A stretch of DNA of 63,671 nucleotides, filler included, from Basidioascus undulatus (taxonomy: Eukaryota): assembly GCA_000826855.1 (NCBI GenBank). It is 17 parts of 17 records of this genome, joined end to end, with 100 filler letters (N's around TTAATTAATTAA, not from the genome) between each part and the next. Parts side by side here need not be neighbours in the genome. Positions count along the whole stretch, not along the records: positions 56,167 to 58,603 come from JTLS01002765.1; 16 more parts are not named here. One strand, given 5' to 3'. The notes below the pieces were generated by a model. The model saw nothing but the letters and a program-made list of their open reading frames with translations. It had not been told where the DNA came from and did no database searches. Shown piece by piece: positions 1-63,671 of this stretch (the stretch's first letter is position 1; each line of letters begins with the position of its first letter). Made by a program: the position numbers and the translations under genes.

Positions 1-2455
1 GCCGCTCTCCACGTCCTCCCCCATCCAGCGACAGCTCACCGGTGCGGGTGCAGGCGCGGGCCTCCCGCCGTCGTCGCCCATCGCGCGGCAGCTGACGGGG
101 CAACAGTCCCCCGCGGCCGCGAGCCCGCCCGCGCGCCAGGTCCGCTTCGCCGGCGGCGCGCAGCAGCAGCCGCAACAGCCTGCGGGGGCGGACGCGCCGT
201 GGGATATCACCGCCGAGGAGAAGAGCGGGTACGACGGCTTCTTTGATGGGCTTGACCCGGCGCGCTCGGGCATCCTCGAGGCGGACAAGGCCGTCGAGTT
301 CCTCAGCCAGAGTGGGCTGCCAGTCGACGAGCTCGCGCAGGTTTGGTGGGTAGCGCTCTTTTTTCTTTTCCTTCCCTTGGCTTGTTTCGTCACTTCGTTT
401 CTGAGCTTATGGGCGTGCGCGCAACAGGGACCTCGTGGACATCCGCAAAGAGGGCAAGCTCAGCAGGGACGAGTTTGCTGTTGCGATGCACCTCATCAAC
501 GCCAAGCTCGCCGGGAACGACCTCCCCGTTGAGCTCCCCGCATCGCTGGTGCCCCCCAGCTTGCGGTCCGTCGCCGCGCCTACGGCTGCTCAGCAGCGTC
601 AACGTGCGTGTTCCAGTGCATTTGAGTCCTAGATCTCTAGGATGCTGATGGAGGATGGGGTGAATCGGGACAGCCTCCGCCGCGGACGACCTCTTTGACC
701 TTATGAGCGACGAGCCCGGAGCGTCGCAGACGACTGCGCCGAACTCGACGTTCTTTGGCGCACCGCCCGCATCCGTCGCGCCGCCCGCGCAGGCCCAGTC
801 GCCTCCCCCTCCGACGTCCTCGCCCTTCCATCCTCCAGGCACCACCGGGTCGCCCGCGCCCGGACCTCCCCCCGCGGCATCCCGCATCCAGTCCCCGCCT
901 CCGCCCGTCCACACCCCCGCGCCCGCTGCGCCCGCGCTGATGGACGACCTCCTCGGCGACTCCGACGTGCAGCAGGCGAAGCTGGACGGGGACACGGCCG
1001 CGATCTCGCAGCTGAAAGGGCAGCTCTCGGACACGGACCGCGCGCTGGCGGCGTACCAGGCGCGGCGGGCGGAGCTCGAGACGCGCGTGTCTGCCGCGTC
1101 CGCCGAGCGCGCGGAGCTCGAGGGGCGCCTCGAGTCGGCGCGCAAGGCGCACGACACGGAGAGCCGCCTCGTGTCGGACTTGCAGATCCGCTCGACCGAG
1201 ACGGCTGCGGACATCGTGCGCTTCCAGCAGGAGCTGATTACCGCCGAGAGCGACGTGAGCGCGCTGCGCGTCGAGAAGGCTGAGATCGAGCAGGCGCTCA
1301 TGCGCGACCGCGAGGAGGTGCGCTCGCTCAAGGCGCGCGTGGGCGAGGTCCAGGCGGAGGTGGCTGCGCTGCGCGCGGAAGTGGACAAGCTCAAGAAGGA
1401 TGGCAGGCAGGCGAAGGGGCTGGGGACGATCGCGCGCAAGCAGCTTGGCGGGGCGGAGGCGGAGCGGGAGAAGGTCAAGGAGGACTTGGGTGCGCTGGAG
1501 AGCGGCGTCGAGGGCCTCACCCTTTCCGCTCCCTCGCCCGTCGCGGCCGCTGCCACCGGCGCTGTGTCCCCATCCGTGGCAGCGACCGTGCCCCTCCCGC
1601 TCAGCCCACAAGGCACCGGTCTCGCGAGCCCGGCGGCATCCGTGCGCTCCAACAACCCCTTCGACCGCCTCACAGGCGGGACGGCCACGCCTACCGCCAC
1701 CTCCCCCGGCCCCGCATCCCCCTCCTCCAACAGCGGCATCCCCTCCAGCCTTGCTGCAGTCGGCGGCGCACTCGCAGCGGGCGCTGCTGCCGTTGGTGGC
1801 GCCCTCGCTACAGGCGCGGAGAAGTTCAACGAGGCTATTGGACCCGAGACGGACGCCCAGCGCGAGGCGGAGAAGGCTGCGACGCCCAAGCCCGAGGACG
1901 ACGGAGAGAAGGACCCGTTCGACGTCCCCTCCTCCGCGACCGCCCTCGCGACCGCCGCCGCCCCTGCAGACGTCTTCGCGTCCTTCGACGACTCATTTGG
2001 CGCTGACGACTTTGCTGCCCCCGCTGCTGCTGCTGCTGCTGCCGCCGCCGCGACGGACTTTGACGAGGCGTTTGCGGCGCTGGACAACAAGAAGGAGGAG
2101 GAGGCCGCCCCGTCCGCGCCTGCGGACGCGTTCGGGAGCTGCTTCGTCCCGCCCCCGTCAGCGTCGGCGTCCGCGTCTGCTGTGGCGTTTGATGATGCGT
2201 TTGGCGCGACGGAGCAGAAGGATGAGGAGAAGGAGGAGGAGGTAGAGGAGCCCAAGGCGGGCGAGGGGGAGAAGGAAAAGTCGCCATTCGACGCGGACGC
2301 GTTCGCTCCCCCGCCGGTGGCGGAGGCGCCAATGCCAGTCCCCGCTGAGGAGGCTGCGCAGGTCCCCGCGCCGCGCTCGCCGACCCCGCCGCCTGCCGCT
2401 GTCCCCGCAGCAGCAGCAGCAGCGAACGCGGAGGAGGAGGACGAGTCGAGCGACG
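1..2455 (+). CDS. EDE1: Eps15/Ede1-like EH-domain endocytic scaffold, partial (both ends missing)
   Basis: Spliced frame (introns 346-427, 604-673) gives an EH domain [20 protein letters not shown]...[37 protein letters not shown]...[13 protein letters not shown] motifs precede it; a Pro-rich linker, long coiled coil and NPF/DPF motifs follow. Confidence 0.88.
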
Positions 2456-2555
2456 NNNNNNNNNNNNNNNNNNNNNNNNNNNNNNNNNNNNNNNNNNNNT
2501 TAATTAATTAANNNNNNNNNNNNNNNNNNNNNNNNNNNNNNNNNNNNNNNNNNNN
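2456..2555. other. Artificial contig-joining linker (N44-TTAATTAATTAA-N44, stops in all six frames). Identical copies start at 5010, 7563, 10114, 12661, 15207, 17753, 40852, 43397, 45941, 48484, 51024, 53529, 56067, 58604 and 61138.
   Basis: Sixteen identical 100-bp blocks; genes are cut abruptly at them. Confidence 0.99.
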
Positions 2556-3149
2556 TACTAAAGCATTGATAAAATTGTGATATACACTCGCCAACGCATT
2601 CGAAGCTGGGTAGCAGGCAGGAAACGCAGCACTGGTTCAGCGGTTGTCCGAATGTGGCAGTGTTCGAGCTGTTTCCTTTGTTTCTCCATCGTGTCATCCG
2701 TGAAGTGCCCACCTCCAAAATCAATGCATGCTGTAAGTATTTGTAACCTTCCACAACTGCGAGAAGAAACCCCTTCTATAAGTCATATTCCTGCCAAGTG
2801 GAGTCACAGTAGTTTAAGCACTCTGAAGACACATGCGTCTAAACGAGGCATACTGCTATGTATTTCGAATGGCATCAACGGAAACTAGTCTCTGATAAGG
2901 AAGATATGGGCCAAAATCAACCCCATACTAGGCGCGTTATTAGCGTTGACGGTACCACATACCGTCTTCTTCAGTGTCGCAGATGCGCCACTGCGCGTGG
3001 AAGGACGGGTCCCTTGACCACGATTGAACCGAAGGGACCTCCTGATCATGTGCGATGTCGTAAGACGAGATCTTTACGAAAACCGAGGCGCTGAAGCTTG
3101 CGACCGTGAGAAGCGAACATGATACTGTAAGGCAAGGTGCGGGGGAGTA

Positions 3150-4300
3150 TGCGGAAGATGAACACTATATGAATGTACGCCCATGCACCGTATTCAGCGC
3201 CCGTATCGCCCTCATCACACTTGATAGAGAGCTCCGGCAAATCAGGCATTTGCAAGAGCCCCTTAGCCAGCCAGATCTGAACCCGGTTAGCGCACTCAGC
3301 ACGACACCGGGAACAAAATATTAGGCGAGAAGATGGCGTACCAGATCCTCCGTTTCACATGGACACGTAAAGCTCAGTGATTCAACGCTGAGCCTGTCTC
3401 CGAACCCGCAGTCGTCGAACGCGTACTGAAGCCTCCGCCCCAGAGGCCCGCCCAGGCTGTGCATCGACGCGTAGCTCGGCATGCTTGATGGGATAGCGTT
3501 CGGAGAGCCGGGAGGTATGGGAAAAGACGGTGTCGAACGCCACTGTCGGCGAATGGCAGTAGGCGATCCTGTGCAGGTTCGGAAACAGTGTCTCGGTCGG
3601 CGAAGAAGACCTGGGCGACAGCGTCTCTTCCCGGTACTGAGCGTCCCGGTACTCGAGCTACTCCCGACCTAGCCCAAGCAAAGTCTGCATTTCGGAGATT
3701 CGGCAGACGAGTCCCCGAAGCTCGGGAAGTAGGGGAGTCATTGACAGGTCGTTGAGAGGAGGTGGGTCCTTCGGGTCGGCCCAAACTCGAGCTCCTCAAT
3801 CTCGGGCGACCATTCGAGGCTCGGTTCCGAAGTTTTATGTACATGCATAGCAATTGGTTTAACCAGGTCTAAACGGGCCCAACAGTCTGCTGCTTTGAAG
3901 AGTAGCAAGAAAGGACGACGAAGCAGTGCGCAGTTAGGGACACAGAGCGTAGTACTGCTTCTTCGCCTGTGGAGTGTAGTCCTTCCCTTCAGGCACCAAT
4001 ATGCTCATACAAGAGAGAACATAGATACGAACCCAATCCCATATCCCTTCTGCGCCTAGCCAGTCAATCGCTCCAGAGAGCAGCGTGAAGCACGTGGTGC
4101 TGTAGGCAGACCCCATGCCTACCGTTGCCTGCCGCCCCTTTTTGAGCTGCTTTCTTGGTTTAAGGCCTTACATAATCGCAGCCAATAGTTCTAAAGCACT
4201 GTCGGATGTCGCCGGTCGCGTTTGTAGTTCACTTCCGAGTGTTTCTCGCACGTGGATGAGTGTTTCTCGCACGTGGTTCCCTGTCGGCTGTAATGAAGAC
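3150..4300 (-). pseudogene. Possible degenerate F-box/LRR (RNI-like) gene remnant
   Basis: LRR-like fragments lie in different minus frames (YYALCP*LRT, LPNLRNADF, LFPYLPALRTLS). There is also a clean intron (GTACGC...GCTAAC...TTCAG) joining ETEDL to IWLAKGLLQMPDLPELSI. No continuous frame; boundaries are approximate. Confidence 0.25.
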
Positions 4301-4514
4301 AGCCAACCACGGCTTGCGCCGTTCTTAATTGGCAGTGTGATACATTGAAAATACCCATGTAATGAACTGAAATGGCCATTATATGCAGTGCCAGCGACTG
4401 CGAGGAGTAGGCACTGGCTGCTCGATATGCAGTCTGCGTGCAGCAGCCTCTCAGCCAGTACCAAACCCCACGTTCTTAAACAGACAGTCGAAGTCATTCC
4501 CAAATGCTCAAATC

Positions 4515-4930
4515 TCACCGCGCCACACCTATCCCATTCAGCGGGACCTCCCCCGTCTCCATCTCGAGTTTCCCATCCAACACGACCGCGGCCCTCCTCT
4601 CCCTCTTGACCTCCTCCTCATCTCTCGGCCTGCCGAAAGTCCCTAGCGACACCGTCGTCGAAGTCGAACCACCAACGGACCATGCGCCCGCGCTGTCCTC
4701 CGAGCATCCTCCCCCGCTCTCCTCAGAGCACCCCCACGCGCTCTCGGTCTCCTCCGAGCCCCAGTCCTCCCGCTCCTCCAGGTCCTCCAGGCCCGCCCAC
4801 CCATCGCCGCTGTACATCTCCACCGGCGTGCGGAGGATCGAGCACCGATTCTCCAGATGCGGTGCGGGCGGCTCGAGGGACAGCTTCGGGACGGGCTTGC
4901 GCCGGATGGGCTTGAAGGAGCGGAGCGTTG
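4515..4930 (-). CDS. Last exon of an unidentified gene
   Basis: Open frame ...RSFKPIRRKPVPKL...GIGVAR* downstream of a CTGAC branch point and pyrimidine tract at the contig end. Confidence 0.35.
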
Positions 4931-5109
4931 CTTAGGGCCGGTCTGGCGTGCGACAAGAAAGGATAGGAAGAGGGAGGGTATAGCGAGTTCGTCAGTCACC
5001 TGGTTGGGANNNNNNNNNNNNNNNNNNNNNNNNNNNNNNNNNNNNNNNNNNNNTTAATTAATTAANNNNNNNNNNNNNNNNNNNNNNNNNNNNNNNNNNN
5101 NNNNNNNNN

Positions 5110-7562
5110 TTTGAGCCATGATAAAAGGGCCACTTCATTGTCTCTATTTTTCCTTCTTGACGACGATCATACGCTTGCTCATGGCTCAGCAGTTGAGTGC
5201 TGTTCAATTTCGATAGGTTATGAGCCCACACTGCGCCTAGTTTCTACACCATGACACACTCTCTCTCCTCTGCGACCATCAATTACTCCGTGCGCCCTCT
5301 GGACAACAAGCTCAAATCAGACACCACTGATTTCGACAGCTGGTCCATGCATATGGAGTCTCTCCTCACTATCGCTCATGTTTATGGCATCTTTGATGGC
5401 TCTCATCCTCGCCCTCTTTCCATACACCTCTCTAACGAAACCGACGATGCTGACGCCAGCTCTGAGCATGGCGATGCTCCTCCTTCTGCCGCCCATTCCT
5501 CTCTCGCCAAATCTACAGACCAGCAGGCCCTCGCAAGTTGGCTCGAAGCCAACAGCTTCGCTCTCTCTCTTCTCCGACTCTCCATCGACTCCTCGCTCGT
5601 CAACAGCCTCCTCTTCAGCGTCCGCTCTGCCAAGATGGCCTGGGACAAGGTCCACACACACTATCGTCCCATCACACACCACACCAAGGTCCATCTCGCT
5701 AGACGCCTGTTCCGCCTCCGCTTGGACGAAGGAGGATCCGTCCCCGAGCATGTCAAGGAGTTCCAGGATGTCATCAACAATCTCCTCGCGCTCAAGGTCA
5801 AGCTCCCGGATGAGATCCTCGCCTTCTTCCTCCTTGCTACGCTTCCCGAGCCCTATGCCGCATTCGTCACCACGCTCGAGAATCGCAACTCTGAGCTCAC
5901 ACTCGAAAGTGCGATCAGCACACTCGTCCAGGAGGCATCTCGTTGCGAGGAGTTCAGCTCAAGTAGCGCCACCCATCTTGCCAACAAGGACAAGGGCAGG
6001 AGGGACCGCACCTTCATCAATCGCTTCAGGAGGAGTACACCAGTAAGCCGCCGCCTACTCCATGTACATGCGGGGAGATGCACTGGCGCATACAATGTCC
6101 CACGGGTGGATGCAAGTCTGCCAACATCGCTGTCACCTCCGCATCTCTCGCTCTGGCTCCCAGCACACCGGCGGTGTCCACTCCTTCCAGCAACCTCGCG
6201 TGCGCCGCTCCGATTCCAACGATCTCCGAAGCTCGAGACCGGCGACCTGGGAGCGGCCTGGATCGCTGCCACGGACGGATTCACTGTGCCGAGCCGCGAC
6301 GGCTGGTAACACGACTCAGGCGCATCACAAATGATGTCCAGCGATGCTTCCATCTTCGCCATGCTCAGGCCCGTCGTTCCGGAGCCGATCTCACTCGCAG
6401 GCAAAGGGCGGACTGTCTATGCCACTGCAGTCGGCTCGGTCGTCATCCCTGCGCTGGACGGAAACAGGTGCCTGCATGCAATCACCTTCCGCAATGTCCT
6501 CTACGGCCCGGACATCGGCAAGAACCTCATCTCCATCTCGCGCCTCACTCGCCTCGGCTTCTATGTCAGCTTTGCGAGCGATACAGTCACTGTCTCGCGC
6601 AAGGACAGCGTCATCGTCGCCTGTGGCATCCGAGATGGAAGCCTCTTCCGCCTCGCACAACCACCCAGACCAATCGCTGTCACGGGTGCGCCTCTCGCCG
6701 CCTTCGCCGCTTCCCTTCGCGCACCAGCGCTGACCATCTCCACCTGGCATCGACGCCTCAGGCATCTCAACTTCCAGTCGGTTAAAGCGCTCGCATCCAG
6801 CGGCCTTGTCCACAGGTTGAATCTCCTTGGTGATCTGTCTACGTGCGAATGTCAAGCCTGTGTTGCTGGGAAGATGCATTGTTTACTGTTTCCGGACTCC
6901 ACCTCGCATGCCTCTACCCTTGGCGAGCTTATCCACTCGGATCTACTCGATGTCTCTCACGCCTCCCTCGATGGGAACTGTTACATTCTCACCTTCATCA
7001 ATGACCATTCGCGGAAGCTCTTCATCTACCTCCTCTGACACAAGTCGGATGCCTTTGCACGTTTCCAGGAGTTCCATGAACTCCTTGACTGAGCACAAGC
7101 TCAAGGCCCTCCGCACTGACAATGGTGGCAAGTATGTCTCCCATGCATTCTCTGGCTATCTTGTGAAGCATGGCATCCGTCACAAGCGGATGATGCCCTA
7201 CACGCCCCAACAAAACGCACGCACCGAGTGCATCAACCTCTCCATCGCCAACACCGTCCGCAACATGCTCATCGACTCCGGTCTCCCCTGACATTTGCGT
7301 ATGTCAAGAACCGCTGCCCACACAAGGCCCTCGGCAGCGATGTTCCGGAGCGCATCTGGTCCGGCAACGTGCCACACGTCACGCACCTTCGGGTCTTCGG
7401 GTGCCGCGCATTTGAGCTCGTGCCAAAGGAGAAGCGCACATCCAAACTCGCTCCTCGCAGCCTCCCACGCATCTTTGTCGGTTACAATGCCAATGCGAAG
7501 GCCTATCGCCTCTATGACCCTATAGCCTGCCGTTCTCCCTCTCCTGCGACGTCTCCTTCTTC
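5110..7562 (+). mobile_element. Ty1/copia LTR retrotransposon, degenerate and truncated (partial 5' LTR, PBS, gag, protease, integrase; RT not in contig)
   Basis: Gag/UBN2-like ORF from 5251 (HVKEFQDVINNL...LLATLPEPY). Zinc knuckle PCTCGEMHWRIQCP in a shifted frame. Protease GW*HDSGASQMM (stop 6307-6309). HHCC motif WHRRLRHLN...CQACVAGK. Integrase motifs LIHSDL, LRTDNGGKY, TPQQNA and HLRVFGC. PR-IN order is copia-type. Confidence 0.95.
5216..5227 (+). other. Primer-binding site of the copia element (GGTTATGAGCCC)
   Basis: Lies 24 nt before the gag ATG and resembles the GGTTATGGGCCC-type PBS of copia elements primed by an initiator tRNA-Met half. Confidence 0.75.
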
Positions 7563-7718
7563 NNNNNNNNNNNNNNNNNNNNNNNNNNNNNNNNNNNNNN
7601 NNNNNNTTAATTAATTAANNNNNNNNNNNNNNNNNNNNNNNNNNNNNNNNNNNNNNNNNNNNCTTTGATATATAAAAAGATGGGGCCGTCATGGTGCGCA
7701 GTTGATGAGCCCTGAGGG

Positions 7719-7734
7719 GTGTGTGTGTGTGTGT
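7719..7734. repeat. (GT)n microsatellite
   Basis: gtgtgtgtgtgtgtgt run. Confidence 0.85.
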
Positions 7735-8269
7735 GGTGGGTATGGGTGCGCTGCTGTGAGGAGGGTAAAGATCGCGCGGGTAACGATCGAGGGTCGAGCG
7801 AAAGTCCACTCGAGCAGTGAACGAGCGGTGCAGAAGTCAGGAGCGGATAAAGGAGAACAAGCAAAGAGTGTGCACAGCAGCGCAAGGCTTGGTCCGTGTG
7901 GCGAGGCGATGCGCAGACACCGATCGACTGTTCAAAGAAAAGACTATTGAATGCTGCGTTTCGATTAGCCCACCGCTAACAAGTCTAGGAGGCAAGGGTT
8001 CTACCGAGCACATATCTTGCGCGTTCGGGGTGGACGACTGCGGATGCGGTGATGAGACGCCAGACGAAATGGGGTTGCGGGGAATGTCGCGACGCTTTGA
8101 TAAGGATTCTGATGTCATATTGCTCGTCAATAACGGACCAACCTCCTCCGGCATGCACAGAAACCACATCCAAATCCAGGTCTTGAATGCAAGAGAGACG
8201 ACAAGGCAAAGACGAAAGCAAGAGCAATAGCAAGCGTATCCCAACATCCCCAGTCACCGTTCCCAACAC

Positions 8270-10113
8270 TCAGCGCCTCCAGAACCCGCCCAACCTCCTA
8301 AAGAACCCACCCGGTCCGTTCGCCTTGACCTCCTTGGGCTCCGCATTCCGGCTCGGCTCCACCTTCTTCTGCTCTGTCGTCTCCTCAGCCTTCAACTGCT
8401 TCTTCTCCCGCTCCCCCTGCTCCTCCTCCTCTCCCACCTCCTCCTTCCCATTCGCCTCCTCTGCCTCCCCCTTCTCCGCCTCCTGCTCAGCCCCCGCGCT
8501 CCTCCGGCGCTTCCCCGCCGCCGTCGAGCGCCTACGCGCCTGCGCCTGCTCCGGCTCGGACGCAGACTCCTCGTCCGCCGGGTCAGGTTTGAGCGCCTTC
8601 CCGTCTTGGCTCTGCTTCCTCGAGCGCTTCGCCGGCTTCACCGCCTCCGGCTCGGAAACGGGATCCTCGTCCGCCCGGTGCTTATACGCCTTCCCGTCCT
8701 CGCCGGCGTCCGTGCGACGCTTCCGCTTCTTGGTCGGCGAGCGGCCCGCCAAGCTCTCCGCATCCGCCTCCGACGGCGGGTCTTCATCTGCCGGATCAGG
8801 CCTGAACGCTTGGGCGTCCTCGTTCCGCGCACGCTTCTTGCCCGTCGACGAAGCGGCTGGCGCCGTCGAGCGCGGAGCAGGCGCAGGCTTGACGGGTGCC
8901 TCGCGAGCACTCGCCACGCTCTCGCGCCTTGCCCTCTTCGCGCGCGGGCTCGACGCCGGCTCACCCGCGAGGCTCTCCGCGTCGCTCTCCTGGCTCGTTT
9001 TCTCGTGCTCGCGCTTCCTCCTTGTCGAACGGCGGACGCTCGGCGGGGGCGCGAGGGACGACGCGGACGCCGCGGAGCCGGACGTCGCTGTCGAGGCTGT
9101 GGAGCTGGGCGGGCGCGCGCGGGGGGTGGATTTGCCTTTGTCGGCGTAGAGCTGCATGATATCGATATTGATGAGAGAGGAGAGAGAAAAGAGGGTGTGA
9201 GTGTGCGGAAGAAAGAGAGGGGACGACAAGGGCAAGAGGAACAGGCGGCGGCGGGTGCACAAGGGCGCGGCGAGGCCCGAGCGCAAGGACAAAGGGAGGC
9301 CGTGACAGGCGGGAAGCGAAGGACCGAAATGAGCGACGAAAGGTGGACTTACGACGCCGACGACGCCGTCGATGTGGTCCGGGCTGGCGAGGAGCGCGAG
9401 CCAGTGCCGCGTCTGCTCGTCGACCGCGCTGAGGTCGTACGTCTTGCGCTGGTTGTCGTCGTGGCTCGCGAGACCCTTGTCCTCCACCTCGGCCTTTTCG
9501 AGCATCTCGGGATTCTGTCGTAAACACCATTTCATCGCTCAGCCATTTTCCTGAAAACATCGGGAGAAAAGGATGAGGAAGGGTGAGAGGGAAGACACAC
9601 CCCGAGCCAGCACTGCGGCAGAACGTAGACGTGCGGGCTGCGCCGGACCGTCGCGCGGTGGTACCTGCACATGGAGCGCGTAACGGGGGACGAGCTCGTG
9701 TTCTGGTTCGCGAGCTCGCTCACGCGGCCGATGCTAGGCGGGCGATGATAGCTCGCGCCCACTCCCTGCGCTCCGCGATGGTGGTGATGGTGCTGCTGCG
9801 GGCGGAGCTGTTCTTCGGGCGACGTGGGCGTCCGCTCACGCGACGCCGAGCGCTGGCGCGTCGCGCGCTTGCCGGGAGTGTTGCTGCTCTCCGGAGCTGT
9901 GGGAGCGGGTGCAGCCGGTGATCCTGTGAGGGACGGCGCGCGCTTGGTGCGCGACGACCGACGCAGGAGTGGCGACGCCTCGGCAGCGGCGTCGCCGGAC
10001 GTGACATATGCGGATGTCTCAAAGCCTGACTTCTGCGGCGTCGCTTCGTTATCCGTCTCGTGCCCACCGGTGGACGCTTCCGCCTCGGGAGCGGGCGCGG
10101 GGGGAGGCGAGCG
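8270..10113 (-). CDS. Uncharacterised protein, 5'-truncated, with a Cys/His-containing segment and a long K/R/E-rich disordered tail
   Basis: In-frame exons ..10113-9601, 9514-9353 and 9151-8270 with GT-AG introns give TRSMCRYHRATV...LPQCWLG|NPEMLEKAEVEDKGLA...GVVGV|LYADKGK...GGFWRR*. Confidence 0.65.
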
Positions 10114-10269
10114 NNNNNNNNNNNNNNNNNNNNNNNNNNNNNNNNNNNNNNNNNNNNTTAATTAATTAANNNNNNNNNNNNNNNNNNNNNNNNNNNNNNN
10201 NNNNNNNNNNNNNTTCCTCCCCCTCCTTCCCCTGCACCTCAGCCCTGAAACCTAACACACCCAACACAG

Positions 10270-11806
10270 GTTCCTCCTCTTCTGCTTCATCGTCCCCGAG
10301 ACGATGTACGTCCTGGCCGACTCGGACGCGCTCGCGTCGGGCCAGTCGGACGGGGACACGGGGGACCTGGAGAAGATGTCGCTCCCACCTGGACGGGTGG
10401 GCGCGGCGTGGATGCCGTGGCATCGCCCGAGGGACTATTTGAGGCTGCTTTGTCGGCCGCTTGTTCTGGTAGGTTGCTCGATGCTTTCTCAGCCGTGGCA
10501 CTTTACTTGCTGATAGGAAACGACAGTGCACCAAGCTCGTCCTCCTCCTTCCGGCGCTCTTAGGAGGCATCGCGTTCATGTGGTGCGTTCAGTTCTGTCA
10601 GGTTGCATTAACTAACTGTCAACCTCACTTTGATCTCTTGCAGGTCGGTCGGCCTCACTGTTATCGCACCTCAAATCTTCCGCTCGCCGCCCTATAACTT
10701 CTCACCGCCCATCATCGGGGTGACCTATGTCGGTAAGTCAGCGCGAGCCCATCATGCCTTCCAGATTCGTAGCTGACAGAATTCTCTCCCTCCAACGCAG
10801 CCTGTAAGCCGGTCCCGTTCCTTTTCCTCTGACGTTTTACGATCTGACCCTCTCTGAGTAGATCTTATCGGCGGTCTTCTCGGCAAACCAGTACGCTGCC
10901 CTTTCCCTCGTTCTTACCCAGCATCACTGACACGCTCCGCCTCCCCCCAGCTCGGCGGCATCGTCGGCGACCGCGTGGTAACGTACGTGCAGAACGAGCG
11001 CGGGGGCGCTCGAGAGCCAGAGTACCGTTACTGGGCGTTGGTGCGCATCCACATTGCCTTTCCCCCATTCCAAACACTGACAGTCACCCGCCCGCACATG
11101 CAGCTTCCCCTGCTCCCCTTCCTCTTCGCCGGGCTCCTCATCTTCGGGATCTGCGTGCAACTGGACACGCACTGGTTGGGTGTACTTGCGGGGGGGACGA
11201 TCTGTGAGTTTCGATGATGATGATAAAAGGGGGTAAGGAGGCCGCTGATTTTGAGGACGGCGGGGCAGACTTCTGCGCTATGGTGGGGACTTTTGGCATC
11301 GTCCAGACTCAAATGATAGTATGTACCCAATTTCTTCTGTCGGGTTGAGGGAATCTGACAATCTGTGCCTTGACTTACAGGAAAGCAATCTGGCCGAGTC
11401 CATGAGTGCGTCAACATCATCCCAAGCGCTTGCAGTTCCGTTGTGACTGACTTCACCCCCTTCGCTCGATCTTCTTAGATGCTGTGGCTGGTAGGTTTCA
11501 CATAAGTTTATGATGGATGCCACATGTGCATGGTTGATCCCCCTCCTTGCAGTCTTCAACTTCTTCAAGTGCATCATGGGTTTCACAGCGCCCTTTTTCA
11601 CCAAGGTGAGCCCTCCCCTTCCCCGCCGCCCCACAACTTCACTTACCTGTCTCCCCCTACCACAGAGATGGTCCGCCGCCACGTCCTTCACCTCCTGCTA
11701 CGTGATCCAAGGCGTTATCACGCTCGTCTTCGGCCTCGTCATTGCGCTCATCCTCCTCCGCTGGGGCAAGCAGCTTCGCCTGGCCCAGGGCATGCCTGTG
11801 CTCTGA
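10270..11806 (+). CDS. MFS transporter, C-terminal half (multi-exon)
   Basis: Motifs FCFIVPETMY, PPYNFSPPIIGVTY, GAREPEYRY and FNFFKCIMGF; ends WGKQLRLAQGMPVL*. Confidence 0.85.
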
Positions 11807-12252
11807 TTCCCGCTTCCAACCTTTCACCCTTCTTTTTGCACGTAATACTCTTGATTCACTTTGATGTTCCTCCATATCCGTTGCATAAGAACTAGAGTAC
11901 CAAGGGATTTATCGCTTTATTCTGGAGAGACGGTCTGTCTGGTTTGCCACGCTGCCGCTGTGTCCGCTGCTCGAACAATGCCTTGGTTTATCAAGAACGA
12001 CTAGACTCTCTATGTCGAAAGTTCTCTCAGTATCCTCTGCAGCTTCTACCAAAAGTGCCAGGATGCCCGGAGGCATAGTTTCAGACTGCGTTTCGCACCC
12101 GCCCGCTTACCTAATCACAGCGCGAGATGAGACTCGCCAGCACGCGCTCGTGTCCCTTGAACAACCACCGCCGTCTTCTCCTGCCCGCTGCTCCCTTAAA
12201 CACTCCCTTCCTTTCCTTTAAATCTTCATATTCAACTAGAAGTACACACAGC

Positions 12253-12660
12253 ATGGCCGATGAGGACTTTCTGAGCCGCGAGCGCGACATCCTCGGCGAG
12301 GACTTCGGCTCTGCGCCCGTGGGGGAGTCCCACTTTGACCCGGACGCAGCGGCATCGGCCTTCCCAGAGTGCGCTCTTCTCGTCTCAATGGCTACAGGAA
12401 GTCCTTATATTTCCTGTTCTAACAGCATCGATGGCCTCGGCGATGACGCCCGCTTCCCCGACATCTCTGGCTCCACCCCTGCCGCTCCCGCCGACGTCCC
12501 CGCCATCTCGCCCGGGCTCGACAACGGCGTCGCAACGCCTCCGAGCGCTGCCCCAGCGGCGGCGGACGACGTAGCGGCGTTCGAGAGTTCCTTCCCCGCT
12601 CTCGAAGAGCCCATCTCCCCTCCTGTGCAGCAGCAGGTGCGTCCCCATCCCCCATCCCCA
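12253..12660 (+). CDS. CLC1: Clathrin light chain, N-terminal part
   Basis: MADEDFLSRERDILGEDF followed by AASAFP and FESSFPAL motifs typical of fungal clathrin light chains. Confidence 0.8.
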
Positions 12661-13282
12661 NNNNNNNNNNNNNNNNNNNNNNNNNNNNNNNNNNNNNNNN
12701 NNNNTTAATTAATTAANNNNNNNNNNNNNNNNNNNNNNNNNNNNNNNNNNNNNNNNNNNNGAGGGGAGGGGGAGGGAGAAGAAAGAGACGGGGCGAGGAC
12801 GCGCGGAGGACGCGTTTCGGTGGGAGGTGGGTCTGCTGCGACAAACTACTGCCATGCGTTTCCGGTTTCATCTCAGCTTCCTGGGAAGATGTCGCAGTGT
12901 GAAGGGATGTGCGGAATGAGCTGCACGCTGCGATATCTTGTCCCCAGCGCTCGAGGAGACATGCATGACACTGCACTCCTGTCGGTTGTCTGACTGCGTT
13001 AGGCAACATTCGGCGTGTTATACCGGGCCATCGGTCCTCAGAAGTTGTAGACAGACCTTTTTATACCCCCATTCCAAAGGTTGAGAGGATACTTGGCTGA
13101 TGGATATATGCGACATAGGCAGCAGACGTGCAACTGCGGCAATACTGTCACTCCAGCTTCATTAAGCGTGTGATGTACCCACCCGTTACCCACCGCGCTG
13201 CTTCTAGAGTAGGGTCATTAAGCTATGCTTGGAGACCTTTATACTACAGGCTTGTTCAAAGTTCAACACCACTCTGCAACAA

Positions 13283-13711
13283 CTAGTCCTTGTTCTTTTC
13301 GTCTTGCTGCTCTTCATCCGAGGCCTGTCCCTGCTTCTCCTCATGCTTCTCCTTCTCCTTCTCTCCGCGCCCCTTCTCAGGCTTCTTGTGATTGTCTTCA
13401 ACACGATACGGGGTGATAGTGTTCCCGCTCTTCCAGTCCATATGTCCCTCGCTCCACTATCAAGTCCCAGCACCACCGCATGTCAGTTCGCGCTCCCACC
13501 GCGAAATAGAGCCAAAGCGCACCTGCACCTCCTTGAAGAGCGCCCCCGGTCCCACGGGTTGAGGGCCGAAAGCCCCCACAGGCGGCGGGCCTTGACGCCT
13601 GCTCAGCGAGCTCCGGCTCGACCACGGCCTGCTGTCTGAGTTGAGGCTGCGTGCGAGCGCGGAGGAAGCGGCGAGGGTGAAGGGGGGGAGGAGGATGGTG
13701 TAGAGGCGCAT
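13283..13711 (-). CDS. Small (120 aa) putative secreted protein, two exons
   Basis: Exons 13711-13523 and 13456-13283 join in frame across a GTGCGC...TAG intron. Signal-peptide-like MRLYTILLPPFTLAASSALA, a dibasic RR site and a K/E-rich tail. Confidence 0.6.
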
Positions 13712-14935
13712 GATGGGGTATACTAGCGGGTGGAGGAACTCTCCGTAGGGTAAGGTTGGGAAGTAGGGTCCACGTGATGAAAGGATAATCGGACTCTATC
13801 AGCGAGGAGCGAGAAGGTGAGAAGAAAGCGAGTCCTCCAGACTTTGGACATCCCATTAATACACAAACACCGTATCACAACAACACAGAAAGAAGCGTGC
13901 AACAGCCATCTCCAGCCACTCAGGTGCACCGCAGGCGGCTGTGACGATGAGGGAAGGCAGGGGCAGAGATGGCGTCGGCGGTTACAGTTGTTTGTTTTGA
14001 CGAACAGCCACGTTCAGCAAAAACCTAAAGAAAGCTGTAATCATGTCCCTTGCTGCGGACTTCCAGCGAGTTGGGTGGCAGGCTTTCTGCATATGACAGT
14101 CACAGACACGATGCACCCAAGCCACACGACTCGCAGCCAATTTCTGCACTCGCGCAAACACATTGCATTTGTAGCTGAAATGCGAACATATTCTAATATG
14201 TAGAGTATGAGGTGTTCAAATGCTGGGACGGTGTTTCCAAGAGTAACTCGATAGGAAAGGTTTTCGATGCCGTCAGTGCTGCCAGGCTCTACGGTGAAAT
14301 GAAGCTGTGCGCTGTGGTTGACGAAACTCTCAACCTCTTAACCTGCTGAGTCCGGCGCGCTTCATACGCCCGATGTTCGGCAGCTAGGGCGGTTCATACC
14401 TAGAAAGGTCACTGCAATGCCAGAGGGACAAATCCTAATTCGCGAGGGTCGGCGCTTCCAACGTCCCACTCGTTCTTCTGGCATCTGCGTTTGTTCACTT
14501 CATTTTGAAAACGTCTTCCAGAAACAACGTTATCCAGCGTCGCGCAACGAAACTCTTGCGTATGGCGGTCTTTCCAACCCTCACTGAAATCATCTTGATT
14601 GCGATGTCGCGACCGTGACACGATCGCAGAAGTTTACAAGCCCCCAACGCCTCTCGCATGCGCATAACAAACCAAGTTTCAAGTGTTGGATCTACAAACA
14701 CAATTTCATCAAGGACATTAAAATGCACACCACAATCAATCAACAAGGGAAGGGAAGAGTATGAGACCGCGCAATGAGTGAGAAACATGGTATAGGATAC
14801 TGCGTGGCGAGGACGGCGAAGTGTCAGCTCTCGCCACGAGGATTCCCGAGAACATGGGCGAGAGAGGGTAATAAAGGGGTGACGGGGAAGGGGAACAACA
14901 ACGCACCTGTCACTCTGCTTCCATAGCCGCCGCCC

Positions 14936-15206
14936 TTAGAAGAAGAGGTACGCTGCGAGCTCACATCGCGTCAGACTGCGTTCCGCCAACCCCAAAAAGC
15001 GAAGAAACGCACTGATAATGAACACGCCGAGCGCAATGCCCGCGACGACCTGGAGGGGGACGCCGACCTCGGCCGGGTTCTCCGCCAGGGCCGTCGCGAC
15101 GCCCGGCCCGTCCTTCTTCTCTCCGCCGGCGCCCACGTTGCGCTGCCTCAGGCCGCTGCCCGCCTGCGCCTCGGCAAGTGCCCTCTTCAGGCGCTCGATC
15201 TCGGCC
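14936..15206 (-). CDS. SCS2: VAP/Scs2-family ER tail-anchored protein, C-terminus
   Basis: Coiled coil, GLRQR, then GVPLQVVAGIALGVFII|TYLFF* after removing a GTGCGT...CAG intron. Confidence 0.75.
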
Positions 15207-15306
15207 NNNNNNNNNNNNNNNNNNNNNNNNNNNNNNNNNNNNNNNNNNNNTTAATTAATTAANNNNNNNNNNNNNNNNNNNNNNNNNNNNNNNNNNNNNN
15301 NNNNNN

Positions 15307-16802
15307 GTGGGTTGGGTTGGGGTCAGTTTCAGAGTCGTTTGAGCGGGGAGTGGGAGAGGAGAGGGAGCGGGAAGGGCGCGAGAGAAAGGGAAGGCAACGC
15401 TCACCGAGCTTGCTCAGCGCCCCCAACAAGAAGAAATCAACGTCAGTAAGGAGGCGCGCCCCCGGTATGAGCGCGCCCCTCGCGCGCTCGGTCCGCAGGC
15501 GGGTGAGGAGGTTCTTTAGCTGCGGGTGGGGGTGAGCGTCAGCACATCAGCACAGTGGAAATAAGGACAAGAGGGAAAGAGAGGCAAGGGGGCAAGGAGG
15601 AAGGGGAGGTAGGCGGAAGAAGGGGGGAGAGATGGGAGGAGAGAGCGGGAGGAGTGAGGAGCAGGAGGTGGGAGGTGGAGAGGTGGAAGGCGGAGGAAAA
15701 GTGTGGTGTGGAGGAAGGAAGGAGTGAAGGAGCGGGAGGTGGACGGAGGAGGAGAGAGGCAGGGTGGGGCCAAAAGAGGGAGGACAAGACAGACTTGTTC
15801 GAATACCTGCGTTGGTGGACGGGTGAGCGAGGGCGGGATGGCATGAGGGGAATTGGGGAGGAGGGAACGCACAGAGTAGGAGATGACTGGGTTCCCGACC
15901 AGCAGCAGGGAGGGCAGGAGCCCCCTCCAGAGTGCAAGGGGGCCGTCTTCCTTAATCTGCGTATATCCGGCCGTTCCACATCCCGCCTCAGCAACCAAAG
16001 TCTGTCTCTGGATCAAGGATCGGGGCATCGAAGGGTCACTCGAAAAACGCACAATATGCCCCAGAGTCTGCAGCGCGCCCATCTTCCTCGGCCTCCCATC
16101 CGCTCCTCCCTTCTCCTTCTCGTCCGAAGTGGAGCAAGGCAAGACAGCGGATACGCTCTGCCGGACATTGACGACCCAGATCGGCGTGCTGGCCACCGTC
16201 GTGGCAGTCCCCGCCAGCAGGCTCGCAAGCATCGACTCCCCCGTTGTGAGGCCGCGGAGCGTCCCGCCCCGGCGGCGGAGGATGATGTGACGGGTCTCTT
16301 CGAAGAACTACCCCCTCGCCTTCCCGTGTGAGTTTCCAGGTGGAGGAGTGCAATTATGGGATGATGGGGGAGTGGGATAGTGGGGAAAGAAGGGAGAGGC
16401 GCACCCCGTAAAAGACAGCATTCGTCACCGCGATCCCGAACACCGCGCTCCCCAGCCCGTCGTACAAGCTCGTCCCCTCGCGCGCAAGGACTTTCCACAG
16501 CGCAAGCGCGGGGGGCTTGCTCTCCTCCTCGGAGGTGTGCGAGCCGGGCGGGTGCCGCTTCGTCTCGACTGCTGCGCGCGTCGAGAGCGTCACGAGCGGG
16601 TAGACTGTGGCCATTGCTGCGTCGAGGAGGGGAGGGGGTGTCAGAGTGCGGCGGGTGGGAAGGTGCATGGGAGGAGGGGGGAGGGTAGAGTGTAGGAGGC
16701 AGGGGAGGAGGGGATGGGGGACAGAGACGGACAGAGACCGCCTCCCAGCGCGCCGGCGAGGGCGTTGAGGAGCGAGTCGGACTGGGCGGCGGGGGCGGAC
16801 AT
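15307..16802 (-). CDS. Peroxisomal solute carrier of the mitochondrial carrier family (PMP47/PMP34-like), 3'-truncated
   Basis: MSAPAAQSDSLLNALAGALGG...YPLVTLSTRAAVE, TPIWVVNVRQ, LWRGLLPSLLLVGNPVISY, DFFLLGALSKL. Confidence 0.85.
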
Positions 16803-17101
16803 GCTGCGTGGGGTTCTTTGGATAGCAACAAGTCCAACTAGAGGGTTAAAGATTGAACGAGGTGGTGGTGGTTTGGAGGGAGAACACTGCGCAGGGTGAC
16901 AGGGGCGGGGATCCGGCTGTGGGTTGCCGACTACACCCGGGCCCCTGTCCGCGGTTGCTCTGCGGATGGGGCAAGACCCTGAGGAGTAGGGAATACAGTA
17001 CGTGAATGGGAGGGTGACACGCTCATCTCTCGTCTCAAGCACCTCCTCCAATCGATCCGCAATCCGCACATTCGCATTTACAGAGAAGAAAGCACACCGC
17101 G

Positions 17102-17752
17102 ATGGACCCGACCCTCCTCGCAGCATCCGTCACTGACGACCCTCCCGCCGCCGCTGTGCCTGCTGCCCAAGCGCACGCCGACGCACCCGCTCCCGCACCT
17201 GCATCGGCGCCCACACCCGCTCCCACGTCCTCCTCCGCCGCCCCCGCCGCGTCCGAGGAGGCGAAGCCATCCACGTCCACTGCGGCGCCTGCAGGCGCCC
17301 CGGAGGCAGCCAAAGCGCACGCGGTAGCGGAGCTCGAGGCGGAGGTGCGTCCCGCGGCGTGTGTGGGTGGGATGGGGTGGTGACGGGGGCTGATTGGGAT
17401 GGGGGCGATAGGTCCAGCAGGTCCTCACGTCCGTTTCGTCCTGGTGGGGCGGGTTCCGCAAACAGGTGTTTCTCCTCTCTCCTCCTTCCTCTTTCCCCTC
17501 GCTCGATTCGAGAGGCTAACTCGGACGGGGGGACGGACGGGAAGTCCCAATCCGCGCTCGAAGCCTCTCAGCGCCAGCTGGCGAACTACGCGCAGACGGC
17601 GAAGAAGGACCTGGATGCTGTGGCGGTGAAGGCGCAGGCTGAGATCACGCGTCTCTCCGCCGCTCCCACTGACAAAGGCAAATCCCGCGCGACCGAGGGC
17701 GAAGACTCCGACTCCCCCACTCCCCAGCCCCAACATTCATCCTCTCGCTCGG
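17102..17752 (+). CDS. Probable BSD-domain (Dos2-like) protein, N-terminal part; divergent from the carrier gene
   Basis: ELEAE|VQQVLTSVSSWWGGFRKQ|SQSALEA resembles the N-terminus of basidiomycete BSD proteins; the BSD domain itself is not in the contig. Confidence 0.55.
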
Positions 17753-19122
17753 NNNNNNNNNNNNNNNNNNNNNNNNNNNNNNNNNNNNNNNNNNNNTTAA
17801 TTAATTAANNNNNNNNNNNNNNNNNNNNNNNNNNNNNNNNNNNNNNNNNNNNATCCCTACATAGTCTATTCTTCTCCTGCTGGTGCAAAGCTTTCGCCCA
17901 CGTGGTTTTGGTGCTGGCCTGGCCCCTTCCCGCCTGTATCCCCTGCTGTTGCCCACTAGCGGCCCTTCTCGCTCCTGTACTCTACCCCTCCTGTTGCCCA
18001 TTAGCGGTGTCGCATGCAGAGCTCTTAACGCCTAAACACCATCTTCCCCCTCATCCTCCTCCCCTCCCTACACTTGACCCATTCTCTCTGACCTTTCCCT
18101 TCGCTTCCTCTTCCACACCCTCCCCTCCCTTGGTCCCCCACTCATCATGGCCCCCTGCCCAGCACCACACCCACCCCAAACATGTGCAGGCATCCGTACA
18201 GACGACGGGCATGGCAGAGGGCATCTTCCAGCAGCACCGCACAGAACTGGGTTGCAACACTTGCGGGTGCGTGGGCACCCTGAACCGTCGTCGGCTAATG
18301 GCACATATCGCTTCCAGTGCACCTACCATCAGCGGGGAACCAAGGCCAAGTGTGGTAAGCTATGCTCGGCAAGCTTTGGACACCTTCACCAGCCTTCACC
18401 GCGTGGAAGTGCTAGCAGGGCCCGCAACCCCTGCGCTTGCGGTCCTGCCGATGCCTTTTGTGACTCGTTGGCTCAATCGTGCAACACAGATAGGGGATCA
18501 AGAGTAAGAATGAATTTTCTAAAGCATGCGAAGAGTAAAAATGATGTTCAACTTCAGATAAGTTACTTCGAAACACCTTGAGCTAGCCACTACAGTGTGC
18601 CAGATCTCAGATTGCCAGCAGAAGGTCCAGTAGCATCGTGACCACACCTTCCTCCGCCGAGGGAGAATCACTGAGTGAACTATAGTGGTCCGCCGTATCA
18701 GACGCGTCAGCTATGTGCTGGAGGACCGAAGGCGGCCGCCCTGCTCGTCCTTCGAAAGGGTGAATATTTTCATGGAGACGAAGTTCCTGTGCGGTCCGTG
18801 TTTCCCGTGGAGGATGAATGAATCTCTCCATTGGGACGCCGACAGCCCACCAGCCGACAACAACTATTCAGAGCTGCATGGCCGCCATGGATAGCGGCAA
18901 TGCGGAGGGAGTAAGCCGAGTGTTCTCATTCGCCAGCCAATAGGGAGCAGTCGGGTCGGGAATCCACGGATGGGCGGCCCAGCGCCGGCGAGAGGAAGAA
19001 GGCGCCCCCGGGCCTGGCGCGATCGCGGACCTCCTCGACTCTCTTGCCCTCCTCCCCATCGCTGCCCGCTTCCTCGACGCCCTTGACGGCCTAGTAACAG
19101 GCGAGTGCCGCACTCTTCCACA

Positions 19123-22140
<3,018 letters not shown>

Positions 22141-23078
22141 GCGGGTCGCCGTTGAGGGGGTGTTGTGATGAGGGACGCTTGGATGAAGCGTGCACATGGG
22201 TTTCTATCATTTTCTTTTGACTTCTTCTGGCACACTGCCGTGTACAATGAAAACAAAATGAGCCTGATCATATGCTTGCTGGCGTGTGTGTTGAACAACT
22301 TGGTCTTGTCGAGCGCCGGGGGCGTCACCGAAGACGTTTTGTGCAAGGGAGGTGTAGACGTCAAGAGCGACCGCTTGGAGCGAGGTTGTGCTGCTGAAGT
22401 CGCAGCACATATTGGGGTCGGAGCTGTCAGACAATGAAGAAGATCGGCATTACCTATGGAGAGGCTGTTTGCACTGAGCCGGTGCGAATTCTGCGAACGT
22501 GTACACCGAGTTGCACGGAGATCATGCGTTTATCCAGTGTTTGGTTGCTGTAACCGCCGCCTTCAGTGCTTGCATGGTCACGTTTCTATCGTATCCACCC
22601 TGCGCTGTGGGCAAGATTCATTCCTAGCTGGGCACGGCCGCAACGACTTGCATGAACCGACCGTCGATTGCGAGTCGAGGCAGTTTTGAAGACCCTTCCT
22701 CTGTGATAACGATCGGATTCACATTAAGAAAAGGCTTCTTGATCTATCGTAACAGCCTTCGAGCATCTGCAGGAGGGACTGGCAAATGCACGGTGCACAC
22801 GGCTTATGGCAGACTTACCTCAGCACTGCATGCATAAGACGCTCTCAGGCTGTATGGCCCCGAACCCCTGCCTCGTACTTCCTTTTGTGCTGAGGTACAC
22901 ACGGTAAGCAGGTCTCCTTCGCTCTTTTGTGATAAGGTAAGGGTAACTTGCAGGGTATATCTGCAGCGGCTCGCCTTTGTGCCCATGCTTCGTCCTTCAA
23001 CTTCACCCCACCTCTGCGACCTCCCCAATCTCCCTTCATCAGGAGCACACCCTCATTGTTTCGGACAAGCTCGGCAGA

Positions 23079-23498
23079 ATGCACACTGTCTCTACCATTT
23101 CACAAAACACCCTGTTCATCATCTTCGTTCTCTTGCTCGCCCTTCCGCACGTCACCATGAGCGCCCCGATCCCATTACCCGGTCTCCTCGCTGTGGAAGA
23201 CATGCTGCGCAGGGCAATGAGCTTCAAGACCGGGTTGATGAGTGGGGGAATCGTGAGTCCTGAGAGTCTGTTTTGGTTAGTGATGGGCTGTTCACGACTG
23301 CTTGTCGTCGTCAGACCTGCACCGGCTGCAGCTGATGTTGCAACGGTCGGGCACGCCGCGGACACGGAGTGGATGGTTCACGAGGGAGGTCAGACTAGCG
23401 TTGCCATGACCAACCACAAAAAGGAGAAGCAGTTGATTCTTGTAGATTCCTTGGGACATTCTTTTCTGAGCCTCAGTCAATCTTGGGATGATGAATGA
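23079..23498 (+). CDS. Small putative secreted protein
   Basis: Hydrophobic leader TLFIIFVLLLALPHVTMSA-PIP and an RR site; possible GTGAGT...CAG intron. Confidence 0.4.
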   Translation: MHTVSTISQNTLFIIFVLLLALPHVTMSAPIPLPGLLAVEDMLRRAMSFKTGLMSGGIVSPESLFWLVMGCSRLLVVVRPAPAAADVATVGHAADTEWMVHEGGQTSVAMTNHKKEKQLILVDSLGHSFLSLSQSWDDE

Positions 23499-24112
23499 TG
23501 AGATTGAACGGGCTCGATGGCCACGTCGGTCCCATGTACGGCTGCCGATATGAACAATAATTGTTGTGCAATAATTAATGGAGCAGCATTCAAAAGACTT
23601 GGTAGGATCTTCGTCTCTACCTATGACTCACGCGGACAACTGGGCACATGAAGGGAAGGAGAAGGGGCGAGCAAAGAGGCAAACACCTATATGTCCATTC
23701 TTCCATTTGTTCTGCTCTAATAAATAATGAGATTGACTACGCCGCGCCCAAGGTGCTTAGAGGGTTTCCGGTTTAGGATGATGGCGGGCGAGGAGGCGGG
23801 TCAGGCCAACTGCAAGTGACTGTAAGGTTACGTTGCGTTGTGCATCATAAAACACATCGCCCAAAATAGTTCCATGCTGACCATCCTCAAATGCACGCAA
23901 AGAAAAGAGACGTACTTGCAGTGGCGGCCGAGGGCGTCGGGCGTCGTGGTCATTGGATTCGAGACGAGGAGGCCGACCCGACGTCATTTGAGGACGGCCG
24001 CCTCGATCTCATGCTCCGCTCGTTCAGCGCGAACTGCCTCCTTCTCCCTCCTTGCCCTCTCATCTTACCTGTCTCGGTAGACTTACCTCCTTCCTTCAAC
24101 CTCCGGAATAGA

Positions 24113-25915
24113 ATGTCCTCAAAACAACCGACATCCCGTCCTCGCTCGACGGCACTCGTGCCCGACTTCTCCTTGGCTGATTACAGCACGTCTGAGTCTT
24201 CTTATCGCTCGGTTCATGTTGCTGACATTGTACAACTCGGCAGGCCGTTTCTTCGCCGCTGGAGCGCTTTGCTGCACTCTCACCCATGGAGGCATGACTG
24301 TGAGCTTCCCCATCAGGTTTATTCTCTGATCCCGTACGCCGGGAGCTGATGGTAGGGCTGCTCCACACATAGCCTGTGGACGTCGTCAAGACTCGCGTAC
24401 AGATCGACCCGGCGCTCAGGGGTCAATCACTTTTGAAGGCGGGTCGTCAGATTGTGGCGAAGGAGGGCGCCCCCGCGCTGCTCACTGGGTTTGGTCCAAC
24501 TGCCGTCGGATACCTTGTGCAAGGCGGTATGTGCGATAGCTGTATATTTCCTGTGAAAGACATCTTACATGCACCGCACAGGATTGAAGTTCTCGGTATG
24601 TTGTTTTCAATCAAGGCTTGCCCTCAGCCAGGCAGTTCCCTGATCGTAATGCTATGGCTGTAGCTTTACGAGTGTGAGTCTTAACCTCGCAACTTTCGGA
24701 ATGCTGTAGTCCAATCGAGGCTCACGATACCTGTTCCTGGCGACGCAGTCTGGAAGCGTAAGCTTGTGCAACTCGCTGGCAGCCACGAGGAGGCTGTCAA
24801 GCATCGCACGGCGATCTACCTCGTTGGCGCCTCCCTCGCCGAGTTCATTGCGGACATCGCACTTACGCCCCTGGAGGCGACCCGGTAGGTCATGCCCGTT
24901 TTTCCGACCTGACAGTCCGCCGCTCATTCTGCGGGCGACGGTGAATGCAGCATCCGACTCGTAAGCGACCCCAAGTACGCGTCAGGCCTCGCAAGCGGCT
25001 TCACCCGCCTTGCGTCGGAGGGCGGCCTTCGCGAGTTGTACGCTGGCTTTGTCCCAATCTTGGCAAAGCAGGTGCGTTTGGCGAGTCTGGAATCAACGGA
25101 GCATTCGGACTGAACGCGGCTCTGCTCGTTCTTGCCAGGTCCCTTACGCCATCGGTCAATTCTGGACGAACGGTTCGTCTACCCTCAGCATTGCCCATGA
25201 AGGGCATACAAACTAACTTTTATCCGTCGTGCGTTCCAGAGAAGATGCACGAGATTGTGAACCGCAGCCTCTCTCCGGAAACGCGCAAGAACATCTCCAA
25301 GCCGTCTGAACTCGGCATCACCCTCGGATGCGGTATGGTTGCTGGCGTCGCGGCCGCCGTCCTCTCTCACGTAAGACTCCTATAACTCTGGGAACCATGG
25401 CAAGAACTTTACTGATTTTGTATCGGCGCGAACTCTCTACGTCTGCAATCGTTGTTTGATGCCAGCCTGCCGATACCCTACTGTCCAAGATCAACAAGGG
25501 CGGGGGTGACACTTCGCTCTCGGCTTCTAAGCGTCTTGTTCAGCTCGCGCGCGAGGCTGGACCGCGCGGGCTCTTCGTCGGTCTCGGGCCCAGGTGCGTC
25601 TGCGGCTCTTGCCTACACCTCTCCCCTCGGTAGCCGACAACTGACCCAGTCACCATGGACCCTTAGGATCTGGATGACGGTAGGCCTTGTGAGCGGCAAG
25701 TCGAGCTTTGTTAGGATCTCTTCAAGAGAGACGCGCTGACGTTACGCCGTTCACACACTTGCAGGTCAATTCCTCCTGTACAAGTCCATCAAGGATGGTG
25801 CGTGTGCTTGGCTGTCTCTCGGCCCCGATCTGCGTATCACATGCTCAATGACCTCTGACTCTACACAGCTCTCGGGGCGCCGGACGGGGTGGAGATCCAC
25901 GGCGACGGAGAGTAG
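24113..25915 (+). CDS. MIR1: Mitochondrial phosphate carrier (Mir1/Pic2 family)
   Basis: FFAAGALCCTLTHGGMT|PVDVVKTRVQ, LTGFGPTAVGYLVQG, AEFIADIALTPLEATR, YAGFVPILAKQ|VPY, PADTLLSKINK. Confidence 0.92.
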
Positions 25916-26495
25916 GACGGAGAACGAGGACGATTCCGTATACCCCGCTGTGCTGTTGATCGCTTTGCTTTTATAGATTCACACTTCAGGAGGTTTGAAA
26001 TGCGTGCTCTGATAGGAAGAAAGTACTGTGGCTTGATACGATGTTAAGCTTTCAGGGAGCGGCATAATAGCACGGGGGCTTGAGGACTCGCCGTTGGTCC
26101 TGTCGCCCGGACTGCAGCACTTGCCAGTTTCATAGCGGGGGTCCTCAACTGGATTTTCTCCCAAAACGACCAGGCAAAGGTGTGATGAAACTGGTGGATC
26201 TGACCCACGCCTGGCAGAGAATGCAGGCGGAAACATTCCGCTGTCAAGTGCTCAAGCGCGGGCAACCGCGCACGCTTTTGAATGCTCATGTCCGGACGTC
26301 ACACGATTGTACGGCCGTGGCCATTAATAAGGTATACATCTGTAGGTTCTCGCTTGACGCCGCCTCGTTTGCAGTCCTCATTGGCCGCACGTGACTGCGA
26401 GAGATAAGGATGAGATCGTGAAATGATCTGCTGTTGCTTTTTGGCCTGGCCGTTGCTGCTTGCCCTCTTCGCGTCATCATCATCGTCCTCCAGAC

Positions 26496-28547
26496 ATGCT
26501 GAACCGCGTCCGGCGCTTCGAGCGCCCGCGACTGACCATCCTCGGCCGCTCGGCCGCCCTCATCGCAGCCGAGCTCCTCGCGAACGTGGCGTGCTGGGTC
26601 GCGGCGGGCGTTTTGTTTGGGAGAGACAAGGAGCGGAGAGGGATTCTTTCGCTGGCGCTTGTAGCTTGGGTGAGTCGAAATATCCCATGTCTGATGCAGT
26701 ATAAGTGCTTAAACTCCATACCGGTACGTCAGACCTTGGGACTGCGACATGGTACGTTTCCCGAACGCGTTTTGCTGGTGCGCTTGCTGAAGATGCGCGC
26801 GTCGTTCGCGGTCCCACGCACGCAGGCCTCGACAGCGACCACATTTCGGTGAGTGTTCATTGAAATGTTCAGGGGTATGGAGATTATTCTCAACATAGTC
26901 ATTACAGGCTATCGACAACGCGACGCGGTCGCTGATTTCATTGGGTCAACTCCCAGGTTCGTCTTCGTTTCGTTGCGTCGACGTAACATTGTTACCTTAC
27001 GTGGAGCTAACCGTACCCCTGAGCAGTCACCTGCGGTTTATTCTTCAGCTTGGGTCACAGCACGATCGTGTTGGTGGTGGTACTGACTTTCAGGCTTGCG
27101 CGCTTCGCGGAGAATTTCGGAAGCTCATCTCCGGCCCTTCTAGACGGTCGCAATCGCCATTAGCACGGACGTGTACAAGCATTTGGGAGGTGTGGGCGAG
27201 GTTGGTGGCATTATCGGTGAGTTCTGATGTTTTGAACGCATCATGCATCTGACAGCCCGCTGCGAAGGCGCCGCCATCTCGTCCTCGTTCCTGTTCATCC
27301 TCGGCGTCAGCAATTCCATCATGCTCCATCGGTCAATCCGAGCGCGGCGAAAAGTGCGGGTATATTTTTGGAGGTGCTGTGGGCGCTCTGACATTGATGC
27401 TCTTGAGCAGATACCAGCCGAACAGAAGCGCTCGGTGGCGACGGGGTACGGCGCGGCCACGCCGCAGGACGCAACCGAACCGAAGGACAACACGCCTCCA
27501 GCGCCTACTTTGCTGATGAAGATTATCGGTCCACTTCTTCGCTTCGTTGACCGTCCCTGGAAGATGTATCCTGTGGGCATTCTGTTTGGCTTCGGTCTGT
27601 GCTTTTGTCGCGCTGTTCCACGACTGGGTCCTCTTACATATCTGCTTGGTACAGGTTTCGACACCGCCTCCTCGATCGCGCTCCTCGGAATCTCTGCCAT
27701 TGCTGCTCGCGATTCGAAAGGTCACGGCATTTATCCCGCCGAGATCCTCGTTCTCCCTCTGCTCTTCACATCGGGCATGTCGTTCGTCGACAGCGCCGAC
27801 TCGATCCTCATGCTTTACGCGTACGCCGAGCCGAGCACGCGAAGTGAGCAGGGTCGTATAGCACTTTTTCGACCAAAGCGCGGCGATAACCTCGCGCCAG
27901 TCGAGGAGGCGGCGAGCGCGGAGATCGCAGTCGGGGCAGCCGAGCCACTCAGTGATAGGATGTCGGTGGATAGCAAGGACGCGGATGTAGCGGTAGCGCC
28001 CGCGGAACCTCAAGGGAGCGCAACGGTTGAGGAAGGCGACGCAGAGAGGAAGAAGAAGGTCTTGACGCCTATGACAACTTCGAACCTCTCGATCGTTCTC
28101 ACCCTGATCAGCATCGTCGTGGCGCTCGCGTGCGTCTCAATGTCACCATGGGCCGGCCGGGTTACGTTGCTGATGAACTGATGGTGGCCCAGCATATCCG
28201 TCATTCAAATTATGGGCTTGATTGGCGAGAATTGCGCCCGCTGCACGCGAGCTGCGGAGGCGGAGGAAGGCGGAGGCCTCGAGGGATCGTGGTGGCGCTT
28301 CTGGGTAGCGGTATGTGGCCTTTCATATCCATGGTTAAGGCTTAGCTGACAGTTGTGCGCCACAGGCCAACGACAACAGCGGGTAGGTAGTATCTGCTCA
28401 ATGGCCCATCCCGCTGCTTGGTTCTAACTCGACTCCTGCCGCAGGTCCATCGGGGCAGCAATTGTTGGGCTTTTTGTGGTCATTCTCGCCGTCTATTACG
28501 GCTTCCGCAAAATGCGGCAGTCAAGACGTTCGCCTGTTCTTCTCTAG
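26496..28547 (+). CDS. NIC1: High-affinity nickel/cobalt permease (NiCoT, Nic1-like)
   Basis: Spliced signatures GLRHGLDSDHISAIDN, FFSLGHSTIV, DRPWKMYPVGILFGF|GFDTASSIALL and LFTSGMSFVDSADSILM. Confidence 0.92.
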
Positions 28548-29014
28548 AAGTCTTTCGGGGAGACTTCGGGTTGGTGGAAGCATTTATCGAGTTGGTGGAA
28601 AAATGGCCCAGGACGCGAAGATGAACATTGATAATTGCATAGGATCGTAACAACGAAAAAAGTTTCTGAGGCTAGCCACCTGGGGCGCCGTCCGCCACCG
28701 TCCGATTCGAAAGCGGGTAGTGCATCGTTGGTTTTGCGCATCCTCATGTCAAATATGGCTCATTGGAAAGTTTCTGCTTCTGCCACATTGCAAAGGATGG
28801 AGAGCACTTGAGCCCTAGTGAAGCTGCTTTGCGCGTGCGCCATGGGCCTGACTGTCAAATTTTTGTTTGTGGTGTCCGCCCTACGAGTATTGTGTACATC
28901 CACTCAGAAGTTTGAAAGCATTCAGCCTCTCACTCTTTGGTGCCAAAGCTGTGTAAGCATCGCAGTGCCAGTGAACCGGATATGTAGCCCAAGGTAAGGA
29001 CACGATCAAGTTTG

Positions 29015-31591
29015 CTAGTGGCCCGCCATGACGCCGGTGGAGACGTAACGCCAGTACAGATCCTTCGGCGCTAGCTTTTACCGTATCGGATGACAGGAAT
29101 CACGGTCGCCGAGCACACGCGGCCAATGAAGGCTGCGGTGATGAAGGTGTTTTGGTAACCCCTGAAGTTTACAAAGTCAGACCGGGACTGCACTCGGCTA
29201 TGCAGGCTGTTACTCAAGCCCTTACCATGTGGGTGATCTACGGCGTGATGCTGTAGCCGATAGCGAAGCTCATCGTGTTCTGAACATTGAAAGGTCCGTC
29301 AGAAATCAGCCTCATGAACTTCACTGAAAATAAAGTTCTCAAAGGACTCACCCTCACAAGAATGACAGAACTGATGGCCTCGCCACTGAGAGCATGGTAC
29401 AAGTCGACGCAGTAGTTGCACGCGAAATTGCCGCCGTTCGCGCACGTATAGCCCAGGATAGCCATGCCGACCATGAGGCATCCCCAGGATACGTGGTAGG
29501 CAGCACCGACACCCCATATTATCAGCGCCGCTGGGATAAACACGATGTTCACCAGAAAAAGCCAGATTCTCTGCTCCGGCTCTCGAATGCCGAAATTGCG
29601 TCGCGCTACCACAGGCAGAGCTTGTCGCTCAAGTAGCCGTTGTAGATCGTTCTGTTTGAGGAGCTCTGTCAGAACCAGAGACAAACTCACCAATTCCTTA
29701 GCACGCACCCAATGAAAGTACCGATCAATGGGAAAATACGCCAGGCCGATCGTGCAATGAATCATGGTCAGTGTCTTCCTCGGGTCACATACACAAGCGG
29801 TTGTGAATCAATCGAGCTGGCGAAGCCGTAGCCGGAATAAAGGATGAGGGATGCTGTCGCATTGAGGATGTTGAAGAAGACGAGATTCGAGCTGGACGCC
29901 CCGGAGGTGAGTGGCTACGAGGGACCGCTGTACGGTGTACTGTAGTCAACGTACCCGTATGCGAAGCCGGACCAGAAGACGACAGGGAAGCGCAGAAATA
30001 GAAGATGCCTGTACATCATGCGGAAGGACGTGCTGCAGTCCGTGTAGGTCTGGTTGAAAACAGGTAGCTTTTGGAGGAACGTCTTCTCGGTGCTGACCAG
30101 ATGCGCCGGTCAAACATCGACAGTGTTGTCGTCCACGTCCGACGATGTGGCTCCAGCGGGTGCGCGTGCGCGGAGGTAGGTTGTCTCTCCGAAGAACAAG
30201 GCCAGAGAATTAACCCAATAGCGTTGTATATCGCGCACCAATACTACCTCAGACGATTGAGCACGTGCCGTTCAAGGGGGGCCGAAGGCGCAAGATGCTC
30301 ACCAGGACCCATTTCCAGCCCTGCCCGTTGTTGATGAAGCCTGCAGCGGAAAACGTCAAGCTGCCTGGTCTCCGCACCCCGTATCACTTATCAAAAACGC
30401 ACCTGAGATGATGGGCGCGAAGAAGGTGGATCTGCGCAATGGAATTAGAAGGCTGCGTTTGGGTGTCTTCGGGTAAACAAGGAAAACAGACTCACCCAGC
30501 AAGGAAGAAAGTATATAAGCGCATGTGCCGTCCTCGCTCATGTGCGGAATAGAGATAGGTAAACTGGGCCAGACAGATTGTCAGGTCAGGCGAACGGGTT
30601 AACACTACAAAACCGGAGAGCAGGCAAAACCGGAGAGCAGAAAAGGTCGTATGGTTATCTCAGCGAGAGTCTCGACCGGAGCCCCGAAAAATCCTGCAGA
30701 AGCACGGTGTTCAGTAAACTGAAACAGAATGAATGAAAACCCTATTTCTCACCTTGAAGAATCGTGTTCGCGTGCCTATGTGCAAAACGTCAGCATCGTG
30801 GCTCGCCCCCGCACAGGTGCACAGTCACTCGACGAACCATTGGCCTTCTTCAGTCTTCGCATAAGGTGCCCAGATACAAACAGCCTGAGCCAGACCAAAC
30901 GCCAATTAATTTAACTGCACCACAATTTTACCCGAAAATGCCCTTAGACTTACAATTGTGCAATCAATGAGAGAAGGTACACGCCCTGCTTGCCGTACGC
31001 GAGTGCCAGTGGCTGCCAGAAAAGGCATCCCCACCGGTAGCTATGTCCGAAGGAGCTCGAATAAGGGCATAGAGTTCAAGAAAAGCTTACTGATAGGCTT
31101 ACAGCAGGAACATATATCCGGTGCCAGACTTGAGCGTACCCAGCGTTCGGCCGGAAGCTTGCGAAAGCGGCTGCAGAACAGAATACTGTGCCCTGAAGTG
31201 CGCCGAGTTAGCCAGCATGTTGTAATAAGTGGAAGTCTTCCAATATGGGAAGGGTTCCGTACGATATAAACGCAGGGGATGCCAACCGCAGTTAGGTAAC
31301 TGGGGGAGAGCGAGATGAAGTGTCAGCCCAGCTGCTGCAGATAGCCATCGGCACTCACAAGAATAGACAGGAGACAGCGAACGTCTTACCCCAGCGACTC
31401 CAGTTGAGTGGGTCGTTGAAGTCTTGGGAAGTCGTCGGAATGAGAACAATGCTGCTACTGCCAGCTGCATATGCTGCATTCGTGTCCCCATCGAGGTCGA
31501 CCAAGCGGACAGTGCCCGGCACGTCGCTACCAGGCGCGACGAATGTCTGCATTGGTGCTGATTGAACTCTGGGAGTTTTATATATATTCAT
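29015..31591 (-). pseudogene. HOL1-like MFS transporter pseudogene
   Basis: Family motifs VPGTVRLVD, DFNDPLNWS, GQGWKW and GIREPEQRIWL. Lesions: TAG at 29240-29238 (ITP*IT) and 29073-29071 (YGKS*RR), and frameshifts near 31025 (WGCL/FWQP) and 30200. Confidence 0.8.
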
Positions 31592-32234
31592 GAGCAGAAG
31601 CGCAAAACAGTGGAGGAAGGAGGACGATGAGGCATCCGAAAACCTGGGGACCGAGGAGGGAACAGGCCTTTTAAGGTCTGCCGCCTCTTCTGCTTATCCG
31701 CCCAAGCAATCCGCCTTGAGTTCTTTCTGCTTATCGGATTGACCCAACAATCATGTTAGATTATCATGTGCAGATACTTGAGGTTGTTGAGGTTCAGCGT
31801 TACACCAAGTTCAACAGTTCTGTCCGCTGAGCGAGGTTCGAGATCGACGTTGACAGACCAACCCGCCAGCAGCCGCACATGCCTTTATGCGCTTTTACCC
31901 GCAGCAGCCACCCTGATCCGCGGGAAGCAACGTCCGGGAATGGCAAGGTGTTATAGAGTCAACTTTGTTACAGTACCATTGTTGTATGTGGAGAGTGAAC
32001 TGCTGATACTGGACTCATAATATCTACTGCAGCACCGGCAGCACAACACCCGCCATGTGACGATCACCGACTTGGAGTTCTCCGACAACTGGTTCGGCGT
32101 GCCGAGCAAACTTGGTTGATACGCCATCCGTGCTGAGGCTCTGGTGTACAAAACACGGACACACACCAACACACACAGCCCATCGACTATACACACACAC
32201 GCACACTCCGTCTCCCCTCGAACCCTCTGGCAAA

Positions 32235-34878
32235 ATGGCCGTCTATATCAATGGCCGTTGTACACTGTCAACGAGGATCAACCTTTCACTGAGGTGGGTC
32301 TAGCGAATAATATGCTAAAGGGTCATGCGTTAACACAATGAGCAATGCAACGCGCAGGCCTTCGCTGTCCGAGACGGCAGGTTAACGCTGTAATTGGACC
32401 CAACTCGGAGGTGCTCGCTGCAGCCGGGGATAATGTGGATGTTGTGGATTTGGGCGGTCGCTTCGTAATGCCCGGAAGCACGATGCTCATACTCACTTGC
32501 TCGTGAGCATATTTCCTACTCCTTGGTCAGATGGAGCACTGATCAAGCTTGCATCCTCCTTGGGCAGGCCGCTTCAGTGCAGTACGTCGAGACTTTCGGT
32601 AGTGCTCGAAAAATGTCGTCCCTTGTACCTGAATTCCTTTTCTGCACTTTCAGGAATTGTTTGAATGCAACTTCCGCACCAGCCACGGGCGAAGAGATTA
32701 ATCAATGGTGACTTGCCTACGTCGCGCTCTCCTTGGCTTCAGATGCCAATTGACCGCACTCTTTTCCACAGCGCTAAAGGCTCACCATTAAGACAGCCAT
32801 GGCGACCATCCTGGCGGGGGATGTGGACATGAAAGCTTGCTTTCGGAGTGGCTCATCGGCAACGTGCGTGAATGTCTTCCATTTCGTCGGCATGACTAAC
32901 GGTTGCATGCTTTCCAATGCTTCGTTATAGTATTACCAGGTAAGTCAGCATACATTTTGGATGAAGGTCATATAAACGTTGCTAACAATGACTCGGCCTT
33001 GATTTCAGAGCGAGCTTTTCCCGGACGGTGAGTGGAGTTCTGTGGTCACGAATCAACAACATATTGACTTCGCGCGACTCGAGGTTTCCCTTCCGGACTG
33101 CAGGGAAGCCCGCCCCGACACTCCGGTCATCATCCCTTCGTCCAGCTGCCATGACATCTTCGTAAACTCGGCTGCTTTGAAGGTACGCAGATGCAGCAGA
33201 CCGAGAGGCACCGTACTGGTAGTAAGAGCACCGTGAAGTCTCATTCTGGTAGCTTATCACTGCAGGCCGCCAATATCGATGATTCGGTGGTGGACATGCA
33301 CGGCGGCGTGCACACTCGTCGGCGCGGATCGACCTCCTCCCTGACGGGCGAGCTCATCGAGCAGGCGAGCGTGCCGTGCTGGCTTGCTCTGCCCAAACGG
33401 ACACCCGCGGAATATCGCCAGACACTAAGTACGTGGGTTAAAAAAGGGCCCATGTCCACTCAAATATTCTCACCATGGCCGCCTTCCCTATTTTCAGAGT
33501 ACGGCGTCGAGTTGGCGAACCGCTTCGGATTTGTGAGCGTCCAAGAAGCCGTAAGTGGCTACGGGGATCGACGAAAGAAACTTCCCTGATAAGTTTCTCC
33601 AACCGAAATCTTCAGCTGATGAGAACTTGGAACTTCGCGACAGTCTGCCAACAGCGTCTTCCTGGTCGGTAGGACCTCGAGAAGAGCGGCGAGATGAGCC
33701 TCAACATCGCGGCCCACATCGTGCATTTCCCCGTTGGGTTTGCCCAAGAAGCCCCTCGCGAGCTTGCTGAACCTCGTTAGCCGATCTTGTTTCGATCCCT
33801 GTTCTGCGCCAGACCTCTACCGCAACTCAACATCGGCTCTTACCTTACTGCCTTTGCGATGTCTATTACTTCAGCCTGGGAGACCCCGCACGTCCACACC
33901 CGCTTCGTCAAGTTCTGGCTGGATGGCACGCCATGGGGTCTACACAAGACGCACTGCAACCTCACCACGGACGGGAAGCCTGACCCGACCAAGCTCCTGC
34001 TCGACCCGGACACGTTCGCTGCTGCAATCGAGCGCTTCGATGCGGAGGGCCGGACGTGCAAGATCCATGTTGCTGGCTCTGGCTCGGCGCTGTTCGCTCT
34101 CGACACGTTCGAGGAGGTTTCGAAAAAGAGTGCGTGGTCGGGTTTTCCTGCTCAGTCTAGACGTCTAAACTCCCTCCCGCCTATGGCAGACCCTAGTGGC
34201 CCTGTCCACGAACTGGCGCACTGCAGCTTCCTCGACAAGGGAAAGTCCTATCTTCTTCAAGGCCACCATTTTCTGCTGAACTGCCCACCGATTTCCATCA
34301 GAGGACATCGCGCGCTTTGAAGCGCTGCGCGTGACTGCAGAGTTCAGCCCGGCCGTCTGGCACGAGCTGCCATAAGTATCATTCCCTTTGAATCGAATCA
34401 GACGCCAACTAGGTTACCCAATATACTCAATTCAATTCATCTTCAGGTATATGCAAGTTCCCGACCAAGAGTGGCGCTTCGAGTGTTCAACAACGCCGGC
34501 TCGACGATCACGATCGGCTCAGACTGGCTCCTGCCCGAGACCTGGTGCATCCGCTCCAATTCTGAAACAAGCATTCCCCGCATCCCAATTAACACAGGCA
34601 TCTTCATCCAGCAACCTCTTCCCCGCGCTGCACGGCCTCGTTCACCGCGACCCACCGCACTGTACTCGCTCACCCTGGGCGGCGCGAGGCAGATCGGGCT
34701 GGGCGACCGTGTGGGGAGCATTGAGATTGGGAAAGACGCGAGCTTTGTCCTCCTCGACCGAGACCTCACGGAGAAGGGATGCAACATCGCCGGCACCAAG
34801 GTCCTGCAGACCTTCTTCGAGGGCAAGGAGATTATAACCGCGCCTCGGATCCCTTGGCTGCGAAGTTCGACTAGATAG
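32235..34878 (+). pseudogene. Amidohydrolase-3 (YtcJ-like) metal-dependent hydrolase pseudogene
   Basis: Motifs MAVYINGR/YTVN, AFAVRDGR, DLGGRFVMPG/HDAHTH, VKFWLDG, KIHVAG, HELAH, IGSDW and GSIEIGKDASFVLLDRD. Frameshifts near 32259, 32382 and 32477. Confidence 0.8.
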
Positions 34879-36056
34879 AGGGGGATGTAGATATTTCAGG
34901 GGGAGTTTCTGGGTTGGAGGCGCATTGATATCGACAGCACGAAGCGTGGATCTGCTTGAATTGCCTTGATTGTCTGCGCCGAAAAACGCTGCGTGGACTG
35001 TCTTCAATTCTCTCATCGCCATCCGAGCAAACTTTCACACATTTTCCGAGCCCGGAGCGAAACGCTTTTTACAACATTTCCGATATTGGCAAATGTACCA
35101 AGCGACGATAAAGTCTTATCTTGAGAAAGAGAAGGTCTTGCTGCAGGTTGAAGCTGTCGGAAGTCCTTTGATCAGCTCATTAGAGAAATCCCACAGTCTT
35201 GTGTTTTTCTGAGCGTCAAACTTTGTGGGTGGGCGCACGTCAACCGCACGGTCGACTGAAGTCTTCGTAGCCAAAGCCTCTTGCAGTCGGGCATGGTTGC
35301 CGGTCCAATGGGCAGGAAAGTCTTTCTCATTAGAATTATCTGAAGAAGAACAGTCAATGTCGACAAGAGTAGCGCAATGAGAGGTCAATCTGATGAGGAA
35401 GGAAGGAGAAGGACGTTGTTCCATGGAGACCGGCTGCCCCTTCGCATCTGTTCCAATTAGTGGGCGCCCACTGCAAGCCGGCCGGCCCGGCCCGGCACCT
35501 TTGAAAGATCAAGTAGATTTACTTGTGTAGGATGGCCTTGAAAAAATTAAGCGCAAGGGCAGTTTGTTGCTGTCTCGAGGATGCCGATCGCGAAAACGTC
35601 GGGCCGGCCAGTCGACGGCCGGCAAGGGCGGTCTTCGTTTGCTTCCTGCTGCCATCTGCTTCCGTTCTTGTCCATCACTCTCACGCACATCGACTTTGCT
35701 CCAGCAGCGGTTCGCGCTTCTTGCGTTGACAATCCAGAAGAATAGAAAGAGTCTCGTGTACGTCGGAGGAGATGGACATTCTCCCTGCCGTCTGGATCGA
35801 AAAACATGCTGAGCTACCCTCGGCCTGCCTTTAGCTCTGAACCGGGGACGGTAAAGCAGCTGCGCTCTCTCAGCGCCGTGTCTTCCAAAGGTGAGATTGC
35901 TTTCTTTGTTCGGTTAGGGCAAACAAAGTGCGCCGGGACTTCTCCTGAGCATGTGTCAAGTTTGATGAGCGCGTCGTGGATCCCTTGCTCACTGGGATCC
36001 CCACAGATCCATCTCCAGCGGAAACTTCCCACTCTTCCCCCGAACACCCTCTTCCG

Positions 36057-38105
36057 ATGGACCAACGTGTCCATTTCATCACCCCGCCGAGCTCGTGGAC
36101 GCCCAAGCCATCCGCATCGCCGAGCTATGGCCCTCTCGAGCCCGAGCCGCTCTCCTACCCGGCCGGCGACGATGGCCTCGGCCTGGCACTCGACGGTCGC
36201 GGGCCCGGCTCTGCACCCCAGCGAGAAGCCGGGTGGAGCCGGAACCTCTTTACTCTTGCTGTTGCATCGGCTGAGGCGCTGGAGGGTGATGGAGGTTGGA
36301 CGGCGAGGGCGAGGGGCGGCGACGGTGAGTCCGCCGCTTTTTTCCTTCGCCCCGGGAATCTGTGCCATGGGACGTAGGAGTGTGCGGGATGCTGAACTCG
36401 TGAGTTGGAAAAACGTAGACGGCGGCTTTGCGTACCCCTTCATCCACATCGAACCGCCTCTTGACCCCGTCGAGTCAAACGAGCGCTGGGGCACCGGCGC
36501 CGAAGTGCACGCGCCAGATGCGTCGAGCTCCTTCGGATGGCCCTCAGGCAGGTCAGCGCGGAGTTCGAGCAGCCCGGCTCGCGCGTCTCCGGGAAGCCTG
36601 GTAAACGCCATTTCGGAGCCGTCCACGCCTTCCTCGATGCAGGCGTCACAAATGCCCTCGCCCGACCCATCCACCACCAACACCACCTCCAACTCCAACA
36701 CCACCCCGTTCCTCGTCATGCCCGTCACGATTGCGCCGCCTCCCTCCGCGCCCACCTTACCTTCGTATCCGCACGCGTCCCAGAACATCTACACTCGGAG
36801 CATCGCCGAACCTTCTCCTCAGGCGCCGCAGGACGTGCCCATCGACCCGATGCTGAGCGCGTACGGACGCAGCAGGGGCGGCTCAGCGAACTCCTCAAAA
36901 CCGCTTCCGCCCCAGCATCAGCCCTCGAACCCCGCGTCGTCGGTGTATGCTCCCCCGCCGCCGGCCTTCTCCGATGAGCCCGATCCCCGCTACACGCAGT
37001 ACAGCGAATGGCCCGGCTCCTCCCAGCCTGCCTCATCCTCGTCCACTGCCAACACTTCCACGCAACACGCCTCGCGGACACCCCTCTTCCCCGAGGCGTC
37101 CGATATTTCGCAAGACCTCTCCTATTCCACAAACAGCGCCCCCCTGCGCTTCGCCCGCTTTACCGAGCAGCCCGACCGACAACTCCCCCCGCTCGCGACG
37201 GGCGAAACGCCCCCCGGGCGAACGCCCGCCTCGCCGACTGAAGCGTCGGGTCAGGCGGGCACGTCCACGGCGGCAGCGGCGGCAGCGGCGGCAGCTGCGG
37301 CGACGGCGTACGCCCGCACGGTCGGACACGGCATCTTCTCGTTTGCCCCGCTGTCAAATCAACGTCGGGGCGGCGGAGGGGCGGAGGGGGATTCGCCGGA
37401 GGAGCACAAGGTGCCGCTGCCGGACCTGCAAGATTGGGGGACAAGGTGCGTCTGACAGCCTCTTTTCGCTTTGCTGTACAGCTGTCCCGCATGACTGACT
37501 CGATTCGATATGATTTGCATACTGCAGTTCTGGGTTCCCTTCACCCGCGCAAGAACCCTCCGCCCCGGCTCCTCCAGCGCCGACCGCGCGTCAGTCCGCG
37601 AAGCGTCCACGCTCCCCTCCGCCCGGGCCTTCCGAGCCGCTACCCCCGGACGATGGTGGGTCGAACGGGCACGTCCCCGTCGCGCAAAACTCCCCCTCGA
37701 CCTCCGCCGCCGCCGATGACACGGGCTCTGACGGGGGGCAGGCCAAGGCGCCCAAGCGGCAGCCGATCGCCTGCTTCCACTGCCGTCGCCGCCGCCTCAA
37801 GTGCGACGGCATGCAGCCGTGCGAGCCGTGCGCGCGCCGCGGGCTCGTTAACACGTGCGACTTTGCGCCGAACGTGCGGAGGCGCGGGCCAGGGAAGAAG
37901 AAGCTCGCCCAGCTTGCGGCTGCCGGGGACGTCCAGGCTGCTGAGGCGCTCGGGATCGAGCCGGGGAAGCTGATCGAGGTCGTGCCGAAGAAGAGGAGGA
38001 AAACGGCCAAGAACACTGGTGAGTGGGTTCAGATGCATCGTTGGGCACAGGCTGAAGCTTAATAACTCCGCTTTGTATAACTCCGCTTTGTCGAACGCAG
38101 CGTGA
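36057..38105 (+). CDS. Zn(II)2Cys6 transcription factor with C-terminal zinc cluster (start uncertain, may lie upstream)
   Basis: IACFHCRRRRLKCDGMQPCEPCARRGLVNTCDFAPNVRRRGPGK from ~37766, preceded by long S/P-rich disordered exons. Confidence 0.85.
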
Positions 38106-39128
38106 CGGTGCACCGTACCCCACTCGCGCGCCCTCTTCCTACCCGTCCTTCTCCTCGTCCTGCACGATTTCTTATTAGTGAACATATTCAAGCATCTTGC
38201 ATCACGCATTCTTCTCTTCTTCGCCTTTCGCACACGCACAAAGGACAAGCGATTTGTGTCCAAAATTTATGGCTTCAAGCTTTCCGTTCTCGCGCCCTTC
38301 CTCCCCCCTCTTTCCACTTGTCCTTTCGTCTCATTACCTCCCCCGCGCCCATGTACGGCGTTCTCCATCCGTCGGACCTCTCGCGTTCCTCTCCATTCAT
38401 AGCCGTCCCGCCCCCTCCCGCCCGCATCTCACATAGCTCGCGCACCTGTTGCCTGTAACAACGCGCACGATACCACGAGCTAACATGTAAGGCTTAAGTC
38501 AACTTGAGCATGTAATTGATCTGCATACACGCTTCACGAAATGTTGGATGAATTGAGTTTTACGAAGCTGTCAGCCTGCGGAAAGCACCTTCATGCTGTG
38601 CCTTGGTAAGCGCTGGCACATTTATCACTTAGTTCACTTCTTTTCAATCGTCATTATGGACACGCTTGGCAAGCCTATATGGCGGGCGGAGCGAAGCTTG
38701 CGCTTTCGAGTGACAGTCGGCTGCGCCGCGACGGCACTGCTCCCCCTGCCAGGAGCCCTCGCAGACCTCCCTCTGATAAACGGCAGGTAAGGAGTTTCTG
38801 ATGTTTATGTTTATATCGTCCGCTGCATCAAAAGGCTGATTGTGCAGAAAAACGGACCGAAATGGCAAAAATCGGTTCCCACGCCTCGGCATCCCAGCCT
38901 TTCCTTTCCTTTCCCCTTCGTCTCATCCGGATGCGATCCTCCCCCTCCCTTCGCCTCCTTCCCGAAACCAGACACAGCTGCGCCCCCAGCCGCCCCGTCC
39001 TCAGCTCGGCGCAGCAGATCACATAAATGCGAGGGCGGCTTGGGCAGAGCGCCTCTGTGTGTTCCCTCCATCTATTTCGTCTTTCGAAAACACCTCTTAC
39101 GACTCATATCTCAGAGCTTTTAACCGAG

Positions 39129-40038
39129 ATGCATCGAATCATAAGCTTCCCGATGCTCCTACTCCTCGCGCTCACGATGCTGCTCTTCGTGCCGCAGGTG
39201 TTCGCACAGCGCCCGGCTCCAGCGGGCGGCGCCGGCGATGATGGCGTAAATGACGCTGCGGGTGGGAATGGGGATGGAGATGCGGATGCGGGAGATGAAA
39301 GTGTGGCTCCTGGGGGTGCGGCAGGAGGAGACGCCGGCCCTTCAACGGTCCCCTTCCCGAGCGACCTGTTTAATATCGACCAGTTCTTCGTGCGTTGTTC
39401 TCCCATCTCCTCGCATTATTCCCCCCAATCCGATCAGCTTATAAGGATTGGCTTGACGAAACTCACAGCCCAACATCCCCGACGACTTCGCCGACTCCCT
39501 TACAGTCCCGACCTCGGGTCTCCCGACTCCGACCGCAACCGCACGCGCCTCGATCCCGCGCGGCGAAACACCCACGGCGCTGAACGACGACGAGGAGCCC
39601 ACCCCTTCTGCTCGCGCCACGACGACCATGCGCGCGCCGACGGCGACGCGGACGCGTGCGCAGCCCGCGCCGACGGCGACGCGGACGCGTGCGCAGCCCA
39701 CGCCTACGAACGGGGATGAGGACGCCCAAGGCCCGGAGGAGACCACCGCCGCCGACCCGGACAGCGCTGGGCAGCAGGATAGCACCACCGCCGCGGCCGC
39801 TGCGGGGACCGGGACCGGGACCCGGACCGGGACGGCAATTGGGCGGAACTCGACGACGGTCGCCCCGACGTCGACGACTGTGGAAGTCAGCACTACGAGT
39901 CTCAGCACGACGACGCCCAGTAGCAGCGCGGCGCCGAGCGCGAGCAGGTCGCTTAGCAGCGGTGCGGCCCCGCAGGTTGCCGGGTGGGAGATGGGCTTGG
40001 CAGTTGCTGTTGTGGTTGGATTCGGGCTGGCGTGGTGA
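39129..40038 (+). CDS. Ser/Thr-rich, probably GPI-anchored cell-surface protein
   Basis: Signal peptide (...VPQVFA-Q), one intron, a T/S-rich stalk with APTATRTRAQ repeats and C-terminal SSGA...LAVAVVVGFGLAW*. Confidence 0.8.
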
Positions 40039-40417
40039 TGCGGATGCTGAGGCTTTGGGGGCTGAAGATTGAAGACGAAAGATGAGGAGAGAGAAGAAGA
40101 CGTGAACACGCTAATTTGTGGAATTGTTTCTGTTATGCTATGCTATAATGAACGAAGACCCTGAAGTCCACACATACACACATCTGTACTCTCTGAGGTT
40201 TTGTGCGCGGCGTTACCGGACCGCAGGGACAAGGATAATCGCAATCTGCGTCGGGTTGGGCCGCCCTTCCGCTCTTCAACAGGATACAGAGCAGTGACAA
40301 TTTTCGCACACCGAGCAGCGAAAGAAACGCAGATACAGCATGACCATTCGTATTGGGCACCCCAAGTTTCCCAGCTTCCGACGTCCTTCCAAGCTGTTCC
40401 CCTCGGCCCCGTCCCTA

Positions 40418-40780
40418 TCACCGCGACACACTCGTCCTCCTCCTCGCCTGGCCGTGCTTCACGCCCGAACTGGAAGCCTGCACGACCTCCTCCTCTGCTT
40501 GCACAGTCGTCTCCTTCGCGGGCCCTTGCTCCTCTTGGCCCTCCTCATCGTGTTCACTGCTGCTCGCCTCCTCCCCCTCAGTGACCGCCGCGCTCGTCGT
40601 CTCCCCCGGCGTCCCCTCCTCCCGCATGCGCGGCCCCTCCTGCATGCCTACCCGCGCAGCGACGTCCTCTTCGCGCTCGCGCTCGCTCCACCAGCTGCCC
40701 GCCTGGAAGAGGAGGACGCCCGTGAGCGCGACGGCGCAGATGAGGTGCGCGGCCGCGAGATCCCGGATCGCGGTCACGAG
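40418..40780 (-). CDS. Last exon of an unidentified membrane protein
   Basis: Hydrophobic helix HLICAVALTGVLLFQA followed by an acidic tail, downstream of a CAG acceptor. Confidence 0.45.
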   Translation of the reverse strand, partial: LVTAIRDLAAAHLICAVALTGVLLFQAGSWWSEREREEDVAARVGMQEGPRMREEGTPGETTSAAVTEGEEASSSEHDEEGQEEQGPAKETTVQAEEEVVQASSSGVKHGQARRRTSVSR

Positions 40781-41077
40781 CTGGGGCGGGATGGAGGGGA
40801 GGAGGGCGTCGGGTGTGGGTGGGGTGGGGGGCGGGTGCGGGGGCAGAGGCGNNNNNNNNNNNNNNNNNNNNNNNNNNNNNNNNNNNNNNNNNNNNTTAAT
40901 TAATTAANNNNNNNNNNNNNNNNNNNNNNNNNNNNNNNNNNNNNNNNNNNNCATGTTCTCTTCTCTCTCTCTACGTCTCCTACCACCTCCCATTTCCTCT
41001 CCCCCTTCCTCCTCTCCCCCGCTCCCTCTCCCTTTCCTCTCACACCTTGCCTCACGGCGCCCACCCCCACATCGCAG

Positions 41078-43380
41078 GCTGGCAGCTCGGCTCGGACCCC
41101 GAGATCCAAGTCGCGACACTCGTGTCGAACCACCTCGCGTCGGGCATCCTCAAGTACTTTGGCGACTCAGGGCGCATGGCGCGCGCGGCGAACCTGTTTG
41201 AGAAGATTGCGGAAGCGGAGCGCCGCAAGCACGGGGAGAAGGTCGGGAGCGAGGTCGACTCGCTCACGGCGAGGGCCTATTTGGGGATGAGTGCGACCTT
41301 CTCCGTCCTCCCCTCCCTTCGCCCTTATCCTTTTCTGCTTCGTGTTGCTTCGTTCTGTGATGAGGGAAAATACTGAAGGACTTGGCTCGGGAACAGACGA
41401 GGAAGTCCTCGCAATCCGCACCCTCAACCGCGCGCTCACCGCCTCCCCGCAATCCTGGCCGCTCCTGCATGTGCAAGTCGACTTCCTCCGGTCCAAGGGC
41501 CGCGGCGACTGGGCGACGACGCTCGCGCGCCAGGCCGTCGAGTGCGCGCCGAGTGAGTTCGTCACCTGGGCTAAGCTCACGGAGTGCTTGATCGAGGCGG
41601 GGGAACATGAGGCGGTGCGTTGCGCTCACTGTCTAGGGAAAGGGAAGGGAGACTGATGTGTGTTTGGGTTTGGTGGGGTGGTGTAGGCGCTCCTCACCCT
41701 CAACTCGTGCCCCATGTTCACGTACAACGAGCGCGACCTCCACCGCATGCCCACGCCCGCGCGGACGCACCTCCCCGTGAAGAAGTGGATCATCGATGCG
41801 AACGTGATTGATGATGAGTCGAGTCGGGACAACGAGGTGCGTTTTCTCTTCCTCCCAGCCTACCCCACTTCTCCGCTCCTTGTCACTCGGGATGGTGCTG
41901 GTCCCTGATCGTGGAACGCGGAACCCAGGCGGACATCACGCTCCTGCGCCTCCCCGCGCCTTCCCTGCGCGGGACGTTCGCGAGGGCGTACGAGCTCCTC
42001 ACGCGCCTGTGCCACCAGATCGGGTGGGACGAGCTCCTCAAGAAGCGATCGTCGGTGTTCGTGATGGAGGAGGAGTACCGGATGCAAAAAGCCGTCTCGG
42101 AGGGCGGTGGGGCTTCTTCCGACGCAGACGACGACGCGAGCGTCCGCGGCGTCGCGCCTAGCACGGCGGCGGACTCGGACCAACAGCAGCAGCAGCAGCA
42201 CCCGCCCCTCAGCCCGAGCATCCCGACCATCAAGATTTCCACCGACTCGGACCACGAGCGCGAGCAGCTCCGCGCCGCCGGCCTGCCGGGCATCAACGGC
42301 GGGGAACCGGGGATCGAGAAGCCCCAGCAGGCGCACGAGAATGCCGCGGCGAGCGCGGTTGCGGCGGAGGAGCGCGAACGGGAAGAGGAGGGAGGGGAGG
42401 GAAAGCCCGAGACGCATGTCAGTGCGAAGGGCGGCTTGAGCTTCAACGATAAGAAGCTTTGCGAGCGATGGTTGGATAACCTTATGCTCGTGCTTTATGA
42501 GGTGCGTTGCTTCAGTGCGCCGGGGTGAGGAGGAGAGGAACTGATCCGATGAGTGGCGGGGCACGCAGGATCTGAGGGTCCTCACGATCTAGTCCGTCTC
42601 CTATCGCTGTCGCACCCTCTCCCAACCGTATCGACTGACCCCCGTTTCCGCCGCGACACGAACAGCAAAGCCGAGCGTGTGCGCTTTCGTGGCTCGCATT
42701 CTTTTGGGCTGAGGATTGGGGTACTGACAACACGACGGCGGCAGTCGCACTTCCGCGCGCAGCAGATGCAGTACCGCAAGACGGGCACGGAATGGGAGAT
42801 CCTCGGCGACCTGTGCGTGCGCCTGCACAACAAGGAGGATGCAAAGGAGGCGTACCAGCGGTGTCTTGATGCCGTGCGTCGAACCGCACTCCACTTCTTG
42901 ATTCGTCAACTTCCGAACTGAGGCGGAGGGTGCGGATGGAAACACAGAAATTCTCGGCAAAAGCGTACTCGCGCTTGCTCGAGATCTTTGCGGGCGAGGG
43001 CGACACGCAGCGCGCGCTGGCGATGGCGATCCGCTTGGCGGCGTACCACCACCGGTGCGTCTTTTCGCCTGGCTTGGTTTGTGGCCTGAGGCTGATGGTT
43101 TGATGGCAACGCAGGTGGTACACCGAGATGGTCGTGCGTCGTGCTCCTTTGGCTTCTCCTTCCCCTCTCCCGCCGTTCCTCCATAGGCTGACACTGCAAT
43201 GGGGCTCAACAGTACCCCGGCGCGGTCGCGTCGAACCTCTTCAAGCTCGTGCGGACCGAGGGCGCCGCAAAGCTGAACAACACGCTCCTCAGCCTCAACC
43301 TCCCCCCGCAGCTGCTCAAGACGCTCCAGGCCTACTTGGAGTGGGCCGAGACGTTCAGGGTCGAGGGCGCAGAGTACTGA
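41078..43380 (+). CDS. Exomer cargo adaptor, ChAPs family (Bch1/Bud7-like), 5'-truncated
   Basis: LTLNSCPMFTYNERDLHRMP, LRGTFARAYELL, IGWDELLKKRSSVFVMEEEY, KKLCERWLDNL, EWEILGDL. Confidence 0.93.
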
Positions 43381-43537
43381 GCGCGTCCCGCGAGGGNNNN
43401 NNNNNNNNNNNNNNNNNNNNNNNNNNNNNNNNNNNNNNNNTTAATTAATTAANNNNNNNNNNNNNNNNNNNNNNNNNNNNNNNNNNNNNNNNNNNNAACC
43501 AGTACTCCAGCCGAGCCAGCACACCCACACCCAACAG

Positions 43538-43844
43538 CCCCCCCTCCATCCCAACGCCCTCCTCCTCCCTCCTCGCCCTACACTCCCTCCGCCGCGCCTT
43601 CCGGAAAAAGAGCTCCAAGCGCATCGCTTACGCGCACCTCCCCGCAGCGGGCGCGGACGAGGTCGCCCCCTCGACCGGCGAGGACGTAAGGGACCAGTTG
43701 GAGGCGGTCAGGGACAAGCTCGCGCGGGCGGTTTATAAGGTGGAGGATGGGGTACAGGGGTGGGAGATCGAGCGCGCGGGGGAGGCGGTGAGGCGATTGG
43801 AGGGGAGAGGGGTGGGGAGCGAGGTCGTTAAGGTACTTGGGTAG
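43538..43844 (+). CDS. 3' end of an unidentified gene
   Basis: Open helical-looking frame ...DQLEAVRDKLARAVYKVEDG...VVKVLG* after a CAG acceptor. Confidence 0.4.
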
Positions 43845-44257
43845 TGGATTGCATGGAGCGGGGATCGCAGAGGGACACATTTCGGTTAATCTTATCTTAT
43901 CATTTTGTACTGGATTTTCATTTCTTCTTTCTTTGCTTGGAAGGACGGACGTGCACTGCCGCAATCGGAGGTGAAAGCGTCGGCCTCCGGCCTTTGGAGC
44001 ACAGAGGTGTACATGGCTCCGGGACATTTCTCCAGTATCTTGCCACGCCTCGAATCTATCAACATATCTTCGGAAATCATGTTACATTTTGATTTGCAGG
44101 TCGCCCTGAAGTTGCCTGGAGTTGCCGTTTAACTAAGCAGTGCCGTGTGGAATCCGCGGAAAGTCCTGCGAGCGCAGTATGACGCGGCCTTGAAAGCATG
44201 TGAACGCGTCTCGCCTGCTCGATCTCAACGCCCATTTCACCTACAACGCATTTCGCC

Positions 44258-45431
44258 ATGACTTCGGACGTGAAGAACATCCACAAGGCCGCGCTCGAAG
44301 GTACTACATCCTCCATTCAAGCATGTTCCATGAGCGGGAGCTGATCTGGAGTGGCGCTGCCAGGCCAACCGGGTCTCGTCCGGTCCATCCTCGACTCGAA
44401 TCCCGAGTCGCTCAACTCGAAGGACGCTGTGAGATCCAATCTCCATTTTTTTTTCTGAAAGTTGCGCTAAATCTTGGGCACAGGACGGACGCACCCCCCT
44501 GCACTGGGCCGTATCACCTGGGCACCCCTCGATCGTGCTCGAGCTGCTCAAGCGGGGGGGAGACATCGAGGCGAGAGACGAGAGCGGGTGGACGCCTTTG
44601 CTGATTGCTGGTGAGTCGTCCATAAGCTCGAGAGCTTTTAACGAGCGGGCGGGCCTGACATATCCCTGTGCGATGGGATAAAGCGTCGGGAGGGAACGAG
44701 GAGGTCGTCTCGGAGCTGTTGGGCGCCGGGGCGGACCCGAATGTCGCGAACGATAAGGGCCAGACGCCGCTGCATTATGCTGCGAGCAAGGGGAGGCTGG
44801 AGGTGCGTGTTGCTGCTTTGATGGGCTATTCGAGGTCTGATTTGGGTGTCGTTTGGCGGGCAGATTGCGAAGAAGCTGCTGGCGAAGGGTGCGGACGTGA
44901 ACGCGAAGGATAAGGCGAACCAGCAGCCGCTGTGGGTTCCGTGTGCTTCCTCCTTCCCCAGTCCGCTGAGACGAGCTTGAAATTTCTCGTCTTGAAGGCA
45001 CCGCGCTGCGACCGTCGGACACGACGCGCTCGTGCGCCTCCTGATCAACCCTGGGCCTCTGCCCGACGGGACTGCGCGCCCGAAGACGCGCCTGAACGGG
45101 GCAGACCGGGTCGGTAAGCGACCACTCTTCTTTACCCTTCATCAACTCGTGGCACTGATGCATGGCGGATCTGTGAAGGCAACACCCCCTTGCACCTCGC
45201 GATGGAGAGCGGAAACGCCAGCACGGCGGTTATCCTCATTGAAGCCGGTGCGGACCGTGAAAGGGTGCGCCTCCTGCCATCAATCCACGGAGTACTTCTG
45301 AGCTCATGGATTTTGGTTCGCAGCAAAATCTGGATGGCCAGGTGCCGGAAGAGCTCGAGGGGATCGGGCGCGACCCGCAGCGCAAGATTATCCAATATGT
45401 CGTCGCGCACTGCGGGCCGAGGGATGAATGA
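44258..45431 (+). CDS. NAS6: Ankyrin-repeat proteasome assembly chaperone (Nas6/gankyrin-like)
   Basis: IHKAALEG, DGRTPLHWA, DESGWTPLLIA, GQTPLHYAASK, DKANQQPL, GNTPLHLAMES. Confidence 0.82.
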
Positions 45432-45783
45432 AATGTGATGAGAAGCGAATTCATTGGCGATTGCGGCTCACGCTCATGTCCGAGAAGGGAAGATGCGCAG
45501 ATCACTTGCAGGGCGGTTGTCAAGAGAGCACGGGTGTGCCTGATCGCCGCTCGTCGCTCGTTGCTTCGTAACCAGCAGCCGCCGGGTACTCCGCTCATCG
45601 CATTACCATGCATCGTCCGACTTTCTTGGCTCCCCTACTCTGGAATTTCACCTCATCTCGACGTCGACGTACTGATCCCCGAGCCTAGTTTCGAGCATCG
45701 CGCGTCCCGCTACACTTTCCACCTCGTCTTCCACCCGGAGCAGCGCCGGTCGCCTCCCACAAAATCCCTCGTCGCCGGCCGAC

Positions 45784-45940
45784 ATGCTCACGCTCACCTG
45801 TCTCCCTCGTCTTTCGCTCTTCCTCTTCGCTGTCGCATTCCCCGCTTTCGGCGCCCCAGTCCCGTCTCCCAAGCCCAAGCCCCAGCGGACGGTCATCATC
45901 TCCTCGGGCGGCGGGGGAGGCGTGCAGACGCTTCTGCCTG
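45784..45940 (+). CDS. N-terminus of a secreted protein (truncated)
   Basis: MLTLTCLPRLSLFLFAVAFPAFG-APVPSPKP signal-peptide pattern. Confidence 0.5.
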
Positions 45941-46040
45941 NNNNNNNNNNNNNNNNNNNNNNNNNNNNNNNNNNNNNNNNNNNNTTAATTAATTAANNNN
46001 NNNNNNNNNNNNNNNNNNNNNNNNNNNNNNNNNNNNNNNN

Positions 46041-46607
46041 GGGTGTTCAGCTCGGAGAGGTCGGGATCGCCCCCCACGCATATACCGACGCACCTCGGTT
46101 TCGCCCTCTCCTCCTTCTTTCCCTTATACTCCTTCCCGCGCTTGAGCTCCTCCACTTCCCTCCTCAGCTCCTCCACCTCGCGCTGCACCCTCTCGCTCTG
46201 CGCGCGCTCCTTTCCCAAGGCCTGCTCGAACCCCGCCCGCTCAGCAGCAAGCGTCCACCCCTCCCCCAGCGCGCTATGCGCCTCTGCGACGCTTTCGAAC
46301 CCGAGCTGGCGCGCGAGGGCGTCCGACTGCGCGCGGAGGTCGGACAGCTCGGAGCGCAGGGCGTCCGCCGTAGATGCCAGGACGGCGTTGCGGGCGTTGA
46401 GGTCTTGGTGGGTGGAGTGTCAGGGCGCTTGGGGGAGGATTGTATGGGGGAAGGGGACTTACCAGAGGTTATTTTCTCGCGTAGCGCTCGCGACTTGGCT
46501 TGCATCTGCGCGATGATGCTCCCAAAGTCGTCCGGGTCGGCGTCGAGCTCGGTCAAGTCGCCTGGGGCGGCAGCGGCGGGGACGGACTTGTGCGCCCCGT
46601 CGTCCAT
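46041..46607 (-). CDS. Coiled-coil protein, N-terminal part
   Basis: Spliced frame with heptads (LRSELSDLRAQ, VQREVEELRREVEELK). Confidence 0.55.
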
Positions 46608-46829
46608 CGTACGAATATATTCGAAAGGGTGCTGTTAAATTTGAGAAATTGATATCTTTGTGAGATACTCGAGCGTAAGAAGAAGAGTGTTGAGTTTCAG
46701 ACTGGGTGTATGCGGCGCGTGAGGTTGTGGTCGGGAACAAGCCGCGCCACGCGACTTGCCTTTCCCGCCCGCGATCGCCCTGGCCCCGTTCCTCCTGCCA
46801 TCATCCCCAGAATCCTCAGAATCCCCAGA

Positions 46830-47782
46830 ATGTCTTCCGACTACCCGCGCATCAATCTCGACTCGTCCAAGCACCTCGCGCACGTCGAGCAGTCGTACGC
46901 TCAGGTCCTCCACGACATCGCCCGCGAGTCGCGCGCGGGGAGCAAGAAGCGCAGCGCGTTCGACGAGCAGGTCGATGTTGTCCTCAGGCTCGTGCGTTGC
47001 TCGGGGGTTGGAAGATTATGAGCAGGGAGCTAATAGGGAGAAGGTACGGTGGAGCAGTACCTCAAGAAGACGTTCGACCTGGCGCGCCCGAATCTGCGCG
47101 TGAATGGGCAGGACTACGAGGAGTCTATCAAGCAGTCCGAGGGTGCGTCCACCCCCCGCCCTCCATCTCCTCCCTCTCCGTTACCATCTCGCACCCCATC
47201 TCGTTCCGTCCTGATCCCCACCTCAACTGCCCAGACCTCGAGCCCTTCAACGAATCCTACCGCGCGCGGATGACCGCACTCGAAGCCGAGATCGACGCGC
47301 TCCAGACGCGCATGGCCGAGCGCCGGCGCACCGTCCCGCTCGAGCTCGAGCGCGTGCACGCCGCGGACGTCGCGCGCTGGCGGACTGTGGACGAGCGCGT
47401 GCGGGCGCTCGTGGAGGAGGAGGAGCGCGCGGCGGAGGAGGAGCGGAAGGCGAGGGAGGAGGGGAAAGGTCAGTGTTGCTGCTCGGTGGGAGAGCGGGAC
47501 GGGGATGGGATGGAGGCTGATGTGTTGGGATGGTGTTGGGTGGGGCAGGTCCTGTACCGACGCTGGACGAGGAAGCCGTCGAGACGTTCAATACCACCGC
47601 CGCGCAGATCAGCGCCAGCCTCTCCGTGCGTCCCCGTCTCCTCTCAGCCCCTCCCAGTTCTCCCCTCCTTTCAATACTTCCTTTCCTCACCCTCCCGATC
47701 TCTCCAGATCCTCCCCGCCCAACTATCCAAGATGGAGCAAGCCCAGTCCCTACGCTCCGAGATCGAGTCGCTCGAGAGCTGA
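46830..47782 (+). CDS. NSL1: Kinetochore MIND/Mis12 complex subunit Nsl1/Mis14
   Basis: MSSDYPRINLDS, TFDLARPNLRVNG and LEPFNE...MAERRRTVP match the Mis14 family pattern. Confidence 0.75.
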
Positions 47783-48240
47783 CCCATTGTTTACTCTTCG
47801 CCCCTCCCGACCCACTTCGTTCGCCATGTACTGTTTATTACTATGCTACACATTATACCCTTGCGCTGTCGCCCGTATCTCAAGAATCATCGCATGAAGA
47901 GAAGCGTGCTTTCAAGTATCGAGGAGGTGCAGTTGCCGACGCGCGACGCGCGACGCGTCCTGACCCGGGACGCAAAGCGCGGTTGATGTCCTTTCTACTC
48001 GCCGCGCCGGCTCCTCTCGCCCCTTCGTCCTTTCCACCACACACATCTTTCTTGCACCCTCAACATCCGCATCAGTACCAGCATCCTAAATCAATCGTAT
48101 CCCATCGTCCATCTATTCATTTCACCGCCACAGTCGCTCACAAGCGACATTAAACACAACACAAAATAACCCCGCACTCCATCCGCCGCCGCGCCATCGC
48201 CCTTCGTCTTCCCTTGCCCCTCCCCTCTCCGCCAACTCTC

Positions 48241-48460
48241 ATGGTACACCCCAACCCCCAAACCAACCGTCCCATATACCATCCACGCACTCACGCACCC
48301 CCATTCTCCTTCCACCCAATCCCAGTCTAACCGCTACTCCACCACGCTCGACCGCGCCGGCTCGTCCTCGTACGGCGAGCCGCTGACGTCCCTCCCGCCG
48401 GGCAAGCGCCCGGACGCAAAGAAGAAGCTCGTCGTTACTGGGGATGGAGGGTGTGGGAAG
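48241..48460 (+). CDS. Rho-family GTPase (Rho4-like), N-terminus
   Basis: ATG (48241-48243), intron 48244-48325, then SNRY...RPDAKKKLVVTGDGGCGK (P-loop). Confidence 0.8.
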
Positions 48461-48583
48461 GTGCGCCTCCTCCCTTCCCCTCTNNNNNNNNNNNNNNNNN
48501 NNNNNNNNNNNNNNNNNNNNNNNNNNNTTAATTAATTAANNNNNNNNNNNNNNNNNNNNNNNNNNNNNNNNNNNNNNNNNNNN

Positions 48584-49302
48584 CCCCCCAGTCTGTCTTT
48601 CTCTCACTCTCTCGCGCAGCACACCACTCCCTTGCCTCCTTAAAGTCCAGACGCCCGATCGCACCGCCAAAGCGCTGGTACCGCTCTGCGGGGACGCACT
48701 CGGCGCGCGGCGGGAGCGGGCAGGTGGGGCGGAACGGGTGGGTTGGGGGGGTGCTGAGCGGGTGGAGAGGAGAGGTTGATGGGGCGGGCAGGAGGGTGGA
48801 TAGGATCCAGTGCGATTTGATCGCCAGCTCCGGGGCACCATCAACCTGTTCGGTGCGGACTGAGCTTTTGTTTGCGGAGGAAGGAGTAGGAGCGCGACGC
48901 ACATCCACGACCAAGTCAACAAGCAAATGCGAGCTCGCCTTCGCGCGCTTGAGCAGTCGCACGTCCAGCCTCGCCTCCTTCCCGACAAGCGCAGGGCGGA
49001 GAAAGTGCGCCGAGACGTGGTGCGGGTCCGGGTGGGCGGGGAGGAAGCGCGCGGCGTGCTGGATCGCGGCTTGCGCGACGATGCTTAGGGCGTAGCCTGC
49101 TCGGGCAGAGGTTCAGTATGCTAAATGAGGAGCGTAGGGAGGGCAGGGAAGGGGGAATGGAGAGGAGGAAGGAAGATGCACCCCCGTGAGGTGCGGTCCA
49201 GAGACACCAGTCTGGGTCGAGGAAGCACAAGTATGTCGCGTGGGAGCCGTCGGCGGAGGCGGTAAGGAGGGTTGTCGCGATCGCCTCGCGGAGGGGCGCC
49301 AT
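48584..49302 (-). CDS. Thioesterase-like (double hot-dog) superfamily protein, 3'-truncated
   Basis: LDPDWCLWTAPHG|GYALS...HPDPHHVSAHFLRP. Confidence 0.82.
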
Positions 49303-49631
49303 ATTCTCCGAACCGCAGTCGACTAATTTGGGTATACGAGGAGGTGGTGGTAGACAAGGAGGAGGAGGAGGAGGAAGAGGGGAGGGGGAAGACGCGATCG
49401 AAGCTCGAAGCTCGATGGCCGGCCCGGCTATCCGGCTAGGTCGGGGCCGGGCGGCGCACCGTGTGGGCGCGGCGAAGCGAAGTGCGAGGTGAGGTCCATT
49501 CGAAGGTCAGGACGAGGCGTGAGCGAAGTGAATGGAGAACGACGTGTGAGAGCAGTTTGAAGACGAGAGTGAGCAACGAGGCCAGCAAACAGCCCCCCCG
49601 TCAAGCACAGCACCGCGTTCTTTTCATCTCC

Positions 49632-50552
49632 CTACTCCTCCCTCCTCCTCCCCCTCCCCTGCCTCCTCCACCACCCGACCCTCCTCCACGCCACCGTCGC
49701 AATCGCGCTGAGGACCGCCCAGCCGGGGACGAGCCAGCTGAGGACCCACCACCCTGCGGTCTGGGCGCGCCAGCGCGCGACCATGCGGTCGACCTGCTCG
49801 TGGAGCTCGCGCGGCGCGCCGGAGTTGTCGAGCACTGTGTCGGCGTAGGCGAGCTTCGAGGCGAGTGGACGCTGAGAGGAGAGGCGCGCGCGCGCTTGGT
49901 CCGCGGGGAGGGAGTCGCGGGTGATCATGCGCTGCATTTGGAGGGGCTCGGAACTGAGATGGGGGATGGATCAGCTGTCTTCTTCGGCTCGCTGTCTTCC
50001 GCCGCATGAGGATGGAGAAAACGCACCAGTATATGAGCACGACCTGCCCCGCCCACTTCCACAGCCCCGCCTCAACTAGCAGCGGGGCGTCAACCACGCA
50101 CACCCTCTCGCCCCTCGCCCAAGCCTTAACAATCTCCCACGCCATCCTCTTCCTAATCCGGGGGTGCGTAACGCCCTCCAGCCACTTCCGCTCCTTCGTA
50201 TCGCTGAACACGACCTCCCCAAGCGCCTTGCGGTTCAGCGACCCGTCGGGCAGGAGCACCCGCGCGGCGCCGAAGCGCGCCGCGATGAGCTGCAGCGCGC
50301 GCGAACCGGGCGCGACGACTTCCCGCGCCAGGACGTCCAGGTCGATGATGGGAAGGTGGTGCTCTTCGCGTAGGCGCTTGGAGACGGTTGATTTGCCGGA
50401 GCTGAGGGGCGGGGAGGGTGAGCGGAGCCGGGCAGAGGGGTAGAGAAGAGAGGGACGCACGCGATCCCGCCCGTGAGGCCGACGACTGGTCAAGCGGTAC
50501 GTCAGCCGGAAGTGAGTGCTTTAAGGCAGAAGAATGCAGAGCTACCGAGCAT
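49632..50552 (-). CDS. CAB5: Dephospho-CoA kinase
   Basis: ML|VVGLTGGIA|SGKSTVS, IIDLDVLAREVV, LNRKALGEVVF, THPRI, DAPLLVE. Confidence 0.95.
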
Positions 50553-51123
50553 GTTCTGGCGGGTGCGGCGATTTGGAAGGAAGGGCGAAGCAGGAAGGCG
50601 AGTCTGAAGCGATAACGAGCCGCGAGATGACGATGGTTTGAGGGGCAAGTTGCTCTCGCTCCCACTGACTTTGCAACACTCTCAAGCATCGCCTCGCACA
50701 AAGCACCCCCAAGACGCAAGATTTGAATTTGTTATACAGCATTGTTCTCAATAGCAGCAGCAGCGAAGAAAACATAAGAAACGTTGCTCGCTCGCACACA
50801 CAAATACGGGCCGAAAGAACAGAAACAGAAAACACAGAAAAAGAGACAGCTGAGAGAGATCGCGTGCTGGGTCCTCCTTTCGAGTTCGCGTTCCTCACGC
50901 GGCGGCGGCGACCTGGGCGTTGCTCTGCTGCGCGCGCCCGACGGGTTGTTGGATGGAGGATCCGGCGGACGTGGCGGAGGCGGCGGAGGACGCGAGGCTG
51001 GCGGCAGCGGCGGCCGAGTGCTGNNNNNNNNNNNNNNNNNNNNNNNNNNNNNNNNNNNNNNNNNNNNTTAATTAATTAANNNNNNNNNNNNNNNNNNNNN
51101 NNNNNNNNNNNNNNNNNNNNNNN

Positions 51124-52751
51124 AAGCGAGAAGGGGAAGGTGGGGAGGAGAGAAGATGAAGTGGGCGGTGGGGGTCAGATGAGAAGATAGGAAGAAGGAG
51201 GTGGACAGATGGGGAGGTGGACAGATGGGGAGATGGGAGAAGGGGAGAGGGAGAAGGGGAGAGGGAGAAGGTAGAGAGGGCAGAAGGTGGTGAGGGGAAA
51301 CAGAAGGAAATACGCACCTCCCCAGGCGGGTACGAGTTGATCCTCCGCTCAATGACATCGCGCGCGAGGGACGTCCACTTTCGGTCGGAGGGGACGGGGC
51401 CGTGCGAGCGGGGGCTGCATGATGGATCGCGGCCAATTTGTTCAAAGTCGCGCGGTAAGTGAGAAGGAGGAGCGGAATGACAGGAGAGGAGGAAGAGGAG
51501 AAGAGAAAGAAGGGCGACACTCACGTCTGCTGCAGCCCGTCCAGCTCATACAGCGTCCCGTCGATAGGCTGGTACACGATGAAATGGTACCTGGCTCCGC
51601 ATACCCATCCCCAGTGTCAGCCTACCCCTAAAAAAACTTAAAAAAAGGGAAGATAGCATGGGGGGAAGGAGAGTGGGGAAAACGACGCACGGTTCCTCCT
51701 TCCCCTCCCTGCTCCCATCATCCTCGACCGCAAACGGGTCGGAGCGCGCAAACGAGTTGTGCACCTCCCGAATCTTTTCAGAGTTGGTGATCACTTCGCC
51801 GCGGGTCTGTTTGGCGCTTGATGGTCAGCTTTGATTTCGTGGAGCGAAGAGAGTCTAGCTCGAGAAGGAGAAGCAAAGATGGAAGAGTGGGGACAGGCAG
51901 CACGGCGAGAGAGAAAGAGGGTGCGGCGGTAAAAGGAGGAGAAGTAGAGCACGGCGGAAGTGGGACAGGACGTGGGGGAGGTAGAGCGATGGAAGAGGCA
52001 CGCACGGACGCGTCGAACTCGCTCGAGAACGCGCGGAGGTTCTCGAGCTCCTCGCCGAGTTTGATCGACGAAGAGGGGGGGATGTTGAATACCTGTCCAT
52101 TTCCCACAGTTTCCAATCACAATCACATCCCAGCGTAAGAACCCAGCGCTCGGAGGGAGGGAAGGGAGCGAGACGCACGGCATTGAGGACTGCCAAGGTG
52201 GCACAGGCGTTGTTGATCACCTATCGTCCGTCCCCCCCAGAATGTCAGTGCCACAAAGAAAGCAGGGAGGGCGTGAACGCGGCGGGGGAAGGAGACGCAC
52301 CTGATGCGCAAAGTACCCCGGGAAGACGTCCACCTTCTCTCCATCCCGCGTGTCGTCGTGCCCGCCCACCCACTTGAACAAGAAGATCAGGGCGTGGATG
52401 GGCCTTCTCGCATCCCAATCAGCTATCCTCCTTTTGAGGGAAACGAGAGGAGGACGGAAGCGCACTCAAGCTCGTCCATCAGCGAGTCATCCATCGTCCA
52501 CAGGTCCTCGACTTGCAGACCCTGGGTCCCAAAACCCCAGAGCATCTCACTAACCCCCGGTTCCACCCAACACCACCTTCTCAGCGCCATCCGTCCCATC
52601 CTTTACAAACCATCTCAAAAACGCACGAAAAGATGCCCGGCTCGGACTCAGTCAAGGACCTTTTCCCGACCCCGCGCACGCATCAGCTCCCCATCTCCAT
52701 CGTGATCGTTAACCGTACTGCGCGGACGGACCAGCCTGCGTTGTCAGCCAT
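51124..52751 (-). CDS. Ubiquitin C-terminal hydrolase UCH37/UCHL5-like, 3'-truncated
   Basis: TESEPGIF, LQVEDLW, ALIFLFKW, FAHQ|VINNACATLA, IREVHNSFAR, YHFIVY...LYELDGL. Confidence 0.92.
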
Positions 52752-53628
52752 CTTTTATTGTGCGTAATGAGGTGGTGTGGGTAAGAACGGAGAAGGCACG
52801 ACGAGGGACGACGCGTCGCTTGGGGGTGCGTCATTTGGGGGGCGGTCCGCGGGCGGGCCGCGTTTGGGGTGTGGGGCTGCCGAGTTGGCCAGCTGCCGAG
52901 GGTTTCTGCGGACAACAGGGAACTGCTACATGATTCTCCTCTGTACGCTCTGTACTGTCCCAACAGGTGGCTCCATGGTGTCCCAAAGCATCGTAGGGGA
53001 AGGCAAGGAAGCTTGCCATGCCTGCCGAAAGCGGACACTGCAAGACGCTGTCACCGCAAAATTGTGTGCCTGACACCCGACACCTGACGGACAGGGCCCG
53101 AAACCCGCATTCGTGCCGTGCGCGTGCCTTCGAGCCTTCCGTCTCACCCTTGCTTGTCCCTCTAGCCCTCCTTCCCTTCTTCGCCCTTCCTCTTCCCTCC
53201 TCTTTTTCTTCATCCAAGGTTTTTTTGCTCCTCCAGCGCCCTATTCTTCTCTTCGCTACACCGCCCTAAGTCGCCGGTCGACTCAGCCTGCCCAGAGGTT
53301 TCCTCGAATCTTGACGCGCCCACGCTCGCTGCACGCGCCCACGCTTCAGAGCGTGACACAGACATCGACCTCGACTCTCGGCTCGCCCTCGGTTCCTCGC
53401 CCTCCCTCGCTCGCGTGCGCCTTCTGTAGTTCCAGCCTACGCCCAGCAACTTACACCCACCCACCCTTACGTTCGTCCAGGCCAGCCGCAGCCCACGCTC
53501 CTTCCCGCGTCTCCCTCCTCCCCCCCCCNNNNNNNNNNNNNNNNNNNNNNNNNNNNNNNNNNNNNNNNNNNNTTAATTAATTAANNNNNNNNNNNNNNNN
53601 NNNNNNNNNNNNNNNNNNNNNNNNNNNN

Positions 53629-54033
53629 GAGGACGAGGGCGATGTTACGTACAGTGCGTTCCGGTAGACTTCGCTTCTTATTGTCGCAGCGTGTGCTTAT
53701 CATACCAATTTGCTACCAGTCAACGAGCGGAACAAGGTCTTCAACAAGAAGGTGCGTGCGCGTTGCTTATCCTGTTGCTTGACGCGAGGCCGTTTTCGTC
53801 GCAATGCAGAACTCTGAGACATCCTCCCTCCTCGCAGATCTCCCGCTACTTCGACAAATACACCAAGTGCGTGGCTCTCATATTCTGTCCATTCTTGCGA
53901 GAAAATCGAAGCTGACCCGTTTGACCTGCAGGGAGTACGTTCTTCATTTCGACGCCGAGACGCCCGCGGCGTTTCCTGACCCCTTGTTTTCCACAGGATC
54001 CGGCAGTCGTTCGAGAGAGGAACTGCTCTGTAG
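53629..54033 (+). CDS. SYF2: Pre-mRNA splicing factor Syf2, C-terminus
   Basis: DVTYINERNKVFNKK|ISRYFDKYTKEIRQSFERGTAL*. Confidence 0.93.
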
Positions 54034-54370
54034 CGCATTCGTATTTTCATGTTCCTTCCGATCTTGGACAATACATTTCTCGCATGATCAGAGCGGCATG
54101 CGCTGGTAGTGCCCGGTGTCGCGCACCCGGGATTGCGGTCGCTCGCTCTAGCGTCATGAGCCCTTCGCAGGCGAGCCGATTCTGTTCGGATCGGACTGCT
54201 TCGTCAAGTTTCATTCAGTAGCTATCTCGCCGCAACTGGAAGGCGTTCAGAAAGAAGGGACACGGCACGGTACCCCCATACGCTGCGCTGGACGCTGTAT
54301 GTTTCGCCCATGCCCCTCAATACGGCCGACAGGGTCTTCGCACGTTCTGGTCAAATATGTTCTGTCTTCC

Positions 54371-54442
54371 GTGAACGCGACCAGCAGTGAGTTCTAACTT
54401 GCCAATCGTACGGCGTGGCAGTCAAAGTGAACGCGACGCGTC
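54371..54442. promoter_or_regulatory. MCB-like elements upstream of H2B
   Basis: GTGAACGCGAC occurs twice, and ACGCGT lies at 54436-54441, 120-190 bp before a histone ATG. Confidence 0.4.
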
Positions 54443-54559
54443 AAGCCGCGCGATCCGGCTGCGCGTCTCTTAACCTCCTTCCACCATCTTCTCCTCTCTC
54501 GCCCGCACCTCGACCCACTCAACACACCCCTCTCCTATCACGTCCATCTCTCTTCAACA

Positions 54560-55217
<658 letters not shown>

Positions 55218-55671
55218 CGTGGACCGGCGGTCCGGCGTTGGGTTTGGCACTGCACATGTATTCGATGTACAACAGACATACTGCTCACTATCATCGTACT
55301 TTGTCTCCGCTTCGCGTGGCACCTTCGCTTGCTGGAGGGTAACTAAGTCAATAGATCGAAGCTATAAGCGCGCTGCGGTGGCTTCGTTACTCGCGTTACT
55401 CGAGAGTGAACGTCACGTGACAGGGAATGTACAAGTACATGGTGTCGAGCCGTTGTGGTCGTTTCAAACGTCCGAGCATTCGACCCGCAGACCTGCTTAA
55501 CACGCGTCGCGGTGACGACCCAATGCGGTCGTTCATTCTCTGGCTCCGCAGGCATATCAAGCGAAAATGGCGCTCAGTCTACCTTCGCATCTCCGTTCCC
55601 TTGACTGTAGGACCAACCACACGCAAACTCATAGCGAGCAGTATTGGTGCATGCAGCCAGTGATTGGTCGT

Positions 55672-56066
55672 CTAGTCGCTTTCATCCTCGCTCTCCTCCT
55701 CGCTATCCGAGGCCTCCAACAGTGCCTCAATAAACCTCCTGCTCTTCTCCCACAGATCGCGGTGCATAGAGCCCGCCTCGCCGCGCGCTTCGGGGGTCTT
55801 GTACCACTCGTAGATGGCCTCCTCCGTGGCAACATCGTGGTCGTAAAAGGACCGAAGGAGGGCGGGGAAAAGCGGGGTATGCGAGGGATGGGACACGCAG
55901 AAGTCCTGTAGTCGCAAGCGTCAAGGTCAGCGCTGCGAGGCTGCACGACAGTTACCACCTCACGTACCTGCAACAACGCGAGCGCCTCAACCTGGTCCTC
56001 GCCCGTCATCTGCTCAATAAGCTGCGCCCACTTGCCCATCACGCTCTCGACGTCATCCATGACCTC
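55672..56066 (-). CDS. GCD6: W2-domain C-terminus, probably eIF2B epsilon
   Basis: LLRSFYDHDVATEEAIYEWY...RFIEALLEASDSEEESEDESD* (aromatic/acidic boxes). Confidence 0.75.
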
Positions 56067-56790
56067 NNNNNNNNNNNNNNNNNNNNNNNNNNNNNNNNNN
56101 NNNNNNNNNNTTAATTAATTAANNNNNNNNNNNNNNNNNNNNNNNNNNNNNNNNNNNNNNNNNNNNAGTACTGGATGGACACCCAGTCTGGTGGAAAGTC
56201 TTCTAGTAAGGGCTGTCAATGAAAAGGCTTCTAGAGCGTAGGATCATCCAGGTGCGTCGAGTCCAACGGCCTTCTCTGGGCAAGCGTTGTGCGCTGCCGT
56301 TGTCGACAAAGGAACAGTCTCGTTCGAAAAAAAACCTTCGCACGCACACAGTCAAGATCCTTTACGAGATAGAAACAAATAACCATTCAGACAATAGGGT
56401 GTTTGTGGTATCGTTTTCAAACGCAGTAGTTACACAGTGCGCGAGACAGGCATGACGCATCCCAACAGGCACAGCGACGACTCACCGACAGCCTCGCAGA
56501 CGACGAGGTTAGGGTTACATAGGCCGAGAAAAAAACAGAACTCCTCCAAAGAGGAGGAGAAAAAGAAAACCGCCCCGTCGCCGCGAGGGCGGCCGGCGGG
56601 CGGGTGCCACCGCAACCTTACGCTCAGGCGGCTGGGTGTGCGAGGAACGCCGTAAGCGCGGCTCGCCCGGGGTGGCCAGCCGCCGGGGTCTCCGACGCGT
56701 GGGCGTTCTCAGAAAAAGATAAAGGGCGGACTCACCATGACGGCGAAGCGGGCTCTTCCCCGAGACCCGACAGTGCCCGGTGAAACGAGA

Positions 56791-57275
56791 TGTCCCAGAG
56801 GACAAGGATGGGCGCAGTGCGCCGCGCCCCGGAGGGCGTTAAGATCGAGATGTCCCGGAGGACAGAGAAAGGCAGCGCCGGAGCGCATCGTGAGGCAGGA
56901 ATGCGTCGGTACGTAAGAGAAAAGCAGCGCCGGAGCGCGTTTGTAAGACGGGGATGCGTCGGAACGCAAGAGGAAGCCGCGCCGGAGCGCTTTGTAAAAT
57001 AGAGATGCGTCGGAATGCAAAAGAGGGAGCGCCGGAGCGCTTGATAAGACGAGATGCGTCGGAACGCAAAAGGAAAGCGCGCCGGACCGCCTTTGTAAGA
57101 GAGATGCGTCGGAACGCAAGGGAAAGCAGCGCCGGAGCGCGTTCCTAAGACGGGGATGTGTCGGAAAACGAGAGCAGCGAGCGCCGGAGGGCGTTTGAAG
57201 GTCAGAAATGCGTCGGAACGCAAAGGTAGAGCAGCGCCGGAGCGCTTTCATAAGACGGCGATGTGTCGCAACACA
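56791..57275. repeat. Degenerate tandem array of ~50-53-bp units, each holding two mini inverted repeats around a CGGA core (19 hairpin units)
   Basis: GCGCCGGA starts at 56875, 56927, 56979, 57029, 57079, 57129, 57181 and 57234, alternating with TGCGT-CGGA-ACGCA-type units. Confidence 0.93.
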
Positions 57276-58337
57276 AGATGTCCCGCATCCATCTCGTCTC
57301 CAATCCCAGCCAGCGGACTCCAACGCTTACCGTGCTTCTCCCCTCTCCCTGCCGTGCCCTCTCGCGCCCAACCTCCGCCTCCCACTCAGTACCTTAGCAA
57401 ACCCCTGCGCAGCCCACGCTCCTCCCCGCCCCATAAGGCGTTCGATAAGAGACATACGAAAGCCCTCCGAGGGACTGAGAGGGCGGCGGCAGCGGACGGG
57501 CCGGACAGAAGGGAAGGGTTGGTTTGGCGGGTACGAGACGAATTCGAACATGGACCAAACTTGAACAGCCGGGTGTGAATGAGGGACTTGAAGACCGGAA
57601 GGCGGTCGATAAGGTGAATCGCAAGCGGTGATGGGCCGAGTGGTTGAAGCCTCGACGGCTTCGACGTGCCAGCAAGAGCCCCAGCGAGGAAGAGGCGACT
57701 GGCGAGAAGCTGGCGAGAAGACGCACGTACGACGACACGGGCCGTTCAGCGGCGCACCCGTCGTCAAGTCAAGAGAACGAGAGACCGAGCTTGAAATGAA
57801 GGAGATGTGTGAGGATCCCTTTCGGGGAGAATGATGATGGCAGGGAGAGGGAAGAGGAGGAGCGTCGTTGACCAGGGATGAACGTAGCACGGAAGACGCG
57901 GAACCGTCGGGCCGCCCGCCGCAGGTCAAGGCGGCTGAGCAGTTCGCTCGCCTAGATGTTACTGGTTGTCTTGGATGAGTAGTTGACTGCAGGAGAGGAT
58001 GCCTAGAAGGAGATGCTAGGTTTACAGTCGAGACTGAAGTCGAAAGTCGAGCACAATGCGCCTGAACATCGGTCAGGCCGCTGCGTCCTTCCGTCCTGAC
58101 TTCCATGAAAAATCAACCAAGCAGTTCCGATCGGGCGCACTGAGAAACCCACCGCGAAGGAAGGTCCTCTGCCTACAACACAAGACCCTCACTTCGCTCT
58201 CCGCCTTCTCGCTCGACCAACCGAGGCCAAGCACTGCCCCACAACCAAGCACTGCCCCACAACTTCCACAGCCGGCATTCCACATCCCACAACTCAGTCA
58301 AACACATACATCATCCGCGATCTACCCCCCACCGGGC

Positions 58338-58495
58338 TTAGTGCTTAAGCTCCACCCGCTTCCCAGGCGCCCACTCCCTAGCAGCCTCATCGATCTTCGT
58401 AAAGTACCGCAGCTTGATGGCCGCCGCTTTTGCCGCGTCGTAGTCTCCGGCGGAAAAGGCTGAGGAGAGGTCTGCGAGGGCCGCTTTGACGTTTT
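58338..58495 (-). CDS. JAC1: Fe-S cluster co-chaperone Jac1/HscB, last exon
   Basis: AFSAGDYDAAKAAAIKLRYFTKIDEAAREWAPGKRVELKH*. Confidence 0.8.
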
Positions 58496-58703
58496 CTGTG
58501 TCGGTGCGTTTATGTTGTGTGAGGGAAGGAAAGGGATGAAGGGAGGGGCAGGGGGGGGGGGGGCAGGTCTGTTTGGGTGTTGTACGGGATTGAGGATGTG
58601 TGGNNNNNNNNNNNNNNNNNNNNNNNNNNNNNNNNNNNNNNNNNNNNTTAATTAATTAANNNNNNNNNNNNNNNNNNNNNNNNNNNNNNNNNNNNNNNNN
58701 NNN

Positions 58704-61137
58704 CACCGCGCAAGCTTCCTCCCCTCGCTCCTCCCGCAGCTCACGGGCGAGGGCCTCAAGCGCTTCTCGCTCGCGTCCCTCGGGAGCTGGGGGTCCGGCG
58801 ATAGCGGTGGAGGAGGAGGAGGGGGGGAGACGTGGAAGGGCGCCGCGCCGACGGAGGGAGGGGGTGGGCGGACACGGACGGGGAGCGCGAATGGGAGTCC
58901 GGTGGCGCAGGGGGAACTTGTCCCCCAGTCTACTGGAGGAGGGTGGTCCAGCTGGTGGAGCGGCGCCGGCGCGGACGAGGTGGGCAAGGGGCCGGGGTGG
59001 TATGTTCAGGGTCTAAAGTCGGGGTGCGTTCCTCCCACTCCTCTCTCCTCCCTCCCTCGCTAACGCACTTTGGACGGGAAGGAAACCCACGGACGCTAAG
59101 TTCGCCAAGCACCTGATCGCCCTCCGCGTCACGCTCTCGACCGCCAAGCTGGCGTGGATCCGCTCGTTCCTCGAGGAGCACGCCGGGCTGGACGCGGTCG
59201 AGGAGCTCCTGGGGCGGGTGACCGTCCGGCGGAGCAGGGCCGCGCCTGCGCCGGGGGAGAACGAGGAGACGGTCCAGGTCGAGTGCGTCAAGTGCTTGCG
59301 GGTGCTGATGAACACGGAGGTACCTCTTCCTTTCCTCTCCCCTCCTCAGACCAGAAGATACTTATGATGGGGAACGTGGGGACAGCCCGGCTTCGACCGC
59401 GTCCTCCAGTCCCCGCTCCTCATCACCTACATCGCCTCCTTCCTCCGCTCGCCCAACGCCAAGCTCCGCGCCCAAGTCGCCGACCTCCTCGCGGCGCTGT
59501 GTGTGCTCAACCCCGCCGAGGGGCACGCGCGTGTGCTGGCTGCGCTGTCCGACTTCCGCGCGACCGGCGACGAGCTGTTCAGGTTCACGTACCTCGTCGA
59601 GAGCATTGGTTTGCCGGAGGAGGGCGTCGGAGAGGAGGATCCGGCCGTGTGGGAGTATCGCGCGGCGGGGATGGCGCTCGTTAATGCGATTACCAATGGG
59701 CCGGAGGATTTGGAGGAGAGGGTGCTGTTGAGGGACGAGTTTGGGAGGAGAGGGCTGAACGAGGTACGTCTGGTCCGGAGAGCCGTGTCTGTGCTAGCGG
59801 AAAGCTGACTCGCTTTGGTGGTGGTGCAGGTCATGACGGTACAACTGGATGCTTGATAGTAGACGACCAAGATAACGGCGCGTGGCTGACTCGCTACTCC
59901 TCGTCATGCCAGGCCCTCCGCTACGTCTCCCCGCCCGACTCGCTGCAGACGCAGCTGAACGTTTACGCCGAGGAGAAGCACGAGGACGCAGAAGAGATGC
60001 GCGAGCGCGCGCTCGGGCTGTACTCGGCGCACCACCATCACCACCACCACCATCACAACCAGCTGTCGGACATGTCGACCGAGTTTGGCGTCCAGGAGCT
60101 CGTCCACCTCGCCAAGGCCCATGGGGAAATGCACCCGCATCTGCTCGAGATAATGAAGCGCGTCGTGTTGCTGCTGAATCGGGACGATGTGGACGAGTGA
60201 GTTGGTGGCGGAGATTCGAGGGGAAGGGAGAGAGGGCGCGGATGCTGATGGGCGATGCGCTGGCTGGGTAGACCGGTCAAGGAGGACCTCCTCGTCGTGC
60301 TCGACAAGTTCCTCGAGCACGCAGCGCACATGGAGAACTTGTAAGTTATCCCCATCCTCATCCTCATCTCTCGTCCGTTCGGCTGAGCGCGTGGAACCAC
60401 GCCTTGAGCAGCGACGAGGGCTGGCGGCGTCGGCTGGCGGAGCACATCGTCGGGCAGCAGGCGCTCGCGCGCGGGGCGGAGACGATCCCGAACAGCTACG
60501 CAGAGGAGCTCGAGGAGCTACGGCTCAAGGTCGAGGAGCTCAGCGACGAGCGCACGGCACTCAAGGCCGAGCTCGACAACCAGGTCGCCGAGGCGATCAC
60601 GCTCCGCTCGTTGCCGCAGACGATCCCGCTCGGCAAAGAGGGGAACGCGGAGGTCAAGAAGGGCGAGGGGGAGGTGCGTGCTGGCTGTGCTGTTTCGCGG
60701 CCGGTGCATATGCTGATGCGCGAGTGGCGCTGGAGCAGGGCCAGAACTTCGCAGGCGTCATCCAACGCCTCGTGCAGAAGGAGAAGCAAGTGCTCCAGCT
60801 CCAGGCGGAGGTCGACAGGCTCTCGTCGTCCAAGCCGCTCGAGTCGGTGCGTTTTCAAGGCGCTAATTGACTTTCCGCAAGTTAGAAAGCCTGACGAGAT
60901 GATCTGTGTGTACGGCAGTCCGACCGCATCAAGCGGGAGCGTATGGAGCGCAACATCAAGTGGAACAACCTGACCGAGGAGATCAAGCAGCTGAAGAACA
61001 AGGTGCGTTGGCGATACGCCGTGCGAAAGGGGCATGGGCCTGTCCAGCTGACGTGGCTCGGCCGCGCAGAACGTCGCGACCCAGGAGGAGTCCGCAGCCA
61101 AGACGAAGGAGATCCAGTACCTCAAGCGCGCGCTCGA
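58704..61137 (+). CDS. Formin, internal fragment (GBD/FH3 and coiled coil)
   Basis: KHLIALRVTLSTAKLAWI, ECVKCLRVLMNTE, LVNAITNGPEDLEERVLLRDEFGRRGLNE. Confidence 0.9.
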
Positions 61138-61237
61138 NNNNNNNNNNNNNNNNNNNNNNNNNNNNNNNNNNNNNNNNNNNNTTAATTAATTAANNNNNNN
61201 NNNNNNNNNNNNNNNNNNNNNNNNNNNNNNNNNNNNN

Positions 61238-63671
61238 CACCGCGCTTAAGAACGCCGGCCAGACCTCGCCCGAGCCCAAGGCTGACGACGCCCAGATCAT
61301 CTACGTCTCGAAGCTCGCCGTCGAGCTCGTCAACGCTCGCGAGACCGAGCCGACCGAGTGGCAGTCCGCGCTCGGCAAGTTCGTCGCCCAGTACCTGAAC
61401 GCGACCGACGCCGAGTCCGTCAAGGCGCAGGCCCAGGCCGTCGTCAACGAGCTCCGCGAGAAGTCCGCGTCCGACGACGCCGAGGCTGCCGTCGTCTTCC
61501 CCGACGAGGAGGAGGGCGAGGACCTTTGCAACTGCACGTTCTCCCTCGCGTACGGTGCTAAGATTCTCCTCAACACCGCCACCCTCCGTCTCAAGCGTGG
61601 CCACCGCTACGGTCTCTGCGGTCGTAACGGTACCGGCAAGTCCACCCTCATGCGCGCCATCGTCAACGGGTTTGTCTTTTCTTTCTCGTCTTGGCTTTCT
61701 GCTCGCGTGCCTTGCTGATTTTGTCGTCGTTCCGCGTCCATAGACAGGTCGAGGGCTTCCCGTCGCCTGACGTTGTCCGCACGTTCTACGTCGAGCACGA
61801 CATCGACGGCTCCGAGGCCGAGACGTCCATCCTTGACTTCATCAAGTCTGACACGCGCGTCCAGGCGGACGAGGCCGAGATCCGCACGTCGCTCGCGTCC
61901 GTCGGCTTCTCCGAGGAGCGCCAGGGCTATCCGATCTCCTCCCTCTCCGGTGGCTGGAAGATGAAGCTCGCCCTCGCCCGCGCCATCCTCTTCAAGGCCG
62001 ACATTCTCCTCCTCGACGAGCCAACCAACCACCTCGACGTTCTCAACGTCCAGTGGCTCATCGACTAGTGCGTTCCTCTTTGTGTGATCGTGCTGTTTCT
62101 TGGATGGACGATGCTGACTTTGGCTTTGCGTGCGCTCCCAAAGCCTCACCTCGCTCACCCACTGCACGTCCATCATCGTCTCGCACGACTCGGACTTCCT
62201 GAACCGCACCGTCACCGACATCATCCACCTGAACCGGTTCAAGATCAAGCGCTACCCGGGCAACCTCGAGGAGTTCGTGAAGCACGTGCCGGAGGCCAAG
62301 TCGTACTACGAGCTCACGCCGGCCGAGGAGTACCAATTCAAGATCCCCGACCCGCCCATGCTCGACGGTGTGAAGACTAAGGAGAAGTCGCTCCTGAAGA
62401 TGCGCAAGGTCGGCTTCCAGTACCCGACCTCGCCCGTCCAGCAGCTCTACGACATCACCCTTCAAGTCTCGCTCTCCTCGCGTGTCGCTGTCCTCGGTCC
62501 CAACGGCGCCGGAAAGTCGACCCTCGTCAAGCTCCTCATCGGCGACAGCGAGCCCAACAAGGGCGGTGAGGTCTGGAAGCACCCTAACCTCGTCATTGGG
62601 TGCGTGTTCTTCCCCGCTATCGTTTGTTCTCCTTCCCGCAGAGCAGCCTGCTGATGAGCTAGCGCATCCGACCAGTTACGTCGCCCAGCACGCGTTCCAC
62701 CACATTGACCAGCACCTCGACAAGACCCCGCTCGAGTACATGCTCTGGCGCTACCAGACCGGTGAGGACCTCGAGGACATGCTCAAGGCCAACCGCCAGA
62801 TCACGTGCGTTCCCTTCTCTCGCCTGCCTTCCAGCCGCGCTTGGTCGCTGACGTGACTGCGATCTCCACAGCGAGGAGGAGGAGAAGAAGATGAAGGAGG
62901 GGGGTGTCGTCGTCATCGAGGGCGTCAAGCGTCTCGTATGTCCCTCATTTTATCGATCGGGAGACGAGAAGGCGGCGCTGATGGTGTCCTCGATTCGTCC
63001 TGCAGATCGACGAGATCGTCGCTCGTAAGAAGCTGAAGCAGTCTTACGAGTACGAGATCACCTTCAAGAACATGTACGTCTCCGCGGCTTTGTCTCGATC
63101 CATCAATCATGTCCGCTGACGCTACCTTCGTTGACAGGTCCTCGGCCGACAACCTTTGGATGTCTCGTGACGAGCTCATTAAGCGTGGTTTCGAGAAGAA
63201 GGTCCTCGAGCTCGACACCCGTGAGGCGCAGCGTCTCGGTATGATGCGCCCACTTGTCCGCAAGGAGATCGAGTCGCACTTTGCCGATTTCGGTCTGGAG
63301 GCCGAGTTCGTCACCCACAACACCATGCGCGGTCTCTCCGGTGGCCAGAAGGTCAAGGTCGTTCTCGGTGCCGCCACCTGGCGCAAGCCCCACATCATCT
63401 GCTGTGCGTCGACGTTTCCTTCCGCTTTATCTAACGTGCGTGGTAGCTGACGTCGTTGGGGTGCTGTTTGACAGTGGACGAGCCGACCAACTACCTCGAC
63501 CGCGAGTCGCTCGCCGCGCTCATCGAGGCGCTCAAGACCTTCGGCGGTGGTGTGCTTATCATCACGCACAACCGCGAGTTCTCCGAGTCGATCTGCACGG
63601 AAGTGTGGGCGATGCGTGACGGTCGCCTCGAGGCGTCCGGCCACAACTGGGTCGAGGGCCAGGGCTCTGGG
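61238..63671 (+). CDS. YEF3: Translation elongation factor 3 (ABC-F family), internal fragment
   Basis: [46 protein letters not shown], second ABC domain with insertion, [20 protein letters not shown]. Confidence 0.96.

Follow-up and report, generated by a model that had tools for sequence, protein, structure and literature searches.

Nineteen short hairpins with a nearly invariant four-nucleotide centre lie within 490 bp of the genome of the fungus Basidioascus undulatus, and they raise the question of whether their pairing is kept by constraint on a folded single strand or by the way in which a tandem repeat copies and corrects itself. The window, meaning the whole stretch of DNA that was analyzed, comprises 63,671 bases, in which 16 linkers, each made of paired runs of 44 N flanking TTAATTAATTAA (32 N runs), join parts of about 2.5 kb by falling size, with one 23-kb stretch mid-way. 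The genuine context of the array is 56167-58603 only (2,437 bases), and beyond these ends the joining is artificial. The array and its surroundings consist of the following features:

56167..58603, no strand assigned: contig carrying the array, contained in a 15.9-kb contig of sequencing run X1
56533..56790, no strand assigned: GC-rich flank adjoining the array (up to 72% G+C), of which 56563-56581 and 56735-56795 recur at a second locus
56791..57280, no strand assigned: 19 mini-palindromes arrayed in about 9.5 repeats of 52 bp, delimited by TRF, hairpin scan, alignment, and nhmmer
56811..56823, no strand assigned: extra 5-bp hairpin GGCGC-AGT-GCGCC within the longer first unit, present in the folds of both strands
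57278..57292, no strand assigned: right-edge remnant of a 20th unit, reading A-TGTCC-CGCA and then TCCAT, its complementary right arm absent

Each mini-palindrome has a stem of 4-5 bp and a centre of 4 nt. Two cores of 12-14 nt are carried by every unit, type A (GCGC-CGGA-GCGC) and type B (TGCGT-CGGA-ACGCA). The loops of hairpins 1-10 start at 56796, 56830, 56856, 56879, 56907, 56931, 56960, 56983, 57011, and 57033, and those of hairpins 11-19 at 57060, 57083, 57110, 57133, 57162, 57185, 57214, 57238, and 57267, with a loop-to-loop spacing of 22-34 nt. The loop is CGGA in 16 of the 19 hairpins, and the others read CAGA (56796), CGGT (56907), and CGCA (57267). Perfect hairpins, with at least 4 bp in register, account for 14/19; a single G·T is present in two more (56902 and 57006), and three are damaged, namely 57079 (GCGC/CCGC), 57157 (TGTGT/AAACG), and 57181 (GCGC/GGGC), the last of which pairs only after a register shift. 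The hairpin positions, the spacing, the share of CGGA loops, and the three loop variants are all as given by the original prediction. The variant stems TGTCC/GGACA (56791 and 56851), CGCCC/GGGCG (56825), and TGTGT/ACACA (57262) also appear as it described them, and its two G·T hairpins and three damaged hairpins were recovered in a recount. Between the cores, the linkers are purine-rich on the plus strand and pyrimidine-rich on the opposite strand. A T..TAAGA block is largely kept 3' of type A, and the ATG preceding type B is invariant.

The observation of a hairpin array is confirmed, and it is more than chance. Perfect hairpins with a 4-bp stem and a 4-nt loop start 16 times in 501 nt of the array, compared to 2.2 times per 501 nt elsewhere in the window, a density seven times that of the rest. 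Of the window's 17 hairpins with a CGGA or TCCG loop, 12 fall inside the array.

The hairpins form a tandem repeat, which the original prediction missed. TRF reported 56864-57278 with a period of 52, 8.1 copies, and 74% matches, together with a further row of period 100. A unit profile searched with nhmmer recovered 9 AB units, with E-values from 2.9e-08 to 1.6e-16, and nothing further in the window below E 0.9. It can be seen that the array consists of head-to-tail copies of one unit, as a minisatellite does. Because of this 52-bp repeat, most of the hairpins are copies by descent and not 19 independent observations, and hairpin counts within a tandem repeat need correction for descent, whichever explanation holds.

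The stem classes share a common centre and differ in their arms. Class B0 (TGCGT/ACGCA) occupies the central units; B1 (TGTGT/ACACA) is found at 57262, with its left arm alone at 57157; and B2 (TGTCC/GGACA) is found at 56791, at 56851, and in the partial 20th unit. Among the type A stems, A0 is GCGC/GCGC, and A1 (CGCCC/GGGCG) is found at 56825. The change from B0 to B1 amounts to two CpG transitions, and that from B1 to B2 alters two more pairs, while the closing pair is C-G in A0 versus T-A in B0. A1 combines the outer pairs of A0 with a contiguous 8-mer, CC-CGGA-GG, which is shared with the neighbouring B2 units, so that one micro-conversion could yield it. The hairpin at 57181, with the right arm GGGCG of A1 and the left arm of A0, looks like an intermediate or half-finished conversion. 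Judged from these sequences, the independent compensated stem changes would represent about 3-4 lineages. The claim of compensatory change therefore holds insofar as pairing exceeds shuffled and slid controls, and fails insofar as 19 independent units were assumed. All of the covariation evidence comes from one genome, and it weighs less than the original prediction held.

Pairing was assessed in an ungapped anchored alignment of the 19 hairpins, comprising 95 stem cells, with 500 shuffles. Paired cells numbered 86 of 95 (90.5%) versus 74.0 +/- 2.8% in the shuffles, none of the 500 being as high, and sliding the partner left 17-67% of the cells paired. Counting just the four inner pairs, pairing holds in 73 of 76 cells. 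Both-side changes affect 4/5 stem pairs and 18 cells.

Since all the columns of a unit have a common genealogy, a direct comparison of their rates is possible. Counted as cells off the column majority within the shared repeat units, 2/72 loop cells (2.8%) and 18/162 stem cells (11.1%) deviate, compared to 59/224 linker cells (26.3%), a linker figure possibly inflated by slippage and by misalignment in the purine-rich tracts. The mean pairwise difference per column is 0.00 (A) and 0.11 (B) for loops, 0.10 (A) and 0.27 (B) for stems, and 0.41 for linkers. Loop columns vary less than linker columns (Mann-Whitney, p=3.3e-4), as do whole hairpins (p=5.7e-5), and conservation of the cores exceeds that of the linkers 2-10-fold. 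In a simulation that gave stems the rate of the linkers, with a star tree that disregards shared descent, 50.9 +/- 4.1 of 76 inner cells remained paired, and the observed 73 was reached in 0/20,000 runs. The cores are thus kept far better than the linkers, which points to constraint on the hairpin form over plain drift. The best-kept columns are those of the unpaired centre, which a purely mutational process that keeps palindromes does not predict. This contrast between core and linker is a new argument for constraint.

Folded singly as RNA, the intact cores are stable hairpins of -5 to -10.8 kcal/mol. For type A, the minus-strand core has the lower energy, -7.7 to -9.2 kcal/mol versus -6.0 to -7.5 kcal/mol for the plus-strand core. 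For the whole 516-nt array, the plus-strand fold has a z-score of -1.57, with 9/100 shuffles as good, and the minus-strand fold a z-score of -2.94, with 0/100 as good. At minimum energy, long-range pairs take the place of many mini-hairpins in the 516-nt fold, above all on the plus strand. The array is not striking in a sliding fold scan of the contig, the best windows of which are 56467-56666 (z -3.4 on the plus strand and -2.7 on the minus strand) and 58067-58266 (minus strand, z -3.9).

Read as minus-strand RNA, the type A core becomes GCGC-UCCG-GCGC and resembles the cUNCGg tetraloop hairpins, with a UCCG loop and a C-G closing pair in 8/9 units, the exception being 57083 (C·C). In contrast, the 10 type B hairpins are closed mostly by U-A on that strand. 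The original prediction had read type A as the extra-stable c(UCCG)g and had noted that the CGCA variant is still UNCG. The extra stability is borne out by the computed energies; of the three loop variants, one stays within UNCG, and the other two (UCUG and ACCG) leave the class. As a rule, loops of the UNCG type cap structures and are not protein sites. The minus strand is indicated by the strand of the upstream gene, by the c(UCCG)g of type A, and by the better whole-array z-score, and the plus strand by the two G·T hairpins.

The gene in question lies at the far end of the contig:

58338..58495, minus strand: last exon of a JAC1/HscB-type co-chaperone gene, with an AG acceptor at 58497-58496 and a TAA stop at 58340-58338

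This exon matches Pfam HSCB_C at E 3.4e-07 (31.0 bits, cut-off 22.1) over profile positions 38-73 of 74. Followed in the minus-strand sense, the array comes about 1.06 kb after this exon. From the JAC1-like stop to the contig end, at least 2.2 kb are without recognisable coding sequence, which leaves space for a non-coding RNA gene. The claim that the array is non-coding is supported. Pfam searches returned no family in the 13 scanned ORFs or in 3 further non-JAC1 ORFs of the contig, and no homologue was found for either of the two longest ORFs. One of these, of 261 aa (57330-58112, minus strand), also has no Pfam family. A coding reading of the array itself was rejected, since its 205-aa minus-strand ORF has neither a homologue nor a Pfam family and the 52-bp period is not divisible by 3. 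A search of the contig with Rfam, rRNA included, gave 0 matches at E<=1.

Outside the contig, a second locus was found in the run contigs. It matches 56563-56581, 56735-56795, 57102-57149, and 57208-57256 with 0, 8, 7, and 9 mismatches, respectively (identity about 81-87%). The lengths in between differ (53 letters for 306, and 106 for 58), and array-like sequence follows. Therefore, flank and array exist at least twice in the genome, about 15% diverged where alignable. In the one readable unit of the second locus, the GTGT/ACAC stem is kept and the centre is changed to CGGG. No similar sequence occurs in the rest of the window (about 61 kb). As a rough guide, the word depth of the contig is 42.6, similar to the 40.8-52 of other long contigs, and so the contig looks single-copy. 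Two DNA-type runs of about 35 million letters cover the contig almost completely, and none of the runs listed for 56167-58603 is of RNA. The array is present in runs X1 and X2 with 1 and 0 differing letters and no gaps, both runs being perhaps from the source strain. Subrepeats of an rDNA spacer were considered and rejected, given the absence of an rRNA match on the contig, the presence of the nuclear JAC1-like exon, and the ordinary word depth. Contig collections from metagenomes, prokaryote genomes, and viruses contained no match to the exact A+B pattern. For the JAC1-like exon, 594 peptide-pattern stretches were collected from metagenome contigs, and 0 were confirmed by tblastn.

No known family fits the array. 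By eye, none of Helitron 3' ends, snoRNA boxes, or PUF/Smaug/Nab3-type motifs in loops and linkers was consistent across the units. Our tentative preference is for constraint on the cores as single-stranded hairpins, which would most probably make up a multivalent platform in a non-coding transcript. The cores would be maintained as folded single strands, and the likeliest carrier would be a non-coding transcript, folded in vivo, that displays about 19 near-identical tetraloop hairpins with low-complexity spacers between them. This series would serve as a multivalent platform for a putative protein that recognises the hairpins or their loops. The structured RNA of the original prediction gains from the pairing, the core conservation, and the non-coding context, and loses its 19 independent units. 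The array is unlikely to be a plus-strand 5' leader, given that the plus strand has no coding sequence after it and that the JAC1-like gene (58495-58338) converges on it. DNA cruciform sites fare no better, extrusion being implausible for arms of 4-5 bp. Were selection to act on the cores as RNA hairpins, the array would be a rare natural case of multivalent tetraloop hairpins in a eukaryote outside mammals, in a phylum with few lncRNAs of known mechanism, and the conserved cores set against free linkers would make the locus directly testable.

The architecture of the array resembles that of the Xist A-repeats and of bacterial CsrB/RsmZ. In the portions of the Xist literature available, the A-repeats are described as a short GC-rich core in 7.5 copies in human, with two small hairpins predicted (PMC2602763), the first of which, GGCGC-[AUCG]-GCGCC, has a 5-bp GC stem and a conserved tetraloop (PMC2602763). 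Low-complexity linkers separate the cores, and the repeats together form a platform that recruits proteins, according to the same portions (PMC2602763, PMC8887474, PMC10870365). The fungal array is comparable in that each of its about 9.5 units carries a pair of small GC-rich tetraloop hairpins and its spacers are of low complexity, and so it shows the repeated GC-rich hairpins and simple linkers that mark the Xist type structurally. However, it has no sequence relation to Xist and no Rfam match, and its host is a fungus. Its hairpins are evenly spaced about 26 nt apart, whereas those of Xist are adjacent in a 26-mer, and its linkers are purine-rich (pyrimidine-rich on the other strand), whereas those of Xist are U-rich. 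It is conceivable, albeit doubtful, that the array is the protein-recruiting module of an undescribed basidiomycete lncRNA, a counterpart of the Xist A-repeat that would be transcribed downstream of the JAC1-like gene and would have a paralogous second gene copy. As to the bacterial analogy drawn by the original prediction, CsrB/RsmZ RNAs bind CsrA/RsmA and are bacterial. Many short hairpins with GGA in the loop are common to them and to the plus strand of the array (CGGA in 16/19), but the genome is eukaryotic and Rfam gave no match, so the likeness is architectural only.

Nearly as likely as a constrained hairpin platform is a neutral or selfish minisatellite without function, in which replication template switching and micro-conversion would create palindromes and mend them. 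A 26-nt quasi-palindromic seed would have doubled to the 52-bp A+B unit, which slippage or unequal exchange then expanded. The available part of Monttinen & Loytynoja (PMC8794818) reports that template switching makes and maintains hairpins without selection, and the short inverted repeats of the array are of a kind restorable in this way (PMC8794818, same part). Like such quasi-palindromic minisatellites, the array is a classical tandem repeat of head-to-tail 52-bp units, with a higher-order period of about 100 and more diverged units at its edges. Its compensated changes are few and lie in contiguous short tracts, as follows from inner pairs and loop spanning only 8 nt; the hairpin at 57181 has the look of an unfinished conversion, and three hairpins are broken. 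The preferred reading is weakened in that TGTGT/ACACA needs just two CpG transitions and CGCCC/GGGCG perhaps one micro-conversion, and by the broken units (3/19), the missing Rfam match, and the modest fold z-scores. Also, the strand evidence conflicts, with the G·T hairpins favouring plus and the loop thermodynamics and the neighbouring gene favouring minus. Template switching, however, mends arms and not loops, yet the unpaired centre is the best conserved part of the array, and it is here that the array departs from a minisatellite of this kind. The CpG-rich cores show little CpG decay, several correction events would be needed inside 490 bp, and stems of 4-5 bp are short for known template-switch tracts. 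If template switching alone is responsible, the array would be a compact natural case of apparent covariation without selection, and a caution for covariation-based RNA discovery in repeats. No nuclear array of this type was met in the literature on palindromic or hairpin minisatellites in basidiomycetes, of which the available portions cover a part, and this is not proof of absence.

Constraint could also act on double-stranded DNA. An array of sites for a protein that reads CGGA/TCCG, for example of the zinc-cluster type, in an enhancer, insulator, or terminator region, is consistent with the invariant asymmetric centre in one orientation throughout, with the regular spacing that places same-type sites every 52 bp (about five helical turns), and with the intergenic location beside a gene end. 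Fungal zinc-cluster factors read CGG triplets, and the array offers one CGG per core, in a single orientation and about 26 bp apart; no CGG-Nx-CCG pairs at constant N were seen in it by eye. Such sites leave the complementary flanks of changing sequence unexplained, and stem classes that differ on both arms would not be tolerated by a dimeric protein with base contacts, so that this explanation is unlikely. A repeat from the interior or subterminal part of an old mobile element, or a segmentally duplicated module, would account for the second locus with its flank and array-like sequence, and the copia-type gag ORF elsewhere in the window indicates that the genome carries retroelements. Against this, no terminal inverted repeats flank the array (the two inverted pairs of the contig both lie to its right), no transposase or RT ORF is present on the contig, just one further copy was seen at >=85% likeness with none in the other 61 kb or so of the window, and the word depth is that of long single-copy contigs. 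Element ends, a transposition gene, and many copies, which characterize subterminal repeats of transposons, were not found for the array, and this origin is quite improbable. Least probable is that the array is part of a telomerase RNA (TER) gene or precursor on the minus strand, the boldest form of which would make it the 5' arm of a TER precursor. The feature that invites this idea is the following:

56507..56517, minus strand: 11-nt telomerase-template-like word GGTTAGGGTTA, reading UAACCCUAACC on the minus strand, found by sequence scan

With the telomere repeat of the host presumed, UAACCCUAACC spans at least 1.5 repeats, as a template does. Along the minus strand, the word comes 1.82 kb after the JAC1-like stop and 273 nt after the array, amid a long region free of recognisable coding sequence, and 340 nt remain from there to the contig end. 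The sole TTAGGGTTA of the window is at 56509-56517, and 5/100 shuffles gave at least one. In the available part of PMC9564094, the TER of Ustilago maydis has the template UAACCCUAA and is a 1.3-kb RNA cut from an mRNA 3' UTR, and the same part counts 782 template-like loci in that genome, which makes a template word alone weak evidence. Malassezia TERs were found only via conservation, according to the available part of PMC12506658. Arithmetically, about 70 chance 11-mers would be expected in a 35-Mb genome, and the flank next to the word occurs twice in this genome, an uncommon situation for a TER gene. We know of no TER with such a hairpin array. The partly available literature on telomerase RNA in Agaricomycotina and related groups yielded no TER outside Ustilaginomycotina and Malassezia, which is not proof of absence.

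Additionally, several features of the window concern the genome at large. Elsewhere in the window, a gag of the copia type (E 1.3e-30) was recognised, as was a NicO nickel transporter (E 8.4e-22), both indicating a eukaryote, and the nearest Atlas clusters of the transporter are mainly basidiomycete. The JAC1-like gene is intron-bearing.

The window is a pseudomolecule in which contigs are joined by 16 linkers of the form N44-TTAATTAATTAA-N44 (at 2456-61237, for example 56067-56166 and 58604-58703), and features on either side of a linker are not neighbors in the genome. The joined contigs are short, about 2.5 kb each, and ordered from longest to shortest, with the exception of a single 23-kb stretch (17853-40851). 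The following features lie on the contig of the mini-hairpin array (56167-58603) or on other contigs.

56467-56700: stretch of very high G+C, up to 72%
56507-56517, minus: 11-nt word GGTTAGGGTTA, read as UAACCCUAACC on the minus strand
58227-58263: exact 18-bp tandem duplication, CCAAGCACTGCCCCACAA x2.1
58338-58495, minus: final exon of a gene for a JAC1/HscB-type iron-sulfur co-chaperone, matching Pfam HSCB_C at E 3.4e-07
~58550-58565: long G run, close to the contig end
5224-6306, plus: ORF with copia-type gag domain (Retrotran_gag_2, E 1.3e-30)
27228-28178, plus: ORF with NicO nickel/cobalt transporter domain (E 8.4e-22)
39633-39708: 2.3 tandem copies of a 33-bp unit with 95% matches, within the 23-kb stretch
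46694-47779, plus: weakly matches kinetochore protein family Mis14 (E 1.5e-4, under the Pfam cut-off)

Within the array, cores of the same type (A, GCGC-CGGA-GCGC; B, TGCGT-CGGA-ACGCA) recur with a period of 50-53 bp (56875-57245). As a matter of arithmetic only, this period is about five turns of B-DNA, which would place the A sites on one side of the helix and the B sites on the other.

The GC-rich flank of the array contains a 6-bp hairpin, CTCCTC-CAAA-GAGGAG (~56541-56556), and gave sliding-fold z scores of -3.4 (plus) and -2.7 (minus). Portions of it are also present at the paralogous locus, a second, diverged copy of flank and array elsewhere in the genome. The 11-nt word, 273 nt from the array, resembles a telomerase-RNA template; TTAGGGTTA occurs once in the window, within this word, and the template-like reading is on the same strand as the upstream JAC1-like gene.

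That gene is interrupted by the contig end. The final 65 bases of the contig (58539-58603) are found again on other contigs of the matching DNA-type sequencing runs, and this recurrence is probably the reason for the break in the assembly at that point.

The copia-type gag ORF is a retrotransposon fragment on a contig other than that of the array, and the closest Atlas clusters of the NicO product are mostly basidiomycete.
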